Shown: positions 1 through 64,000 of the stretch, piece by piece
Position numbering within the stretch: the stretch's first letter is position 1
Layout of the letters: each line of letters opens with the position of its first letter
Source of the DNA: an uncultured Gammaproteobacteria bacterium
GTDB taxonomy: Bacteria; Patescibacteriota; Patescibacteriia; SBBC01; CAIJZX01
Assembly (NCBI GenBank): GCA_964383765.1
Contig: CAYLHT010000003.1
Span: 6,328 to 70,327 of the forward strand
DNA: 64,000 nucleotides
Direction of reading: 5' to 3'
Made by a program: the position numbers and the translations under genes
Notes under the pieces: generated by a model
Databases searched by the model: none
What the model saw: only the letters and a program-made list of their open reading frames with translations
What the model was told of the DNA's origin: nothing

Positions 1-1
1 T

Positions 2-3000
2 GAGTCCGGCACGGTCTACACCTTGCCAACTGGAACGTATAACGTTTCAGAAACTGGTGGGCCAGCTGGGTACACCGCGAGCTTCTCGGCTAGCTGCAGC
101 AACGGATCAATTGACGTCATCAGCGGCCAGCAAGCGGTCTGCACGATCACCAACACCCGCGACTCCGGCACCATCATCGTCAACCAGAAATTGGACACCG
201 ATGGCAATGGCTCGTTTGAAAGCGGTAACACTACCGCCAACGGCTTAGGCTACGCCTGGAGCCTTGATGGCGGTGCAACCAATCGCACAATGGGTAGCTC
301 AGCCGCGGTCACGACGATTGATAACCACGCAGTTAACGAAAATGGTGTCAGCGGATATCACTTCGTTGGCTGGTACTGGACCAATGACGGAACGCATTCT
401 TGCACGAACCCGCAAGCCACCAGCTTACCGGTCAACTTTACGGTCGCCAATGGCGAAACAAAAGACGTGACGCTGTGCGCGGCTCGTGATACCGGTACGC
501 TCGTCATCCAAAAGGATGTGATCAATCCGGATAACGGCGCGGTCAGCGACACGCACCAGTTCACGGTCACCGTGTCTGGTCAATCCAACGGCACAATCGC
601 CGAAGGGACAAACGCGACCTACAGCAACTTGCCAACCGGCAGCTACACCGTCACTGAGTTAGCTGACGGTAGCTACACCTTCGTGTCCTACAGCCTCGAC
701 ACCGATGCCAATGCCGGCAACGGCGCTCAGGTGACGGTCTCGAAAGATCAGACCACCACCCTGCTCGTCACCAACAAGCAGAAGAAAGTCAGCATCGTGG
801 TCCACAAGAATGTCGTCGGAATTGATGGTCAAACCGACGTCAGCGACAGTCACGGCTTCACGGCTAATGTGAATAGTACTAGCGGCACGATTGCTGAAGG
901 TTCGAACTTCACGACGCAAGTCAACCCCGGTAACGTTCACGTTTCTGAAAATGCTGACGCGAATTACGCCTTGGTCAGCATTACCCCGGCCGACTTCACG
1001 GTTCACAGTGGCGATCAACCGGTCAACGTCTATGTCGTCAACAAACAATTGCCAGCCCACATCACGGTCTACAAAGACGTGCGGGCTTGGGATGGCAGCG
1101 ACGTCAGCGACGGCCACACCTTCATGGTGACGTTGAATAACATCACCAAGAACTTCGGCGAGAACGCGCCGGCCAGCTACGACGTGGCTCCGGGTACATA
1201 CAGCGCCAATGAATTGGCGGATGCCAACTACACGCTGGACTCAATCAGCCCAGCTCAGGTAACCGTCGGTAGCAACGGCTCAGCCCAAATCACCGTCACG
1301 AACAAGCAGAATAAAGTCTTCGACTGGACGGTCACGAAGACCGGCCCAGCTACAGTTCAAGCTGGCGGTCAGATGACATACGACATCAGCTGGCAAATCA
1401 ACGCCAATAGCAATACCCAGCTGGCCAACATCACCGTGACTGATCCGCTGCCAGCGCACACCAGCTTCGTGTCCTGCAGCAACAGCTGTGATCACTCTAC
1501 CTCAACAATTAGTTGGAGCATTCCGGGTCCATTTGCGCCGGGTCAATCAGGCGTCGTCCACCTCACCGTGGCCGTCGATAATAACCTGAACCCGTTGCAA
1601 ATCACAAACATTGCGACCGTCTGCGGCGATCAACAGCCGTTTGTCCCAACCTTATCACTGACTGCCCTCAACCTCGATACGGTCAACGGCACCAGCCCGA
1701 CGCACGTCTGTAAGAACGGCTCGGTGGTGACACAACTGTTGTCGAGTTACACACTGGGTGTTAGCAAGACTGACAATCAGACCACGACCACCCCTGGCTC
1801 GACTTATAGCTACACGGTTAACTGGAATGTGAGTGGCAACGCCGCATCGACTAGCGCGTTAGTGGTCAAAGACACACTTCCGGCCCACACCAGTTTCGTC
1901 AGCGCCAGCAACGGCGGGACGAATAATGCCGGCGTCGTCACCTGGAATCTGGGTTCGAAGAGCGTCCCCTCCAACGGCACCCTGACGGTGACCGTCAAGG
2001 CCGACGATCTGATTCGGAACGGCACTGATCTACACAACACCGTGCAACTCTGTGACGACAGTCAACAGTGCGTGACTGGTGACGACCACACTCGTGTGGT
2101 GTCTGACTACCAAGTCAACGTCACCAAGACGGGCGCGCCGGAACCTGCCAACCCAGATCAGAACGTGACCTACACGCTGAACTGGACGCTGAGCGGCAAC
2201 GCGCCGGTCGACAGCTTGACCCTGACTGATACTTTGCCCGCCGGTGTAAGTTTCGTCGGCGCCAGCAACGGCGGCACCAACAATGCCGGGACGGTGACTT
2301 GGAACCTCGGGAGCTTCCCGACCGGCCAGGGCAATGGGAGCGTGACGGTGACTGTTCACCTGCCAACCCCATTAGCCAGCGGTACCACCTTCACCAACAC
2401 GGCCCAGATCTGCGGTTCAAGCACGAGCCTTGGTGATCAAGCGCCGGTCAATCACTGTGACAGTGATCAATTCATCACCCACGTGACCTCAGACTTCGGT
2501 GTCACGATTGACAAAGCGCGTCGCCCGTACACTGCCACAGCCGGGAATAATGGAACCCACACGCAGACCAGAGCAGTGGGCGGCAACGCGCCGGTGAACA
2601 CGTTAGCTCTCACTGACACTTTCCCCGCCGGTGCAAGTTTCGTCAGGGCCAGCAACGGCGGCACCAACAATGCCGGGACGGTGACCTGGAACCTCGGCGC
2701 ACATGTGCCGGGTGATCATGGCACGTTGACCCTGATTGTGATGGTCGCTAGCCCGCTGCAGAATGGTTCGCACCTCAGCAACACGGCTCAGGTTTGTGGC
2801 ACCAGTGGTCAAACCACGCACTGCAACACCGACACGGAAATCACGACCGTCAACAGTGACTTCAGCGTGGGCTTGGTCAAGACTGCGGCCAGCACCGTTA
2901 ATGCCGGTGATCAACTGATCTACACGCTGCACTGGACCCTGAACGGAAACGAATCGGTCAACCCAGTCGTCATCACCGATGCAATTCCGGCCAACACCAC

Positions 3001-4816
3001 GTTCGTCAGCGCCAGCAACGGCGGCACGAACACTGCCGGCACCGTCACCTGGAACCTCGGCGCCCATGTGCCGGGTGATAGCGGTGACGTGACCCTCACG
3101 GTCAACGTCAACAAACCGCTCGCCAATGGCACGGTCATCAGCAATACCGGCCAAGTCTGTGCGACGGCCACGAACCAGAACGATACCACCACGCAACACT
3201 GTGGCACCTCCACCACGACCACCACGGTCAACAGCGACTTCAGTGTTGACATCGTCAAGACCGCACCGAGCACAGTCAACGCTGGTGGCAGTCTGTCCTA
3301 TGTCTTAACCTGGAGCACGTCTGGCAACGCACCGATTGATAATCTGGTCATCACCGATCCGTTACCTGCCAACACCACATTCGTCAGCGCCAGCAACGGC
3401 GGAACAAACAACGCCGGTACAGTGACTTGGAACCTCGGTGCACATGCGCCGGGTGATCACGGTTCAGTCACCCTGAATGTAACGGTGGCCTCACCTCTGC
3501 AGAATGGAACGCTCATCACGAACACCGGGAAAATCTGTGGTGTCAGCGAGAGTGTCGATGGACAACGCTGTGACACAGACACGACGACCACAACGGTCAC
3601 TTCTGACTTCGGTGTCGATATTGCCAAAGCTGGTCCAGCCACAGCCACTCCTGGTAATCAACTGACCTATGTCCTGACCTGGACCACGACCGGCACAACG
3701 CCGATCTCCAGCGTCATCATCACCGACCCATTGCCAGCCAACACATCGTTTGTCAGCGCGACGAATGGCGGAACGAACAACGCCGGTACGGTCACCTGGA
3801 ACCTCGGCGCGCATGTGCCGGGTGATGGCGGAACGGTCACGTTGGTCGTGAAACTCAATTCCCCATTAGCGAATGGCACCAAAGTCGATAACACCGGTCA
3901 AATCTGTGCGCAGGCCACCGGAGTGGATGGGCAAAAGTGCGACACCAGCACCACCACCACGACGGTTAGCTCGTCACCGAGCTTGTCGATTGCTAAGACC
4001 AATGATGTCGTCGGCTTCACCAATCCCGGCAAAACCGTGACCTACACGGTCACCGTCACCAATGCCGCGGGTGCGACCGACACTGCTCACACCGTGGTCC
4101 TGACCGACGTGCTGCCGAGCGGCTTCACCTACACCGTCGGTGGTGGGTCAACCAAGAATTTCTCCTTGGGTGACATCGCGCCGGGCGCTTCGGTGATCAC
4201 GACCTATACTGCGGTCATCAACGCTGCCCAAGCTGCTGGCACCTACACCAACACGGCCTCAGCTCAGGGCAACAACACCAGCAAGGTCAGCGCCACGTCG
4301 AATGTCGAAGTCCGCGTGCCGCAAATTCTCGGTGCCACAACTGCTCCGAACCTGACGATTACCAAGACCGTCAAGCCAACTACGGCCAACCCGGGACAGA
4401 CCATCACGTATACCGTTACGATCAAAAACACTGGTGACGGGGATGCGAAGAACGTCGTCCTGACTGACACCTTGCCGTCCGGTCTGACCTTCCTTGACAC
4501 CGGTAAGTCAACGCAGACGTGGGATATTGGCACCTTGGCCGCTAACCACGATCGGGTGATCAATTACCTCGTCAAAGTTGGTTCAACGGTCAAGGCCGGA
4601 ACCTACAAGAACCTGGCCGTCGTGACCGCTTCGGATCTCAGCCCGCAGCAGGCCACAGCGACCTTGACAGTGAAGGTTCCGCAAGTACTGGGCTTAGCCA
4701 CCACCGGCGTTTCGCTCCGCGATTATCTGACCTTCGCCGCTGGTCTCATCCTGATGGGTCTCGGCGTCACCTGGCTCGTCCGGGGAAATCGCCGCCATGC
4801 AACCGAACTCGCTTAA
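2..4816 (+). CDS. Giant cell-surface protein, 5' partial (frame open to window start). It carries ~6 tandem ~380-bp repeats encoding DUF11/CnaB-like Ig-fold modules, and a C-terminal LATTG sorting signal followed by a TM helix and an RGNRRH tail.
   Basis: 1597-aa ORF with no stop upstream of position 23. Repeated TLPA(H/N)TSFVSASNGGTNNAGTVTWNLG modules. C-terminus: LATTG + hydrophobic stretch + RGNRRH, a classic sortase substrate architecture. Confidence 0.75.
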   Translation, partial: ESGTVYTLPTGTYNVSETGGPAGYTASFSASCSNGSIDVISGQQAVCTITNTRDSGTIIVNQKLDTDGNGSFESGNTTANGLGYAWSLDGGATNRTMGSSAAVTTIDNHAVNENGVSGYHFVGWYWTNDGTHSCTNPQATSLPVNFTVANGETKDVTLCAARDTGTLVIQKDVINPDNGAVSDTHQFTVTVSGQSNGTIAEGTNATYSNLPTGSYTVTELADGSYTFVSYSLDTDANAGNGAQVTVSKDQTTTLLVTNKQKKVSIVVHKNVVGIDGQTDVSDSHGFTANVNSTSGTIAEGSNFTTQVNPGNVHVSENADANYALVSITPADFTVHSGDQPVNVYVVNKQLPAHITVYKDVRAWDGSDVSDGHTFMVTLNNITKNFGENAPASYDVAPGTYSANELADANYTLDSISPAQVTVGSNGSAQITVTNKQNKVFDWTVTKTGPATVQAGGQMTYDISWQINANSNTQLANITVTDPLPAHTSFVSCSNSCDHSTSTISWSIPGPFAPGQSGVVHLTVAVDNNLNPLQITNIATVCGDQQPFVPTLSLTALNLDTVNGTSPTHVCKNGSVVTQLLSSYTLGVSKTDNQTTTTPGSTYSYTVNWNVSGNAASTSALVVKDTLPAHTSFVSASNGGTNNAGVVTWNLGSKSVPSNGTLTVTVKADDLIRNGTDLHNTVQLCDDSQQCVTGDDHTRVVSDYQVNVTKTGAPEPANPDQNVTYTLNWTLSGNAPVDSLTLTDTLPAGVSFVGASNGGTNNAGTVTWNLGSFPTGQGNGSVTVTVHLPTPLASGTTFTNTAQICGSSTSLGDQAPVNHCDSDQFITHVTSDFGVTIDKARRPYTATAGNNGTHTQTRAVGGNAPVNTLALTDTFPAGASFVRASNGGTNNAGTVTWNLGAHVPGDHGTLTLIVMVASPLQNGSHLSNTAQVCGTSGQTTHCNTDTEITTVNSDFSVGLVKTAASTVNAGDQLIYTLHWTLNGNESVNPVVITDAIPANTTFVSASNGGTNTAGTVTWNLGAHVPGDSGDVTLTVNVNKPLANGTVISNTGQVCATATNQNDTTTQHCGTSTTTTTVNSDFSVDIVKTAPSTVNAGGSLSYVLTWSTSGNAPIDNLVITDPLPANTTFVSASNGGTNNAGTVTWNLGAHAPGDHGSVTLNVTVASPLQNGTLITNTGKICGVSESVDGQRCDTDTTTTTVTSDFGVDIAKAGPATATPGNQLTYVLTWTTTGTTPISSVIITDPLPANTSFVSATNGGTNNAGTVTWNLGAHVPGDGGTVTLVVKLNSPLANGTKVDNTGQICAQATGVDGQKCDTSTTTTTVSSSPSLSIAKTNDVVGFTNPGKTVTYTVTVTNAAGATDTAHTVVLTDVLPSGFTYTVGGGSTKNFSLGDIAPGASVITTYTAVINAAQAAGTYTNTASAQGNNTSKVSATSNVEVRVPQILGATTAPNLTITKTVKPTTANPGQTITYTVTIKNTGDGDAKNVVLTDTLPSGLTFLDTGKSTQTWDIGTLAANHDRVINYLVKVGSTVKAGTYKNLAVVTASDLSPQQATATLTVKVPQVLGLATTGVSLRDYLTFAAGLILMGLGVTWLVRGNRRHATELA

Positions 4817-5456
4817 TACTTCCGAGTTAGCTACCTTCCCCCATCGCCGCAAGGCGGTGGGGGTTTGGTGGCGCGTGGTCCCGATCGCGATGATCGTGAT
4901 TGGTGCCACCGTCATCAGTTACCCACTCTGGCCTGGGATTAAATTCGCATTAACAAAACCCAAACCGGTCATTCCTTTTCATACCAAGCTGGTCAGTACA
5001 CCCAGTGCTTTTGCAGCTTTACCATCGCTCCCGGTCATCACCGAGCTGGCCACGCCAAAGGACAACCGCCTGGTCATTCCCAGCATCGGGGTGAACATGC
5101 CAATCTTAGAAGGCCCGACCCAAAAAACCTTGGACCGAGGTGGCATTTGGCACATTCCGAAAACCTCTGATCCGGTCAAAGGTGGAAACATCGTCCTCTC
5201 CGGGCACCGTTGGCAATATCTGCCACCCAGCTCAACCACCCTCTATCTCCTGGATAAAGTGAAAATCGGCGAGCCGGTCCTCGTCTACTGGAAAGGACAA
5301 GAATATGATTACACGATTGATGGTCGCCAGGTCGTTAATCCTGACCGGGTTGATATTCTCAAAGATACCCCCCAACCGAAGTTAACCATTTTTACCTGTA
5401 CCCCACTCTACTCCACCAAACAACGCCTCGTCCTGTTTGGACATCTTATTTCATAA
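4797..5456 (+). CDS. Sortase (class E-like, consistent with an LAXTG substrate)
   Basis: N-terminal TM anchor, LSGHR active-site His motif, TLxTC motif (LTIFTCTP) and a conserved C-terminal Arg. Lies immediately downstream of the LATTG protein. Confidence 0.8.
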   Translation: MQPNSLNTSELATFPHRRKAVGVWWRVVPIAMIVIGATVISYPLWPGIKFALTKPKPVIPFHTKLVSTPSAFAALPSLPVITELATPKDNRLVIPSIGVNMPILEGPTQKTLDRGGIWHIPKTSDPVKGGNIVLSGHRWQYLPPSSTTLYLLDKVKIGEPVLVYWKGQEYDYTIDGRQVVNPDRVDILKDTPQPKLTIFTCTPLYSTKQRLVLFGHLIS

Positions 5457-6546
5457 CGCTTCACGTATGCGCCTGTCGCGATGGTCAGTCATTTCTGTCT
5501 TCAGTCTCCTTGTGCTGAGTCTCGGGTTCGTGAGTCGCACGAATGCCACTACCACGAAAATTTCTGTTAGCCCAAGTTCGGCTACTCTGCAAGCTGGTCA
5601 TACCCAAACCTTTATTGTGACGGCCACGGATAGTACCGGAACAACGAAAGACGTCACTGCCGATTCGACGCTCTCATCAAATGACCCCAACGGCAAAGTC
5701 AGCGGCGCAACGTACACCGCCGGCCAAGTTGGCAATTGGACGATTCAAGTCGCCTACCAAAGCTTTGTGACAACCGCCAAAGTCAGTGTCAGTGCTGGCG
5801 ATGTGGCTGAGCTCGTGATTAACCCAAATTCAGATCCCGAAGTCATCTTAACTGGGACCAGAAAACGTTTTAGTGTTGAAGCCTTCGATGCCAAACACAA
5901 TCCACTCGACACCCCACACATCACCTGGAGCGTGATTGGAGCGATTGGCTCGATCGACAGTACGGGTGTCTTCACCCCAACTGGCATTGGCACCGGAAAA
6001 GTTCAGGCGCAATCTGATTCCGTCACCGGGCAAGTTGCCATTGAAGTTCGTCAGGCGCCCGTGACCAATACGAATTCATCCGTCACAACGAATACCAATA
6101 CCACCACGAACACAAATCGCCCGACGAACCGCAATACGAATTCGAGCAACACGAATTCGGCGACCAACGCGAACACCAATGTGGCCACGAATCAAAATAC
6201 GAACTCCTCCAACGTCAACGCGACCAACGCGAACACCAATACAAGTACTCTGGTAACCTCATCCCAGTGCACCTCGCTTAAACCCTGGGTTTGGACTGTG
6301 ATGCTGATTCTCTTCTTAATCCTCGTCGCCATCCTGTACGGCTTAGTACCAGTCACGAAAATCTGGCCAGTGGTGGTCGCCTTAATCAGCGCTGGCGTCC
6401 TAGCCTTTATTCAACGTAAGTACGACTGTAACCTGCAGACCTGGTGGGCGTGGGTGATTACACTCGGCACCGTCGCCTTGACCGCCTTAGCCATCCGCTC
6501 GAATCCAAGTACCGGCGGACAGAATCAAACGCCATCAAATTCCTAA
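5437..6546 (+). CDS. Secreted/membrane protein with a signal peptide, two Big_2-like Ig domains, a T/N-rich low-complexity linker and a C-terminal multi-TM anchor
   Basis: Translation shows a hydrophobic N-terminus, Ig-like motifs (ATYTAGQVGNWTIQV...), a TNTNSS repeat tract and C-terminal hydrophobic helices. Confidence 0.55.
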   Translation: MDILFHNASRMRLSRWSVISVFSLLVLSLGFVSRTNATTTKISVSPSSATLQAGHTQTFIVTATDSTGTTKDVTADSTLSSNDPNGKVSGATYTAGQVGNWTIQVAYQSFVTTAKVSVSAGDVAELVINPNSDPEVILTGTRKRFSVEAFDAKHNPLDTPHITWSVIGAIGSIDSTGVFTPTGIGTGKVQAQSDSVTGQVAIEVRQAPVTNTNSSVTTNTNTTTNTNRPTNRNTNSSNTNSATNANTNVATNQNTNSSNVNATNANTNTSTLVTSSQCTSLKPWVWTVMLILFLILVAILYGLVPVTKIWPVVVALISAGVLAFIQRKYDCNLQTWWAWVITLGTVALTALAIRSNPSTGGQNQTPSNS

Positions 6547-6555
6547 TCGATGAGA

Positions 6556-6589
6556 TACTCCGCCCCGGCCGTCACGGCCGGGGCGGTTG
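6556..6589. terminator. GC-rich hairpin (CCGCCCCGGCCG-TCAC-GGCCGGGGCGG) between convergent genes; likely a bidirectional terminator
   Basis: Perfect 11-12 bp inverted repeat seen directly between the 6546 (+) and 6593 (-) gene ends. Confidence 0.55.
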
Positions 6590-6592
6590 GTA

Positions 6593-7405
6593 TTAGTGCA
6601 ACCAAACAATCGCCAATACGGTCAGACCGAGAACGATCCGATACGCCGTAAACCACGCGTACGAATGACGACTGAGGAATCTGAGCAACGCCCGGATGAC
6701 AACGTACCCCACGATCGCCGCTACGGCCGCACCGACGATAAACGCTAACCGTTGATCGCTCGTTAATGATTCGTGACGAAGCTCAAAGAGTTTTTTCAGG
6801 ACCGCGCCAGCGGTGATTGGCGTGGCGAGTAAAAAAGAAAACCGCGCCGCCGACGGCCGGTCAAAACCTAGCCACCGCCCAGCGGTAATCGTCACCCCCG
6901 AACGTGAGATGCCCGGCACGACTGCGAACATTTGGGCTAGCCCAACCAAGAGCGCCTGCCACCACGTAATGCGATCCAACGCTCGGTCACTGCGACCAAA
7001 TCGATCGGCTAGCCAGAGGACAATACCCGCACCAATCAACGTTAGTGCCACGAGTGCGGGTTGCCGAAATGTGGATTCGGCCGCTGATTCAAGTAAAGCC
7101 CCCGCGATTGCGCCAGGAATGGTGGCAATCAATAGCCACCAAGCCAAGCGCTGATCCGGATCGGACATCTGCCAGCGGCCAAAATTCCGAAACCAGGATC
7201 GGACCAATCGCCACAGATCGTGCCAAAAGTACGCGAGTAAGGCCAACAGTGTACCCAGGTGGAGAGCCACATCAAACGTTAGATCATCGCCAACCGAAAA
7301 GTGTGTTATGCTGTGCAGGAGCAACAAGTGTCCGGAACTAGAAATTGGCAAGAATTCCGCTAGGCCCTGCACCGCCCCGAACAACGCCGCTTCACCAAGT
7401 ATCAT
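6593..7405 (-). CDS. uppP: Undecaprenyl-diphosphatase
   Basis: LAEFLPISSSGHL motif plus a multi-TM profile typical of UppP/BacA. Confidence 0.85.
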   Translation of the reverse strand: MILGEAALFGAVQGLAEFLPISSSGHLLLLHSITHFSVGDDLTFDVALHLGTLLALLAYFWHDLWRLVRSWFRNFGRWQMSDPDQRLAWWLLIATIPGAIAGALLESAAESTFRQPALVALTLIGAGIVLWLADRFGRSDRALDRITWWQALLVGLAQMFAVVPGISRSGVTITAGRWLGFDRPSAARFSFLLATPITAGAVLKKLFELRHESLTSDQRLAFIVGAAVAAIVGYVVIRALLRFLSRHSYAWFTAYRIVLGLTVLAIVWLH

Positions 7406-7414
7406 AGATTCATA

Positions 7415-7870
7415 TTGATTATGACTATTCCGTCGTTACTGATTATTCCGCTCGCCGCTGGTTTGTTGACCCAGGTCACCAAGTTTATCATAGAAATCGT
7501 GCATGGCGAATGGCGGTGGGAAGCCTTCTTCGAGTACGGGGGCATGCCTTCTGCCCACACTGCTTTCGTGGTCTCATTAACGACGGCGGTCGGTTTACGG
7601 GAGGGCCTGGCGAGTGCAGACTTTGCAATCGCCTTTATTTTCTCGCTCTTGGTGATCCGCGACGCTACTGGTTTACGCCAATTCCTCGGCCAGCACGGGC
7701 GCGTCTTAAATATGCTGATTCGTGAATTACCGGACCAAGAAGAACGCAAGTTCCCACAAAAATTAGCTGAGCGGCTCGGCCATACTCCTCTGCAAGCCCT
7801 GGTGGGTGGCTTGATTGGGTTGCTGTCGGCGTTGGTGCTGTATCGCTGGCTACCGATCACGCCGTACTAA
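7415..7870 (+). CDS. Divergent PAP2 / acid-phosphatase-related membrane protein (DUF212-like)
   Basis: MPSAHTAFVVSL...IRDATGLR motif pattern of the YuiD/DUF212 family. Confidence 0.5.
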   Translation: MIMTIPSLLIIPLAAGLLTQVTKFIIEIVHGEWRWEAFFEYGGMPSAHTAFVVSLTTAVGLREGLASADFAIAFIFSLLVIRDATGLRQFLGQHGRVLNMLIRELPDQEERKFPQKLAERLGHTPLQALVGGLIGLLSALVLYRWLPITPY

Positions 7871-8733
7871 CGCTGACAATTCGGACAGTAATGCGTCCCG
7901 CGCTGAGCCAGGACGGTTTTGACGATCGTGTGACCACAGCGGCGACACAGTAATCCATCTCGTCCATACACTCGCAGAAACTTATTCATACTCCCCTTCT
8001 CACCGTTGGAGCGACGGTAATCCGAGGCGGAGGTGCCGTTGTGTTTGATCGACAACTGGAGCACGTGACGAATTCCGCGATAGAGCGCTGCTCGTTCAGT
8101 CGGGGTAAGCGTGCTGATGCGGCGGGCTGGTTTGATTTTGGCGTAATGACAGGCCTCGTCGGCATAAATATTTCCGATCCCCGCCATTACATGTTGATCC
8201 ATAATCGTAGGCTTAACGCGTTTGACTCGATGCTTTTTGAGCAGCGCTGAAAACAACGCAAAACTAAAATCGTCGGTCAGTGGTTCCGGTCCATACCCCT
8301 GGCCTTCCAACCACTGTTCAAGTTCATCCGTTTTTACCAACCGCACAAATCCAAATTGCCGTTGGTCATTAAAAAATAGCGTGCCGCGATTGGTCACGAA
8401 AATGACATGTGAGTACTTGTTTGGCAGATTCAGCGTCCCGCCCGGAATCGGGTGACCGCCGACAATCTGACGATGGCGCTTCCCTTCCCAAATTAACTGT
8501 CCAGACATTTTGAGATGAATCACAATAGTGTGATTGTTCGAAACATCGAACAGGGCGAGCTTGGCCCGACGGTGCACTCGGAGAACTCGAGTGTTCAAAA
8601 TCCCCCGACGAAATTTTCGTAGCGGCATTTTGACCATTTTCGGTAAACCGACCTGGACTTGCTGAATCCGGCTACCGGGCATGACCCGGTTTAACTCACG
8701 GGTGATGGTTTCAACTTCGGGTAACTCCGGCAC
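7867..8733 (-). CDS. mutM: Formamidopyrimidine-DNA glycosylase (Fpg/Nei family)
   Basis: N-terminal MPELPEVE and a C-terminal C4 zinc finger (CRRCG...CPNCQ). Confidence 0.8.
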   Translation of the reverse strand: MPELPEVETITRELNRVMPGSRIQQVQVGLPKMVKMPLRKFRRGILNTRVLRVHRRAKLALFDVSNNHTIVIHLKMSGQLIWEGKRHRQIVGGHPIPGGTLNLPNKYSHVIFVTNRGTLFFNDQRQFGFVRLVKTDELEQWLEGQGYGPEPLTDDFSFALFSALLKKHRVKRVKPTIMDQHVMAGIGNIYADEACHYAKIKPARRISTLTPTERAALYRGIRHVLQLSIKHNGTSASDYRRSNGEKGSMNKFLRVYGRDGLLCRRCGHTIVKTVLAQRGTHYCPNCQR

Positions 8734-8735
8734 AG

Positions 8736-9056
8736 CTATGTTAAAAACGACGAGGCTTCAATTTCTTGCCACTCTCCGTTAACTTTTCGTAGCGCAGTCA
8801 GCTCCGACACTTCTTCATCCGGGCTGTATTCATAGCTCACGCTGGCCGCCGTGCCGACCCGCCGGCCGCCCATAGCTTTTTTACCGATAATCCGCGGCCG
8901 GGTGACGAATTCTAGACGAATCTCCCCGACCGGTCCCGTAAATTCAATGAACTCAAGTCGGCCCGGTTCTTCGTCCAAGGGTTGTTCACCACGTTCGTTC
9001 ACAGTAAACCGATCTTGAATCGTTCCGATCAAATCAAGCCAGCGTTCTCGAGTCAT
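8736..9056 (-). CDS. Hypothetical protein
   Basis: ORF only; tightly packed between mutM and the DedA-like gene. Confidence 0.3.
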   Translation of the reverse strand: MTRERWLDLIGTIQDRFTVNERGEQPLDEEPGRLEFIEFTGPVGEIRLEFVTRPRIIGKKAMGGRRVGTAASVSYEYSPDEEVSELTALRKVNGEWQEIEASSFLT

Positions 9057-9790
9057 ACCTGCTTGTTGTTATCGAGTAACCGATGCATAATTTTTGTCCA
9101 ATCGAGACGGAACATGATATACGCGATAACGGCAATTCCCCCAATCGTCAGAATTTGAGTGATTAAACCAGTCGTGGTCGCGGCTAAACCAGTGTTCAGT
9201 TGATGCGAAATCACAAAACTCGAATAGGTCACGACCCATCCGGCCATGATTTTTCCGAGCGTTGAGAACAACCACGCCCGCCAGACCGGATACTTGAGCA
9301 TGCCGAGCGGAATCATAATCAAGTCGTCCGGCAACGGGGTCGAGCCAAAAATCAGCAAGAAGATAATGATCATGCCTGGCCGTTCGTGTAAAATGCGTTC
9401 CATCGCGTCATAGGTTTCTGGTTTTTTGCGGTGAAACCAGTTCGACCCCCATCGCCCAACGATATAGCCAAACAACTGACCAATCCCGGCTCCGAGTCCC
9501 ATCAACAAGCCCAACCAAAACGGACTCAATCCCTGAGTTGCGAGGAAAAAGATAATCACCGTATATGGAAGGAAAACTGTGGCACTGGTGCTGCCAATCA
9601 AGGCCGAGAAAAAAGCTCCGGCGTACCCATACCGCAATGCGACATGCGTCCACGAATCGGTCAGATGACCATAGACTGTTGCGATCAGGGGAACACTCGT
9701 GATACCGATGCCGAGCAAAATCAGGATCACGAGCACAGTGATGACCCCCATTTCCGCTCGCCCGAACTTAAATGGTTTGAAATGAATCAT
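9053..9790 (-). CDS. DedA/TVP38-like membrane protein
   Basis: Multi-TM protein with the DedA-like motif region (FGSTPLPDDLIMIPLGMLKYP). Confidence 0.4.
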   Translation of the reverse strand: MIHFKPFKFGRAEMGVITVLVILILLGIGITSVPLIATVYGHLTDSWTHVALRYGYAGAFFSALIGSTSATVFLPYTVIIFFLATQGLSPFWLGLLMGLGAGIGQLFGYIVGRWGSNWFHRKKPETYDAMERILHERPGMIIIFLLIFGSTPLPDDLIMIPLGMLKYPVWRAWLFSTLGKIMAGWVVTYSSFVISHQLNTGLAATTTGLITQILTIGGIAVIAYIMFRLDWTKIMHRLLDNNKQV

Positions 9791-11070
9791 GAGTTTCGAA
9801 AAGGATTACGCTTTGGTTGGTAGTACTGTTTTTTCTCAAACTTCGTCGGCAAATACTGTTGCTGTCCTTCGGCCGCTGAAAAGTCATGTGAGTATTTGTA
9901 CCCCTGATGGTAACCGAGTTCTTTCATGAGCTTGGTCGGCGCATTACGCAAGTTGAGTGGTACCGGTTCATTTAAACTGCTTTTTACATCAGCCAAAGCC
10001 GCATCGTACGCTATGTACGTTTCATTCGACTTCGGACACGTCGCTAAGTATACCGCAACATGCGATAAATTGATCGTACATTCTGGTAATCCAACCAGGT
10101 CGCAAGCCTGCATGCACGCCACCGCCAACGGTAATGCATGCACGTCGGCCATGGACACATCTTCCGAAGCAAAAATCACCATCCGCCGCGCGATGAACAA
10201 GGGATCTTCGCCAGCTTCCAACATCCGACCTAACCAGTAGAGTGCTGCATCCGGATTCGAGCCACGCATCGACTTGATGAAAGCTGAAATGACGTTGTAG
10301 TGTTCCTCACCTTTCTTGTCGTACAGTAAATGCGGTTTTTGGAAGGCCTCAGCCACAGTTGTCAACGTAATCTGACGCTGTCCTTTGTCGATCGGCGTCG
10401 CTTTCACCGCTAACTCAAGCGTATTCAAGGCTGTTCGGCCATCACCATTACTGGCAGTGCTCAATAACTCTGAAGCTTTCGGTTCGACGACAATGTTCTG
10501 ACCGGCGTATCCCCGCTCATCGTTGAGAGCCCGAATGATAATCGCCGAGATATTCTCCGGTTGTAATCGTTCCAGCACGAAAACTTTACAGCGCGACAAC
10601 AATGGTGAAATAACTTCAAAACTTGGATTCTCAGTCGTCGCGCCAATCAACGTGACCGTGCCATTTTCAACGTACGGTAACAAGGCATCTTGTTGCGCTT
10701 TATTCCAGCGATGAATTTCGTCCACGAACAGAATCGTACGTTGACGTTTGAATTTGAGAAGGTCTTGCGCAGTTTTCACAGCCCTCAACAAATCATCCTT
10801 GCTGCTCAAGACACCGGACAAACCCACAAATGAGGATTTGGTAAGGCCGGCAATAATCCGTGCCAGCGTGGTTTTCCCGCTACCCGGTGGACCCCAGAGA
10901 ATGATGGAAAACAGCTCGTCGTTCTCAACCGCTTTCCGCAAAATCGTCCCGGGTCCAACCACCTGGGCTTGCCCAACGAACTCATCGAGGGTCCGCGGTC
11001 GTAAACGATCCGCCAACGGAGCCGTGCGGCTTATTTCAGCTTGTCCAACGGCGTCAAACAAATCGTCCAT
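9787..11070 (-). CDS. rarA: Replication-associated recombination protein A (AAA+ ATPase)
   Basis: Walker A ILWGPPGSGKTTLARIIA and MgsA/RarA-like overall length and C-terminal region. Confidence 0.85.
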   Translation of the reverse strand: MDDLFDAVGQAEISRTAPLADRLRPRTLDEFVGQAQVVGPGTILRKAVENDELFSIILWGPPGSGKTTLARIIAGLTKSSFVGLSGVLSSKDDLLRAVKTAQDLLKFKRQRTILFVDEIHRWNKAQQDALLPYVENGTVTLIGATTENPSFEVISPLLSRCKVFVLERLQPENISAIIIRALNDERGYAGQNIVVEPKASELLSTASNGDGRTALNTLELAVKATPIDKGQRQITLTTVAEAFQKPHLLYDKKGEEHYNVISAFIKSMRGSNPDAALYWLGRMLEAGEDPLFIARRMVIFASEDVSMADVHALPLAVACMQACDLVGLPECTINLSHVAVYLATCPKSNETYIAYDAALADVKSSLNEPVPLNLRNAPTKLMKELGYHQGYKYSHDFSAAEGQQQYLPTKFEKKQYYQPKRNPFRNS

Positions 11071-11139
11071 AGGCCTAGTTTAGCACGTTTGAATAGGACT
11101 GACATGGGTATCAGTCATGATTTTTCTCTGCAAGAAACC

Positions 11140-11718
11140 TTAGGTTGTTGGCGGATTTTTGGTTGTGCCGCGTGCTAACACCGCATCGAGCAAACCATTC
11201 TCGTCAGGTCGAAGGTCAGCTACAGCGATGTGCGGTTTCGTTTCAAAAGAAATTATCCGGCCGTCACGTTGTGCAATTGCCACGGTCGTCGCCCGATGGT
11301 GTCCTTCGATCAGTACAATTTTTCCATCTGGCCGTCGTAAGGCAGTCATGATGGTTTGCGATGGGAAATTCTCAATCATTTTTTGGATGGTTGGAATTTG
11401 AATGAAGTGTTGATACTGTTCTGGAATATTCACCAGGTCGGCAAATGAATGAACATTCGGTTGGGGTAAGCGACCTTGCCAACCCGAAAACGGTCCCACC
11501 AGCATCACCGGCATTTCTGAAATCGGATCATCCAGCACAAAAAGTTTCCAGTTTCGTTCATCCAGTTTGAGTTGCTTGACCGTAAACATCCGCCACGATT
11601 TCCAATCTGGCCAACCTTTCACCTCAGTCGCAACTTTACGCCAAGCTGAACCCTCGCCTTCGTTATGTTCCCAAGCGGCAAAGATGTCGGGCCAATTGAT
11701 ATCTTTAAGAAAAGTCAT
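11140..11718 (-). CDS. ParB/sulfiredoxin-like nuclease-domain protein
   Basis: LIEGHHR motif resembling the ParB N-terminal domain; otherwise unknown. Confidence 0.35.
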   Translation of the reverse strand: MTFLKDINWPDIFAAWEHNEGEGSAWRKVATEVKGWPDWKSWRMFTVKQLKLDERNWKLFVLDDPISEMPVMLVGPFSGWQGRLPQPNVHSFADLVNIPEQYQHFIQIPTIQKMIENFPSQTIMTALRRPDGKIVLIEGHHRATTVAIAQRDGRIISFETKPHIAVADLRPDENGLLDAVLARGTTKNPPTT

Positions 11719-11748
11719 GGCTTGAGTATAGCAGGAACACTAACAGCT

Positions 11749-11777
11749 TGCTTTTATCCCATTCAGTTGCTATTATC
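11749..11777 (+). promoter_or_regulatory. Candidate sigma70-like promoter (TTGCTT-17-TATTAT) upstream of tRNA-Pro
   Basis: Hexamers and spacing read directly from the sequence. Confidence 0.4.
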
Positions 11778-11827
11778 ATCGCGTTTTACGGGGATTGGTG
11801 CATGCGAGTGCGCGTCCCGCCCCCTGT

Positions 11828-11900
11828 CGGGGTATAGCGCAGTTGGTAGCGCGCACGCTTCGGGTGCGTGAGGTCCCGAGTTCGAGTCTCGGTACCCCGA
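11828..11900 (+). tRNA. tRNA-Pro (anticodon CGG); the precursor has a 6-bp extension of the acceptor stem (CCCTGT/ACAGGG)
   Basis: Manual cloverleaf: acceptor CGGGGTA/TACCCCG, D-arm GCGC-AGTTGGTA-GCGC, anticodon loop TTCGGGT, T-arm CCGAG-TTCGAGT-CTCGG. Confidence 0.85.
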
Positions 11901-11907
11901 CAGGGCG

Positions 11908-11932
11908 CGGGAAGGTCGCGAGTTCGACCTGT
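11908..11932 (+). repeat. Partial duplicate of the tRNA-Pro T-arm (GGTCGCGAGTTCGACC vs GGTCCCGAGTTCGAG) immediately 3' of the tRNA
   Basis: 12/13 identity to the T-arm of the adjacent tRNA; could be an old att-site remnant. Confidence 0.4.
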
Positions 11933-12020
11933 CCTGAGCTTGCCGAAGGAGTCTCGCATCCCCGACCATAAACCCAGCCTTGCATTTTTTTCACAATTCA
12001 GATATCCTGCACCTCACGTT

Positions 12021-12599
12021 ATGACCTGGCTGAAAAACATTTTTCCGGTGCTCATTCGGCAATGGCTGCCGTTGGCGTTTGTGATGACCATCACCGCCGG
12101 TCTGGTCTATGGCACGGTTCAACAGTCCTATCGCCAAGGCGCCAACGACCCGCAAATCCAGTTGGCGGAAGACATTGCAGACGCGATCAATGGTGGGGTT
12201 GACCCAACCACCCTGGTTGGCAGTGGTAAACTCGATATGGCCAAAAGCCTGTCGACATTCCTCATCGTCGTCGATAAAGACAATAAAGTCGTCGCCGATA
12301 ATGTACAATTGGGCGGCAAGTCGGTGAATGTTCCGATTGGGCCGATTGATCAAGCTCGTCAACACGGTCAGAACAGGATTACTTGGCAGCCGCAAGCGAA
12401 TGTTCGCAACGCGATCGTGCTACAACCGGTGTTGAGCCAAAAGGGCGAAGTCGTCATCGTTGGCCGATCATTGCGCGAAGTTGAAATTCGTGAAGGACAA
12501 TTGACTTCGATGGTCTTTCTCGCCTGGGCCGTCGGATTAGCTGGATCACTGATTCTGGTTTGGCTGGGACAGATGGTGCCCAAACCAAAAACAGCATGA
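12021..12599 (+). CDS. Hypothetical membrane protein (start taken at the internal ATG after the tRNA)
   Basis: The ORF track ORF 11868..12599 overlaps the tRNA; the first plausible start is MTWLKNIF at 12021. Has an N-terminal TM. Confidence 0.4.
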   Translation: MTWLKNIFPVLIRQWLPLAFVMTITAGLVYGTVQQSYRQGANDPQIQLAEDIADAINGGVDPTTLVGSGKLDMAKSLSTFLIVVDKDNKVVADNVQLGGKSVNVPIGPIDQARQHGQNRITWQPQANVRNAIVLQPVLSQKGEVVIVGRSLREVEIREGQLTSMVFLAWAVGLAGSLILVWLGQMVPKPKTA

Positions 12600-13285
12600 C
12601 CAAGAACGGCATTCGCCACCTGGGTATCATCATGGACGGTAATCGCCGCTGGGCTAAGGAGCACGGCTTGCCAAGTTTTGAAGGTCACCGCCGCGGCTAC
12701 GCGAATCTGAAAAAAGTAGGTGATTGGTGTATTAGCCGCGGGATTGAGGTTTTAACGGTTTTCGCCTTTTCCACTGAAAACTGGCAACGCTCAAAACAAG
12801 AAGTCTCCTACTTGATGCGCTTATTCGAAATGGCCTTGTCGCGCGACCTTGATGATTTGCATCGTAAGAACATTCGCATCGCCGTCATCGGCCGTGTAAC
12901 CGATTTACCGAAACGTTTGCAGAAACACATTGCCGCGGCAGTCGAAAAAACTAAACACAACACCCGGGGGACGGTCCAGTTAGCATTGAACTATGGCGGT
13001 CGTGCGGAAATTGTAGACGCCGTAAAAAAAGTCGTGCGGACGGCCCGCAGTGCCTCGAAAATTACCGAGGAATCGATCAGTCGGGCGATGTATACCGCTG
13101 AGCAGCCCGATCCGGACTTGATTATTCGCACCTCTGGTGAACAACGCACCAGCGGTTTCTTAGCCTGGCAAGGTGCCTACAGCGAGCTGTACTTCACCAA
13201 GAAATACTGGCCGGAATTTACCGAAGCTGATCTGGATCAAGCCTTGAACGAATACTCGCGCCGGCAACGACGTTTCGGACAATGA
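12596..13285 (+). CDS. uppS: Undecaprenyl pyrophosphate synthase (isoprenyl transferase)
   Basis: LGIIMDGNRRWA motif; ATGA start/stop overlap with the upstream gene. Confidence 0.85.
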   Translation: MTKNGIRHLGIIMDGNRRWAKEHGLPSFEGHRRGYANLKKVGDWCISRGIEVLTVFAFSTENWQRSKQEVSYLMRLFEMALSRDLDDLHRKNIRIAVIGRVTDLPKRLQKHIAAAVEKTKHNTRGTVQLALNYGGRAEIVDAVKKVVRTARSASKITEESISRAMYTAEQPDPDLIIRTSGEQRTSGFLAWQGAYSELYFTKKYWPEFTEADLDQALNEYSRRQRRFGQ

Positions 13286-13707
13286 ACAAAGACGCGACCA
13301 TACCTTTGCCCCGCTGGGGCCAAATTGTTATTCAAATTGTGGTCTACGCGACAGTCGTTGGTTATGCCGTATTCCATTTGTCTCATCATTCCCACGCCAT
13401 CAAACTACCGGCCCAGGCTTGCGCCGGATCTGGTCAAGCGATCATGATTACTTTTACTGACACGGCGATTGCTCCAAGTCCAATTCAACTCCAACGCTGC
13501 GACCGCGTCACGATCATCAATCGTGGCCACCTGTCGATCAAGCCGGCGCTTGGCCCGCACGAACAGCACCTTGTCTACCCTACCTTCCGTGAACAGATTC
13601 TCCGGCCCGGACAATCGATGCAGTTCCAAGCGAGCGTGCCTGGTCAGTTTGAATTGCATGACCACGTGGCAGATAAACTTGAAACTGAGGTGACCATCGC
13701 AAAATGA
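13282..13707 (+). CDS. Hypothetical protein with an N-terminal TM
   Basis: ORF, ATGA-coupled to uppS. Confidence 0.35.
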   Translation: MNKDATIPLPRWGQIVIQIVVYATVVGYAVFHLSHHSHAIKLPAQACAGSGQAIMITFTDTAIAPSPIQLQRCDRVTIINRGHLSIKPALGPHEQHLVYPTFREQILRPGQSMQFQASVPGQFELHDHVADKLETEVTIAK

Positions 13708-13708
13708 A

Positions 13709-13737
13709 AACTCCCGCCTGAGCGGGAGTTTTCGAAA
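13709..13737 (+). terminator. Rho-independent terminator (CTCCCGC-CTGA-GCGGGAG + TTTT)
   Basis: Hairpin plus T-run read directly from the sequence. Confidence 0.7.
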
Positions 13738-13748
13738 CGCCAAAGCGT

Positions 13749-14171
13749 TTACATCGCTGGTTGCGACGGACTGGCTGGCATTGCGGGTTTTTTCATACCC
13801 ATGCCCATGCCTTTACCCATCGAGGCCCACAAGGCCCAGATACCCACGACCGCGTGGAGAATCAAGTCAGCTGGACTTTCGAGGTTGGAGCCCAGGAACT
13901 TCGTGCTGAAGAAGTTGTAGACCGCCACGAAGATACCGAGCAAACCGAGCAACATGACCAACGGCTTTTGGGCCGCTGCCGGGAAGGTGAAAGCGGCGAT
14001 CAAACCGACCACACCCAGAATCAAGTGGGCCCAGTTTTCACCGTTGTCGAACCACCAGGTCGAACCGAAGATACTCTTGTCTGCGGTCGGACCGATGACG
14101 CCGACGAATCCGAGGATGCCGACGAGCACTAAGACGGCACCGCCGATTGTGAGAAATTGTTTGGGATTCAC
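13749..14171 (-). CDS. Hypothetical small membrane protein
   Basis: Three to four hydrophobic helices and a GMGMGM C-terminus. Confidence 0.4.
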   Translation of the reverse strand: MNPKQFLTIGGAVLVLVGILGFVGVIGPTADKSIFGSTWWFDNGENWAHLILGVVGLIAAFTFPAAAQKPLVMLLGLLGIFVAVYNFFSTKFLGSNLESPADLILHAVVGIWALWASMGKGMGMGMKKPAMPASPSQPAM

Positions 14172-14267
14172 TGTGTACTCACCTCCTTCAGAATCTAGTA
14201 TTCAAAATCTTCTATCCACAGTATACGAAAAAAAGGCTGAAACTTCAATTTACGCCATTTTGCTGAG

Positions 14268-15050
14268 TTATGGGTATTTACCCGCTATGATAGCCAAGGC
14301 ACCGTATAGGCCCGCTCGTGGCCCCAGGCGGCCTTTTAGAAGCTTTGGGGCATGGGGAAAAGGCCTGAGATTAGCCTGAAACTGGGTTTTGAGGCGAGGC
14401 CAAATTATGTGGCCATTCGTGACAATTCCACCGCCAACTACGACGCCATCCGCCGGCCACGATCGAACTACTTGAATCAGTCCACTCGCCAGATCATGAG
14501 TGACTTGGCGCCAATTGACTCGACTTCGACGTAGGCTGCGTCCGCCAATACGATCTTCTAGCGTTTTCCCTCGAACCTGAATGTGCTGACCGGGGTGGAG
14601 CGATTGTGATCTTCGATCAATTCGACGACGAACAATCCGGCAACCGCCGACTCCGGTTCCAACTGTGAGATATGCACTGGTCCGGAATTTTTTCCCAGCA
14701 CCGTAGCGTGCCTCCCCTAACCCACCGAGGGCGGCATCATTTTCCATCACCACCGGAGCCTGAATCATGAATCGAAGATCTCTCACCACGGGTTGTCGTT
14801 CCCATCCATGTAAATTCGGTGCACTGAGAATTCGATCACGTTTGGTATTCAATTTTCCGGGCACACCAATCACCACGGCTGAAATTTTGCGACCAGCAAA
14901 CAATCGACTAATGATTCGAACTAGCTCTTGTTTCCCTTGAGACCATTGTCGCGGCGTGTGCACAATCCGAACGTCAAGGAGTCGTCGATGACTCGATCGC
15001 GCCACTCGCATCCATGTTCCGCCGACATCAATCAGCAGAAAATGTTTCAT
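14268..15050 (-). CDS. ROK-family sugar kinase / glucokinase-like
   Basis: N-terminal IDVGGT and ENDAALGGLGE (ROK signature). Confidence 0.55.
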   Translation of the reverse strand: MKHFLLIDVGGTWMRVARSSHRRLLDVRIVHTPRQWSQGKQELVRIISRLFAGRKISAVVIGVPGKLNTKRDRILSAPNLHGWERQPVVRDLRFMIQAPVVMENDAALGGLGEARYGAGKKFRTSAYLTVGTGVGGCRIVRRRIDRRSQSLHPGQHIQVRGKTLEDRIGGRSLRRSRVNWRQVTHDLASGLIQVVRSWPADGVVVGGGIVTNGHIIWPRLKTQFQANLRPFPHAPKLLKGRLGPRAGLYGALAIIAGKYP

Positions 15051-16888
15051 CGTAATTTCAACACTGCGGACACAATTGCTTGACTATCAATCCCTTCGTA
15101 CCTGAGTAACTCATCCGGCCGGCCGCTCCGGGGCGTTTTCTGGACGGCGAGTGAACTGACGCGACCGGCGTCTTTTCCCAGCGCCGTTCGGACAGCTTCC
15201 GTGATTCCACCTTCAGGATAGTGATCTTCGACTACAATCAAATGTTTCGTTTGCTGAGCTGCTTGTTTAAGCGTCTGGACATCAATTGGCTTGATCGAGT
15301 ACAGATCAATCACCCGAACATTAATTTTTTTCTTGGCCAAGAGGTCGGCGGCTTTTAACGCCTCGTGGACTGTTACTCCAGCTGCTACTACAGTCGCAAC
15401 ATCGCTTGGGCTTTTTCGCAAGACTGCGCTGCCGCCAATCACAAATCTTGTTGCCGGTTTGTACAGCATCGGTAATTCTGCTCGGGTAGCGCGTACATAG
15501 ACGATGCCATCCGCCTTGAGTGCTTTTTCAAGCAAGCGTTCAGCTGAAACTCCGTCAGCTGGATGCAGTACGCTGCTGTGTTCAAGTGTTCGAAACATTG
15601 CAATGTCTTGCAACCCCATTTGGGACACTCCATCCTGACCAATGTGCGTTCCGGCGTGCGTTCCGATCACAATCTGATGAGTACCGCTGTAACTCGCCAT
15701 CCGCAATTGATCATAGGCGCGAGTCAAAAAAGCAGCAAACGTTGCGGTCACCGGAATTTTCCCGCGTCGCGCTAATCCAGTTGCCATGCCAACCATGTTT
15801 TGTTCGGCGATGTAACCTTGAATAAACCGCTTTGCAAACTTTTTCTCAAACCATTCGGTATACGTCGAGTTCTTAACCTCGCCGTCAAGCACCACGAGAT
15901 TTGGCCATGCTTGACCAAGTCGCACCAAGCCGCGCCCGAGCGCGGCCCGCGGGGAAATCATCTCGCCAATTTTGTATTTTAGGTCTTTGGCGGCTTTGCG
16001 GTTTGGTCGATGGGGTTGTCGGCGCTCGGGCGCGGCCACCTTACCACGCAGACGTTCATCAATTGGACCAAGTTGTTGGATAGCTTCAGCCGCTTGTTTT
16101 TTTGACAACGCTTTCCCATGCCAACCTTCTTTGCCCTCAACTAGGGCCACGCCTTTCCCTTTGATAGTTTTGGCGATGATCATGGTTGGACCGCCTCTGA
16201 ACGTTGTGGCTTTGCGGTATGCCGCGATCACCGCGTCCGTGTCGTGACCATCAACGATGACCGTATTCCAATTGAACGCACCAACCCGCCGCGCCATGGT
16301 CGTGGCATCCCGTTTCAACATCGTTGGCGTCGACTGACCGAGCCCATTCATGTCAATCACCCCAATCAAGTTTCGAATGCCGAGAAATCCAGCCAACTGT
16401 ATCGCTTCCCACACGCTGCCTTCGGCCATTTCTGAATCGCCTAGTAAACAGTAGACGCGGTACGTTAATGTATCCATGTGGCCTGCCAACGACTCACCCA
16501 GGGCAATGGGTAAACCTTGGCCAAGGCTGCCGGTTGGAGCTTCGGTGTAAGGAAATGTTGGCATCGGGTGGCCTTCTAGTTTACTCCCGAATTTCCTAAG
16601 TGTGAGTAATTGACTGGCGGGAATCGCGCCGGCTGCGGCATACAACGCATAAAACAACGGTGCGGCATGACCCTTGGAAAAGATCAACCGGTCATTATTT
16701 GGATAGTCCGGCTGCTTGAGATCAGCCCGAAAGATGCCACTGAACATTAAGCCGGTCATCAGTTCCACTGCTGACAAGGATGACGTTAGGTGACCTGAAC
16801 CAGCAGTTGTCGTCATCCGAATTAACCACGACCGAATTAACCGATTGAGCTGCGTCAAATCCACTGATCCTCTGGTCGGTTTAGGCAT
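15047..16888 (-). CDS. tkt: Transketolase (single-chain)
   Basis: GSGHLTSS...SKGHAAPLFYA, GDSEMAEGSVWEA thiamine-diphosphate region and C-terminal domain. Start is trimmed to an internal Met to avoid overlap with the upstream gene. Confidence 0.8.
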   Translation of the reverse strand: MPKPTRGSVDLTQLNRLIRSWLIRMTTTAGSGHLTSSLSAVELMTGLMFSGIFRADLKQPDYPNNDRLIFSKGHAAPLFYALYAAAGAIPASQLLTLRKFGSKLEGHPMPTFPYTEAPTGSLGQGLPIALGESLAGHMDTLTYRVYCLLGDSEMAEGSVWEAIQLAGFLGIRNLIGVIDMNGLGQSTPTMLKRDATTMARRVGAFNWNTVIVDGHDTDAVIAAYRKATTFRGGPTMIIAKTIKGKGVALVEGKEGWHGKALSKKQAAEAIQQLGPIDERLRGKVAAPERRQPHRPNRKAAKDLKYKIGEMISPRAALGRGLVRLGQAWPNLVVLDGEVKNSTYTEWFEKKFAKRFIQGYIAEQNMVGMATGLARRGKIPVTATFAAFLTRAYDQLRMASYSGTHQIVIGTHAGTHIGQDGVSQMGLQDIAMFRTLEHSSVLHPADGVSAERLLEKALKADGIVYVRATRAELPMLYKPATRFVIGGSAVLRKSPSDVATVVAAGVTVHEALKAADLLAKKKINVRVIDLYSIKPIDVQTLKQAAQQTKHLIVVEDHYPEGGITEAVRTALGKDAGRVSSLAVQKTPRSGRPDELLRYEGIDSQAIVSAVLKLR

Positions 16889-17474
16889 CGCGTTTGGTCG
16901 GAGTAATCGCTTGGAACGCTGGGGTGATGGCCAACGTCTTTTCAATCAAGGTTTTCAGTTTGACCATGTTCTTCTGATCGACCAGATCGCCTTCTGGGGT
17001 AAAGGCCTCCTCCGCATTTTTAATCATCACCATCGGCTGCGGCAAAAACAGCATATTCAGATCAATCAAGACTTGGCGCAGGTGGAGTTGACCACGTACC
17101 GTGCCGTATTGTCCATCTGACGCGCCTAGGGTGATGACCGTTTTCCCAGCCCAGCTATTGCCTTTTCGCGAACCCCAATCGAGCGCGTTTTTCAATGCGG
17201 CTGAAATCGAATAATTGTATTCAGGACTAGCCAGTATGATCACATCAGCCGCCTCGACTGCCACTTTGAGTTTCTGGACGCTCTCCGGCAAACCTGCATC
17301 TTGAATATCTTGGTCATAGATCGGCAGGTCAAGGGTTTTCAGATCGAGTTCATCCACATTGGCCCCAGCCTCAATCGCCAAACGTTTCGCCAATTGCAAC
17401 GCCCGCCGGTTGAATGAGTCGCGCCGAAGGCTGCCGCTAATCGCCAAGACTGATAATGGTTGTCTAGTATTCAT
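16881..17474 (-). CDS. NAD(P)H-dependent FMN reductase family flavoprotein
   Basis: LAISGSLRRDSFNRRAL N-terminus typical of the SsuE/ArsH-like fold. Confidence 0.55.
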   Translation of the reverse strand: MNTRQPLSVLAISGSLRRDSFNRRALQLAKRLAIEAGANVDELDLKTLDLPIYDQDIQDAGLPESVQKLKVAVEAADVIILASPEYNYSISAALKNALDWGSRKGNSWAGKTVITLGASDGQYGTVRGQLHLRQVLIDLNMLFLPQPMVMIKNAEEAFTPEGDLVDQKNMVKLKTLIEKTLAITPAFQAITPTKRDA

Positions 17475-17498
17475 GCCAATCGTTAGTTTACCACGAGC

Positions 17499-18521
17499 CT
17501 ACCGAATCAGCATCCCGTCGCCGAAAGACAGGAATTTCATTTTTCGTTTGAGCGCTAGTTGATAGAGCTCGAACAGCTTCTTGCGACCAACCAAGCTGGC
17601 AGTGAGCATCAATAAACTCGATTTCGGCACGTGGAAATTCGTGATCAACCCGTCCACAAACCGCCAATGATAGCCAGGTTGGATGAAGAGTTGGGTTGAC
17701 CCGCGCCCGGGATTGAGGCGGCCGCGGCGCGAGGCTGATTCCAAAGTTCTTGCTACTGTGGTTCCAACTGCAATGATGGGTCGACCTTCAGACTTGTAGC
17801 GATTAAGACGCGCCGCGGCCGCCCGTAAAATCTCAAACTGTTCATGGTGTAGTCGTTGTTTTTGAATCTGTTCGGAAGTAACCGGGGCAAAGGTCCCTAA
17901 TCCAACTGACAAGTTCACAAATTCCTCTGCGATCCCCTGTTTTCGTAACTGGTTGAGCAAAGTTGGCGTGAAGTGCAGCGAGGCCGTCGGCGCAGCTACC
18001 GACCCGGTGTGTTTGGCGAATACGGTCTGGTACCAACGTCGGCGCTCAGATTCTGTTAGCGGCGAATGCCGTAAATATGGTGGCAGTGGTGTCTGCCCGC
18101 GGCTTGCGAGCAGTTTGAGAAAAGTTTTAGTTGGAACATTCGGCTGTAGTTTGTATTCGGATCCGCTGTGGCTAAGAACTCGAGCAGTGACAGTTAGGGT
18201 GAACCGTAACATCGCGCCAATGTCGAGTCGACGATTGGACAGTGCGGAAATAACGCGGCCATGTGATTCGAGATAAAGTAATTCAACCTTGCCACCGGTT
18301 GGCTTTGTGGCGGAGATTCGAGCTGGAATGACTTTTGTATCATTGAAAACTAAAACTGCATTGTGTGGTAGATATTGAGCTATCTGCCGAAAACGACTAA
18401 TCGTAACTCGTTTGGTTGCGCGGTTGTACACGAGCACCTTCGCTGCGTCGCGGGGTTGAGCTGGACGCTGGGCAATTGCCGAGAGCGGCAATCGGTAGTC
18501 AAAATCTTCAGTTTGCGGCAT
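17499..18521 (-). CDS. queA: S-adenosylmethionine:tRNA ribosyltransferase-isomerase
   Basis: DFDYRLPLSAIAQRPAQPRDAAKVLV N-terminus matches the QueA signature. Start is set at the internal Met abutting the upstream ORF's stop. Confidence 0.8.
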   Translation of the reverse strand: MPQTEDFDYRLPLSAIAQRPAQPRDAAKVLVYNRATKRVTISRFRQIAQYLPHNAVLVFNDTKVIPARISATKPTGGKVELLYLESHGRVISALSNRRLDIGAMLRFTLTVTARVLSHSGSEYKLQPNVPTKTFLKLLASRGQTPLPPYLRHSPLTESERRRWYQTVFAKHTGSVAAPTASLHFTPTLLNQLRKQGIAEEFVNLSVGLGTFAPVTSEQIQKQRLHHEQFEILRAAAARLNRYKSEGRPIIAVGTTVARTLESASRRGRLNPGRGSTQLFIQPGYHWRFVDGLITNFHVPKSSLLMLTASLVGRKKLFELYQLALKRKMKFLSFGDGMLIR

Positions 18522-18736
18522 TAATGCGACAAGCCGTGGCGGTGGAGACAATCGACAAAGTCAGCTTCACGCACATCATAGTAAGGATTTGTTTGTGCGG
18601 TTCCGACTAGGTCAATCCGACTCGCACACTGTTTTCTCACAGAGTACGGTCGATACTCGTACCACCAAAAAGCTAAAGCGAGTACAGCTAGCCCGAAGAG
18701 TGATCGGCGGAGATATTTGATTGGGGTACTGGCCAT
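18521..18736 (-). CDS. Small hypothetical membrane protein
   Basis: ORF with one TM. Confidence 0.3.
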   Translation of the reverse strand: MASTPIKYLRRSLFGLAVLALAFWWYEYRPYSVRKQCASRIDLVGTAQTNPYYDVREADFVDCLHRHGLSH

Positions 18737-18797
18737 AGTTACTCGCTGAGGAGAATGTCCAAAATGGCGATCCTGCTCCTGTCGTACTAGATCCGAG

Positions 18798-19415
18798 TCA
18801 ACGAGGAGAAATAAGTTTCAGGTTACTCCCCACTGAAGAACCTCCGCCATTGGTGTATGCTCTATCCTTTGTCCAATTTTCCTTGTCCGCCGTGGCCCAC
18901 GTATACCCCTTGCCAGAAATATTCGTAACATATAGATAAACTTCTTTTGATGGTTTTGTGATGGTGAGATTTGCCGTACCCGTAGAGTCTGTCGTCGCCG
19001 ATATTTTTTGAGTGGTTGTGGTAGCGGGCCCCAAGGAATCCCTGACCTCGGCCGAAACGGTAGCGCCTATGGCTGGCAACCAAGAATAAAGATTGGGAAT
19101 CGATTTATTTTGGGAAAGTTTAACTTGAACAGACCACTGGATACTACCATTACCGAGGTCAACGGCCTCGAGATTACCGCCATTGTAAATCCAAAAAGAA
19201 TCATTTTGAGCTTGATTGACATTGAAGGAAATGTCACTACTCCGATGGGAGGGGGAAGTAGTATTGTCACCAACTCCTGAGGTGGCAAAGCGATAAATGA
19301 AATAGCTCCAACCAAGCCCAACTGCAATGATTGCGGTAATCAGGATAGAGTCTAGTAATGTTTTGCCGCCGCGTTCTTTCATCTTCGTGCGTTCACTATA
19401 GCATATTTGTGTCAA
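18798..19415 (-). CDS. Hypothetical secreted/anchored protein
   Basis: N-terminal TM followed by a Ser/Thr/Asn-rich domain. Confidence 0.35.
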   Translation of the reverse strand: MTQICYSERTKMKERGGKTLLDSILITAIIAVGLGWSYFIYRFATSGVGDNTTSPSHRSSDISFNVNQAQNDSFWIYNGGNLEAVDLGNGSIQWSVQVKLSQNKSIPNLYSWLPAIGATVSAEVRDSLGPATTTTQKISATTDSTGTANLTITKPSKEVYLYVTNISGKGYTWATADKENWTKDRAYTNGGGSSVGSNLKLISPR

Positions 19416-19459
19416 CCCAAAAATAACTCTTCGGTGAGGCTGGACGTTGTCGAGCTCGT

Positions 19460-19533
19460 TGGCACGGGCACTAGGATTCGAACCTAGAATGACGGTTTTG
19501 GAGACCGTAGTGATACCATTTCACTATGCCCGC
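19460..19533 (-). tRNA. tRNA-Trp (anticodon CCA), CCA-encoded
   Basis: Manual fold of the reverse complement: acceptor GCGGGCA, anticodon loop CTCCAAA. Confidence 0.8.
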
Positions 19534-19549
19534 ATAAGGCCAAGCTAGC

Positions 19550-19705
19550 TTACTTGGCTTCCTTATGCAAGGTGGATTTCTTGTCCCACTTGCAGTACTT
19601 CATCAACTCAATTTTATTCTTGAGCTTCTTCTTGTTCCGTTTCGAATGGTAGTTGATGTGCTTGCAAACGGTGCACTGGAGTTTGATGAGATTGTCTTGT
19701 GACAT
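19550..19705 (-). CDS. rpmG: 50S ribosomal protein L33 (51 aa; not in the ORF track because it is under 60 aa)
   Basis: Translation MSQDNLIKLQCTVCKHINYHSKRNKKKLKNKIELMKYCKWDKKSTLHKEAK matches L33 (Cys pairs, C-terminal HKEAK). Confidence 0.85.
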   Translation of the reverse strand: MSQDNLIKLQCTVCKHINYHSKRNKKKLKNKIELMKYCKWDKKSTLHKEAK

Positions 19706-19726
19706 AGATAGTCTTGCTAATAAGTT

Positions 19727-19802
19727 CTGGAGCCAGCGGTCGGATTTGAACCGACGACCTTCACTTTACAAAAGTGTTGCTCTACCACTGAGCTACGCTG
19801 GC
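19727..19802 (-). tRNA. tRNA-Thr (anticodon TGT), CCA-encoded
   Basis: Manual cloverleaf of the reverse complement. Confidence 0.75.
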
Positions 19803-19844
19803 GTTGAGCTCGAGGGTCGGGTCAATCCGCAACGGATTGACCCG

Positions 19845-19931
19845 TGGTGGGCCGGGAAGGATTCGAACCTTCGAAGGCGCGAGGCCACCTGATTTACAGT
19901 CAGGTCCATTTGACCACTTTGGTACCGACCC
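19845..19931 (-). tRNA. tRNA-Tyr (anticodon GTA) with long variable arm, CCA-encoded
   Basis: Manual cloverleaf: anticodon loop CTGTAAA, long variable arm, acceptor with a G-U pair. Confidence 0.8.
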
Positions 19932-20080
19932 AGGTTGTAAGGGATCAGCTTAGCGCGTGACTTGCCTTTTGGGGTCCCCGCCAAGGATTTGCTTGGCGGG
20001 GAAAAGCGGGACGCGCAACGAGGGTGGAGTGGGAACGACTTGTCGTTCATACGCAACCCGGGGTGCGCGATCACGCGCGG

Positions 20081-20153
20081 AGCCGTTGACCGGAATTGAA
20101 CCGGTGACCTTCTCCTTACCATGGAGATGCTCTACCAACTGAGCTACAACGGC
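20081..20153 (-). tRNA. tRNA-Thr (anticodon GGT)
   Basis: Manual cloverleaf of the reverse complement; anticodon loop ATGGTAA. Confidence 0.7.
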
Positions 20154-20165
20154 GTGTAAAATTGT

Positions 20166-21143
20166 TTACGTGCGTTCGTTTGGAGATGTGTGCGTTTCGT
20201 ACAATGTCGGTGAGCTTTCGTCTACCGTGACAGCTGGGAACTTGACGCTATTTTCCATGGCTTCAATCTGTTCCCGCCAGCTAGCAATCTTGCTATTCTC
20301 CGGGTTGACGTCGCTCATCTGCCGGACGGCGTCTTCGGCAAACTGTTTCTTACCGGCCCCGATGCTAATTTCAATGTATTCGTCGAGAATCTTGGGGTTG
20401 TTCGGTTCGCGTCGATGGGCTTCTTCAATCCGCTCAAAGGCCAATCGCCACTCCCCCAGCATGCGATCAACCTTGGCTAAGTTCAAGTAGTAGACTGTGT
20501 CGCCGCCGTTGAGCTGGACCGCCCGTTCAAGATCGTGTTCCGCCTCGCGTAGATCCCCACTGGCTAATTCTGCCTCGCCTAAGTGTTCGTAAATAGCATC
20601 TGACTCCCCGACCAATTTCAATAAGTATCGGTAGACTTCCTTGGCATGATCGGGTTGATTGGTCTTGAGATAGAGCTCGCCGAGGAATTCAAAAGCTGGA
20701 ACTGACCGCGGTTCAAGTCGGATGGCCTGCATGGCCTTCTCTTCAGCCGCAGCATCTTCCCCATCGTCCCCGAGGGCTCGCGCTTGAGTCAACAAGTCAG
20801 AGATTTCGCGATCAAGTTTATGTCGTTGGCGCCGATTCAGGAAGACCGGTAGGGAACGAATTTTATACTCGCGTTCGAGCTCCACCAGTTTCTGGTGAGT
20901 CCCTTGCCAAACGTTTTGCACGCGTTGTCCAATTGGTCCCGCCGCAGTCGACACTGCCTCCCAAGCGGTCGTGACTTTCCGTCGTAGTCGTTGCTCGAGC
21001 AGCGAACGTTTGCGAGCTTCAACGGCGGTCGTGGCGGTGATCGCTTCGGTTCGCGCCAACAAGGGAAATTTTCGCACCACGATCACGCCGGCTGCAATCA
21101 AACTGATCGCCACCGCTCCCAGCGAGATCAGCTCAATCGACAT
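20166..21143 (-). CDS. TPR-repeat membrane-anchored protein
   Basis: N-terminal TM, then tetratricopeptide-like repeats. Start is trimmed to an internal Met so that it does not overlap tsf. Confidence 0.45.
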   Translation of the reverse strand: MSIELISLGAVAISLIAAGVIVVRKFPLLARTEAITATTAVEARKRSLLEQRLRRKVTTAWEAVSTAAGPIGQRVQNVWQGTHQKLVELEREYKIRSLPVFLNRRQRHKLDREISDLLTQARALGDDGEDAAAEEKAMQAIRLEPRSVPAFEFLGELYLKTNQPDHAKEVYRYLLKLVGESDAIYEHLGEAELASGDLREAEHDLERAVQLNGGDTVYYLNLAKVDRMLGEWRLAFERIEEAHRREPNNPKILDEYIEISIGAGKKQFAEDAVRQMSDVNPENSKIASWREQIEAMENSVKFPAVTVDESSPTLYETHTSPNERT

Positions 21144-21144
21144 G

Positions 21145-21726
21145 CTAGACGGTTTGGCGGTTAAAGGACACGACTTGGATATTCTCACCCAGCCGGGTAA
21201 TCGCAGCCTGAATCACGTCAGTAATCGTTTGGGTATCGTCTTTGACAAAGGGCTGGTCAAGCAAGCATGTTTCACTGTAGAACTTCTGTAGTTTTCCTTC
21301 GACTATCTTGTCCCACATTTTTTCCGGCTTCCCTTCTGACTGAAGTTGATCGCGGTAAATCGCGCGTTCTTCGTCAAGCACCTCAGCCGGAATCTCGCTG
21401 GATCGGAGGTACCTGGGGTTGGTAGCGGCGACATGGACCGCCAGGTCATGGGCTAAGTTTTTAAAATCATCAGTCCGAGCGACAAAATCGGTTTCGCACG
21501 CCAGGGCGACCATCGCTCCAACTTTACCATTGGCATGCAGGTAGGTCCCAACCACACCTTCCTTAACCGGTCGCGCGCTTTTCTTACTGGCGATTTTCAG
21601 ACCGGCCTTGCGTAGTTCAGTCACGGCCTTGGCCATATCCCCGCCGGCGGCTTCCAAAGCTCGCTTGGCGTCCATTAGGCCGACGCCGGTTTGCTGCCGG
21701 AGGGCGTTAATATCTTGTGCGTTCAT
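21145..21726 (-). CDS. tsf: Elongation factor Ts (short form)
   Basis: N-terminal INALRQQTGVGLMDAKRAL UBA-like motif; downstream of rpsB as usual. Confidence 0.85.
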   Translation of the reverse strand: MNAQDINALRQQTGVGLMDAKRALEAAGGDMAKAVTELRKAGLKIASKKSARPVKEGVVGTYLHANGKVGAMVALACETDFVARTDDFKNLAHDLAVHVAATNPRYLRSSEIPAEVLDEERAIYRDQLQSEGKPEKMWDKIVEGKLQKFYSETCLLDQPFVKDDTQTITDVIQAAITRLGENIQVVSFNRQTV

Positions 21727-22523
21727 ACCTCGTCGGGTGATTCGGCTGAATCTGATTCAGCTGGCATGTCGGTCATGGCTACTCCTGGTTCGACCAGCGC
21801 TTCGGCCGCTTGTTTGGCTTGGGCTGCCAGACGCCGTTCGTTGTCGGCCTGACCGTCGGTCATCGCCTCAACCAGAACTTTGGTGATATAGGCAATCGAC
21901 TTGGTGGCATCGTCGTTGGCTGGAATGACGTAGTCGATCCCGCTTGGATTCACATTTGAATCACACAGGGCGACGACCGGCACGTGCATCAGCGCAGCCT
22001 CACGGATGGCAGTCTTCTCGTGTTTGACGTCAACCACGACGATGGCCGACGGCAGACGATCCAAGGCGCCGAGTCCACCCACCAATTTGTCTAAGCGTTC
22101 AATTTCGCGTTCAAATTCGAGCTGCTCTTTTTTCGTGTACTTTGACAGTTGGCCGGCTGCGCGTTGTTCCTTCAGCGTGGCCAATTTGTGGATCAGCTGC
22201 CGGACATTCGAGAAGTTCGTAAACAGTCCGCCGATCCAGCGATCGACGACGAAGGGCATCGCAGCTTGCTGAGCGGCTTGCAGCACGACCTCGCGGGCTT
22301 GACGCTTGGTCCCGACGAACAGGATCGTGCCGCCGCTCCCGACGGCTTCCCGTAAGAACGCCGCCGCTTGCGTTAACGCCACCTTGGTTTTCTCCAGGTT
22401 GATGATGGACACGCCGTCCCGGGTGGTATACAGGTACGGCTCCATTTTAGGATGTCGACGGCTCGGCTGGTGACCAAAGTGGACACCGGCTTGGAGCATG
22501 TCGAGTAACGTTACGTCCGACAT
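21723..22523 (-). CDS. rpsB: 30S ribosomal protein S2
   Basis: LLDMLQAGVHFGHQ...TRDGVSIINLEKT. Confidence 0.9.
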   Translation of the reverse strand: MSDVTLLDMLQAGVHFGHQPSRRHPKMEPYLYTTRDGVSIINLEKTKVALTQAAAFLREAVGSGGTILFVGTKRQAREVVLQAAQQAAMPFVVDRWIGGLFTNFSNVRQLIHKLATLKEQRAAGQLSKYTKKEQLEFEREIERLDKLVGGLGALDRLPSAIVVVDVKHEKTAIREAALMHVPVVALCDSNVNPSGIDYVIPANDDATKSIAYITKVLVEAMTDGQADNERRLAAQAKQAAEALVEPGVAMTDMPAESDSAESPDEV

Positions 22524-22712
22524 AAGTTCCTTTCTTCCCGATCGAATGACCGGGCCGCTACACCGTGGCTAATCCGGAGCCTCATGACTTAAGGCAGGGC
22601 CGGGCCGAAAGCGGTGTATGTGTGATGGATAAGCGAAAACAACTGCCGCCGCAGTCTACCACGACTCACGTGGCTTGACAAGCCCTAGCCGAAGCGGTAG
22701 ACTGTGCCGGCA

Positions 22713-23006
22713 ATGCAAACCGCCATTCACCCCACCTATACCCACACGGCCAAGGTTACCTGCCTAACCTGTGGCACCACCTTCACGACCGGTTCGACGC
22801 TTGAGGACATCAAAGTCGAAGTCTGTTCGCATTGTCATCCGTTCTATACCGGCAAACAGAATTTGGTTGACACCGCCGGCCGAGTTGATCGGTTCCAGAA
22901 ACTGGTGCAACGGAGTACGACCGACAAACCACGCCGCTCGAAGCGAACCAAGTTGGCTGAAAAGAAGGCGCGCAAGGTCGCCAAGGCGACGAAAGACGAG
23001 GAGTAG
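22713..23006 (+). CDS. rpmE: 50S ribosomal protein L31 with a Lys/Arg-rich C-terminal extension
   Basis: MQTAIHPTY...CxxC...[10 protein letters not shown] motif. The promoter TTGACA-17-TAGACT ends ~10 nt before the ATG. Confidence 0.75.
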
Positions 23007-23060
23007 ATTCTTAGCGTCTCCACCCCGGTTTCCGGGGCTGATTTGCTATACTAAAGAACC

Positions 23061-24125
23061 ATGATTGATCCCAACCACATCAATCAGTTGCGTCAAGATT
23101 TGCACCACCTGCAGGCAGAATTAGCGTCGGCCAGTACCGCGAATGACCAAGCGGCTATCCGTTCGCTGTCCCAACGGTACGCGGAGGTTGAACAGATTGT
23201 GACCTTGGCTGATCGGCTCGACGAAGTTTCAGCCGCTGAACGAGACGCACACCACAGTGCGACTGACGCCTCGGATCCCGAATTACAACAACTCGCTCAA
23301 CACGAGCTCACGCATTTGTCCAAGCAGCGTCAAGATCTTTCGGCTCAGCTCGAGGAACTACTCACCCCCGGCGATCCGAACGACCGGAAGAATATTATCG
23401 TGGAAATTCGAGGCGGCGCCGGCGGAGATGAAGCGGCGTTATTCGCAGCTGAACTGTTCCGGATGTACAGTCGGTTCGCCGAACGACAAGGCTGGAAAAC
23501 AAATCTACTGTCGTCGAGTCACACCGGCATCGGCGGTTTGAAAGAAGTGATTTTTGAGATCAGTGGGACGAATGTCTATCGCGCGATGAAATATGAGAGC
23601 GGCGTCCACCGTGTGCAGCGGGTGCCTGAGACGGAAAAAAGCGGTCGGGTCCACACGTCAACCGTGACGGTCGCGGTTGTTCCCGAAGCCGAAGAAGCTG
23701 ATTTGGTCATTGATCCAAAAGATTTGAAAATCGTCACCTCAACCTCAAGCGGTCACGGCGGTCAATCGGTCAACACCACCTACTCCGCTATTCGATTAAC
23801 CCACATCCCAACTGGTATCATGGTCACCATGCAGGACGAACGTTCACAGCAACAAAACCGGATTAAAGCCATGCAAGGCTTGCGCTCCCGCTTGCTGGCC
23901 AAACAGGAAACCGAACGTCGCGAACGTGATTCAGCCCTGCGGAAGAGTCAGATTGGGAGCGGCGATCGATCGGAAAAAATTCGAACCTACAATTTCTCGC
24001 AGGATCGTGTGACTGATCACCGCATCAAAGTCAACGTCCACAATTTACCCCAGTTCATGGACGGTGATATTGGGGAATTAACGGAACAATTGCGACAAGC
24101 TGACTTGGCACAACAACACGCATGA
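23061..24125 (+). CDS. prfA: Peptide chain release factor 1
   Basis: GGQ motif (SGHGGQSVNTT), PxT-type tripeptide (PET) and RF1 length. Confidence 0.85.
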   Translation: MIDPNHINQLRQDLHHLQAELASASTANDQAAIRSLSQRYAEVEQIVTLADRLDEVSAAERDAHHSATDASDPELQQLAQHELTHLSKQRQDLSAQLEELLTPGDPNDRKNIIVEIRGGAGGDEAALFAAELFRMYSRFAERQGWKTNLLSSSHTGIGGLKEVIFEISGTNVYRAMKYESGVHRVQRVPETEKSGRVHTSTVTVAVVPEAEEADLVIDPKDLKIVTSTSSGHGGQSVNTTYSAIRLTHIPTGIMVTMQDERSQQQNRIKAMQGLRSRLLAKQETERRERDSALRKSQIGSGDRSEKIRTYNFSQDRVTDHRIKVNVHNLPQFMDGDIGELTEQLRQADLAQQHA

Positions 24126-24952
24126 GTATCAGTCATCAGCTGACGGCGGCGCAACGCCGCTTAAAACAGTCATCCGACAGTCCACGACTTGATGCTGAGT
24201 TATTGTTAGCTCATGTCGTACAAACCGATCGGGCCGGTTTGATCAAGCGGAAAAACGAATCATTGTCGCCCGAGCACGAGCAGGTTTTTCAAGCTTTGAT
24301 TGAATCCCGCCTTCAGGGTTGGCCGGTCGCCTATCTCACGAACCGCCAAGCCTTCGGCGATTTGTCACTCTACGTCACGCCAGACGTTTTGATTCCGCGG
24401 CCAGCCACGGAACTACTGGTCGACGAAATCGTTCAGCGTGTGCCGGCCGATCAGGCTGTCACGATTGCTGACATTGGTACCGGCAGCGGCGCGATCGCAC
24501 TTGCCTTAGCCCTGAATCTTCCGCATGCAAAAATTATTGCGACTGATATTTCTCCACAAGCCCTTTCAATTGCACACTATAACGCCCGACATTCCGGTTT
24601 AACCCAGAGAATCCAATTTCTCCAAGGCACGCTGCTTGAACCTCTCCAACGAGTGGCAACACCTGACATCATCGTGGGGAATCTTCCCTACCTCCGGCCG
24701 GACCAGTTCACCGAACCGTCGATTCAACATGAACCGAGATTAGCGTTGGCTGGTGGTCGAGACGGGTTAACATTAGTCTGGCGACTCTTGGACCAACTTC
24801 ATCAGGTGTATCCGTGGGCTGGGTTAGTGCTTGAACTTCATCCCAATCAAGTTGAAACCGTTGGAGCACACCTCGCTAGTCAATGGCCGCAATATTCCAT
24901 CAGTCGCGTTTCAGACGGACAGACCGACCGTGGCGTGGTCTTGTGGCGGTAA
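24122..24952 (+). CDS. prmC: Release-factor glutamine N5-methyltransferase
   Basis: NLPY (NPPY-type) motif, SAM-binding DIGTGSG, and ATGA-coupled downstream of prfA. Confidence 0.8.
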   Translation: MSISHQLTAAQRRLKQSSDSPRLDAELLLAHVVQTDRAGLIKRKNESLSPEHEQVFQALIESRLQGWPVAYLTNRQAFGDLSLYVTPDVLIPRPATELLVDEIVQRVPADQAVTIADIGTGSGAIALALALNLPHAKIIATDISPQALSIAHYNARHSGLTQRIQFLQGTLLEPLQRVATPDIIVGNLPYLRPDQFTEPSIQHEPRLALAGGRDGLTLVWRLLDQLHQVYPWAGLVLELHPNQVETVGAHLASQWPQYSISRVSDGQTDRGVVLWR

Positions 24953-25029
24953 TCGCCTACGCACCGCTGTATGAAGTTTTTCAACCCCGTTTGAAAATGA
25001 TGAGTTTCTATAGCTACTGTTGCAGATAG

Positions 25030-25058
25030 TTGACAAATATGTTTTCTGAGAATACTGT
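25030..25058 (+). promoter_or_regulatory. sigma70-like promoter TTGACA-17-TACTGT
   Basis: Consensus -35, 17-nt spacer and a TAnnnT -10, followed by an AGGAGG SD and the ATG at 25094. Confidence 0.55.
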
Positions 25059-25093
25059 TCAACGCCCATTCCTGCAGAGGAAAGGAGGATTCG

Positions 25094-25291
25094 ATGGGAG
25101 ACGGTCTCAAGAAATTGGCGGAGGATATCGAGGAGTACCGGGGGTTGTGCGAGAAGTACGGGGAGGAAGTTCAGACCAGGACCGGAGCATATGGCCACTC
25201 TGTGCCCGATCCATACTGCGCACATGCGAAGGGACTCAAGCAGCGTGAGTTGACGGAAGATGCTCAGCGTTCCGACACAGCCCAATCGTAG
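25094..25291 (+). CDS. Small hypothetical protein (65 aa, 2 Cys) with a strong SD and promoter
   Basis: AGGAGG sits 5 nt upstream of the ATG; consensus promoter; terminator downstream. Confidence 0.5.
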   Translation: MGDGLKKLAEDIEEYRGLCEKYGEEVQTRTGAYGHSVPDPYCAHAKGLKQRELTEDAQRSDTAQS

Positions 25292-25328
25292 TCAAGTACT
25301 CGTTATCTCGTCGTTGCTAGCGGTGCAC

Positions 25329-25358
25329 ATCCCGGACTTGATTGCCCGGGATATTTTT
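25329..25358 (+). terminator. Rho-independent terminator (ATCCCGG-loop-CCGGGAT + ATTTTT)
   Basis: Hairpin plus T-run read directly. Confidence 0.65.
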
Positions 25359-25524
25359 CCACGCCGTGCAAACAAAAAAGAACTCTTTGAGAGCCATTGG
25401 GGTTAAAAAATTTCGCTCAACTTTAGGTTATAGGTAGTGCGTCGCACCATTGCAGCCAGACAATTGTATTCTCGCTCTGTCACATCTGACCTACAACCTA
25501 AAACCAACAACCTACCAGCTATCT

Positions 25525-26664
25525 TCAGTAGGTCACTTTCCGATCCAGCGGTAGTGCTTCAATCCAGGTCACGCCCGGGTTGAGCGCTAAGACATTCCCG
25601 CTCGCATCGAGGAATTGTGTTCGACCTGTGGCGCTGTCCTTTTTCCAGGTGCCTTCGGTCGTGGTGCCGTCGCGGAACATCAACATTTTCCCTGTGCCCA
25701 CAGTCTGGAGATCAAGCCGCTCTTTTTCGCCTTTGATCAGTCCGGTTTTCATGAATTCCACAACCACGTTGTCGGCGTAGAGTTGCGTACCGTCGCGCGT
25801 GACGTGGGGCTGATCCGCAACGTACCTGGTGTAGCGGTTGTTGACCCGATCATAGACGTATTTGACGCGGTAGGTGAACGATGAGAAATCAATCACCAGG
25901 TCGGTGACGGTCGCCGGACGCTGCTCGAGCGGCGTCTCGTCTTTGAACGTCCAGGGGGTAAAGGTCGGTGTTTCCGGTTTAACACGATTCACGGCGTCGC
26001 TCATCAGGAAACTACTCGTGTAGAGATTGTGCGGTGCGTGGCGCTGTTTATCTCGAATGAAATTCGGGGCGTGATAGAATTGATTGAAGTCGTACACATT
26101 TGGATGCCCGGTTTTCAGATAGGACAAGGCTTGTGGACTTCCGCCGACATGCAAATACAGTGGATGGTATTCCTCAGCCCAAGAAATGTAGTACGGTCGG
26201 GCCGACCGAATTGGACCGAGTTCTTTGAAATCGGTGCCGACCGGGATCAGGGCCATGAATCGAGTAATGCCGCCCTCGGCTAAGGCTTCATACACGACGC
26301 TCGCTTTATCCAGACCGGACGGCGGCCGCGATTCCTTAATGTTTTCGACCATGGCGGCCAAAATCACCGGGTTCGTCTGATCGGCTGGAACCATCACGCC
26401 ATCCAGCAGCCGCGGAGCTAAAACGGTGGAATTCGTGGACGCCGTATTGGTGGTCGACGTCGTGGCGGGTCGACGCATGACCATCCAGCCAATCGCGGCC
26501 ACGCCGCCAACCACGACCACGCCCACAACCACCCAGGCCCAGGGTGGAATCAAGCGTTTGCGATTCGTTTTCACGACGGTTGCTTTTGAGATCGGCGAAC
26601 CCGCTGAAGGGGTCCCGCTTGAAGGGTTCTGGATTTCAGGTGAAGACTGAGGGCGTTTAGCCAT
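25525..26664 (-). CDS. Membrane-anchored DUF3048 (YerB-like) protein
   Basis: N-terminal TM; FMALIPVG...ARPYYISWAEEY resembles the DUF3048 core. Start is trimmed to an internal Met. Confidence 0.4.
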   Translation of the reverse strand: MAKRPQSSPEIQNPSSGTPSAGSPISKATVVKTNRKRLIPPWAWVVVGVVVVGGVAAIGWMVMRRPATTSTTNTASTNSTVLAPRLLDGVMVPADQTNPVILAAMVENIKESRPPSGLDKASVVYEALAEGGITRFMALIPVGTDFKELGPIRSARPYYISWAEEYHPLYLHVGGSPQALSYLKTGHPNVYDFNQFYHAPNFIRDKQRHAPHNLYTSSFLMSDAVNRVKPETPTFTPWTFKDETPLEQRPATVTDLVIDFSSFTYRVKYVYDRVNNRYTRYVADQPHVTRDGTQLYADNVVVEFMKTGLIKGEKERLDLQTVGTGKMLMFRDGTTTEGTWKKDSATGRTQFLDASGNVLALNPGVTWIEALPLDRKVTY

Positions 26665-27355
26665 TCTTTTTTTCTTCAGGGCTTGGGGCAGCTGCTTCTT
26701 CGGTTGTTTCGTCTTCAGCCGGTTTAGCCTTCTCAACGGTACCGACGGCACTCACATCCTCTTCAACTTTTTCACTCAGGGCGGCAATTTCCTCTTCGCT
26801 CCGAGGCGGTGTGACGCTCGCGACGACTTCTTCGAATCGATCCAAAATGGTAATCCCTTTGGGCGCCTGAATGTCACTGACGTGAATCCGATCTTCAAAA
26901 GTTTTCAATCCGCTGATGTCGACGGCAATATTCGGAACCAGGTCGGCGGGCAAACATTCAACTTTGATTTTGTCCAAGGCCCGGACAAAAATCCCGCCTT
27001 GCTCTTTGACGGCTGGCGATTCACCGATAAAGTTCAGTTCAATTTCGGCTTGGAGCTTTTCTGTCATCTTAACTTGATAGAAATCGACGTGCACGATCGC
27101 CGAGCTAGTGGGATGGCGCTGGACATCGTGAATCAGGACCGTGACCGGGGCATGTCCAGAGACCGATAAGTCGACTAAACTCGTCGAGCCGGCTTGACGC
27201 AAGACGCGGGCCAGCTCAGCTTGTTTGACGACCAGGTTCTGGTTCGCAACGCCGTGACCATACACAACCGCCGGGACCTGATCGGTCCGGCGAAGCTTAC
27301 TGGTCTGTTTGCCGAGGTCAGTTCGACGCTCGGCGGTGAGAGTGTACCGTTCCAT
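26657..27355 (-). CDS. rplY: 50S ribosomal protein L25 / general stress protein Ctc
   Basis: N-terminal L25 fold motif (RTDLGKQTSKLRRTDQVPAVVYG) with a long Ctc-type acidic C-terminal extension. Confidence 0.8.
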   Translation of the reverse strand: MERYTLTAERRTDLGKQTSKLRRTDQVPAVVYGHGVANQNLVVKQAELARVLRQAGSTSLVDLSVSGHAPVTVLIHDVQRHPTSSAIVHVDFYQVKMTEKLQAEIELNFIGESPAVKEQGGIFVRALDKIKVECLPADLVPNIAVDISGLKTFEDRIHVSDIQAPKGITILDRFEEVVASVTPPRSEEEIAALSEKVEEDVSAVGTVEKAKPAEDETTEEAAAPSPEEKKNG

Positions 27356-27376
27356 ACTGGCGATGAACTTCCGGTC

Positions 27377-27739
27377 CTAGAGCCAAACCAACTGCCGGTC
27401 GCTCTGCAGCCAGCGGTACATCTCAAGCACGTCGTCAATTGAGACCGATTGACGTGCCGGTAAATCAATTAATTCCTGACTGGTCAGATCAGTCACGGTC
27501 CCAACTGAAGATAAGCCCGACATACCGGTGGTCACGACTGCGACCACGGCGCTGCCGCACTGTCGACATTCGAGATACAGTAAATGCGCATCATCCCGTT
27601 CAGCCATGATTTGGGTTTTGAGGGGATTGTAGGTCGCCTGACACTGCGGACACACCGTCAAGATCTGGAGGTCGCGACCCGATGAAGGGGTATAGTCGGA
27701 AGCCATAGGAAAATAATCTGAACAGGTTGAGTATAGCAC
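27377..27739 (-). CDS. Hypothetical zinc-ribbon protein
   Basis: CPQC...CRQCG Cys pairs. Confidence 0.3.
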   Translation of the reverse strand: MLYSTCSDYFPMASDYTPSSGRDLQILTVCPQCQATYNPLKTQIMAERDDAHLLYLECRQCGSAVVAVVTTGMSGLSSVGTVTDLTSQELIDLPARQSVSIDDVLEMYRWLQSDRQLVWL

Positions 27740-27766
27740 GTTCGGACGTAGACGTCAAATATTGGT

Positions 27767-28879
27767 TTACCGTGGCGCCACCGATTGACGCACGATCACG
27801 CTCTGGATCAAGCCAACGGCTAATAAGCTGGCGACCATTGAACTTCCGCCATAACTGATGAATGGCAATGGGACTCCCGTGACTGGGAATAAGCCCAAGT
27901 TCATAGCCAGGTTAATCGTGACCTGGATTCCAAGTGTTAAGGCCAAACTCGTGACCAGAAGCAAACTGTAATTATCACGCGTCGACGTCATTAATCGCCA
28001 CAGCCGCCAAAAAAACCAGCCGAATAAACCCACCACTGCCGCTGCACCAACCAAACCCAGTTCTTCACCGATCGAGGCAAAGATGAAATCGGTATGGCGC
28101 TCGGGCAAGAAGTTTAATTGAGACTGTGGGCCAAGTCCAAGCCCCCGTCCCAGCCACTCACCGGAACCGATGGCCGTGATGGCTTGCTGGACATTGTATC
28201 CAGATTTCAATCGATCCCGCCCGGGCGACAAAAAATTAAGAATTCGATCATGCTGGTAGGGTTTGAGAAAGCCGAACCAGCCAATCACGCCCATCACGAC
28301 CAGTCCTAACAGGATCGTCAGTAACCACCGGCGAGGAATCGGCAACAGGATCACCAGTCCGAGCCACATGCCAGCCAGAATGGCGGCCGAACCAAAGTCT
28401 GGCTGCCACAAAATCAAACCCACCGGCACGGCCGTCAACAGTGCACTCGTCACCAGGATCCGCCAATCACCGAGGCGATCGCGATAATCTGAAAAATATC
28501 GGGCCAGGACAACGGCCATGATAATTTTCACAATCTCAACTGGCTGGAACTGGAAGCCGGCGACCACGAACCAACCAGTTGTGCCATGGACGGTTTGCCC
28601 AATCAATCGCACCGCAATCAGTAATCCGAGTGCGACGGCATACAGCATCCAGTGCACACCTCCAAACCAGCGGTAATCCAGTCGACTCACGACCGCTGCA
28701 ATCAGCAGGCCAATCAACGCAAACCCGATTTGTTTCGTGAAGACACTGGCGTTGGCGTCGGTGGCATTAATCGAAAAACTGTAGAGAGCCGCCAATCCAA
28801 ACAAAACTAAGATGACCGTTACAGTCACTAAGCCGAGGTCAACGCCAAATCCCAGCTGGCGCCAGCGGAGGGTGGCCAT
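27767..28879 (-). CDS. SEDS-family peptidoglycan glycosyltransferase (FtsW/RodA)
   Basis: Ten TM helices and a PERHTDFIFASIGEELG motif. Confidence 0.85.
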   Translation of the reverse strand: MATLRWRQLGFGVDLGLVTVTVILVLFGLAALYSFSINATDANASVFTKQIGFALIGLLIAAVVSRLDYRWFGGVHWMLYAVALGLLIAVRLIGQTVHGTTGWFVVAGFQFQPVEIVKIIMAVVLARYFSDYRDRLGDWRILVTSALLTAVPVGLILWQPDFGSAAILAGMWLGLVILLPIPRRWLLTILLGLVVMGVIGWFGFLKPYQHDRILNFLSPGRDRLKSGYNVQQAITAIGSGEWLGRGLGLGPQSQLNFLPERHTDFIFASIGEELGLVGAAAVVGLFGWFFWRLWRLMTSTRDNYSLLLVTSLALTLGIQVTINLAMNLGLFPVTGVPLPFISYGGSSMVASLLAVGLIQSVIVRQSVAPR

Positions 28880-28894
28880 CCCAGTACTACAACT

Positions 28895-29152
28895 TCAATT
28901 TCCGAAAAGGTACTCGCGAAGACGCTTAGCCAGAAACCGGCGCCCACCGGTTGTCTTCAGGTACCTTTCCCGCCTGCGCGCATCCTTTTCGGATAGGCAA
29001 GCTTCGTAATAAATAAGCTTCATGGGTAATCGAGGTTTCGTTGATACAGATTTACCTTGGGCATGATCTGCTAACCGTTCGCGCAAATTGCCCGAAAAAC
29101 CAATATACTTTTGACCGTCTACAGAACTTTGAAGTACGTATGTGTAATACAT
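28895..29152 (-). CDS. GIY-YIG nuclease-family protein (YhbQ/UPF0213-like)
   Basis: YTYVLQS...YIGFSGNLRERLADH...GGRRF motifs of the GIY-YIG fold. Start is trimmed to an internal Met. Confidence 0.55.
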   Translation of the reverse strand: MYYTYVLQSSVDGQKYIGFSGNLRERLADHAQGKSVSTKPRLPMKLIYYEACLSEKDARRRERYLKTTGGRRFLAKRLREYLFGN

Positions 29153-29174
29153 ATTGAAGTTGTAGTACTGGGCA

Positions 29175-29996
29175 TTAACGGTAGATGTTGGTTTGATCAA
29201 ATCGGCTGACCTGTGGAGTCAACTCAGCTGTGACTTGGCCACCAATCGCGTATGGCCAGGTGTCGGTGATGGTCCGGGTCGTCAGCGTGGCCCAGGCGTC
29301 TGCGGTGACTTGGTCAACCGCCACGATCGTCTCCCCTTGCTTGATGACGATGGGGATGATGACGTGACGATAATTGTAGACTGAGCGATTGGTCAGGTTG
29401 GCGCGCAGATTGATCGTCACAATCGATTGACCAGCTATCGTGACCGTGGTTGGTGTCAGATCGACCGATTCAACCACGAAATTCGCTGCCGGCAGAGCCG
29501 CGTTAGCACTTTTGACCCAGTTGACTCCATCCACTCTGATCGAGGGCTCGAGCTGGGCGCGGGGGGTGACTGCTACGTTCAACGCCATGACTGGGCGATC
29601 TTGCCGTGGATTGAGAAAAACGGTTTGGGTGGGGATCGCTTGGCTGCCAAGGGCAAAGTGGACCTGGGCAGACTCAGCTCCCCAATCCGCATTGGGGTTT
29701 GTAACGGTCGCTACGATGTCCACATGGGAATCATCCCGATCAACCACCGTCACCTTCGAAACACTCGGGTCGATCGGTCGCATCGTCACGCCGGCTGCAC
29801 TCTGGCTCGCCTCAAAGCTCAGCCGGGTATCGATGGATCGTGACTGGCTAAAAAAAATGACGGTAAAGGCCAAGCCCCAGACCACACTAATTAAAATGAA
29901 CGTCAGTAGGCTGACCGCCCACCAGGTGCGTAACGTCGCCCGGTGGCTCACGAGCCAGTAGCCGATACTCAATTGAAGATCTCCAGCCGGAGGCAT
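29175..29996 (-). CDS. Hypothetical membrane-anchored protein
   Basis: ORF with N-terminal TM helices. Confidence 0.3.
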   Translation of the reverse strand: MPPAGDLQLSIGYWLVSHRATLRTWWAVSLLTFILISVVWGLAFTVIFFSQSRSIDTRLSFEASQSAAGVTMRPIDPSVSKVTVVDRDDSHVDIVATVTNPNADWGAESAQVHFALGSQAIPTQTVFLNPRQDRPVMALNVAVTPRAQLEPSIRVDGVNWVKSANAALPAANFVVESVDLTPTTVTIAGQSIVTINLRANLTNRSVYNYRHVIIPIVIKQGETIVAVDQVTADAWATLTTRTITDTWPYAIGGQVTAELTPQVSRFDQTNIYR

Positions 29997-30070
29997 GGCG
30001 CGACTGTAGCATAATTCCTCCGGATTGTCACCTGGTCGCCGGGCTAAAAAATTTCTGCTATACTACTCCC

Positions 30071-30382
30071 ATGCTTTCCCGTGATGTCCTCTATTACACC
30101 TTAGCACTAGCGGCTGCGGTCGCCACGGCCTTTTGGGTGTGGTTGTTGTGGTACATCATTCAAATTTTCCGAACGACCAAGGGTTTGATCGAAGATTTCC
30201 GCGACCGACTGCATCGCATCGACCAAATTCTCCAAACCATTCAAGATAAGCTGAGTTCCACCCACGTCCAACTCTCGATGTTGGCCGAGGGCGTCAAAAC
30301 GTTAATCGGTTTCTTTGCCAACCGCTCCGCCAAACGGAGCCGCTCAAGCTCGCGAGCATCAGCCGCGTCAGACGATTTCTAA
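30071..30382 (+). CDS. Hypothetical small membrane protein
   Basis: ORF with a TM N-terminus and a coiled-coil-like tail. Confidence 0.3.
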   Translation: MLSRDVLYYTLALAAAVATAFWVWLLWYIIQIFRTTKGLIEDFRDRLHRIDQILQTIQDKLSSTHVQLSMLAEGVKTLIGFFANRSAKRSRSSSRASAASDDF

Positions 30383-30437
30383 ATCCTGACGAGGTGGTGA
30401 CGCTTCGGGTTCCCTTCAGCGGAACCTGGTCTCTCGT

Positions 30438-33400
30438 ATGAACACGAAATTCGTCCATCTCCACGTCCATAGCCACTACTCTCTCCTCGACGGTCTGCCA
30501 AAGATCGAGGCTTTAGTGTCGGCGGCCAAAGACCAAGGCGCCGAGGCTTTGGCGCTGACCGATCATGGGAGTTTATATGGCGCGATTGAGTTTTTCCAAG
30601 CTTGCCAGAAGGCCGGAATCAAACCCATCATCGGGGTGGAAGCCTACGTCGCCCCACTTGGTCACAAGAATAAACGGGCCAAAGTCGATGAACAAAATCA
30701 CCATGTGATCTTGCTGGCTCGGGACCTGACCGGTTACCGAAATTTGATCCGTTTAGTCACCATCGCTCACCTCGAAGGTTTTTATTACCGTCCCCGAATT
30801 GATCATGAACTCTTGCGCCAATTCGGTCAGGGCTTGATTGGCTTGAGTGGCTGTTTAGGTGGCGAGATTCCGACCGCCATTGTCAGCGGCCGACTGGATG
30901 ATGCCGAGCGTTTGATCCGCGAGTATCAAGACCTGCTTGGGCAGGACAATCTCTATCTTGAACTCCAACATCACCCGGCCTATCCCGAACAAGCTCAGGT
31001 CAACCAAGCGCTCAAGTCGCTGAGCAAAATCACTGGTGCCCCGTTGGTGGCCACGGCCGATAGTCACTACATCCATCCCGAAGATACCGAAGCCCAAGAT
31101 ATTCTGTTGTGCATTCAATTGAAGAAACAGTTGGCTGACACCGACCGCATGAGTATGGCCAAAGATGATTTGTCCATGAAATCACCGGATGAAATGGCAG
31201 CCCTGTTTGCAGACGTACCGGAAGCGATTAGCAATACTGTCAAGATTGCTGAGCGCTGCAACGTCGAGATCCCGCTCGGCCACGTTCAGCTCCCTCACTA
31301 TGACGTACCAGCAGGAAAAACGGCAGAAACGTACCTGCGTGAACTCGCTGAGGCTGGCATTGGGCGGCGGTATGGGAAATCGACGCCAACCATCGTAGAA
31401 CGCTTGGACTACGAACTCTCGGTGATCGCAAAAACCGGCTTCGCCTCGTACTTTCTGATCGTCCAAGACCTCGTCAACTGGGCTAAAGATCACGGCATCG
31501 TGGTCGGGCCCGGTCGCGGATCAGCCGCTGGTTCAATCGTGTCCTACCTCCTCAACATTACCAACGTCGATCCGCTGAAATACGAACTCATCTTCGAGCG
31601 CTTCTTGAATCCGGAACGGATCGCCATGCCTGATATTGATATTGACTTTGCTGACATTCGGCGGGACGAAGTGCTCCGGTACGTTGAAGGGAAATATGGT
31701 CACGACCACGTCGCCCAGATCATCACTTTCGGGACCATGGCTGCTCGCGCGGCCATTCGCGATGTCGGTCGGGTGCTCGGTCTCCCCTACAGTTACTGCG
31801 ACCGGGTGGCCAAGTTGATTCCGATGTTCCGGTCACTCGACCAAGCCATCGCGAGCGTTCCGGAATTGAAAGATATTTACGATAACGATCCTGAAGCCAA
31901 ACGACTACTCGACAGCGCCCGCAAGCTCGAAGGCGTGGCCCGGCACGCCTCACGTCATGCCTGCGGCGTGGTGATTACCAAGCAGCCGCTGACCGACCAC
32001 GTGCCGCTGCAGTATGCTGGGCCGGACGATCAAGCCATTATCAGTCAGTACTCGCTCCACCCGATTGAAGACTTGGGTCTGCTGAAAATGGATTTTCTGG
32101 GGTTGTCCAACCTGACGATTCTTGAAACCTGCATTCGGATCGTGAAACAAACCCGCGCGATCGATCTCAACGTGGACACGATTCCGTTCGACAACAAACC
32201 CACCTTCAAACTGCTCCAGCGGGGAGATACCACCGGTGTCTTCCAATTGGAATCCGGCGGTATGCGGCGCTATTTGCGGGATCTGAAACCGACCAGTTTG
32301 GAAGATATTATCGCCATGGTCGCTTTGTACCGACCCGGACCGATGGAACTGATTCCGCAGTTCATCGGCGGGAAACACGGAAAGATTAAACCCAAATACC
32401 TTGACTCTCGACTCGAACCGATCCTCGCCAAAACCTACGGTGTGGCAGTCTACCAAGAGCAAGTTCTGCAAATTGCCCGAGACATTGCGGGCTTTACCCT
32501 GGGCGAGGCCGACATTCTCCGTAAAGCCGTGGGGAAGAAAATCGCCAAGCTCCTCAAAGAGCAGCGCGAGAAGTTCATTACCAAAGCCAAAGAGAACGGA
32601 ACTCAAGCGTCAGTCGCTGAGAAAATTTTCGATTTTATTGAACCGTTTGCTGGTTATGGGTTCAACCGGTCACACGCTGCCTGCTACGCCGTGATCGCGT
32701 ACCACACCGCGTACTGTAAAGCCAACTATCCGGCCGAATTCATGGCGGCCCTGCTGACGTCCGATCAGCACAATACTGATCGCATTGCCCTGGAAATTGA
32801 CGACGCTCGGAAAATGGGGCTCCAAGTCTTACCGCCGGATGTCAACGAAAGTTTTGATTCGTTCACGGTCGTGAATGATGAGGCCGGCAAACCGAACCGG
32901 ATTCGGTTCGGTTTAGGAGCAATTAAAAACGTCGGCGATAATTTAGTTCGGGCGATTATTGTCGAGCGGAAGGCCAATGGTCATTTCGCAAATTTAGATG
33001 ATTTCCTGCGTCGCATTCAGCAGAAAGATTTGAACAAGAAATCACTGGAAAGTTTGGCCCGGGCCGGAGCACTGGATGCCATGGGTGAACGTCAATCAAT
33101 TGTCGACAACGCGAATGAACTGTTACGCTACTCACGCACCGCCGAAGTTGAAGCGGACACCGGTCAGGCGAATTTGTTCGGCGTGTTGCCGACCAAGCAC
33201 GCCCCAGTCTTGCGGATGAAAGAGGTCCCTCCAGCCACGCCGTCTCAGCGCGGGCAATGGGAACGCGAACTGCTTGGCCTGTACATCACGGAACACCCCT
33301 TAACACCACATCGCGAATTCCTAGGAAAGGTCGCACAGCCAATCGCTACCATCCGTGAGCAGCGCCTGCGCCGATCGACAGTGGGCGGACTGATCACCAA

Positions 33401-33854
33401 GGTCAAACGGATCACCACCCGCACCAATGAAGCCATGGCCTTCGTGCAGCTTGAAGATTTAACCGGTTCAATCGAAGTGGTCATTTTCCCTTCGATTTTC
33501 CGGCAGACCATCACGCTCTGGCAGGAAGATCAACTGGTGATGATCGAGGCCCAGAGTTCGACCAAAGATGGTGAATTTAAGTTGTTAGCTGACAAAGCCC
33601 GCGAACTCAGGCCACCTGAAGCCGCCGCTGGTCCAGCCAAAGTCCAAATCCAGCTCAGTCTGGAAACGGCCACACCCGCGGTCTTCGACGAACTCAAAAC
33701 CTTGCTCCGCGCCTCGCCCGGCGAGCGCTTGGTGGAACTCTTGGTACACAAAGGTCAGCAGCAACGAGTAGTCCCAACTGAGCTCTCAATCTCGCTGACA
33801 CCCGAGTTACGCGAGGCCCTACAGCGACTTCTCGGCAACTGTTTGGTAGAATAG
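30438..33854 (+). CDS. dnaE: DNA polymerase III alpha subunit
   Basis: PHP domain (HLHVHSHYSLLDG), a polymerase core (GLLKMDFLGL...) and 1138 aa. Confidence 0.9.
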   Translation: MNTKFVHLHVHSHYSLLDGLPKIEALVSAAKDQGAEALALTDHGSLYGAIEFFQACQKAGIKPIIGVEAYVAPLGHKNKRAKVDEQNHHVILLARDLTGYRNLIRLVTIAHLEGFYYRPRIDHELLRQFGQGLIGLSGCLGGEIPTAIVSGRLDDAERLIREYQDLLGQDNLYLELQHHPAYPEQAQVNQALKSLSKITGAPLVATADSHYIHPEDTEAQDILLCIQLKKQLADTDRMSMAKDDLSMKSPDEMAALFADVPEAISNTVKIAERCNVEIPLGHVQLPHYDVPAGKTAETYLRELAEAGIGRRYGKSTPTIVERLDYELSVIAKTGFASYFLIVQDLVNWAKDHGIVVGPGRGSAAGSIVSYLLNITNVDPLKYELIFERFLNPERIAMPDIDIDFADIRRDEVLRYVEGKYGHDHVAQIITFGTMAARAAIRDVGRVLGLPYSYCDRVAKLIPMFRSLDQAIASVPELKDIYDNDPEAKRLLDSARKLEGVARHASRHACGVVITKQPLTDHVPLQYAGPDDQAIISQYSLHPIEDLGLLKMDFLGLSNLTILETCIRIVKQTRAIDLNVDTIPFDNKPTFKLLQRGDTTGVFQLESGGMRRYLRDLKPTSLEDIIAMVALYRPGPMELIPQFIGGKHGKIKPKYLDSRLEPILAKTYGVAVYQEQVLQIARDIAGFTLGEADILRKAVGKKIAKLLKEQREKFITKAKENGTQASVAEKIFDFIEPFAGYGFNRSHAACYAVIAYHTAYCKANYPAEFMAALLTSDQHNTDRIALEIDDARKMGLQVLPPDVNESFDSFTVVNDEAGKPNRIRFGLGAIKNVGDNLVRAIIVERKANGHFANLDDFLRRIQQKDLNKKSLESLARAGALDAMGERQSIVDNANELLRYSRTAEVEADTGQANLFGVLPTKHAPVLRMKEVPPATPSQRGQWERELLGLYITEHPLTPHREFLGKVAQPIATIREQRLRRSTVGGLITKVKRITTRTNEAMAFVQLEDLTGSIEVVIFPSIFRQTITLWQEDQLVMIEAQSSTKDGEFKLLADKARELRPPEAAAGPAKVQIQLSLETATPAVFDELKTLLRASPGERLVELLVHKGQQQRVVPTELSISLTPELREALQRLLGNCLVE

Positions 33855-33858
33855 CCAT

Positions 33859-34962
33859 ATGTCTTCGCTGACCGCCGCCCATGTTAAACACAGCTACCGC
33901 CTGATCGTGAGTTTATTTCTTGGCGGGGTGCTGCTCGTAGCCGGTGTCACCTTTGCCTTCGGGTCATCCAGTGCCACCCTGACCATCACACCTAAACTCC
34001 AGCCCGTCAACACAAGTTTCAGTCTGGTGGTCGGAACGAACGTCGACGCGACGGCGGGCATCATCGGCCAAGTCAAAACGTCGAGTCTGTCGGCCAGCGT
34101 TACCGCCCAGGCTTCGACCACGGGCACGCCCGTGCCGGCTCACGCCCACGGCTCAATCGTGATCCATAATGAAAGCGGCGGTAACCAGACCCTGTCCGCC
34201 ACCACGCGCTTACAAAGTGCCAGCGGCGTTATTGTTCGGACTGCCAATCGGGTCGATGTCCCGGCTGGCGGAACCGTTACCGTCAATGTCACGGCTGACC
34301 CAACTGGTGAGACCGGCAACCTCGAAGCCGGACGATTAACCATCGTGGCTCTCCGACCGGCCAACCAGGCCTTGATTTACGGCATGGTCGTGACTCCACT
34401 GACCGGCGGGACAGTCGACCAGTCTGGAACCTTGGCCCTCGATGATCTAACCAAGGCCAGCGACCAAGCCCAACAAAAAATTCGACAACAGGTAGGCACC
34501 GACCAGCCCGGGCACCTGCGCTTGCTCGTGCCCGAATCGGTGGCGACTGATCCTGAGCCAACGACGCCGAGCGCCGAGTACACCGTGACGGTGACTATGC
34601 AGGTGATCGATGTGACCTTCAAGGCCGAGGATATGACCACTCGCATTCAATCCGCCTTAGCCGCCACCCTGGCATCGGACCAAACGCTCGTCAAGACCGA
34701 TCCCCCCGCCATCGGCGCCGGAGATCAACCAACCGCCGACAGCATCACCCTCTCGGTCACCGCTCAGGCGCTCGCCAGGATTACAACCAAAAGTGACATC
34801 GTTCAGCCGACACACTTTGTCGGACAGTCTCGCGCGACGATTCTCCATACGTTGACCGGCAGCTCAGCCATCAAATCAGCGACTGTCTCGTTCTCACCGT
34901 TCTGGCGACAGTCCGCGCCCAGTCAAGCCAAGAATATTCATATCGTTATTCTGGGCCAGTAA
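33859..34962 (+). CDS. Hypothetical secreted protein
   Basis: Signal/TM N-terminus, then a Thr/Ala-rich beta-type sequence; 4 nt after dnaE. Confidence 0.3.
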   Translation: MSSLTAAHVKHSYRLIVSLFLGGVLLVAGVTFAFGSSSATLTITPKLQPVNTSFSLVVGTNVDATAGIIGQVKTSSLSASVTAQASTTGTPVPAHAHGSIVIHNESGGNQTLSATTRLQSASGVIVRTANRVDVPAGGTVTVNVTADPTGETGNLEAGRLTIVALRPANQALIYGMVVTPLTGGTVDQSGTLALDDLTKASDQAQQKIRQQVGTDQPGHLRLLVPESVATDPEPTTPSAEYTVTVTMQVIDVTFKAEDMTTRIQSALAATLASDQTLVKTDPPAIGAGDQPTADSITLSVTAQALARITTKSDIVQPTHFVGQSRATILHTLTGSSAIKSATVSFSPFWRQSAPSQAKNIHIVILGQ

Positions 34963-35164
34963 AAAAGCCGGTCGTGTGATCGACCGGTTACGGCAACCGC
35001 CGATAGAGCGCAGCGATCGGCGTGGTGATCAGCTGATAGAGCCCGTTGGCATAGGGCCACGTCGGAAAGGCCTGTCGGCACTCGCCGATCATGATCAGCA
35101 CGCCTGCCCCCCAGATCATCGCCGGAACGAACCACCAGTTCAGGTGCATGCCTCCCTCCGAAGT

Positions 35165-35569
35165 TCAGGTTCTGGTCGATACATACCGTAGGCGAGGACG
35201 GAGTGTGATTGAAACCTGGCCGTAATACACTCCGTCGGTCGGAACTTTCGGAACATCCATCTGTAAGCTTGGTTCAAGCTCAAGGTCGTCAGGAACGTAG
35301 TTCAGCTGCTCTTTCAGCTCGGCAGCTAACTGAGCTTGGACCACTTCTCGGTCCGTCCCTGAGTGGCGAATGGTGTACGGCCGGCCCTCAGACGCAGCTT
35401 GCCGCATCTGCGCTTGAATCAAAGATGACATGCGAGTTAGTCGGGTGGCAAACCATACTGAAATCGCGGAGAACAGAACGAAGACAATGATAATGCCAAT
35501 CAAGGTGGCCATCGATATCCTCCTGTGAAGGGGCTTCCGAAAACTGTCTGGCTGCGCTATCCTTAGCAT
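35165..35569 (-). CDS. Hypothetical membrane protein
   Basis: ORF with one TM. Confidence 0.3.
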   Translation of the reverse strand: MLRIAQPDSFRKPLHRRISMATLIGIIIVFVLFSAISVWFATRLTRMSSLIQAQMRQAASEGRPYTIRHSGTDREVVQAQLAAELKEQLNYVPDDLELEPSLQMDVPKVPTDGVYYGQVSITLRPRLRYVSTRT

Positions 35570-35587
35570 AGCTTTGAATTTCCGTCA

Positions 35588-37318
35588 ATGTCCTCCCCAA
35601 CCCTCGATCATATCCGCCACACCCTGGCTCACCTCCTGGCCCACGCGGTTCAAGATACGTTCCCGCAGGCTAAATTTGCGATTGGTCCGACGATTGAACA
35701 CGGGTTTTATTATGATCTTGATCTCGACAAGTCATTGACACCAGAAGACTTGAAGCCGCTCGAGAAACGGATCAAGCACCTGATCAAACAGCGTCTGCCG
35801 ATGACGAAAGTTTCAGATTCAGAACCTGGCGTTGTAGCGTTTGTGAAAACCCAGCCATTCAAACAAGAATTATTAGCGGAAATTAAAGCCAAGCACGAAC
35901 CGGCCACTTTTTACCAAGTCGGGAAATTCATTGATCTGTGTCGCGGTGGTCACGTCGAGAACACTGGGCAAATTAATCCCGATGCCTTTGCCCTTACCCA
36001 CGTGGCCGGCGCCTATTGGCGTGGGGACAGCACCAAGCCGATGCTCCAACGGATTTACGGTGTGGCCTTCAACACCAAGGCTGAATTGGATGAGTACCGC
36101 GCACAATTAGCCGAGGCCGCGAAGCGAGATCATCGTAAACTAGGACAGGAATTGGAGTTATTCACCTTTGAACCGGTTGCTCCGGGTGCGCCATTCTGGC
36201 TGCCAAACGGCATGATCGTCGTCCGACAACTCGAAGCCTACTGGCGGCAGGTTCATGACGCGGCCGGATATCAAGAAACGTCCACCCCGATTTTGAACAG
36301 TTCCGAGTTGTATAAAACTTCGGGACATTGGGAACATTTCCGGCAGGATATGTTCACGTTGAAAGTTGATGAACAGGATTTCGCTCTCAAGCCGATGAAT
36401 TGTCCGTCGTCGACGAGGATTTTCGCTTTTCGCACGCGCAGTTATCGTGAGCTACCGCTCCGTTTGTCTGAAATCGGTCGACTTCACCGACATGAATTGC
36501 GCGGAGTGTTGAATGGCCTGCTCCGGGTTCGTCAAATTACAATGGACGACGCGCACATCTATTGTCGGCCCGACCAAATTGAAGCCGAAATTAAGGGCGT
36601 GATGAAACTCGTCAAGAATTTCTACAAACTCTTTGGCTTGCAACCGACCTTCAAACTCTCGACCATGCCGGATCATCACTTAGGTGATGAAGCCACCTGG
36701 CGCAAAGCCGAAGCCAGTTTGGAAAAAGTCTTGAAGCAGGAAAAAGTGAAGTATGAATTGAAGCCAAAAGACGGCGCTTTTTACGGACCGAAAATAGATA
36801 TTCATATTGACGACGCCTTGAAGCGCACCTGGCAAGTCGCAACAATTCAGCTCGATTTCCAAATGCCGGAACGTTTCAAGCTTGAATATACCGACGCCGA
36901 TGGTTCAGCCAAAAGACCGGTCATGGTTCACCGCGCTATCTTCGGATCGTTTGAACGCTTCCTTGGCATTCTGCTCGAACACACCGCCGGTAATTTGCCG
37001 CTGTGGCTTTCCCCAGTTCAAGTCCAGATCGTCCCGGTCACATCCAAGCACATCACCATCGGAAAAAAGTTATTGAAGCAATTATCCGACGCCGGCATCC
37101 GCACCCACCTGGACGAATCCAACGAAACCGTCGGTTACAAAATCCGCAAAGCTGAACATCAAAAAGTACCGTATATGGTGGTCGTCGGCGATAAAGAAAA
37201 ATCGCTGACCAAACTTGCGGTCCGGGTGCGTGGAAAAAAACAGGTGAAAACGGTGACGCTCAAAACCTGGGTTCCGCAACTTCAAAAAGCCATAGCGAAT
37301 CGGACGCTGGTACTCTAA
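35588..37318 (+). CDS. thrS: Threonyl-tRNA synthetase lacking the N1 (TGS) domain
   Basis: HxxxH editing-domain motif, class II motifs (...FRHELRGVLNGLLRVRQITMDDAHIY) and an anticodon-binding domain; 576 aa. Confidence 0.85.
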   Translation: MSSPTLDHIRHTLAHLLAHAVQDTFPQAKFAIGPTIEHGFYYDLDLDKSLTPEDLKPLEKRIKHLIKQRLPMTKVSDSEPGVVAFVKTQPFKQELLAEIKAKHEPATFYQVGKFIDLCRGGHVENTGQINPDAFALTHVAGAYWRGDSTKPMLQRIYGVAFNTKAELDEYRAQLAEAAKRDHRKLGQELELFTFEPVAPGAPFWLPNGMIVVRQLEAYWRQVHDAAGYQETSTPILNSSELYKTSGHWEHFRQDMFTLKVDEQDFALKPMNCPSSTRIFAFRTRSYRELPLRLSEIGRLHRHELRGVLNGLLRVRQITMDDAHIYCRPDQIEAEIKGVMKLVKNFYKLFGLQPTFKLSTMPDHHLGDEATWRKAEASLEKVLKQEKVKYELKPKDGAFYGPKIDIHIDDALKRTWQVATIQLDFQMPERFKLEYTDADGSAKRPVMVHRAIFGSFERFLGILLEHTAGNLPLWLSPVQVQIVPVTSKHITIGKKLLKQLSDAGIRTHLDESNETVGYKIRKAEHQKVPYMVVVGDKEKSLTKLAVRVRGKKQVKTVTLKTWVPQLQKAIANRTLVL

Positions 37319-37349
37319 CCTCTCTGCATCGCCCCCAGGCATAGGGAAT

Positions 37350-37376
37350 AAAAAAGCCGCTAGTTGGACTAGCGGC
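37350..37376 (-). terminator. Rho-independent terminator for the minus-strand HAD gene (hairpin GCCGCTAGT-CCA-ACTAGCGGC + T6 on the minus strand), overlapping its stop codon
   Basis: Inverted repeat plus an A-run on the plus strand. Confidence 0.55.
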
Positions 37377-38085
37377 CCTCGGCTGCGATGGTCCGAAGTA
37401 AGTCCGGCAACTCACGTAGGTCGTGAATGACACGGACTCGCGTGTCTAAACCGTTATCGGATTGCGTCCAGAGCGAGGTATTGTGAATCCAGACAGGTAC
37501 GATACCGAGCGCCAATGCCGGTTCCATGTCGGTGACGTAGTTATCACCGACCATCACGGTGATCACTGATGGATCGGCTAGCTCTTTCATCACGAGCCCT
37601 TTATCAAGCTCAGTGATGTGAACCGAGTCAAACAGCGGTTCAAGAGCATTCGGTTTGACTTTGCGTTCCATTTGGAAGTCGTGGTCGCCAAGCGTCAGGA
37701 GGTGAATCGATTCAGCCAAAGTCCGGACTTCATGTAGAACGGAGTAAACGTCGGGAATGGCCGGGTAAGTCGCCCGCTTGACGTAGGCTGCTTCGTAGAA
37801 GATGTTGGCGGCCACCGCCGAGCTGTACGGAATGCCAGATTGCATCGCCAACTGGCGGTAGGTTTCAATCCACGCATCTTCAAATTGCGTGAAGCGGTAC
37901 CCGCGCTCTTTCATCGCACCTCGCTCGATCTTTTTCTGAAGCTGAAGATACTCGTGGGGTGGTGGCGCATTCACGCCCAGCACCCGGGCAATCAAATGAC
38001 CGCACGCCCAGTCAGCCAGGTAATAGTTATGACGACAGTACCAACAGGTGTCGTCACCATCTTTGACTACGCGAATCTTTTTCAC
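37369..38085 (-). CDS. HAD-superfamily hydrolase
   Basis: C-terminal MVGDNYVTDMEPALALG (HAD motif III/IV-like). Confidence 0.45.
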   Translation of the reverse strand: MKKIRVVKDGDDTCWYCRHNYYLADWACGHLIARVLGVNAPPPHEYLQLQKKIERGAMKERGYRFTQFEDAWIETYRQLAMQSGIPYSSAVAANIFYEAAYVKRATYPAIPDVYSVLHEVRTLAESIHLLTLGDHDFQMERKVKPNALEPLFDSVHITELDKGLVMKELADPSVITVMVGDNYVTDMEPALALGIVPVWIHNTSLWTQSDNGLDTRVRVIHDLRELPDLLRTIAAEGR

Positions 38086-38182
38086 GACACCTCCGAGAAA
38101 TAGAAGTCAAGGTGCATCCGGTGAACTGAGCCAGCTAACCGTATTATCCTCTGCTTGTCAAGGCGGATGATATACTATCCTA

Positions 38183-39088
38183 ATGCATACGGTGATCATC
38201 ATCCTCGGCCCAACCGCCTCGGGAAAATCGAAACTCGGTGTTCAGCTCGCCAAGAAATTTCACGGTGTGGTGATTTCAGCCGATTCACGACAGGTGTACC
38301 AGGGCTTGAACATCGGGACTGCTAAAATCACGAGAAAAGAAATGAAAGGTGTCCCCCACTTTTTGTTGGATGTCGCCTCACCGAAACGGCAATATACCGT
38401 GTCACACTACATTCGTGATGTTCAGCGGGTGCTGAAAAAAATTCCTGAATCAACGCCGGTGTTCCTCGTCGGTGGTTCACCGTTTTACATTGACGCGGTT
38501 ACCAAACCTCATTCATTCTCACCTGTCCCACCGAACCCCAAACTAAGACAGCGACTTGAGAAAAAATCCATTGCCCAATTGAGAATCATTCTCAAGAAGC
38601 TTGATCGAGCCCGGGCTCGAAACATTGATTGGAATAATAAACGTCGTGTTATTCGCGCTATTGAGGTTGCCTCCACCTCCCCTCTCCCCTCCTTACCGAA
38701 GGAGGGGCGGCCCCCACACCAAAATTTTGGTGTGGGGGCCGGGGTGGTCCTAAAAATCGGCCTTTCCGTCTCCCGCGCAGAACTCTTCCGGCGGATTGAC
38801 CATCAAATTGATCAACGTCTGCGCCACGGGATGATCAGTGAGGTCCAGCGGCTTCACCGCAAAGGAGTTTCTTGGCGGAGGTTGTCAGCATTCGGTCTTG
38901 AATACCGCGAAATCGTGAAGATGCTCAATGGCCAAGCCTCACGAAAAAATCTGTCGACCCGCATGAAATCAGTTACGCACGATTTTGTCCGCCGCCAAAT
39001 GACCTGGTGGAAACGCGATCAGGATATTCACTGGGTGACTACGCCAAAACAAGCAGAAGTGTTCGTCAGTCGCTGGCTACAATCATAG
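38183..39088 (+). CDS. miaA: tRNA dimethylallyltransferase carrying an in-frame ~80-nt palindromic insertion
   Basis: P-loop ILGPTASGKSKL and DSRQVYQGLNIGTAKIT. The insert at 38671-38760 encodes ASTSPLPSLPKEGRPPHQNFGVGAGV. Confidence 0.85.
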   Translation: MHTVIIILGPTASGKSKLGVQLAKKFHGVVISADSRQVYQGLNIGTAKITRKEMKGVPHFLLDVASPKRQYTVSHYIRDVQRVLKKIPESTPVFLVGGSPFYIDAVTKPHSFSPVPPNPKLRQRLEKKSIAQLRIILKKLDRARARNIDWNNKRRVIRAIEVASTSPLPSLPKEGRPPHQNFGVGAGVVLKIGLSVSRAELFRRIDHQIDQRLRHGMISEVQRLHRKGVSWRRLSAFGLEYREIVKMLNGQASRKNLSTRMKSVTHDFVRRQMTWWKRDQDIHWVTTPKQAEVFVSRWLQS

Positions 39089-39179
39089 TTGTCATTTCGA
39101 ACCCGCCGCGGGTGAGAAATCTGCTTCACTACTTGACCAATGTAGATTTCTCCTCGCTGACTCGTCGAAATGACAGTAG

Positions 39180-40619
39180 TTAGAGGCTTAATGCTTTCGC
39201 CAACAACTCCTGAACAACTTTCGGGTTGGCTTTGCCTTTCGTAGCTTTCATGACCTGGCCGACGAGGAATTGGACCCCCGCGACTTTGCCAGCTTTGACT
39301 TCGGCCACGACTTTTTCGTTGGCGCTAATCACATCACCAATGATTTTCTCAAGCTCCGCGCTGTCGCTGACCTGTTCAAGTCCGAGTTCCTTGATCAGCA
39401 CATCCACCGATTCTTTCGTTTCAACCATCTTCTCGAAAATTGTGGCCGCGGCTGGGGCGTTGATTTTCCCTTGACTATGGAACCACAACAACTCTGCCAC
39501 ACCGCTGGCCGGAACGGATAAACCATTGGCCGCCCGGTGCTCGGACGAAATCTTGTTGATCAACCAATTGGCGATAGTTTGATGATCGGCCGTTTTACCA
39601 GCGCGTTCATCGTACTCACTTACAACATCCTCAAAATAGCCAGCGAGTTCTTTATCCTGCACTAATGCATCAGCCTGCTCAGGTTTGATTTTGATTTGCT
39701 TGATAAAGCGTTGTCGCCGCGCTTCCGGCAGTTCAGGAATAGCGCTGTTCAATTCTTTCAAATGTTCTTCAGAGATCACAACCGGCGGAATGTCCGGTTC
39801 AGGGAAATAGCGATAGTCAGCTGCTTCCTCCTTGGTGCGCTGTTCCACGGTTTTTTGTGAACCCTCATCCCAACCATGTGTGGATTGTTTAGCCGGCTGC
39901 TTACCGTCTTCCCATAATCCTGATTGTCGTTCCATTTCAAATTGGAGCGCCCGTTCAACCGCTTTAAATGAGTTGAGGTTCTTAATTTCCGTTTTCGGGT
40001 AGAGTTTCTGGTCGCCCGTGGGTCGCATCGACACGTTCGCATCGCACCGCAAGTGACCTTTTTCCATATCCGCGTCGGACACACCCAGGTAGCGCATGAT
40101 AAGGCGCAGTTCTTGCATATACGCCTTGGCTTCCTGCGGCGATCGGAAATCCGGTTCGCTGACGATTTCCATCAGTGGCGTTCCAGCGCGGTTTAAGTCG
40201 ATCAAGGTTTGGTTACCTTGGTGTAGTAATTTACCTGCGTCTTCTTCTAGGTGGAGTCGGTGAATCCGAAAGGTTTTTTCTTTACCATCCACCAACACCT
40301 TGACTTTTCCATCGTGCCCAAAGGGTTTGTCGTACTGGCTAATCTGGTAGCCTTTCGGGAGATCGGGATAGAAATAATGTTTGCGGTCGAAGTGTGATTG
40401 TTGGTGAATCTTGCAGTCTAGTGCTAACGCCGACATCACCGCCCAATCAATGGCCTGCTGATTGGGCAATGGCAAGGTTCCAGGCTGGCCAGTACAAATC
40501 GGGCAGATGGCAGTGTTCGGCGGCTGATCATCCCGATTGTCGCAACGACAAAACATCTTGGACTTGGTTTTGAGTTGCACGTGGACCTCCAGTCCAATGA
40601 TGGCTTCCAAGGGCTTCAT
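39180..40619 (-). CDS. gatB: Asp/Glu-tRNA(Asn/Gln) amidotransferase subunit B
   Basis: N-terminal IGLEVHVQLKTKSKMFC and a C-terminal YqeY-like tail. Confidence 0.85.
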   Translation of the reverse strand: MKPLEAIIGLEVHVQLKTKSKMFCRCDNRDDQPPNTAICPICTGQPGTLPLPNQQAIDWAVMSALALDCKIHQQSHFDRKHYFYPDLPKGYQISQYDKPFGHDGKVKVLVDGKEKTFRIHRLHLEEDAGKLLHQGNQTLIDLNRAGTPLMEIVSEPDFRSPQEAKAYMQELRLIMRYLGVSDADMEKGHLRCDANVSMRPTGDQKLYPKTEIKNLNSFKAVERALQFEMERQSGLWEDGKQPAKQSTHGWDEGSQKTVEQRTKEEAADYRYFPEPDIPPVVISEEHLKELNSAIPELPEARRQRFIKQIKIKPEQADALVQDKELAGYFEDVVSEYDERAGKTADHQTIANWLINKISSEHRAANGLSVPASGVAELLWFHSQGKINAPAAATIFEKMVETKESVDVLIKELGLEQVSDSAELEKIIGDVISANEKVVAEVKAGKVAGVQFLVGQVMKATKGKANPKVVQELLAKALSL

Positions 40620-40639
40620 GTTGCGATAGTGTACCAGCT

Positions 40640-40680
40640 TTTTTGCCCAGAAAAAAGCCCACTCTTTCGAGCGGGCAAAC
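40640..40680 (-). terminator. Probable terminator for the ThyX-like gene (hairpin GCCCGCTC-GAAA-GAGTGGGC + T6 on the minus strand)
   Basis: Read from the reverse complement. Confidence 0.5.
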
Positions 40681-40685
40681 TCACT

Positions 40686-42308
40686 TCACGAAGGCAGCTT
40701 GGCTTCCTTGGCCCGTTGATGAGCCTCAGAATCGCCGCGCGGCCAGTCGTAGTCGTTCTGATCCACGAACTGGAGCAAGTCGGAGATGCGTTCACCGTCT
40801 CGGGCAACCATCTGCCGATAGATCTCCTGGCACACCAGCCGGTAGCTGCGATGGCCTTGCGGGCCGGTCCGCAGTTCGAGTAGGTGTTGGGCTTCCCGGT
40901 CGTTGAAGCCAAAGCGACAACGGATGTTGTGACCGAGGAGCACGACATACTGTGCCGTCTCTCGGCCGAGATCGGCCGCGATGGTCGCGTACAGCGTCTC
41001 CACTCGCTTGACGCACTCGCGGACCTGCGGTTCGAAGCCGGCTTCGCGAATGTCGTTCAGCTGTTCGGTGAACCCGAGGTCGACGGTGTACAGCTGTCGT
41101 TCCTGGGTCATCATGCGGTGGCGATGGAGATCGCGGTAGATCCCGAGGTCGAGCACGAGTTCCATCTCCCAGGGATAACCGAATTCCATTGCTCGGCCGA
41201 CACGATCGCGTCGCGTCTGGCGCTGACCGATGTAGGTCTGGCGGATGTTCCGGCGTTGCACCGGCGACAATTTCCCCACCAGGTCAATCAGCTGCGCCAT
41301 TGAGTGACGGCTATACGGAAACAGCATGGCCGCCAGCTGGCCGTCTTCTCGAACATCCTGTCCGATCAGACGCACGCCCGACTCACTCGCCCAAGGCTTG
41401 ACCGCGAATAAGAGTTCGTCGGCTAGCCGTTGCATGGCTTGGCGCGTGTTCACCAGGAAGTCGCTGCGACTTGCCCGCTGAACGTAGCGCGGAATGACTC
41501 GCTTGAGCGAGGCGTGGAGCTTCGTCGCAAGTTCCTGGGCCTCTGGTTGGTCGCTCGAGTAGAGCTTCCGCAGGAGGTGCTCCAGGTTACGGCCGTTGCC
41601 GTGAATCCCGACGTTGGTGCGGGTGCACGCCGGCAGCAGGATCCGAAGCGTGTCGCAGGCCTTCGTGCGGATGTCCATCTTGTAGGTCCGTTCGAAGTCC
41701 TTGCGTTGCTCGTCGTCCTGACACTGCGCGTACCTGATCTTGCCTTCGCCGGTCCGAATCTCGTACTGAGCGTCGTCCAGCGGCTTGCGACGCCGGAAGT
41801 ACTCCTGCATCGGCTCGATCAGGTTGACGTAGGTCTGAAAGACGAAGTCCATGGTCTGCTCGAAGGCCGCAGCATGGCGTGAAGCCATGATCCGTGGTTC
41901 GCGCAGATACCGGAACCTGCCTTGGTCGTCTCGCTGATCGTAGAACACGTAGCGGGACGACTGCTCGATGAAGGCTAGCAGCCGGCAGTCCTCGACGAGC
42001 TTGGTCATGACGTTGCTGACCTCTTCCATCGAGACCCAAGCACTTTCGAGTTCCTGGACCGAGTCATCACCGTATTGGATGAGCACGCGGGTGATCAGCC
42101 CATCGGCGTGTTCTGGATCAAGCTGTCCGTCTTCGACAAATTCCTTCAGCAGTGTCTCGCGGAAGCCACCCTTGGCTCGGCTGTACCGAGCGTAGGCCGC
42201 CCCAATCATTCCTGGCATCTTCTTGGGGAAGACGATGTAGACGTCCTCGTCTGGGTCGGAGACGTACTCCTTGAGGAGCTCGCGTTGTTCTGGAGTCCAG
42301 GTGGTCAT
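40686..42308 (-). CDS. Long (540 aa) ThyX-family (FAD-dependent thymidylate synthase-like) protein, possibly a tandem/duplicated fold
   Basis: Two ThyX-like helix regions (…NGRNLEHLLRKLYS… and …HNIRCRFGFNDREAQHLLELRTG…) and an RHR motif (DLHRHRMM). Lies directly upstream of thymidylate kinase. Confidence 0.45.
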   Translation of the reverse strand: MTTWTPEQRELLKEYVSDPDEDVYIVFPKKMPGMIGAAYARYSRAKGGFRETLLKEFVEDGQLDPEHADGLITRVLIQYGDDSVQELESAWVSMEEVSNVMTKLVEDCRLLAFIEQSSRYVFYDQRDDQGRFRYLREPRIMASRHAAAFEQTMDFVFQTYVNLIEPMQEYFRRRKPLDDAQYEIRTGEGKIRYAQCQDDEQRKDFERTYKMDIRTKACDTLRILLPACTRTNVGIHGNGRNLEHLLRKLYSSDQPEAQELATKLHASLKRVIPRYVQRASRSDFLVNTRQAMQRLADELLFAVKPWASESGVRLIGQDVREDGQLAAMLFPYSRHSMAQLIDLVGKLSPVQRRNIRQTYIGQRQTRRDRVGRAMEFGYPWEMELVLDLGIYRDLHRHRMMTQERQLYTVDLGFTEQLNDIREAGFEPQVRECVKRVETLYATIAADLGRETAQYVVLLGHNIRCRFGFNDREAQHLLELRTGPQGHRSYRLVCQEIYRQMVARDGERISDLLQFVDQNDYDWPRGDSEAHQRAKEAKLPS

Positions 42309-42311
42309 GGA

Positions 42312-42992
42312 TTACCTCAATCTAGGTTTGATTATGGATACAACTAACCGATGAACTTCTCGGCGATTCAGGACTCGGTCGCCAGAGGTGCAGGCAACCA
42401 GTCTGACATCCCGACTGAACTTCGCCAGGTCCTGATAGACCCTGACCACTTGGGACTGGTAGTCCCGGTTGCGTTCATGGATATCGCGCCTCCCTCGACG
42501 GATGTACTGCCGTGCCTTCTTCTTGAACACCAACTGGCTGCTGTGTTTCGCCGGCATGATCAAAACCACGTTGTAGTCGGGCCGCGGCAGTCGTAGCAAA
42601 CCGAATTCGAAGTCAAGCACCCAGCGCCAGAATTTCTTCCTGGCGGCCAGACTGCGAAGTTTGGCACCGCCGTGAGCCAAGTTCGAAATAGTGTACCGGT
42701 CGGCAATCACAACCGCGCCTGAGCTCAACCAGTCTACGATCTTCGCCCGGGCTGCGAGACGATCAACGGCATACAGAACCGAGCCTCGATAGGGACCGAC
42801 ATCGTAGAGATCGCCATATTTTCCGTTTAGGTAATCCTCGACCGGACCGGCCGATTTTGTACCGTATTGCGGAAAAGCGATCGTGTGTACTTTGTGTCCC
42901 GATCGACGCAAGGCAAGCGCTAGAAGCCGCGTCTGGGTGGCTTTTCCTGATCCGTCTGTTCCCTCAAAAGCTATGAACAGTCCACGTTTCAT
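42312..42992 (-). CDS. tmk: Thymidylate kinase
   Basis: FIAFEGTDGSGKATQ P-loop. Confidence 0.85.
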   Translation of the reverse strand: MKRGLFIAFEGTDGSGKATQTRLLALALRRSGHKVHTIAFPQYGTKSAGPVEDYLNGKYGDLYDVGPYRGSVLYAVDRLAARAKIVDWLSSGAVVIADRYTISNLAHGGAKLRSLAARKKFWRWVLDFEFGLLRLPRPDYNVVLIMPAKHSSQLVFKKKARQYIRRGRRDIHERNRDYQSQVVRVYQDLAKFSRDVRLVACTSGDRVLNRREVHRLVVSIIKPRLR

Positions 42993-43101
42993 AGGAGTCT
43001 CCCGCGTCAGAAATATCGAATGTCAAAGGGCTTGTTGTTGCCAAGCCCTTCCTTCTTGGTCCGGATCACTGTAGCAGACATAGGGTGACCCGAGCAAACC
43101 A

Positions 43102-43779
43102 TTAGATTGCGAGCTTAATCCCCGGCCCCATGGTTGAGGTCAGAGTGACCGAACGCAAGTACGTGCCTTTCGTCTCACTCGGTTTGGCCTTTTTGACCGC
43201 TTCCATGTAGGCCTCAATGTTGGCTTTCAATTGGTCCGGTGCAAAAGACGCTTTGCCAACAACTTGGTGCAGGTTCGCAGTGTCATCCATTCGAAAGGTG
43301 ATTTTCCCGCTCCGCAGCGCGGTCACGATCTTAGCTGGATCCGGATTGACGGTTTCATTCTTCGGGTTTGGCATTAAGCCTTTGGTGCCAAGGGTTTTGG
43401 CAATCGGCGCTAAGGCTTTCATCATGTCCGGCGACGCGACTGCGACATCAAAATCGGTTTTCTGGGTTTTCTTGATCTCAGCCACCAAGTCATCATCACC
43501 GACGATGTCGGCCCCGGCTTCTTTCGCGGCTTTGGCGGCCGCGCCCTTGGCAAACACAGCAATGGTGAGTTTTTTCCCAGTGCCATGGGGCAATTGAGCG
43601 GTGCCGCGGACCAATTGGTCAGCTTGTTTTGGATCCACGCCTAAATGCACGTGGACTTCCACACTGCCGTCGAACTTGGTGGTCGAGGCTTGCTTGATCA
43701 GGTTGACAGCCTCGTCGATGGGATAGGCCTTGGTGCGGTCAACCAGTTGTTGAGCGGCGCGATAACGTTTACTACGCAT
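43102..43779 (-). CDS. rplA: 50S ribosomal protein L1
   Basis: Translation matches L1 throughout (…VHVHLGVDPKQADQ…). Confidence 0.9.
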   Translation of the reverse strand: MRSKRYRAAQQLVDRTKAYPIDEAVNLIKQASTTKFDGSVEVHVHLGVDPKQADQLVRGTAQLPHGTGKKLTIAVFAKGAAAKAAKEAGADIVGDDDLVAEIKKTQKTDFDVAVASPDMMKALAPIAKTLGTKGLMPNPKNETVNPDPAKIVTALRSGKITFRMDDTANLHQVVGKASFAPDQLKANIEAYMEAVKKAKPSETKGTYLRSVTLTSTMGPGIKLAI

Positions 43780-43831
43780 ACAGAGTCTCCTTCGTGGTCA
43801 TGTCCGCGACCTGCTGCGCGGTGCCACAAAG

Positions 43832-44833
43832 TTAAGAAATAGAAGCAGGTGAATTTGGTTTTGGTTCGGACGATTCTTTACGAATGGAGGTGAAATGATA
43901 CAGGAAGAGCGGCAAACCGACGAGCACGAACGGAATCGTCGTTGCCAATTCAGCCGAATATTGACCTGTGTTTGTGGTTTGCGCGTCTTGGTATTTTGCA
44001 TTATCGGCTACCCATTGATTGGCAAGCGAAACTTCCTCAGCCGAAAAACCACACTTGTCTTTGCAAGCTAACAAACTTTTCACACCGTAATCGGAGCTGG
44101 TAGGTCCATCAATCGCCGGTTGAACGATAGGGACTGAAGTATCTGAACCGGTTTTTAACCAAACTTGTAAACCATCGTTAATAATCACCCCGCTCGCCAC
44201 CACCGCCATGACCAGCCCAGCGAAGGCGACGCCATAAAAGTACAAGGAATTGAGCGGGCTCGGCTTGTTGCCGTCAGCGCGTCGGCCCTTCCGCATCAGG
44301 CGCGAGAACACGAGGTAGAGCGGTAAGCCAATGATGAAGAACCCGAGCGATGTCGCCAAGCTACGCCGCGTGGCTAAGGACAGACCCTGTTGTTTTTGCC
44401 ATTGTTTGTAGTTCGTCACCCATAACCCAACTTGGGTTTTATCATAGGCGGTAAACTGGCAATCCTTTGAACACTGATAAACGCTCGGTAGGGTCGTGGT
44501 GGGTCCAGGCGCCGCCACGCTGGTTCCCTCTTTCAACGGGAGGGCGATAGCGCCTTGGCTTGGTAAGTAGAGTTGCGGTGGGCCGGAGTAGCGTTGCTGA
44601 TAGAGGTCAGCCGATTTGAAAATATATTGACGAAAACCAGTATTCAACAGGGCCACCGTTGCTCCGACAGTCATGGTCAACATCACCAACGATACAATCG
44701 TATAGAACGCTAACCGAAACCCACCACGGTGTTCGCTGCGATTCTCTTGAACCACGGCCACGATGAACAGCACCAGTGATCCGGCCGAGCCGATAAAGAG
44801 GAAGGGAAGGATCACGCCTTGCCAGTTGTTCAT
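43832..44833 (-). CDS. Hypothetical membrane protein with two repeated Cys-motif modules (CSKDCQF... / CKDKCGF...), inserted between rplK and rplA
   Basis: ORF with N- and C-terminal TM segments and an internal duplicated module. Confidence 0.4.
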   Translation of the reverse strand: MNNWQGVILPFLFIGSAGSLVLFIVAVVQENRSEHRGGFRLAFYTIVSLVMLTMTVGATVALLNTGFRQYIFKSADLYQQRYSGPPQLYLPSQGAIALPLKEGTSVAAPGPTTTLPSVYQCSKDCQFTAYDKTQVGLWVTNYKQWQKQQGLSLATRRSLATSLGFFIIGLPLYLVFSRLMRKGRRADGNKPSPLNSLYFYGVAFAGLVMAVVASGVIINDGLQVWLKTGSDTSVPIVQPAIDGPTSSDYGVKSLLACKDKCGFSAEEVSLANQWVADNAKYQDAQTTNTGQYSAELATTIPFVLVGLPLFLYHFTSIRKESSEPKPNSPASIS

Positions 44834-44840
44834 GCGACCA

Positions 44841-45263
44841 TTATTCCACCGTCAAACCCATTTGTCGAGCTGTGCCTTCGATAATCCGCATCGCGCCTTC
44901 AATATCCTTGGCGTTCAAGTCCGGCATTTTCTGTTCGGCGATGGCTTTGACTTGCGCTTTCGTGACTTTGCCAATCTTGTTGCGCAACGGATCGCCGCTC
45001 CCCTTTTCAAGTTTGGCGGCTTTTAGCAATAACACTGAGGCAGGCGGCGTTTTGAGGATAAACGAATAGGTTCGGTCTTCGTAAATCGTCAGTTCCACCG
45101 GCGTCGTTTCGCCATTGCGGTCTTTCGAAGCATCGTTGAATTTCTTAACGAACTCAGCGATGTTGACGCCGTGCGGTCCTAAAGCAGTACCGACTGGCGG
45201 CGCCGGAGTAGCTTTCCCACCCGGGATTTGTAACTTCAGAACAACTTTAATCTTCTTGGCCAT
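44841..45263 (-). CDS. rplK: 50S ribosomal protein L11
   Basis: [22 protein letters not shown] motif. Confidence 0.9.
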
Positions 45264-45267
45264 ACAA

Positions 45268-45813
45268 TTACAACTTCTTAATCTGCAAGAAATCTAATTC
45301 CACTGGAGTTTCGCGACCGAACATCGAGACTAACACTTTCACCTTACCGCGACCCTCGTCCACTTCCGCGACTTTACCTTCAAATTCTTTGAACGGACCA
45401 TCGGTGATGCGTACGGCCGTCCCGGACTCGACATCGATCTTATACTTTGGTTCTTCGACGCCCATGCGTTGCAATAAGGCTTTAACTTCTTCTTCTGAAA
45501 TCGGCGTCGGGGTCGTGCCGGAGCCGACGAAGCCGGTGACGTTCGGCGTGTTACGCACGACGTACCACGAATCATCGGTCACGATCATTTCGACTAAGAC
45601 GTAGCCCGGGAAAATTTTCTCGGTTACGATCTTGCGTTTACCATTCTTGATGCGGATCCGATTTTCGGTCGGCACCAAGACCGTGAAAATCTTATCTTCC
45701 ATGTCCATGGACTCGATACGCTGTCGTAAATTGCGAGCCACGTTATCTTCATAGCCGGAATACGTGTGGAGGACGTACCAGCGCTTACCTTGTTGGAGGA
45801 CTTGTTTGGCCAT
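45268..45813 (-). CDS. nusG: Transcription termination/antitermination factor NusG
   Basis: NGN plus KOW domains ([11 protein letters not shown]...). Confidence 0.85.
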
Positions 45814-45815
45814 AG

Positions 45816-45998
45816 CTAAATAAACTTTCCTAACAAATACCCGAAACCAATATCGAGGAGGCCCAGGAACAGCGCTAGAAATAGGCTAATCCCGATCACT
45901 AAGAGCGTGTTACTGCGAGTTTCCGGCCAAGTCGGCCAAGCGACTTTCTTGAGTTCGTCGCGGGATTGGCGGAAATAGCCCAGAATTGAGTTAGCCAC
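45816..45998 (-). CDS. secE: Preprotein translocase subunit SecE
   Basis: 60 aa with a single C-terminal TM, ELKKVAWPTW motif, and a position immediately upstream of nusG. Confidence 0.75.
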   Translation of the reverse strand: MANSILGYFRQSRDELKKVAWPTWPETRSNTLLVIGISLFLALFLGLLDIGFGYLLGKFI

Positions 45999-46109
45999 GA
46001 AGTGTAATCAGTTCTAAAAAGCCCGGTTCGGGCGGTGATGGGGATACTATACGGTAACATCTGCCACTCGTCAAGAGCGCTTGAAATCATAGCTTAGGTA
46101 TGTTAATAC

Positions 46110-46826
46110 GTGGCTACCGCTCCGTATGGACGGGAAACCCTGGCACTGGACCAGGTTGGTACCTTAGCCTCACGGGGGTTCGATATGAAACCCGAAACGT
46201 GGACGTGGTCAAACAGCGACCGGGCACTCGAAGGTAAATGGTTGGAAATCAGACCCGGCCGCGGGCCAAGCCGGCTTGATCTGGCCCAACCCATTCTTTA
46301 TCCCAGAAATGGGGTCGACCGCCTAACCAGGGACGAAGTCTCGTTCCACATCGATTACAACGGTCTTGATCTATGTGTGATCATGCACTCGCCTCGGCTT
46401 GATCACGGGAAACCCGACGCGATGAAGGTGGAAGGCAGGGGGCGTGTACTTCTCTTTCGATCCGATTCGACTTTGAACGGGAACTGTTCCTTGGTTCGGG
46501 TTCGCTCCTACAATCCCTATGAACGAACCGGAGAAATACAGTTCTACCTTCAACCAGAGTTCAGCTCACCAAGGACTTGGGAGATTCTTTCGCTGGACGG
46601 CGGCGTACTGAACAAAGGCAAGGGTACAACAGTCCTACTGTTTGACTCGAGGGAGCAGTCGCTCACGGGTGGCCGGTTGTACCTGTTCACACCGACCGGA
46701 CGTAAGGGAGTGAAGACTCTCGGAGATGGCGTCCTGAGGGAGATGGATCATTGCGCTAATGTGACCGTCCAAGTGATCAAGGGCGGTGGGATCTCTCGCC
46801 TCGGAACGCTGCGTGAGATACGGTAA
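46110..46826 (+). CDS. Hypothetical protein (238 aa) with a GTG start, no SD and atypical AGR-rich codon usage
   Basis: A 717-nt stop-free frame that fills the whole gap between secE and the MFS gene. Eight AGA/AGG codons, unlike neighbouring genes. Confidence 0.4.
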   Translation: MATAPYGRETLALDQVGTLASRGFDMKPETWTWSNSDRALEGKWLEIRPGRGPSRLDLAQPILYPRNGVDRLTRDEVSFHIDYNGLDLCVIMHSPRLDHGKPDAMKVEGRGRVLLFRSDSTLNGNCSLVRVRSYNPYERTGEIQFYLQPEFSSPRTWEILSLDGGVLNKGKGTTVLLFDSREQSLTGGRLYLFTPTGRKGVKTLGDGVLREMDHCANVTVQVIKGGGISRLGTLREIR

Positions 46827-46859
46827 GTAGTGGTCGGCTGGCTCGCCAGCCGATTTTTC

Positions 46860-48539
46860 TTAGAGCACCGTCGGCTCATCCTTGGCGGGCATCACGCCCT
46901 CCTCAATCGCCAATTCTTCACCCGCGGCTTCACCCGGACGTTCAGCATGAGTTTTGCGGAGTGGAATTTCTTTGAGCCAGAGGGAGATGAAAAATCCAAC
47001 CGCCACGACGATGCCTGAGATCAGGAATAGCTCGGTGACCGAGGTCGAGAAGGCCGATTGAGCCTTCGACACGAATCCATGAAAAGCACTCAGGGCTTGG
47101 TCATGCGCCGGTCCAGAAATCGTTGCTAACTTGGCTTCGATGTGTTGCCGACCGCTACCGGTCAAGACGCCTTGCAGCTGGTTGGCGTCGACCTTGGCTA
47201 GGTTAGCTCCCGGAGCAAACTTTTTGGACAAGGCCACAAATGGATCGCGTTCCAAGTTACCGAGTTGACTGGCCAGTTTCGAGTTGAGAATTCCACCCAG
47301 GACCGCGGTGCCCACGGTCGCGCCAATACTGCGAAACAACTGGGTTGAAGCGGTGGCAATCCCGAGCTTGGCATGTTCAAACGCATTCTGGACGGCCAAG
47401 GTGAAGATCGGCAAACTCATCCCAATCCCCAGCCCGGTCAAAACCATGCGCCAGATTAATCCAAAGTGGGAAGTGGTTGGCGTCATGCGCGACATCAGGA
47501 TCAACGCCACCGCGGCGACACCCAAGCCGACCACCACTAACCACTTGTAGCGCCCAGTTCGGGCAGTAATTTGACCTGCAGCCACGCTGGCAAAGACTAA
47601 ACCAAGCATCATCGGGGTTAAGAGCGTCCCTGAGTTCGTCGCCGACACGCCCAAAACCAGTTGAGCAAAAACCGGAATGTACAATATCGATCCGAACATC
47701 CCAACACCGACAATAAACAAACACATCATCGAAACAGTGAAGATCCGATTCTGGAAGAGTGTCAGCGGTAAGATCGGCTCGGCCGCTCGCCGCTCCACCA
47801 GAGTGAAGCTGGTTAAGGCAACCGCCGCGGCCGCCAATAATGTCAGAATCGTGCTTGAGCCCCAGGCATACTGCGAACCGCCCCAAATAAACGCGAGCAG
47901 CAAGCTTGAGAGTCCAGCCGTCAGTAAAATCGATCCCAGGTAATCAATTTTCTTGTTCTTAATATCTGGAATGATTCTGGGCATCCAGGCCGCAATCGCG
48001 ATCAAGGCTAAGATCCCAATCGGAATGTTGATGTAGAATGTCCAGCGCCAGGAAGCGTGATCCGTCAGCCAGCCGCCAAGCGTTGGGCCGATGACCGAGG
48101 CAATGCCAAAAGCGGCGCCGAGCAACCCTTGCCAGCGTCCCCGTTCAGCCGGCGGGAACAAATCACCGATCACCGCAAAGGCGTTGGCAAATATCGCGCC
48201 GCCGCCGAGCCCTTGAATCGCCCGGTAGATGATGAGTTGGAGCATGCTGTGGGCCGAGCCGCTCAGGATCGAACCAACGATGAAGACTGCAATCGCTGAC
48301 AAAATAAACTGCTTGCGACCGTAGAGGTCAGATAGTTTTCCGTACAGCGGCACAATCACCGTCGACGCGAGCAAATAGGCCGCGATGACCCAGCTCAAAT
48401 GTTCTAACCCTTGGAAGTCTTGGACGATCCGAGGGAGAGCCGTGGCGACAATGGTTTGGTCCAAGGCCGCCAAGAGCAACGCTAACATCACCCCGATCAT
48501 GACCAGGATCTTCTGGCGACGCGAGATATTGGCTAGCAT
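46860..48539 (-). CDS. MFS transporter, DHA2 (EmrB/QacA-like, 14-TMS) family
   Basis: 559 aa, about 14 hydrophobic helices and MFS motif-like regions. Confidence 0.8.
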
Positions 48540-48540
48540 A

Positions 48541-49656
48541 CTACTGTCGCTTTTCTTCGAAGCCGAATGTTAAGTTCGCGGTGAAAATCAACACCACGGC
48601 CCAAGCCAACATCCAGTACAAGTCACGGCTAATATTGGAGATGGTCGCTCCGTTGGCGACGACTTCACGCATGCTGTGCGCAAAATGCTGGAGCGGTAGA
48701 TAACTCACGATTTTCTGCAGCCAATCGGGCATGGCATTCGTCGGGAAGAACACACCGGACAGGAACAACATCGGGAAGACAATCAGGTTAGCAATGGCTG
48801 GGACCGCATCCACCGTCTTGGCCATGCCGGAAATGGTGAAACCAAGACCAAGAAACATCACCCCGCCCAGCAAGGAAATCAGGAAAATCAACCACCAGGC
48901 GCCGTAGACGTGCGAGTGGAACACCAAGATCCCGACTCCAAGGAGCGAAATTGTTTGGAACAACGCCATAATCAAGCGCGTGATGACGTTGGCCGTCACG
49001 AACTGGTAGGGCTTCATCGGCGTGGCGATTAAGCGCTTCAAAATTCCGCGTTCTTTGTAGTCGGTGAACACGAATCCGACCGAGAACACGGCCATTTGCA
49101 TGATCGACATAGCCACGATACCGGGTAATAGGAAGTCAATGTATTTGGCGCGCTTGGCACTGACATCCTGAACGTCGAGCTTGAAAAGATTCGGTGCCTT
49201 GGCAACCTGCAGCGTGGTCTTGTCGAGAATCTGCGTCATGATTGAAATGGCCGTGCCGGCCAGTTGTTCCTGGCTGACGTTTTTCAGTACCGTGATGGTC
49301 TGCGGGGTAACTGTTTTCGCGCCTGACACCGGGAACAAATGATCTGGGACGAGCAATACAACGACGCGATCACCTTTGTTCAACGCCACTTTCTCATCGT
49401 TCACGTTTCCACGCGTCGTCTTGAAGGCATCAAATTTTCCCAACGTTTGAATGAAGGCTTCGGTTGGTTGATCGGGGTGATTCGCGACAATGCCAACATT
49501 AATTTTCGGTACTTTATCGAATCCGATCAAGCCGAAGATGCCGATAAAGATGAACGGCATGATCAAGGTGAAAAACAACGCTTGCCGGTTTCGGAAGAAC
49601 ATCTTGAGCGTTGACTGGGTTAAGGTGGCAGTGGTGTTTACAGACATATCATTCAC
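48541..49656 (-). CDS. ABC-2 type transporter permease
   Basis: Six TM helices in the C-terminal half, typical of ABC-2 permeases. Confidence 0.75.
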
Positions 49657-50566
49657 GTAAGCTACGGCCTGTCAGTTTCAAAAACACGTCTTCCAGTGTC
49701 GCTTGGTGCATTTGAACGTTGGTCAAATGCCAGTTGCGATCTTTGGCCAGCGTAAAGAGTGCGGGTAGGGTTTTTTCTGGCGCGGTGGTGACGATCCGAG
49801 CTGCATGGTCCTCGCCCTTGACGTCAGTCACGGCTGGCAAAGTTTTCAGGGCAGCAGCATCGGCTGGTTGATCTAGGTGGACTTCGACCGTCGTAGCGAC
49901 GTCAGCCAGCTTCAACAATTCGGCCGGCGTGCCAAAGGCAATAATCTTGGCATGATCCATGATCGCGATCCGGTCGCAGAGGACTTCCGCTTCTTCCATG
50001 TAATGGGTCGTCAGAATAATGGTCACGCCACGGGCTTTGATGGTATTAATGAGATCCCACAAATTCCGACGGGCTTGTGGATCCAAACCAGTTGTCGGTT
50101 CGTCGAGAAACACCGCTTTCGGTTTGTTCACGAGCGCCACGGCAATCGACAGGCGTTGTTTCTGACCGCCGGACAGCTCTTTGACTTTACTCTTCCATTT
50201 ATCTTCAAGTTGAACTTCACGCAGCAGCTCCATTGCGTCAACCTCCTGGCCGTATAATGCGCCAAAGGTAATCAACAACTCTTTCAAATTCAGTCCATCA
50301 AAAAACGCCGAGGATTGTAATTGCACCCCGATGATTGATTTGACCTCGCGTGGGTGCTCGGCCACGTTTTTACCATCGAGCGTGACCGTCCCGCTGGTAA
50401 TCCCCTTCAACCCTTCCACCATTTCTAAGGTGGTCGTTTTGCCCGCACCGTTCGGGCCGAGAATCCCAAAGGTTTCACCGGGGCGAACCCCAAACGAAAT
50501 TCCGTCCACGGCGGTAAAGTCGCCGTAAGTTTTCTTGAGATTTGTGGCAGTGATGAAATCAGCCAT
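49649..50566 (-). CDS. ABC transporter ATP-binding protein
   Basis: Walker A GPNGAGKTT, signature LSGGQKQRLSIA and Walker B. Confidence 0.9.
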   Translation of the reverse strand: MADFITATNLKKTYGDFTAVDGISFGVRPGETFGILGPNGAGKTTTLEMVEGLKGITSGTVTLDGKNVAEHPREVKSIIGVQLQSSAFFDGLNLKELLITFGALYGQEVDAMELLREVQLEDKWKSKVKELSGGQKQRLSIAVALVNKPKAVFLDEPTTGLDPQARRNLWDLINTIKARGVTIILTTHYMEEAEVLCDRIAIMDHAKIIAFGTPAELLKLADVATTVEVHLDQPADAAALKTLPAVTDVKGEDHAARIVTTAPEKTLPALFTLAKDRNWHLTNVQMHQATLEDVFLKLTGRSLRE

Positions 50567-50568
50567 GG

Positions 50569-50808
50569 CTATGATTTCTTCAGAATCTGGCGCAAGCCTT
50601 CCAATTTCTTGCTCAAATGGTCAGCAAATTGTTCCAGCTGCTCGGTTTTCGTAAAAGCCAGTAAGTTATGCCCCATGCCGAAGACCAGCAACTTATCGCC
50701 GGATTTCAAATTCAACGCTTTACGGGCTTCAGCCGGCACGACGACTTGGCCCTTTTCACCAATGGTGGTCGTTCCGTAGAAATGTTTGTGGCTGTGGGGG
50801 TGTGACAT
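50569..50808 (-). CDS. AbrB/MazE/SpoVT-family DNA-binding protein, translationally abutting the ABC ATPase
   Basis: Swapped-hairpin motif TIGEKGQVVVPAEARKALNLKSGDKLLV. Confidence 0.6.
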   Translation of the reverse strand: MSHPHSHKHFYGTTTIGEKGQVVVPAEARKALNLKSGDKLLVFGMGHNLLAFTKTEQLEQFADHLSKKLEGLRQILKKS

Positions 50809-50881
50809 GTGTGTGGATAACTTCCTACAAGTAGGAAATGTAGGAAACCAGTATATCGGGACGGAACTAGGCCGTCAAGAC
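50809..50881 (-). promoter_or_regulatory. Promoter (TTGACG-17-TATACT on the minus strand) overlapping a palindromic operator (TTCCTAC-AA-GTAGGAA, with an extra GTAGGAAA half-site) upstream of the AbrB-like gene
   Basis: Hexamers and the inverted/direct repeats are seen directly in the intergenic region. Confidence 0.5.
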
Positions 50882-51082
50882 TTACTGGAGGTATTGCTGG
50901 ATGTTGAGCGATTTGATGTAGGTCGGGATGACAAACGCCAGTCCTATCAGCGGCAGAATAAACAAAATCAAACCGGCGATCATCGTCCAGAGCGTAATCT
51001 TGCGCATCTGCTCAACCGAGCGGTAAATTCGATCGAGCTTCGCGTCGAGTGCATTCAAGCGTTGTTCAATGTCGTCTGGCAT
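50882..51082 (-). CDS. Small membrane protein (N-terminal coiled coil + C-terminal TM)
   Basis: 66-aa ORF. Confidence 0.35.
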   Translation of the reverse strand: MPDDIEQRLNALDAKLDRIYRSVEQMRKITLWTMIAGLILFILPLIGLAFVIPTYIKSLNIQQYLQ

Positions 51083-51132
51083 GAATTCAGTCTACGCCAA
51101 TATCCCCCACCTGACTATCTTGGCAGGTACAC

Positions 51133-51495
51133 TCAGAACCGCCAGGCCACTCCGTGGTGGTTGGCGCAGCCAGCGGTAATCGCCGACGAGTAGACGTAAT
51201 GACCGTCAGCACACACCGCGGTCGCTCCGGAGGGTTTCACGCCGCGGCGCGAGGTTCCAACTGACATAATGTTGTACACCGGTTTGTAGCTCAACACGCC
51301 CTTGGGTGTCCCCCGACTCAAATACACATATTTGTAGCGGTACACGTAATGACAGCGGTGTGTCACCGAGCTACACACTCGCACCCGGTACTTGACCCGG
51401 TAGGTCGTTGCGTTCGCCGCCTGGGGCAGACTGATGCTCACCAGTGCCAGCAATCCTCCCCAGATGGCGATGTGTCGCACAATAAAGCGTGACAT
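51133..51495 (-). CDS. Small secreted Tyr/Arg/Cys-rich protein (signal peptide)
   Basis: Start trimmed to MSRFIVRH...; hydrophobic signal, then a Y/R/C-rich domain with 4 Cys. Confidence 0.35.
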   Translation of the reverse strand: MSRFIVRHIAIWGGLLALVSISLPQAANATTYRVKYRVRVCSSVTHRCHYVYRYKYVYLSRGTPKGVLSYKPVYNIMSVGTSRRGVKPSGATAVCADGHYVYSSAITAGCANHHGVAWRF

Positions 51496-51812
51496 AGGCA
51501 GGAGGTGCAGTATACCGACCTCATCCAAACTCGCAACCCCCGGGCTTTCCCCAGGGCTGTTTATGGCCTAAAATCAAGTGCGAACTACAAAATCCGGGCA
51601 AGAGCATCTTTATCAACCCACACATATGGCTCGTGCCCAAACCTTTCATTGAGGTCAGTTTTTTGGTAGTTGTGAATCATGTAATCAATGACTCTGCTAG
51701 CATCAAGAGAATCGTCGATGTACCACCGGAAAAATCCACGTTGCCATACATTCCCAGCCGGAAGCGTGCGAGAGAATGTTCCTTTGATTGATCGCATCAA
51801 CTCCCACACCGC

Positions 51813-51834
51813 GGGTGGACTAGAAAGTCCACCC
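51813..51834. repeat. REP hairpin GGGTGGACTAGAAAGTCCACCC (inside the RAYT ORF)
   Basis: Perfect palindrome with a GGACT-AGAA-AGTCC core. Confidence 0.75.
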
Positions 51835-51864
51835 TCTCCCATAAAAATATTCCTCTCCTTGTTA

Positions 51865-51890
51865 GAGCGCGGACTTTCTAGTCCGCGCTC
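51865..51890. repeat. REP hairpin GAGCGCGGACTTTCTAGTCCGCGCTC (inverted partner, inside the RAYT ORF)
   Basis: Same core in the opposite orientation, 30 nt from the first. Confidence 0.75.
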
Positions 51891-52165
51891 AGATACAGAT
51901 GTTGTTACCAGAAGATGAACATGATCTGGCAATATGGCAAAGACCAACGGCGTAAACCCTTTTTGTAGAGATGCCATTCGAATCATAATGTTCAATCGCT
52001 CCGCTAACTTCGGATTGCCAAAAATCGGCCGACGGTTTTTCGTGACGGTAGTGATGAAATACAAATATGGAAAATCGGGGTCGGGCTGGATCATGGATGA
52101 ATGGCCGGCCAAACCACCTAACGCGGACAGTATATCGGATATTTCTTGGTTGTCAATCCTGTGCC

Positions 52166-52191
52166 GAGGGCAGACTGGAAAGTCTGCCCTC
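52166..52191. repeat. REP hairpin GAGGGCAGACTGGAAAGTCTGCCCTC
   Basis: Variant core GACTGGAAAGTC, upstream of the RAYT start. Confidence 0.7.
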
Positions 52192-52217
52192 TACCTCGTG
52201 GTGTTCCCTCTTCGATA

Positions 52218-52243
52218 GAGACCGGACTTTCTAGTCCGGTCTC
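52218..52243. repeat. REP hairpin GAGACCGGACTTTCTAGTCCGGTCTC (inverted partner)
   Basis: Same core in the opposite orientation, forming a second doublet between the RAYT and gyrB. Confidence 0.7.
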
Positions 52244-52270
52244 GGCCGCTAGGCCTGTGGAGCGGTCGGG

Positions 52271-54403
<2,133 letters not shown>

Positions 54404-54418
54404 CTAACAGATTCTGAC

Positions 54419-54447
54419 TTGACAAAATGTCATGTTTTTGCTACTTT
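54419..54447 (+). promoter_or_regulatory. sigma70-like promoter TTGACA-17-TACTTT with an AAAATGTCATGTTTT palindrome in the spacer
   Basis: Read directly; an AAGGGAG SD and the ATG at 54510 follow. Confidence 0.5.
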
Positions 54448-54509
54448 GCGACCGCTCGAATCGAAGAAAGCCCTCGACGAGCTCACCCCTAACACGAAGG
54501 GAGCGTCCG

Positions 54510-54725
54510 ATGACTCGGACACCGCAACGCAAGCAGCGTGGCGCTCCCAAGGATGGAAAGCGCAACGTCGCCGCGAAGGTTCGCAGCGAGATGGAACGTC
54601 TCCATCCGGATAGTCCAACCGGTTCAGGTCTCGCCGACCCGGCTCTCGCTAGGCTGCGACGGGTGCGGATTCGGGAGACGTTGAAACATTGGAACCGGCG
54701 GTCCCAGTGTGGACCGACCGAATGA
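54510..54725 (+). CDS. Small highly basic protein (~71 aa). It is convergent with the 454-aa gene and overlaps that gene's 3' end by ~77 nt.
   Basis: Promoter plus SD upstream; Arg/Lys-rich translation. Confidence 0.4.
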   Translation: MTRTPQRKQRGAPKDGKRNVAAKVRSEMERLHPDSPTGSGLADPALARLRRVRIRETLKHWNRRSQCGPTE

Positions 54726-56013
54726 ACCGGTCGTCCGTCAGTCGGTAGACATGCCTGGTTCGTTCATCTTTGGCCTCCTCACGCGACGCGTCGAGGAGGT
54801 CTTTTCTTTGTTCCAGGAGTCTTTCAAAGTGTCCAATCACGGCCACATACGACGCCAGAGCGGTTGACTGAGCGCTTTGCCGAGTCAGGACTTCTTGTTG
54901 ATACCGTAACTGAGCCAAAAGTTCTTCGACCAACACATATTGAAAGATTGGACCGTCGTGCCGTTCGGCTTGAGCCAGGGCGTAGAATTTTTTCATTTCT
55001 TGACGAACTGGGGTGGTGGTCGAGATGTCCTCGAAATTATGAGCGCGCATCAATCGCGTCGCTCGCAATCGGTCAATGGTCAACACGACGGGAATAAATT
55101 CCGTCCCAGACTGGAGTTTGCGGGTGCCGTAGCCTAATCGTCGAACCGGTTCATCAAAATTACGACGCAGTTTTTTGGCTTGCTCTTCTTCACGATTCGT
55201 GATGGTAAAGTCAATGCCAATTGTCACTCTTTCGGCTTGGCCCGAGGCAGTTGGTACAGAAAACTGCGCAATCATATCAACGCCCTGAGCATAGTCATCG
55301 TACTTGGTGACCGGTTCGATCGTGATATCTTCTGAACCAAACGTGTTCATCCGTTGGAGGGCGGTGGCAAAACTCACCTCTAAGTGATCGGTCAAATTTC
55401 TGAACTCGCGAGCTGACGGCGACATGGCGGCGATTCTGGCGTCGATCTTGTTCACTAGGGCCTGATCCGGTGGAGCATAGTCAACTGGAACTCCGTCTGG
55501 ACCAACGGGAGTACGTCCGCGCGTCCAGGTCGCATATCTCTGTTCACCCACCACATCAGACTCTGCCAGCGCTTGCGTAATTTCACGAAGTTCAACTGAC
55601 CCACCAGCCAACCCTAATTCAGCTTGATCATCTTCGTCCATTAAGGCATGCGCCGAGGAGAAGCGACGTTCGACATCCGCCTGCTGAGCAGCATCAATGC
55701 GGGCCCGAGAACGACCGGTCTGGGCTTGAGACTTGAGATATTTAACTAGCACCTCGCGATAACCTTCAGGCTTTTTCAGCTTTCGTTTGACCAAGGTTGG
55801 GAGGGTCTCCTGAAATTCAGCAAAACTCTTGACCTTGATACCCTCGCGATTTAGGGCTGCGGTGAGTTGATGCTCAAAGATTTCCAAGTCATCAATAGCC
55901 ATCTCATCGAAGTCTTTGGATGGACGACGTAAAAGTTCCCCTAAATTAGGTTGAGCCTCCTCACTAGCCATCTCACCTGAAGGCATGTCCAGAAGTTCTG
56001 GGTTCATAACCAC
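54649..56013 (-). CDS. Hypothetical protein (454 aa, acidic N-terminus), located between pheT and gyrB
   Basis: Long ORF abutting the pheT stop; no recognisable motifs. Confidence 0.4.
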   Translation of the reverse strand: MVMNPELLDMPSGEMASEEAQPNLGELLRRPSKDFDEMAIDDLEIFEHQLTAALNREGIKVKSFAEFQETLPTLVKRKLKKPEGYREVLVKYLKSQAQTGRSRARIDAAQQADVERRFSSAHALMDEDDQAELGLAGGSVELREITQALAESDVVGEQRYATWTRGRTPVGPDGVPVDYAPPDQALVNKIDARIAAMSPSAREFRNLTDHLEVSFATALQRMNTFGSEDITIEPVTKYDDYAQGVDMIAQFSVPTASGQAERVTIGIDFTITNREEEQAKKLRRNFDEPVRRLGYGTRKLQSGTEFIPVVLTIDRLRATRLMRAHNFEDISTTTPVRQEMKKFYALAQAERHDGPIFQYVLVEELLAQLRYQQEVLTRQSAQSTALASYVAVIGHFERLLEQRKDLLDASREEAKDERTRHVYRLTDDRFIRSVHTGTAGSNVSTSPESAPVAA

Positions 56014-58290
56014 CTAACGAATTTCCGCTCCCTGGTTCATGAGCGCATCCTTGATCTTTTGTTCGAGTTTGTCAACCTCAGCCTTGATCAGGGTGCGATC
56101 GGGGGCCTGATACACAAAGTTTACTCGGTAACTCGTGCGGCCGTCTTTCGTGAAGCGGTCAACAATCTCAAATGTGTCTAATGCTCCAATACCCAACTGC
56201 TTAATCGTGGTTGTAATGTGACCTTCATCATGGGCCCACCAAAAAGCAATGTCGCGTTTCACCGTTGGGTACTTTGATTGCTCACGATAACGAACACCAG
56301 CCGATACAAATTTTTTCGGATCCCATTCCGACATCTCGGCTTGAGCATCAGCCATCAAGGCCGCAATGTCGAACTCACATACCTCAATAGTTCGGCCGCG
56401 AGTTTTTTCTGCAAAATTTGCTTCGAATGGTTTGATAGTAAATTTCAATCGACTCTGGAACTCCTCGATTAGATTCGGTAATTGAGGTTCCGAGTGTTTA
56501 TGCGTTAGACCGATCGCAAGTTTCCATGGCTGTTGCTGGTTAACCGCGCCGGGTAACGTCGGATCGAACACGCGGCCGATTTCAAAAATTTTTGCGTCCT
56601 GGCCGGCATCGGCTTGTCGCGCCAGGACAGCAGCGATCTGCACGTAGACACCTTTGCGTAATTCGTGTTGCGTTTCGTCCAACGGATTCGCCACGTGAAA
56701 GTGCTGACCCTCTTCTTGATGTTCTGCCAGAAATGCATGCGAAATAATTTCCGTGAACCCCATCTCAACCAGAAGATTGCGAAGCTCAAGTTGAAAACGG
56801 ATTTCTTTGGGAACTTCTGTGTGTGATTCAATCGCGGGCATAGACTTCGGAAGATCTTCATATCCAATCATCCGGCCAACTTCGTCCACAATATCTTCGG
56901 GTAATGACACATCCAACCGCCATTCTGGGACTTTCACATTCCATGTCTTGGTACCGGTCATGGCAAAACCTAAGTTCGATAAAATCTTTTTGGCTTTAGC
57001 AGCTGGAACAGTTGTCCCAAGACGTTCGGAAATGTACTGGGGATCAATCACAACGGTTTTGGATTCATGTTTTGTCGATCCAGCTACAGCCGCTCCTTCC
57101 TCAAGGGTCCCGCCGCAAATTTCTGCAATTATGGCCGCGGCAGCCGCACTTGCCTGTAATGGTAAACTCGGCCACAAACCTTTTTCAAAACGTTTTGAGG
57201 CCTCAGACACCAATCCAAGTTGACGCGACGTTCGGCGAATAGAAACAGGGTTGAAGATCGCAGCTTCAAGGTAAATGTCGGTCGTGGTATCGGAAACTTC
57301 GGTGTTTTCGCCGCCCATCACCCCGGCAATCCCGACTGGCCCCTTCCCGTCGGCAATGACAATCATTTCAGCACTGAGTTTCCTGGTTTGACCATCGAGC
57401 GTTTTCAGCGTTTCACCAGTTTTCGCCGCCCGGGCAACTAAGCTGTGGCCGGAAATTTTCCTTGCATCGTAGGCATGCAGCGGCTGGCCGTATTCCAACA
57501 TCACATAATTGGCAACATCAACCACGATGTTGATCGACCGCATTCCGGCTGCTTGCAAGCGTTGGACCATCCATAGCGGCGTGGGTTTCATGGTCACTCC
57601 ACGAATTGTTCGCACGACAAAGAGTGAACAGAGTTTCTGATCATCAGTTCGAACACTGACCGATGTCAGATCTTCTTTTGGCTGCCCCCTCCTCTCCGAG
57701 GAGGGGTGTAGGGGTGGTGGAAGTTTTGGTTGCTGACTGAGGATTGCTCCAATCTCCCAGGCCAATCCCCTCACCCCCATCAAATCCGCCCGGTTGGCTG
57801 GAGTCGTCATATCGAAAACACTGTCATCAAAACCCGTGGCCTGTGCAAACGGCGTGCCAACCTTCAACTTGGGATCGAGCACCATAACCCCGCTGTGATC
57901 CATGCCCAACCCAAGTTCATCCGCCGCGCAAATCATCCCGTTCGATTCCACACCGCGAATGGCGCGCTTCTCAATCGTCAATCCATTAGGCAATTTCGTG
58001 CCAATCAGTGCCACCGCCACTTTCTGCCCGACTTCAATATTCGGCGCGCCGCACACAATTTCCAGTGGTTTGCCTTTAGGTGAAACCATGACATCGGCTA
58101 GCCGAAGTTTATCCGCATTGGGATGAGGTTTGATCGAAATAATTTCACCAACTACAACGTTGTCGAATTGAGCATCATACTCAATCACATCTTCAACATC
58201 GAGTCCGTGCATCAACAAGTGTTCCACTAGTTTCGGGACCGGTGGTAATTTGGGCAAGTAAGTTTTTAGCCAGGCGTAGGAAAGCTTCAT
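56014..58290 (-). CDS. pheT: Phenylalanyl-tRNA synthetase beta subunit carrying an in-frame palindromic insertion
   Basis: N-terminal tRNA-binding domain (…VVGEIISIKPHPNADKLRLADV…), B3/4, B5 and C-terminal domains. The insert at 57680-57735 encodes PKLPPPLHPSSERRGQPKED. Confidence 0.85.
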   Translation of the reverse strand: MKLSYAWLKTYLPKLPPVPKLVEHLLMHGLDVEDVIEYDAQFDNVVVGEIISIKPHPNADKLRLADVMVSPKGKPLEIVCGAPNIEVGQKVAVALIGTKLPNGLTIEKRAIRGVESNGMICAADELGLGMDHSGVMVLDPKLKVGTPFAQATGFDDSVFDMTTPANRADLMGVRGLAWEIGAILSQQPKLPPPLHPSSERRGQPKEDLTSVSVRTDDQKLCSLFVVRTIRGVTMKPTPLWMVQRLQAAGMRSINIVVDVANYVMLEYGQPLHAYDARKISGHSLVARAAKTGETLKTLDGQTRKLSAEMIVIADGKGPVGIAGVMGGENTEVSDTTTDIYLEAAIFNPVSIRRTSRQLGLVSEASKRFEKGLWPSLPLQASAAAAAIIAEICGGTLEEGAAVAGSTKHESKTVVIDPQYISERLGTTVPAAKAKKILSNLGFAMTGTKTWNVKVPEWRLDVSLPEDIVDEVGRMIGYEDLPKSMPAIESHTEVPKEIRFQLELRNLLVEMGFTEIISHAFLAEHQEEGQHFHVANPLDETQHELRKGVYVQIAAVLARQADAGQDAKIFEIGRVFDPTLPGAVNQQQPWKLAIGLTHKHSEPQLPNLIEEFQSRLKFTIKPFEANFAEKTRGRTIEVCEFDIAALMADAQAEMSEWDPKKFVSAGVRYREQSKYPTVKRDIAFWWAHDEGHITTTIKQLGIGALDTFEIVDRFTKDGRTSYRVNFVYQAPDRTLIKAEVDKLEQKIKDALMNQGAEIR

Positions 58291-58736
58291 ACTGCCTCAC
58301 CCTCCGGTTCTGGACCGCGGTGTGGTTTCAAACTTGTCATCACGAGATCGAGGAGTTCGTTACCAGCGTCCACATCGGCCTGGGTCATGTCTTGCTTACG
58401 ACTATGTTCTTCGCTGGTGGTGTGAAACAGCCGGTTTGAACGGGTCTGCAAGGCAGCCTGCTGTTGAGGATCTTCAACAAAACGTTCTCGAACTTGGTCC
58501 GCCAGATTCACCACATCCGTAAACCAGACCGTCCGACGTTTATTCAACAATTTTTCGTCTAGGGTTTTACGTTCCTCTTCGGGCAAGTCATCGTACGAAC
58601 CACCGGACGGTAGATGGGAGTCCGGTTGATCCGTCCAGTAGTCTTTTAGGACTTGCGCCAGATCGTACAATTGATCAGCCGAAGCTTTTTCGCCAGCGGT
58701 CTCAATCGATTGCGCGACTTCTTCGTACCGATTCAT
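58287..58736 (-). CDS. Hypothetical acidic protein, translationally coupled between pheS and pheT
   Basis: 149-aa ORF with an ATGA overlap with pheT; 1 nt after the pheS stop. Confidence 0.4.
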   Translation of the reverse strand: MNRYEEVAQSIETAGEKASADQLYDLAQVLKDYWTDQPDSHLPSGGSYDDLPEEERKTLDEKLLNKRRTVWFTDVVNLADQVRERFVEDPQQQAALQTRSNRLFHTTSEEHSRKQDMTQADVDAGNELLDLVMTSLKPHRGPEPEGEAV

Positions 58737-58737
58737 A

Positions 58738-59439
58738 CTAAAACTGTTTCAAGAAATCGAGCTTGCCGCTGTAAAACAGTCTGACGTCGGGCACGCCGTA
58801 CTCAAGTAACGCTAATCGATCAAGACCCATCCCAAAGGCAAAACCTTGCCAGTCCTTTGGATCAAGTCCCATGTTGGTGATCACGGTCGGATGGACGAGG
58901 CCAGCCCCGAGAATTTCGAGCCACTGCTTTTTGCCATTGCGTTCCCATTCCACATCCAGCTCAATCCCTGGTTCCACGAATGGAAAAAAGCTTGGTCGGA
59001 CCCGTGATTTTTTTTCGGGATAGAGTTTGTGAATGAATGCATTCAACGTCGTCACTAAATTCGCCATGGAGACGTTCTGATCAACTAAAACTCCGTCACA
59101 TTGATGGAACATCGACTCATGCGTGGCGTCGGTCGCTTCATGCCGATAGACTTTACCAATTTCAACCACCTTGAATGGCGGTTTCGCGCCGTGGGTTTTC
59201 GGCCAGCGGAGTTGGACGTTTGAGGAATGCGTTCGCAAGACCAAGTCTGGACGATCTTTGATAAAAAAGGTGTCCTGAACATCGCGGGCTGGATGATCTT
59301 TAGGAACATTCAAGCCATCGAAGTTGAACCACTGCGTTTCAAGTTCAGGATTTTGGGCGATGTCATAGCCAAAACTCCGCCAGATCTCGAGCACCCGGCG
59401 GCTGAATTGGGTCAAGGGGTGAAGGTGGCCGCGGTCCAT
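58738..59439 (-). CDS. pheS: Phenylalanyl-tRNA synthetase alpha subunit, catalytic core only (no N-terminal coiled-coil domain)
   Basis: Class II motifs (…HPARDVQDTFFI…FRHEATDATHESMFHQCDGV…GAGLVHP…GFAFGMGLDRLA). Confidence 0.8.
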   Translation of the reverse strand: MDRGHLHPLTQFSRRVLEIWRSFGYDIAQNPELETQWFNFDGLNVPKDHPARDVQDTFFIKDRPDLVLRTHSSNVQLRWPKTHGAKPPFKVVEIGKVYRHEATDATHESMFHQCDGVLVDQNVSMANLVTTLNAFIHKLYPEKKSRVRPSFFPFVEPGIELDVEWERNGKKQWLEILGAGLVHPTVITNMGLDPKDWQGFAFGMGLDRLALLEYGVPDVRLFYSGKLDFLKQF

Positions 59440-59442
59440 AGT

Positions 59443-59931
59443 TTACGAAAGCGCGTGATCGGTTCGTTTGGGTTGGTTCGATTGTCCGGCCAAGAAAAAC
59501 ACTTCGATCACGATCACCAGCAGGCTTAAACTAATTCCTGACCAAATATTCAACCAGCGCGCTCCCTGCAACATCAACCCGATGATGGCACCGCTGCTGA
59601 TCAAAGTGGCTTGCCGCAAAGCTGTGCCAACTTGTCGGAACAAGACCTGTTCTTTTTCCAGCCACATGCGCAAGAAAAACCCAATCAGTGTGATGGTACC
59701 CAGCAAACTCAGCCACAAGCTCAAGTAAAACAAAGCCAGTGCCCCAGCCCCTCCTGTTTGGGGGTCAAGCGTCATCAGCACTATGGTCCACGTTCCCCAC
59801 GACAACAAAGTCCCAACAGACAGGAAGATAATAAACCTTATCAGCGACATAGCTGGGCATGAGTATACTGATTTCTTGGCGATTTGACAACTTTTCATCT
59901 CAGGAGTAGACCGGGAGAAGAGTCCTTTCAT
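59443..59931 (-). CDS. Hypothetical membrane protein (4 TM)
   Basis: ORF with hydrophobic helices. Confidence 0.35.
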   Translation of the reverse strand: MKGLFSRSTPEMKSCQIAKKSVYSCPAMSLIRFIIFLSVGTLLSWGTWTIVLMTLDPQTGGAGALALFYLSLWLSLLGTITLIGFFLRMWLEKEQVLFRQVGTALRQATLISSGAIIGLMLQGARWLNIWSGISLSLLVIVIEVFFLAGQSNQPKRTDHALS

Positions 59932-59957
59932 AACCGATTCGAATCATCAGAGAGGGG

Positions 59958-60500
59958 GTGTTGCGGATGACGCAGATTGGTGGTATCACCGAGTTCAGAC
60001 AAGTCATCGTCAAGCCGGAAGTACTGGTCGTTCCAAGCAAGATCGGTGGTCGGCTACCAAGTGACGGGATCAGTTGGCGCGTTCCGGTCAGTCCAAACGC
60101 GCCGGGCGCCATCCTCCCCCTGCTCGACGACTACTTGCTGGGGAAACACGAGTTGCTGGAAATGTTTGTCGCGCGTGTAGCGCACGTTGCTTCGGAAGCC
60201 TTGATCAATGCCGGTCGGTACGGTCTACCGGGCAGCGAGATGCAGGTCGGATGTAAAGTTGTCGGATTTGGTGACACCCGGCGCTGCACTGTCCAGGTGT
60301 TCCACTATGTCGCCCCGACGGTTGAGGTCTTTCCGCAGGGAACTGACATCCCCGCCCCCGATCAACAAGAGGCTTTAGAGAGAGGGGGTCGAGGCCTACC
60401 GATCATGAAGCAACGCGCCGACAGCTTCGCACTCGAAGACTTGCCTGGCAACGCCAAGGAAGTTACGCTGTCGTTCGACCTGAACAGTCCTATCCGCTAG
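59958..60500 (+). CDS. Anti-sigma-factor-like serine kinase (GHKL HATPase_c_2, RsbW/SpoIIAB-like)
   Basis: C-terminal ERGGRGLPIMKQRADSFALE matches the G-box region of RsbW-type kinases; no STAS partner is seen nearby. Confidence 0.45.
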   Translation: MLRMTQIGGITEFRQVIVKPEVLVVPSKIGGRLPSDGISWRVPVSPNAPGAILPLLDDYLLGKHELLEMFVARVAHVASEALINAGRYGLPGSEMQVGCKVVGFGDTRRCTVQVFHYVAPTVEVFPQGTDIPAPDQQEALERGGRGLPIMKQRADSFALEDLPGNAKEVTLSFDLNSPIR

Positions 60501-60589
60501 GACGAGGGGTTGGCGGACATATAGCGAGAGAAGACACTCGTAAGTCATCCACAGCACTACGCCTAGCAGTAGCTCGCCAGGCGGTTTTC

Positions 60590-60619
60590 TTGACAGTCCC
60601 GCTCTACGCCTGGTACTGT
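60590..60619 (+). promoter_or_regulatory. sigma70-like promoter TTGACA-18-TACTGT upstream of the candidate ncRNA
   Basis: Same hexamer pattern as the promoters at 25030 and 54419. Confidence 0.5.
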
Positions 60620-60625
60620 GCTCGA

Positions 60626-60885
60626 GGTTTGGTGGGCATGTAGCTCAATATAATGACACACGGGGATTCACACAGAGCGCTCCGTCGCGAGGACGGGGAG
60701 GTTGCTGGACAGCGCGCCAGCCATGCCCGCCGTAATGTACCGTGGTGGTGATGTGACTGAGTCTGGCGAAAGAAACCGGCCTGTGGATGCGTATTCGTGT
60801 GGGCCGCTGTGGAGATCGTAACGATGGGAGGCGATCCATCGTGCTCCGCTACCGGAGGTTCGAATCCTCCCTCACCACTGCGTTC
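60626..60885 (+). ncRNA. Candidate ~250-nt structured RNA whose 5' end (UGGUGGG) pairs with its 3' end (CUCACCA) next to a canonical T-arm (GGAGG-UUCGAAU-CCUCC); that is, a tRNA-like terminal domain (tmRNA-like architecture, but no tag ORF found)
   Basis: Promoter, 7-bp acceptor-like pairing with a G-U, a perfect T-arm, an internal hairpin CGATGG-GAGGCGAT-CCATCG, and no long ORF. Confidence 0.35.
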
Positions 60886-60986
60886 TTTTGACGGGATGGC
60901 CGAGACTCGAAGGCCGCGGCGTGAAAAACCGTGTTTCGTCGGTGAATCCGACTCCCGTCTCCAATGTTCTGTCTCAAATCAGATCG

Positions 60987-61063
60987 AGCCCCTCTAGCTC
61001 AGAGGTAGAGCGCCTGGGCGCGTCATCAACCAGGAGGTCTGCGGTTCGAATCCGCAGAGGGGC
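60987..61063 (+). tRNA. Non-canonical tRNA-like gene: normal acceptor, D and T arms, but a 12-nt anticodon loop (GCGCGTCATCAA) on a perfect CCTGG/CCAGG stem
   Basis: Manual cloverleaf; 77 nt; no encoded CCA. Possibly CAT or GTC in the loop; a 5-nt insertion or pseudogene. Confidence 0.45.
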
Positions 61064-61076
61064 TCAAGATTTCTTT

Positions 61077-61152
61077 AGGGCTGGTCGCTCAACAGGCTAG
61101 AGCACCGGGCACTAACCCCCGGAGGTAGGAGGTTCGAGTCCTCCCCAGCCCA
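61077..61152 (+). tRNA. Non-canonical tRNA-like gene: acceptor with one bulge, 9-nt D-loop, and an 8-nt anticodon loop CACUAACC (central CUA) on a perfect CCGGG/CCCGG stem
   Basis: Manual cloverleaf; T-arm GGAGG-TTCGAGT-CCTCC; discriminator A. Confidence 0.4.
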
Positions 61153-61157
61153 CAACT

Positions 61158-61185
61158 TCCCTGGGTCATCACGACCAGGGATTTT
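61158..61185 (+). terminator. Rho-independent terminator (CCCTGG-TCATCACGA-CCAGGG + ATTTTT) after the tRNA-like genes
   Basis: Hairpin plus T-run read directly. Confidence 0.65.
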
Positions 61186-61186
61186 T

Positions 61187-64000
61187 CTATACCGCTCTAA
61201 ATTCGCAAATCTCCCGGTAATCACAAAACTTACACACCATTTCACTCGGTGTAGCTCGGAAATCACCGGAGTGAATTTTTTTGATGGTTGAGCTGACCCA
61301 CTCTTTTGCTGCGGCTGAATCTTTTTCCGTCGGAGTCATTGTCCGCGATTCATTTTCATCAATAAAGTAATACTCGAGCTCCTTCACTTCAGCGTTGAGA
61401 ATATTTGGATCTTGCACGGCCAAGGCGTAAATCAGTAACTGATACTTATCATCTTTTTCGAACTTTTCCTTAACCTTCCCGGTTTTGTAATCCACGATTT
61501 TCACTTCGGGTTTTTCATTGGTTCCACCAATTTGATCAATTCGATCGACAGCTCCATTCACAACAAACTCATCAACTTTCAGATTGAACACTTGTTCTAG
61601 CCTGAGAACATTCGGCATAGCCTTGAGTATTTTCGCATACCACTCGGTCAATGCCTGTTTGCCCTTGTCATAATATTCATTCTTCAATTTCTTTTTCGGA
61701 TACCATTCATCGATAAAGCACCGATCGTACATGGTCAGCAACTCTTCTTCGCTTACAGTTTGACCGTCTTTGGCCCGCTCTTTCCAGAGCGCGAAAAAGT
61801 TGAACAGTGTTTTGTGAACTGACGAACCATACGATAATGCATAGCTCCCCTTCTTCGGAACTTGAAGCACAAAAGCGTAGCGGTATTTCCAGGGACAATC
61901 GTTGTAGGTTGAGAGCTTAGTGAAACTGTATTGTTTTTCACGCGCGACGTACGCAACCACTTCTTTTTTCTGTTTGGGTGTGGGCTTGAATTCACGGGCC
62001 GGTAATGGCAATTTCTTCTCGGCCGCTACGGGTGGTTTCAGTAAACCCAGCTCATACATAAATGCTGACGGTTTTTTCCGACGCTGACCACCGTAATCTT
62101 CGGCTAAGGTAAAAAACACACCGTTCCGAGCCCGCGTGATCGCGACGTACATCAAGCGTCGTTCTTCTTGGACGTGCGCGTCACCCGTGGGTAAGATTTC
62201 ACGTACTAAAGCATCCGGCACTGGAATCGGATCTTTACGATCCATGCCTGGAAAGCGCTGTTCGACAACATTACCGATAAACACGTATGGAAATTCGAGT
62301 CCTTTGGCCGAATGGATCGTCATAATTTTGATTGTGTCCGGCCCGGACGATTCCAGGTCATGCTCAAGTCCGCCGGCGTCACCTGACTCAGTGACATGGT
62401 CAATGTATTTCAGAAACGATTTGACCGTCGCTGGCCGTTCACCTTGTTGAAAAGTTTCAATAACTTTAAAGAGTTGTTTCAAGTAACTTGTCTGTTCATG
62501 CGTTTCCGCGGTTTCTTTTTTCGTAATCTCTTGCAAATATCCAGAATCATTCAGGAATTGGAGGAGTACTTCACCAACAGATTTTGTGTTGGCTAACTCA
62601 GTGTGAGCCTGAATTAGGCTTTTGATTTTTTTGACGCCGGCCCGAGTTGCATCGGAAATAGTGATGTCATCATGCAGCAATTGCTCATACAACGACCGAT
62701 TTTTCTTTTTGGCTTGATAGGAAAGTTCGACGACATCACCGTGATCAATCCCGAACACTGGAATAGCCAGTACGCGATACAACGCCGCGCTTTCGTGATA
62801 ATTATCAAGCAACCGTAAATACGCTAACAGGTCGATCACCAACGGTTTCGTGAATAATCCCCGCGCCGCTAAGAACACGTGCGGCATTCCCCGACGTTCG
62901 AATTCATTGATAAAAATTTGGGCGTGATCGTTGGCACGAACCAAAACACAAAATGAATCCCAACCCACGACGTTCCCCTCCTTGTCTAAGGAGGGGTGGC
63001 CGGAGGCCGGGGTGGTCAGGGCGCGCGATCGAAGTTCCTCAACCTTATCCGCCACCGCGCGTGCCTCCGCCTCTTGTGTATCAACATGAATCACGCCGAT
63101 CTCCCCATTTCCCTCTCGCTGCGCCTTCAATTTCTTCACAATCGCCATGCCGCCGAACAGTTCTTTCTTCGCTTCCAATCGGTCCGGATTATTATGTTGG
63201 ATAAAGGTATGGGCTAAATCGAGAATCGACTGCTTGGTTCGATAGTTTTTCGTGAGTACAATCACTTCGGCGTCGGCAAAGTCCTTTTTGAATTCAAGGA
63301 TATTTGACACAGATGCTCCACGAAACTTATAGATCGATTGGTCATCATCACCGACCACGGTCAAATTGTTCCGTGGCTTGGCTAGACGTTTAATCAACTC
63401 GTACTGCGCCCAGTTCGTGTCTTGGAATTCGTCAACCAGAATGTATTGGAATTGCTGCTGGTATTTTTTGAGAATTGCCGGCCGTTCGCGCAACAAACGT
63501 AACGTGTACAAGATCAGGTCACCAAAGTCTAAGGCGTTGTTATCGAGCAATAATTGATTGTATGTATCATAGGCTTTTGCAAGTTCCATTATTCGGGCGG
63601 CCTCAGCTTTCTCTTCGTCAGTAGTTTTGTTTTTCGACAGAGTCTTTGCGTATTTCAAATATTCCGCCGGTGAAATGTCTTCATCTTTAAGTCGCGAAAA
63701 ATGTTTGACCAGCGCGGTAATGAATTTCGTCGGATTCCCAAGCGGGCGATAATAGTCCAAATCAAAGTCATCAAGATGTTCCCGAATCAATAGCCACTGG
63801 TCGGTTTGGGACAACAACTTGAAGTCATTCGACAACCCAATATCGAGTGCGTGTTCTTTCAGTAACCGCTGTCCAAGGCTGTGAAATGTCATCACCCATA
63901 GATCAACATACCCAAACGGTAAAATCCGCTCGACCCGATCCTGCATTTCACCGGCAGCTTTATTGGTAAACGTCAACGCTAAAATATTATCCGACGGCAC
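61187..64000 (-). CDS. UvrD/PcrA-family ATP-dependent helicase fused to a C-terminal PD-(D/E)XK/Cas4-like nuclease domain with a Cys cluster; N-terminus lies beyond the window end. Carries an in-frame palindromic insertion.
   Basis: Helicase motifs (LALTFTNKAAGEM, ILVDEFQDTN, VVGDDDQSIY, TIHSAKGLEF), a C-terminal ...CKFCDYREIC Fe-S-like cluster, and the insert at 62970-63025. Confidence 0.75.
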   Translation of the reverse strand: MPSDNILALTFTNKAAGEMQDRVERILPFGYVDLWVMTFHSLGQRLLKEHALDIGLSNDFKLLSQTDQWLLIREHLDDFDLDYYRPLGNPTKFITALVKHFSRLKDEDISPAEYLKYAKTLSKNKTTDEEKAEAARIMELAKAYDTYNQLLLDNNALDFGDLILYTLRLLRERPAILKKYQQQFQYILVDEFQDTNWAQYELIKRLAKPRNNLTVVGDDDQSIYKFRGASVSNILEFKKDFADAEVIVLTKNYRTKQSILDLAHTFIQHNNPDRLEAKKELFGGMAIVKKLKAQREGNGEIGVIHVDTQEAEARAVADKVEELRSRALTTPASGHPSLDKEGNVVGWDSFCVLVRANDHAQIFINEFERRGMPHVFLAARGLFTKPLVIDLLAYLRLLDNYHESAALYRVLAIPVFGIDHGDVVELSYQAKKKNRSLYEQLLHDDITISDATRAGVKKIKSLIQAHTELANTKSVGEVLLQFLNDSGYLQEITKKETAETHEQTSYLKQLFKVIETFQQGERPATVKSFLKYIDHVTESGDAGGLEHDLESSGPDTIKIMTIHSAKGLEFPYVFIGNVVEQRFPGMDRKDPIPVPDALVREILPTGDAHVQEERRLMYVAITRARNGVFFTLAEDYGGQRRKKPSAFMYELGLLKPPVAAEKKLPLPAREFKPTPKQKKEVVAYVAREKQYSFTKLSTYNDCPWKYRYAFVLQVPKKGSYALSYGSSVHKTLFNFFALWKERAKDGQTVSEEELLTMYDRCFIDEWYPKKKLKNEYYDKGKQALTEWYAKILKAMPNVLRLEQVFNLKVDEFVVNGAVDRIDQIGGTNEKPEVKIVDYKTGKVKEKFEKDDKYQLLIYALAVQDPNILNAEVKELEYYFIDENESRTMTPTEKDSAAAKEWVSSTIKKIHSGDFRATPSEMVCKFCDYREICEFRAV

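What the first reader, a model, noticed from the sequence alone, without database searches (positions are those of the whole stretch)
60987..61152. Two tandem non-canonical tRNA-like genes with enlarged anticodon loops, one centred on CUA
Both fold into cloverleaves with good acceptor, D and T arms, but with aberrant anticodon arms. The first has a 12-nt loop GCGCGUCAUCAA on a perfect 5-bp stem, which is 5 nt too long. The second has an 8-nt loop CACUAACC on a perfect stem, a bulged acceptor and a 9-nt D-loop. An 8-nt loop with a central CUA is reminiscent of frameshift or amber suppressor tRNAs. They lie between the tRNA-like ncRNA and a terminator, forming one transcription unit. They could be pseudo-tRNAs, intron-containing tRNAs, or specialised/regulatory tRNA-like RNAs.
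Basis: seen in the sequence. Interest (0 to 1): 0.6.

Follow-up and report, generated by a model that had tools for sequence, protein, structure and literature searches.

The report
Anticodon-less tRNA look-alike genes
Two genes in an uncultured groundwater-type bacterium (Candidatus Kerfeldbacteria) fold like transfer RNAs but have oversized, non-standard anticodon loops; they belong to a small, fast-changing operon of tRNA-shaped RNAs that are probably kept for their shape, not for reading codons.

Summary
Window 60988-61064 (t1) and 61078-61152 (t2) are clear tRNA cloverleaves (Rfam tRNA 54.2 and 53.7 bits). Each has a perfect 5-bp anticodon stem closed by a loop of 12 nt (GCGCGUCAUCAA) or 8 nt (CACUAACC). 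The "bulged acceptor" of t2 is not real.

The organism is a Candidatus Kerfeldbacteria bacterium (CPR/Patescibacteria). Both genes are the last two of five tRNA-shaped genes (A, B, C, t1, t2) lying between a TTGACA promoter and a terminator. Relatives carry such a cluster at the same place, but its content differs in every species and it is often absent.

t2 has orthologues in two relatives. All 21 base pairs are kept, with changes on both sides at five pairs among the three t2 genes (eight when a locus tRNA-Ile is included). The "anticodon" loop differs completely (CACUAACC, GACCGAU, GCUGCGC) and none has U at the second loop position. TAG ends 14 of 52 ORFs. So t2 is not a conserved amber or quadruplet suppressor, and it is not a decaying pseudogene.

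t1 resembles tRNA-Thr(CGU) with 5 extra loop bases. No orthologue was found.

Best reading: these are non-decoding tRNA mimics, and their function is unknown. The kind (pseudo-tRNA, accessory tRNA operon) is known; this variant is undescribed.

The parts
60590..60619 (+). Promoter-like element TTGACA-N18-TACTGT, preceded by TG (extended -10), in front of the tRNA-like cluster
   Evidence: The same TTGAC[AG]-N16-18-TAnnnT arrangement lies just upstream of the cluster in 11 of 15 related loci. The generic scan missed it because the -10 hexamer matches only 3 of 6 positions.
60634..60729 (+). Element A: a tRNA-shaped RNA with a 28-nt D-loop insertion, an anticodon arm closed as a 7-bp hairpin with a 5-nt loop, and an 8-nt non-consensus T loop
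   Evidence: Seven family members were found (window, L004, L079, L082, L085, L087, L091). All acceptor, D and T pairs are intact, with compensatory changes.
60744..60880 (+). Element B: a tRNA-like RNA of about 135 nt with a class-II-like shape, a canonical T arm GGAGGUUCGAAUCCUCC, an 8-bp acceptor stem, and much enlarged central and variable arms
   Evidence: Relatives occur in at least 9 loci. The L085 copy scores 44.4 bits on the tRNA-Sec model, below its 47-bit cutoff.
60890..60963 (+). Element C: a degenerate tRNA-like RNA with a 9-nt loop CGUGAAAAA, a 5-nt T loop and an encoded U-CCA end
   Evidence: An orthologue in L003 (about 9012-9084, minus strand) has the loop CCUGAAAA and the same 5-nt T loop.
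60988..61064 (+). t1: a tRNA-Thr-like cloverleaf with a 12-nt anticodon loop GCGCGUCAUCAA. No CCA is encoded (U73 is followed by CAAG).
61078..61152 (+). t2: a tRNA-shaped RNA with an 8-nt loop CACUAACC. No CCA is encoded (A73 is followed by CAAC). It belongs to a conserved family with L079 7007-7082 and L081 3508-3582.
61159..61186 (+). Intrinsic terminator: hairpin CCCUGG...CCAGGG followed by UUUUU. It abuts the stop codon of the convergent helicase gene.
   Evidence: z = -3.2. Comparable hairpin plus T-run ends close the clusters in relatives.

Best explanation
t1 and t2 are tRNA-derived genes that no longer act as codon readers. They are the last two cistrons of a transcript of about 560 nt (promoter at about 60590, terminator at about 61186) that carries five tRNA-shaped RNAs: A, B, C, t1 and t2.

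Inferred steps: the precursor is cut by the ordinary tRNA-processing enzymes (RNase P, and RNase Z or exonucleases), and CCA is added where it is not encoded. This would release stable L-shaped RNAs.

Shown for t2: the acceptor, D, anticodon and T stems and the elbow nucleotides are under purifying selection, while the anticodon loop is unconstrained. I infer that its function lies in the tRNA body. It could be a tRNA mimic, decoy or ligand for a tRNA-binding factor, or an acceptor-stem substrate. It is not a partner for codon pairing.

t1 is most likely a tRNA-Thr(CGU) copy whose loop has grown by 5 nt. It is either a recently disabled gene or a new recruit to the same class of mimic.

The whole cluster is an accessory, fast-evolving locus of Kerfeldbacteria.
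For: - Both genes have a real cloverleaf with intact tertiary nucleotides: U8, A14, G18G19 and the T loop UUCGAAU/UUCGAGU.
- The loops are 12 and 8 nt, and neither has U at the second loop position.
- t2 orthologues are L079 7007-7082 and L081 3508-3582. A model built from the three scores them 88-93 bits; the next best hit is 65.5 bits, a tRNA-Ile(GAU) in the same locus of L085.
- On the loop-trimmed alignment (the three t2 genes plus that tRNA-Ile), 100% of 84 pair cells are paired. Eight pairs change on both sides, five of them among the three t2 genes. None of 500 shuffles reaches the observed value.
- The three t2 loops are unrelated: CACUAACC, GACCGAU and GCUGCGC. The flanking spacers are unalignable.
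- Sister family A (7 members) replaces the anticodon loop with a closed hairpin of variable length while keeping every other stem. This shows that non-decoding tRNA shapes are the rule in this operon.
- A promoter-like element lies upstream of the cluster in 11 of 15 loci, and most clusters end in a hairpin plus T run.
- TAG, TGA and TAA all serve as stops: 14, 14 and 24 of 52 ORFs. The same holds in relatives.
- t1 shares G1-C72, C2-G71, U73 and the variable loop AGGUC with the window's own tRNA-Thr(UGU) and tRNA-Thr(GGU). Its loop contains CGU. Relatives L085 and L002 carry tRNA-Thr(CGU) in this locus.
Against: - There are no expression data; transcription, processing and stability are inferred.
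- Only three t2 sequences exist, and they come from related species.
- The t2 discriminator base (A versus G) and pair 2:71 differ between species, which argues against a conserved aminoacylation identity.
- t1 has no orthologue, so selection on it cannot be shown.
- ACG makes up 32% of Thr codons in the window. If no canonical tRNA-Thr(CGU) exists elsewhere in the genome, t1 might still be needed as a decoder.
- The cluster is missing from about 40% of related loci, so any function is dispensable.
- No interacting partner was identified. The adjacent HATPase_c_2-like gene occurs both with and without the cluster.
Confidence: 0.58

Rival explanations
1. Both are decaying tRNA pseudogenes: duplicates or former housekeeping tRNAs (Thr-CGU, perhaps Ile-GAU) inactivated by small insertions in the anticodon loop and now drifting neutrally.
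For: - The locus is highly plastic and often lacks the cluster altogether.
- t1 is unique to this genome in my sample.
- The t1 loop looks like two micro-duplications (GCGCG, UCAUCA).
- Some cluster members in relatives are clearly degenerate, for example L001 'SeC', where only 3 of 5 anticodon-stem pairs remain.
Against: - t2 keeps all 21 pairs in three species whose neighbouring protein is only 52% identical and whose spacers are unalignable. Five pairs among the three t2 genes change on both sides.
- All stems of t1 are perfect.
- CPR genomes are small and tend to delete dead DNA (general knowledge).
Confidence: 0.22
2. t2 is a working suppressor: an amber (CUA) or quadruplet (CUAA, codon UUAG) decoder with an 8-nt loop, as in sufD/sufJ-type frameshift suppressors or yeast mitochondrial tRNA-Thr(UAG). 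t1 would be an exotic decoder.
For: - An 8-nt loop with a central CUA sits on an otherwise perfect tRNA body.
- 8-nt loops can decode (PMC7609411).
- A relative (L003 8910-8982) carries a canonical-looking CUA tRNA in the same operon.
Against: - The loop is not conserved in t2 orthologues, which have 7-nt GACCGAU and GCUGCGC.
- No register gives U33 together with a purine at 37.
- TAG terminates 27% of ORFs, including pheS, pheT and the flanking helicase.
- A 12-nt loop has no precedent as a decoder.
Confidence: 0.05
3. They are true tRNAs whose extra loop nucleotides are removed or tolerated. The extra bases would be a tiny intron, an editing target, or the footprint of a lost group I intron at position 36/37, so the mature RNA would be tRNA-Thr(CGU) or another canonical species.
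For: - Patescibacteria often carry group I introns in tRNA anticodon loops, including tRNA-Thr at 36/37 (PMC13011429).
- The extra CAUC of t1 lies between CGU and AA.
- ACG is a common codon.
- Relatives carry tRNA-likes with 48-105 nt insertions in the T loop.
Against: - 5 nt and 1 nt cannot self-splice.
- No bacterial enzymatic tRNA splicing is known.
- No single excision from the t2 loop yields a loop with U33 and R37.
- ARAGORN's 5-nt 'intron' solution gives an unused Asp(AUC) anticodon.
Confidence: 0.05
4. The tRNA-like genes mainly serve as integration or recombination targets (att sites) of a genomic-island hot spot. Their odd loops would be scars of insertion and excision events.
For: - The interval between the HATPase-like gene and the helicase holds different cargo in different species: a GIY-YIG-like gene, purM-like, acyltransferase and methyltransferase-like genes, and small ORFs.
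- L087 has a 29-nt direct repeat that duplicates the 3' half of B.
- Bacillus cereus tRNA-Other likewise flanks an island (PMC3399842).
Against: - No integrase gene lies in or next to the cluster in the window or in the loci examined.
- A conserved promoter and terminator, and compensatory evolution of all four stems, point to an RNA-level function.
Confidence: 0.08

Closest known systems
Canonical bacterial elongator tRNA (Rfam RF00005), specifically tRNA-Thr(CGU) for t1 and possibly tRNA-Ile(GAU) for t2
   Same: Both have the 7/5 acceptor/T geometry, a 4-bp D stem, a 5-bp anticodon stem, a 5-nt variable loop, and U8, A14, G18G19 and the T-loop consensus. t1 shares G1-C72, C2-G71 and U73 with the genome's own tRNA-Thr genes.
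   Different: The anticodon loops are 12 and 8 nt instead of 7. There is no U33/R37 frame. The loop is not conserved among t2 orthologues. CCA is not encoded.
Pseudo-tRNA 'tRNA-Other' of Bacillus cereus (PMC3399842)
   Same: It is a chromosomal tRNA-shaped gene that does not work in translation, sits next to variable DNA, and has a regulatory or physiological role.
   Different: It is a single gene in a Firmicute with a normal-sized loop. Here there is a multi-gene operon of several distinct tRNA-like families in CPR bacteria, and no phenotype is known.
Accessory tRNA arrays, such as the cryptic trn operon of Anabaena (PMC8421152) and prokaryotic tRNA arrays (PMC4758250)
   Same: These are extra, patchily distributed, co-transcribed tRNA gene clusters with their own promoter. 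They contain some pseudogenes and may have non-canonical roles.
   Different: Arrays hold 20-40 mostly canonical tRNAs that can be aminoacylated. This cluster has 2-5 genes, most with aberrant anticodon arms, D loops or T loops.
8-nt-loop decoders: +1 frameshift suppressors (sufD and sufJ, from my own knowledge) and yeast mitochondrial tRNA-Thr(UAG) (PMC7609411)
   Same: They have an 8-nt anticodon loop on a normal tRNA body.
   Different: Those keep U33 and a purine 3' of the anticodon, and their loop is functionally fixed. The t2 loop lacks these features and varies between species.
tRNA mimics without an anticodon: the tmRNA tRNA-like domain, bacterial Y RNA YrlA (PMC4201824) and mascRNA
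   Same: They have a tRNA-like acceptor, T and D module processed or recognised by tRNA enzymes, and the anticodon region is replaced or irrelevant.
   Different: There is no sequence or model match. Here the 5' and 3' ends form the acceptor stem, as in real tRNAs. No Ro60 or SmpB context is seen.

Membership tests
tRNA (RF00005) | Cloverleaf with a 7-bp acceptor stem, D arm, 5-bp anticodon stem and 5-bp T stem, scoring above the Rfam gathering score | tested here: met
   54.2 and 53.7 bits against a 29-bit cutoff. All stems are perfectly paired.
tRNA (RF00005), as a functional decoder | A 7-nt anticodon loop with U33 and a purine at 37 framing the anticodon | tested here: not met
   The loops are GCGCGUCAUCAA (12 nt) and CACUAACC (8 nt). 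No register gives both U33 and R37.
Amber suppressor / tRNA-Pyl-like | CUA at positions 34-36 of a functional loop, in a genome where UAG is rare as a stop or is recoded | tested here: not met
   CUA sits in an 8-nt loop preceded by A. TAG ends 14 of 52 ORFs. The orthologues lack CUA.
+1 frameshift (quadruplet) suppressor tRNA | An 8-nt loop formed by a 4-base anticodon within an otherwise canonical loop, conserved where functional | tested here: not met
   The 8-nt size is met, but the second loop base is A, the 3' flank is CC, and the orthologous loops are 7 nt and unrelated.
+1 frameshift (quadruplet) suppressor tRNA | Genes that need +1 frameshifting at the cognate quadruplet (UUAG) | not tested
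   No search for frameshifted ORFs was made.
Group I intron-containing tRNA (Patescibacteria type) | An insertion of about 200 nt or more with a group I catalytic core in the anticodon loop | tested here: not met
   The extra sequence is 5 nt and 1 nt. No Intron_gpI hit was found in the window. For comparison see PMC13011429.
Neutral pseudogene | Stem-disrupting substitutions that accumulate at the same rate as in flanking non-coding DNA | tested here: not met
   This was tested for t2 only. 100% of cells are paired and 8 pairs change on both sides, while the spacers are unalignable. It is not testable for t1, which has no orthologue.
tRNA array unit (PMC4758250) | At least 20 tRNA genes at a density of at least 2 per kb | tested here: not met
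   There are five tRNA-like genes in about 0.56 kb, so the density criterion is met but the number is not.
Expressed, processed small RNA | A detectable mature transcript with defined ends, CCA addition or aminoacylation | not testable with these tools
   Only promoter-like and terminator signals are available.

The most novel reading that the evidence does not exclude
Kerfeldbacteria (CPR) maintain a dedicated, promoter-driven operon of several families of anticodon-less tRNA-shaped RNAs (A, B, C and t2, with t1 as a new recruit). In these RNAs the acceptor, T and D core is conserved by compensatory evolution, while the anticodon, variable, D-loop or T-loop modules are free to expand and change. 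This would be a previously undescribed class of tRNA mimic. It might act as a decoy against tRNA-targeting toxins or nucleases, as a ligand for tRNA-binding factors, or as a non-ribosomal aminoacyl carrier in ultra-small symbiotic bacteria.
Probability: 0.4. Interest if true: 0.7.

Novelty: new variant of a known kind. Interest (0 to 1): 0.5.

Why it matters
There are two reasons.

The first is practical. Standard tools label these genes and their relatives as tRNA-Thr, 'tRNA-???(ctaa)', tRNA-SeC, tRNA-Pyl or short-arm tRNA-Ser. In metagenome-assembled genomes such calls can be misread as evidence for suppressor tRNAs or altered genetic codes. Here the genomes use all three stop codons normally.

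The second is biological. CPR bacteria have very small genomes. Yet several lineages keep a multi-gene operon of tRNA look-alikes whose fold is under selection and whose anticodon is not. That points to a use of the tRNA shape outside decoding that has not been described for this large, uncultured branch of bacteria. It could be tested directly by small-RNA sequencing of samples where these organisms are abundant.

Tried and rejected
- **In-frame stop in pheS.** I suspected that a stop between the ORF at 59443-59931 and pheS might be suppressed by t2. The stop is TAA, and the upstream ORF is an unrelated membrane protein.
- **SelD link.** The AIRS-domain gene next to the L081 cluster could have tied element B to selenocysteine. 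It is purM-like, not SelD.
- **Phage origin.** There is no blastn match of the cluster in 50,697 phage records, and the t2 D-arm pattern gave no IMG/VR match. A 12-nt-loop stem pattern gave one IMG/VR hit (L093), but it is a plain hairpin outside any tRNA and looks like chance.
- **Spacer-like variable inserts.** A 20-nt piece of element A's D-loop insert has no exact viral match.
- **Defence-system context.** PADLOC gives only generic UvrD/GajB similarity for the AddA-like helicase and nothing for the HATPase-like gene.
- **The window's own genome beyond 64 kb.** P0001 and P0003 show the source is an NCBI contig of 93,311 bp, but exact look-ups found no record. I therefore could not check for canonical tRNA-Thr(CGU) or tRNA-Ile(GAU) elsewhere.
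- **BLAST for orthologues.** BLAST of A, B, C, t1 and t2 against all loci found only a 29-nt t2 match, so covariance models and manual parsing were needed.
- **Literature.** Searches found no description of such RNAs in CPR/Patescibacteria.

Full report
**1. The observation**

Rfam's tRNA model matches window 60988-61064 (t1, 54.2 bits) and 61078-61152 (t2, 53.7 bits), well above the 29-bit gathering score.

The alignment to the model shows perfect acceptor, D, anticodon and T stems in both. It also shows an anticodon loop of 12 nt in t1 (GCGCGUCAUCAA between CCUGG and CCAGG) and 8 nt in t2 (CACUAACC between CCGGG and CCCGG).

ARAGORN reports t2 as 'tRNA-??? (ctaa)'. It gives t1 a 7-nt loop only by mispairing the stem ('Thr cgt') or, in intron mode, by declaring a 5-nt 'intron' GCGCG ('Asp atc'). 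Neither solution is credible.

Single-sequence folds give z-scores of -2.4 and -3.0. The t2 fold is the full cloverleaf; the t1 fold keeps the anticodon stem and the 12-nt loop but not the D and T arms. One detail of the finding is wrong: t2's acceptor stem GGGCUGG/CCAGCCC is a perfect 7 bp, not bulged. Neither gene encodes CCA, whereas three of the five canonical tRNAs in the window do.

**2. Organism and local context**

The flanking AddA-like UvrD/PD-(D/E)XK helicase (61187-64000, minus strand) is 73-81% identical to proteins of Candidatus Kerfeldbacteria MAGs, which belong to the Patescibacteria/CPR.

On the other side lie a 177-aa HATPase_c_2-like gene (59958-60500, plus strand), a small membrane protein, a short-form pheS, and pheT.

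The window uses TAA, TAG and TGA as stops in 24, 14 and 14 of 52 long ORFs, so the genetic code is standard. Relatives behave the same way.

**3. t1 and t2 are part of a five-gene tRNA-like operon**

A TTGACA-N18-TACTGT promoter-like element lies at 60590-60619. Between it and a hairpin plus U-run terminator at 61159-61186 lie five genes.

- **A (60634-60729)** is tRNA-shaped. It has a 28-nt D-loop insert and a closed 7-bp "anticodon" hairpin.
- **B (60744-60880)** is a class-II-like tRNA-like RNA of about 135 nt.
- **C (60890-60963)** has a 9-nt loop, a 5-nt T loop and an encoded U-CCA end.
- **t1 and t2** follow.

**4. Comparative evidence**

I collected the same interval from relatives. Sources were GTDB genomes, JGI metagenomes, and contigs encoding close homologues of the HATPase-like protein and PheS.

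A promoter-led cluster of tRNA and tRNA-like genes, usually closed by a hairpin and T run, sits at this place in about 15 loci. These are L001-L004, L007, L008, L076, L079, L081, L082, L085-L087 and L091, plus the window itself. The promoter-like motif is present in 11 of the 15.

The cluster is absent from about ten other loci (L005, L006, L009, L010, L072-L075, L083/84, L088). Other cargo genes occupy the site there.

The content differs in every species:

- A-type and B-type RNAs recur.
- Some members look canonical: Thr-CGU and Ile-GAU in L085, Val-UAC in L003, and Lys-CUU in L082.
- There is a canonical-looking CUA tRNA in L003.
- L004, L082 and L091 have class-I tRNAs with a UGA anticodon but no long variable arm.
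- L002 and L076 have tRNA-likes with 48-105 nt inserts in the T loop.

**5. t2 is a conserved family with an unconstrained loop**

L079 7007-7082 and L081 3508-3582 are orthologues of t2. They have the same or a near-identical D loop (AACAGGCUA in L079, ACCGGGCUA in L081), nearly the same anticodon stem and the same T-loop type, and each is the last gene before the terminator.

A covariance model built from the three scores them 88-93 bits. The best non-member is the tRNA-Ile(GAU) of L085 at 65.5 bits, which hints at descent from tRNA-Ile.

I trimmed the loops to equal length so that the paired columns stay in register and added that tRNA-Ile as a fourth row. On this alignment all 84 pair cells are standard pairs. 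Eight of the 21 pairs change on both sides; five of these are among the three t2 genes (2:71, 13:22, 31:39, 50:64, 51:63). None of 500 shuffles reaches the observed values, and sliding the 3' partners destroys the signal.

The loops, in contrast, are CACUAACC, GACCGAU and GCUGCGC. The last can close further into a 5-nt loop. None has U at the second position. The spacers around the genes cannot be aligned at all, and the neighbouring HATPase-like protein is only 52% identical between the window and L079.

So the fold is under selection and the "anticodon" is not. This excludes a conserved amber or quadruplet decoder, and it argues against a drifting pseudogene.

The sister family A shows the same logic more strongly. 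Its seven members have every acceptor, D and T pair intact, with compensatory changes. Their anticodon arm is a closed hairpin of 14-33 nt.

**6. t1**

No orthologue was found. The evidence that links t1 to tRNA-Thr(CGU) is as follows:

- Its acceptor stem (G1-C72, C2-G71, C3-G70), U73, D arm and variable loop AGGUC match the window's own tRNA-Thr(UGU) and tRNA-Thr(GGU).
- Its best pairwise match is the tRNA-Thr(CGU) of L085, at 69%, a narrow lead.
- Its loop contains CGU and ends in AA.
- L085 and L002 carry Thr(CGU) in this locus.

I therefore read t1 as a Thr(CGU) gene whose loop grew by 5 nt, possibly by the micro-duplications GCGCG and UCAUCA. This is inference.

All its stems are perfect, so it is either recently disabled or recruited as a mimic. 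ACG makes up 32% of Thr codons in the window. Whether a canonical Thr(CGU) exists elsewhere in the genome therefore matters, and I could not check it.

**7. How it most likely works**

Shown:
- the tRNA fold;
- loops that cannot frame an anticodon;
- structural conservation of t2 and of A;
- promoter and terminator signals;
- patchy distribution of the cluster;
- normal use of all three stop codons.

Inferred:
- a single precursor of about 560 nt is cut by RNase P and by 3' processing enzymes into tRNA-sized RNAs;
- CCA is added;
- the products act through the tRNA body, as mimics, decoys or ligands of tRNA-binding proteins, or as acceptor-stem substrates.

The t2 discriminator base and pair 2:71 vary between species. 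This weakens the idea of a fixed aminoacylation identity. No partner protein could be tied to the cluster: the HATPase-like gene occurs with and without it, and no defence-system match was found.

**8. Comparison with what is known**

The closest precedents are these:
- the non-translating pseudo-tRNA 'tRNA-Other' of Bacillus cereus (PMC3399842);
- accessory tRNA operons and arrays (PMC8421152, PMC4758250);
- tRNA mimics such as the tmRNA tRNA-like domain and YrlA (PMC4201824);
- for loop size only, 8-nt-loop decoders (PMC7609411).

Group I introns are common in Patescibacteria tRNAs (PMC13011429), but they are full-size ribozymes, not inserts of 1-5 nt.

Literature searches found no description of tRNA-like operons in CPR bacteria.

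I rate the finding as a new variant of a known kind. Interest is moderate. It rises if expression data confirm a dedicated operon of anticodon-less tRNA mimics in these minimal genomes.

Noticed in passing
window 60634-60729 (also L004 12920-13009, L079 6763-6854, L082 3783-3869, L085 3910-3992, L087 3480-3572, L091 4764-4848): Family A is a tRNA-shaped RNA with a nearly invariant acceptor stem GGGCAUG/CAUGCCC. All acceptor, D and T pairs are kept, with compensatory changes. The anticodon arm is replaced by a closed hairpin of 14-33 nt. Some members have D-loop inserts of 24-33 nt and non-consensus T loops.
   Followed up: partly
window 60744-60880; L085 4312-4457; also L001, L002, L007, L008, L079 (two copies), L081, L087: Family B is a class-II-like tRNA-like RNA of 120-150 nt with tRNA-Tyr/Sec-like ends and a huge variable region. 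It is the most widespread member of the locus. The L085 copy scores 44.4 bits on the tRNA-Sec model (cutoff 47) and has the loop CUUCGAC.
   Followed up: partly
window 60890-60963; L003 about 9012-9084 (minus strand): Family C is a degenerate tRNA-like RNA with a 5-nt T loop, an 8-9 nt loop containing UGAAA, and an encoded U-CCA end. It is conserved between two species, with a G-C to C-G swap at pair 1:72.
   Followed up: partly
L003 8910-8982; L004 13018-13092; L082 3619-3688; L091 4679-4752: Relatives carry, in the same operon, a canonical-looking CUA (amber) tRNA with a Gln-like D arm. Three species also have class-I tRNAs with a UGA anticodon (a Ser codon) but no long variable arm and a Thr-like acceptor stem. 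These genomes still use TAG and TGA as stops.
   Followed up: partly
L002 about 13440-13620 (minus strand); L076 4965-5078 (minus strand): These are tRNA-like genes with canonical anticodon loops (CGU, CAU) but inserts of about 105 nt and 48 nt in place of the T loop. That is an insertion site not known for bacterial tRNA introns.
   Followed up: no
L087 3586-3614 and 3726-3754: A 29-nt direct repeat (90% identical), spaced 140 nt apart, duplicates the 3' half of the B-type RNA. It could be a scar of integration or recombination at a tRNA-like gene.
   Followed up: partly
window 11828-11900: A canonical tRNA-Pro(CGG) was missed by the whole-window Rfam scan in gathering mode. It scores 66 bits in a local scan and is found by ARAGORN. 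This looks like a speed-filter artefact and is worth remembering when a scan reports 'no tRNA'.
   Followed up: yes
window 58738-59439 (minus strand): PheS here is a 233-aa short form lacking the N-terminal domain. Kerfeldbacteria homologues split into forms of about 235 aa and about 325 aa. The in-frame upstream ORF (59443-59931) is an unrelated membrane protein separated from pheS by TAA.
   Followed up: partly
window 60854-60871 and 61128-61145: The T arms of B and t2 are 17/18 identical (GGAGGUUCGAAUCCUCCC versus GGAGGUUCGAGUCCUCCC). This could reflect gene conversion within the operon or could be chance.
   Followed up: no
L093 1950-2190 (IMG/VR UViG_3300031234_000027): The chance hit in a viral contig lies next to a tRNA-like 5' half (GGGCACGGUAGCUCAGAUGGU) and, about 200 nt further on, a T arm (GGCGGUUCGAAUCCGC). 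This may be an interrupted tRNA. ARAGORN finds nothing there.
   Followed up: no
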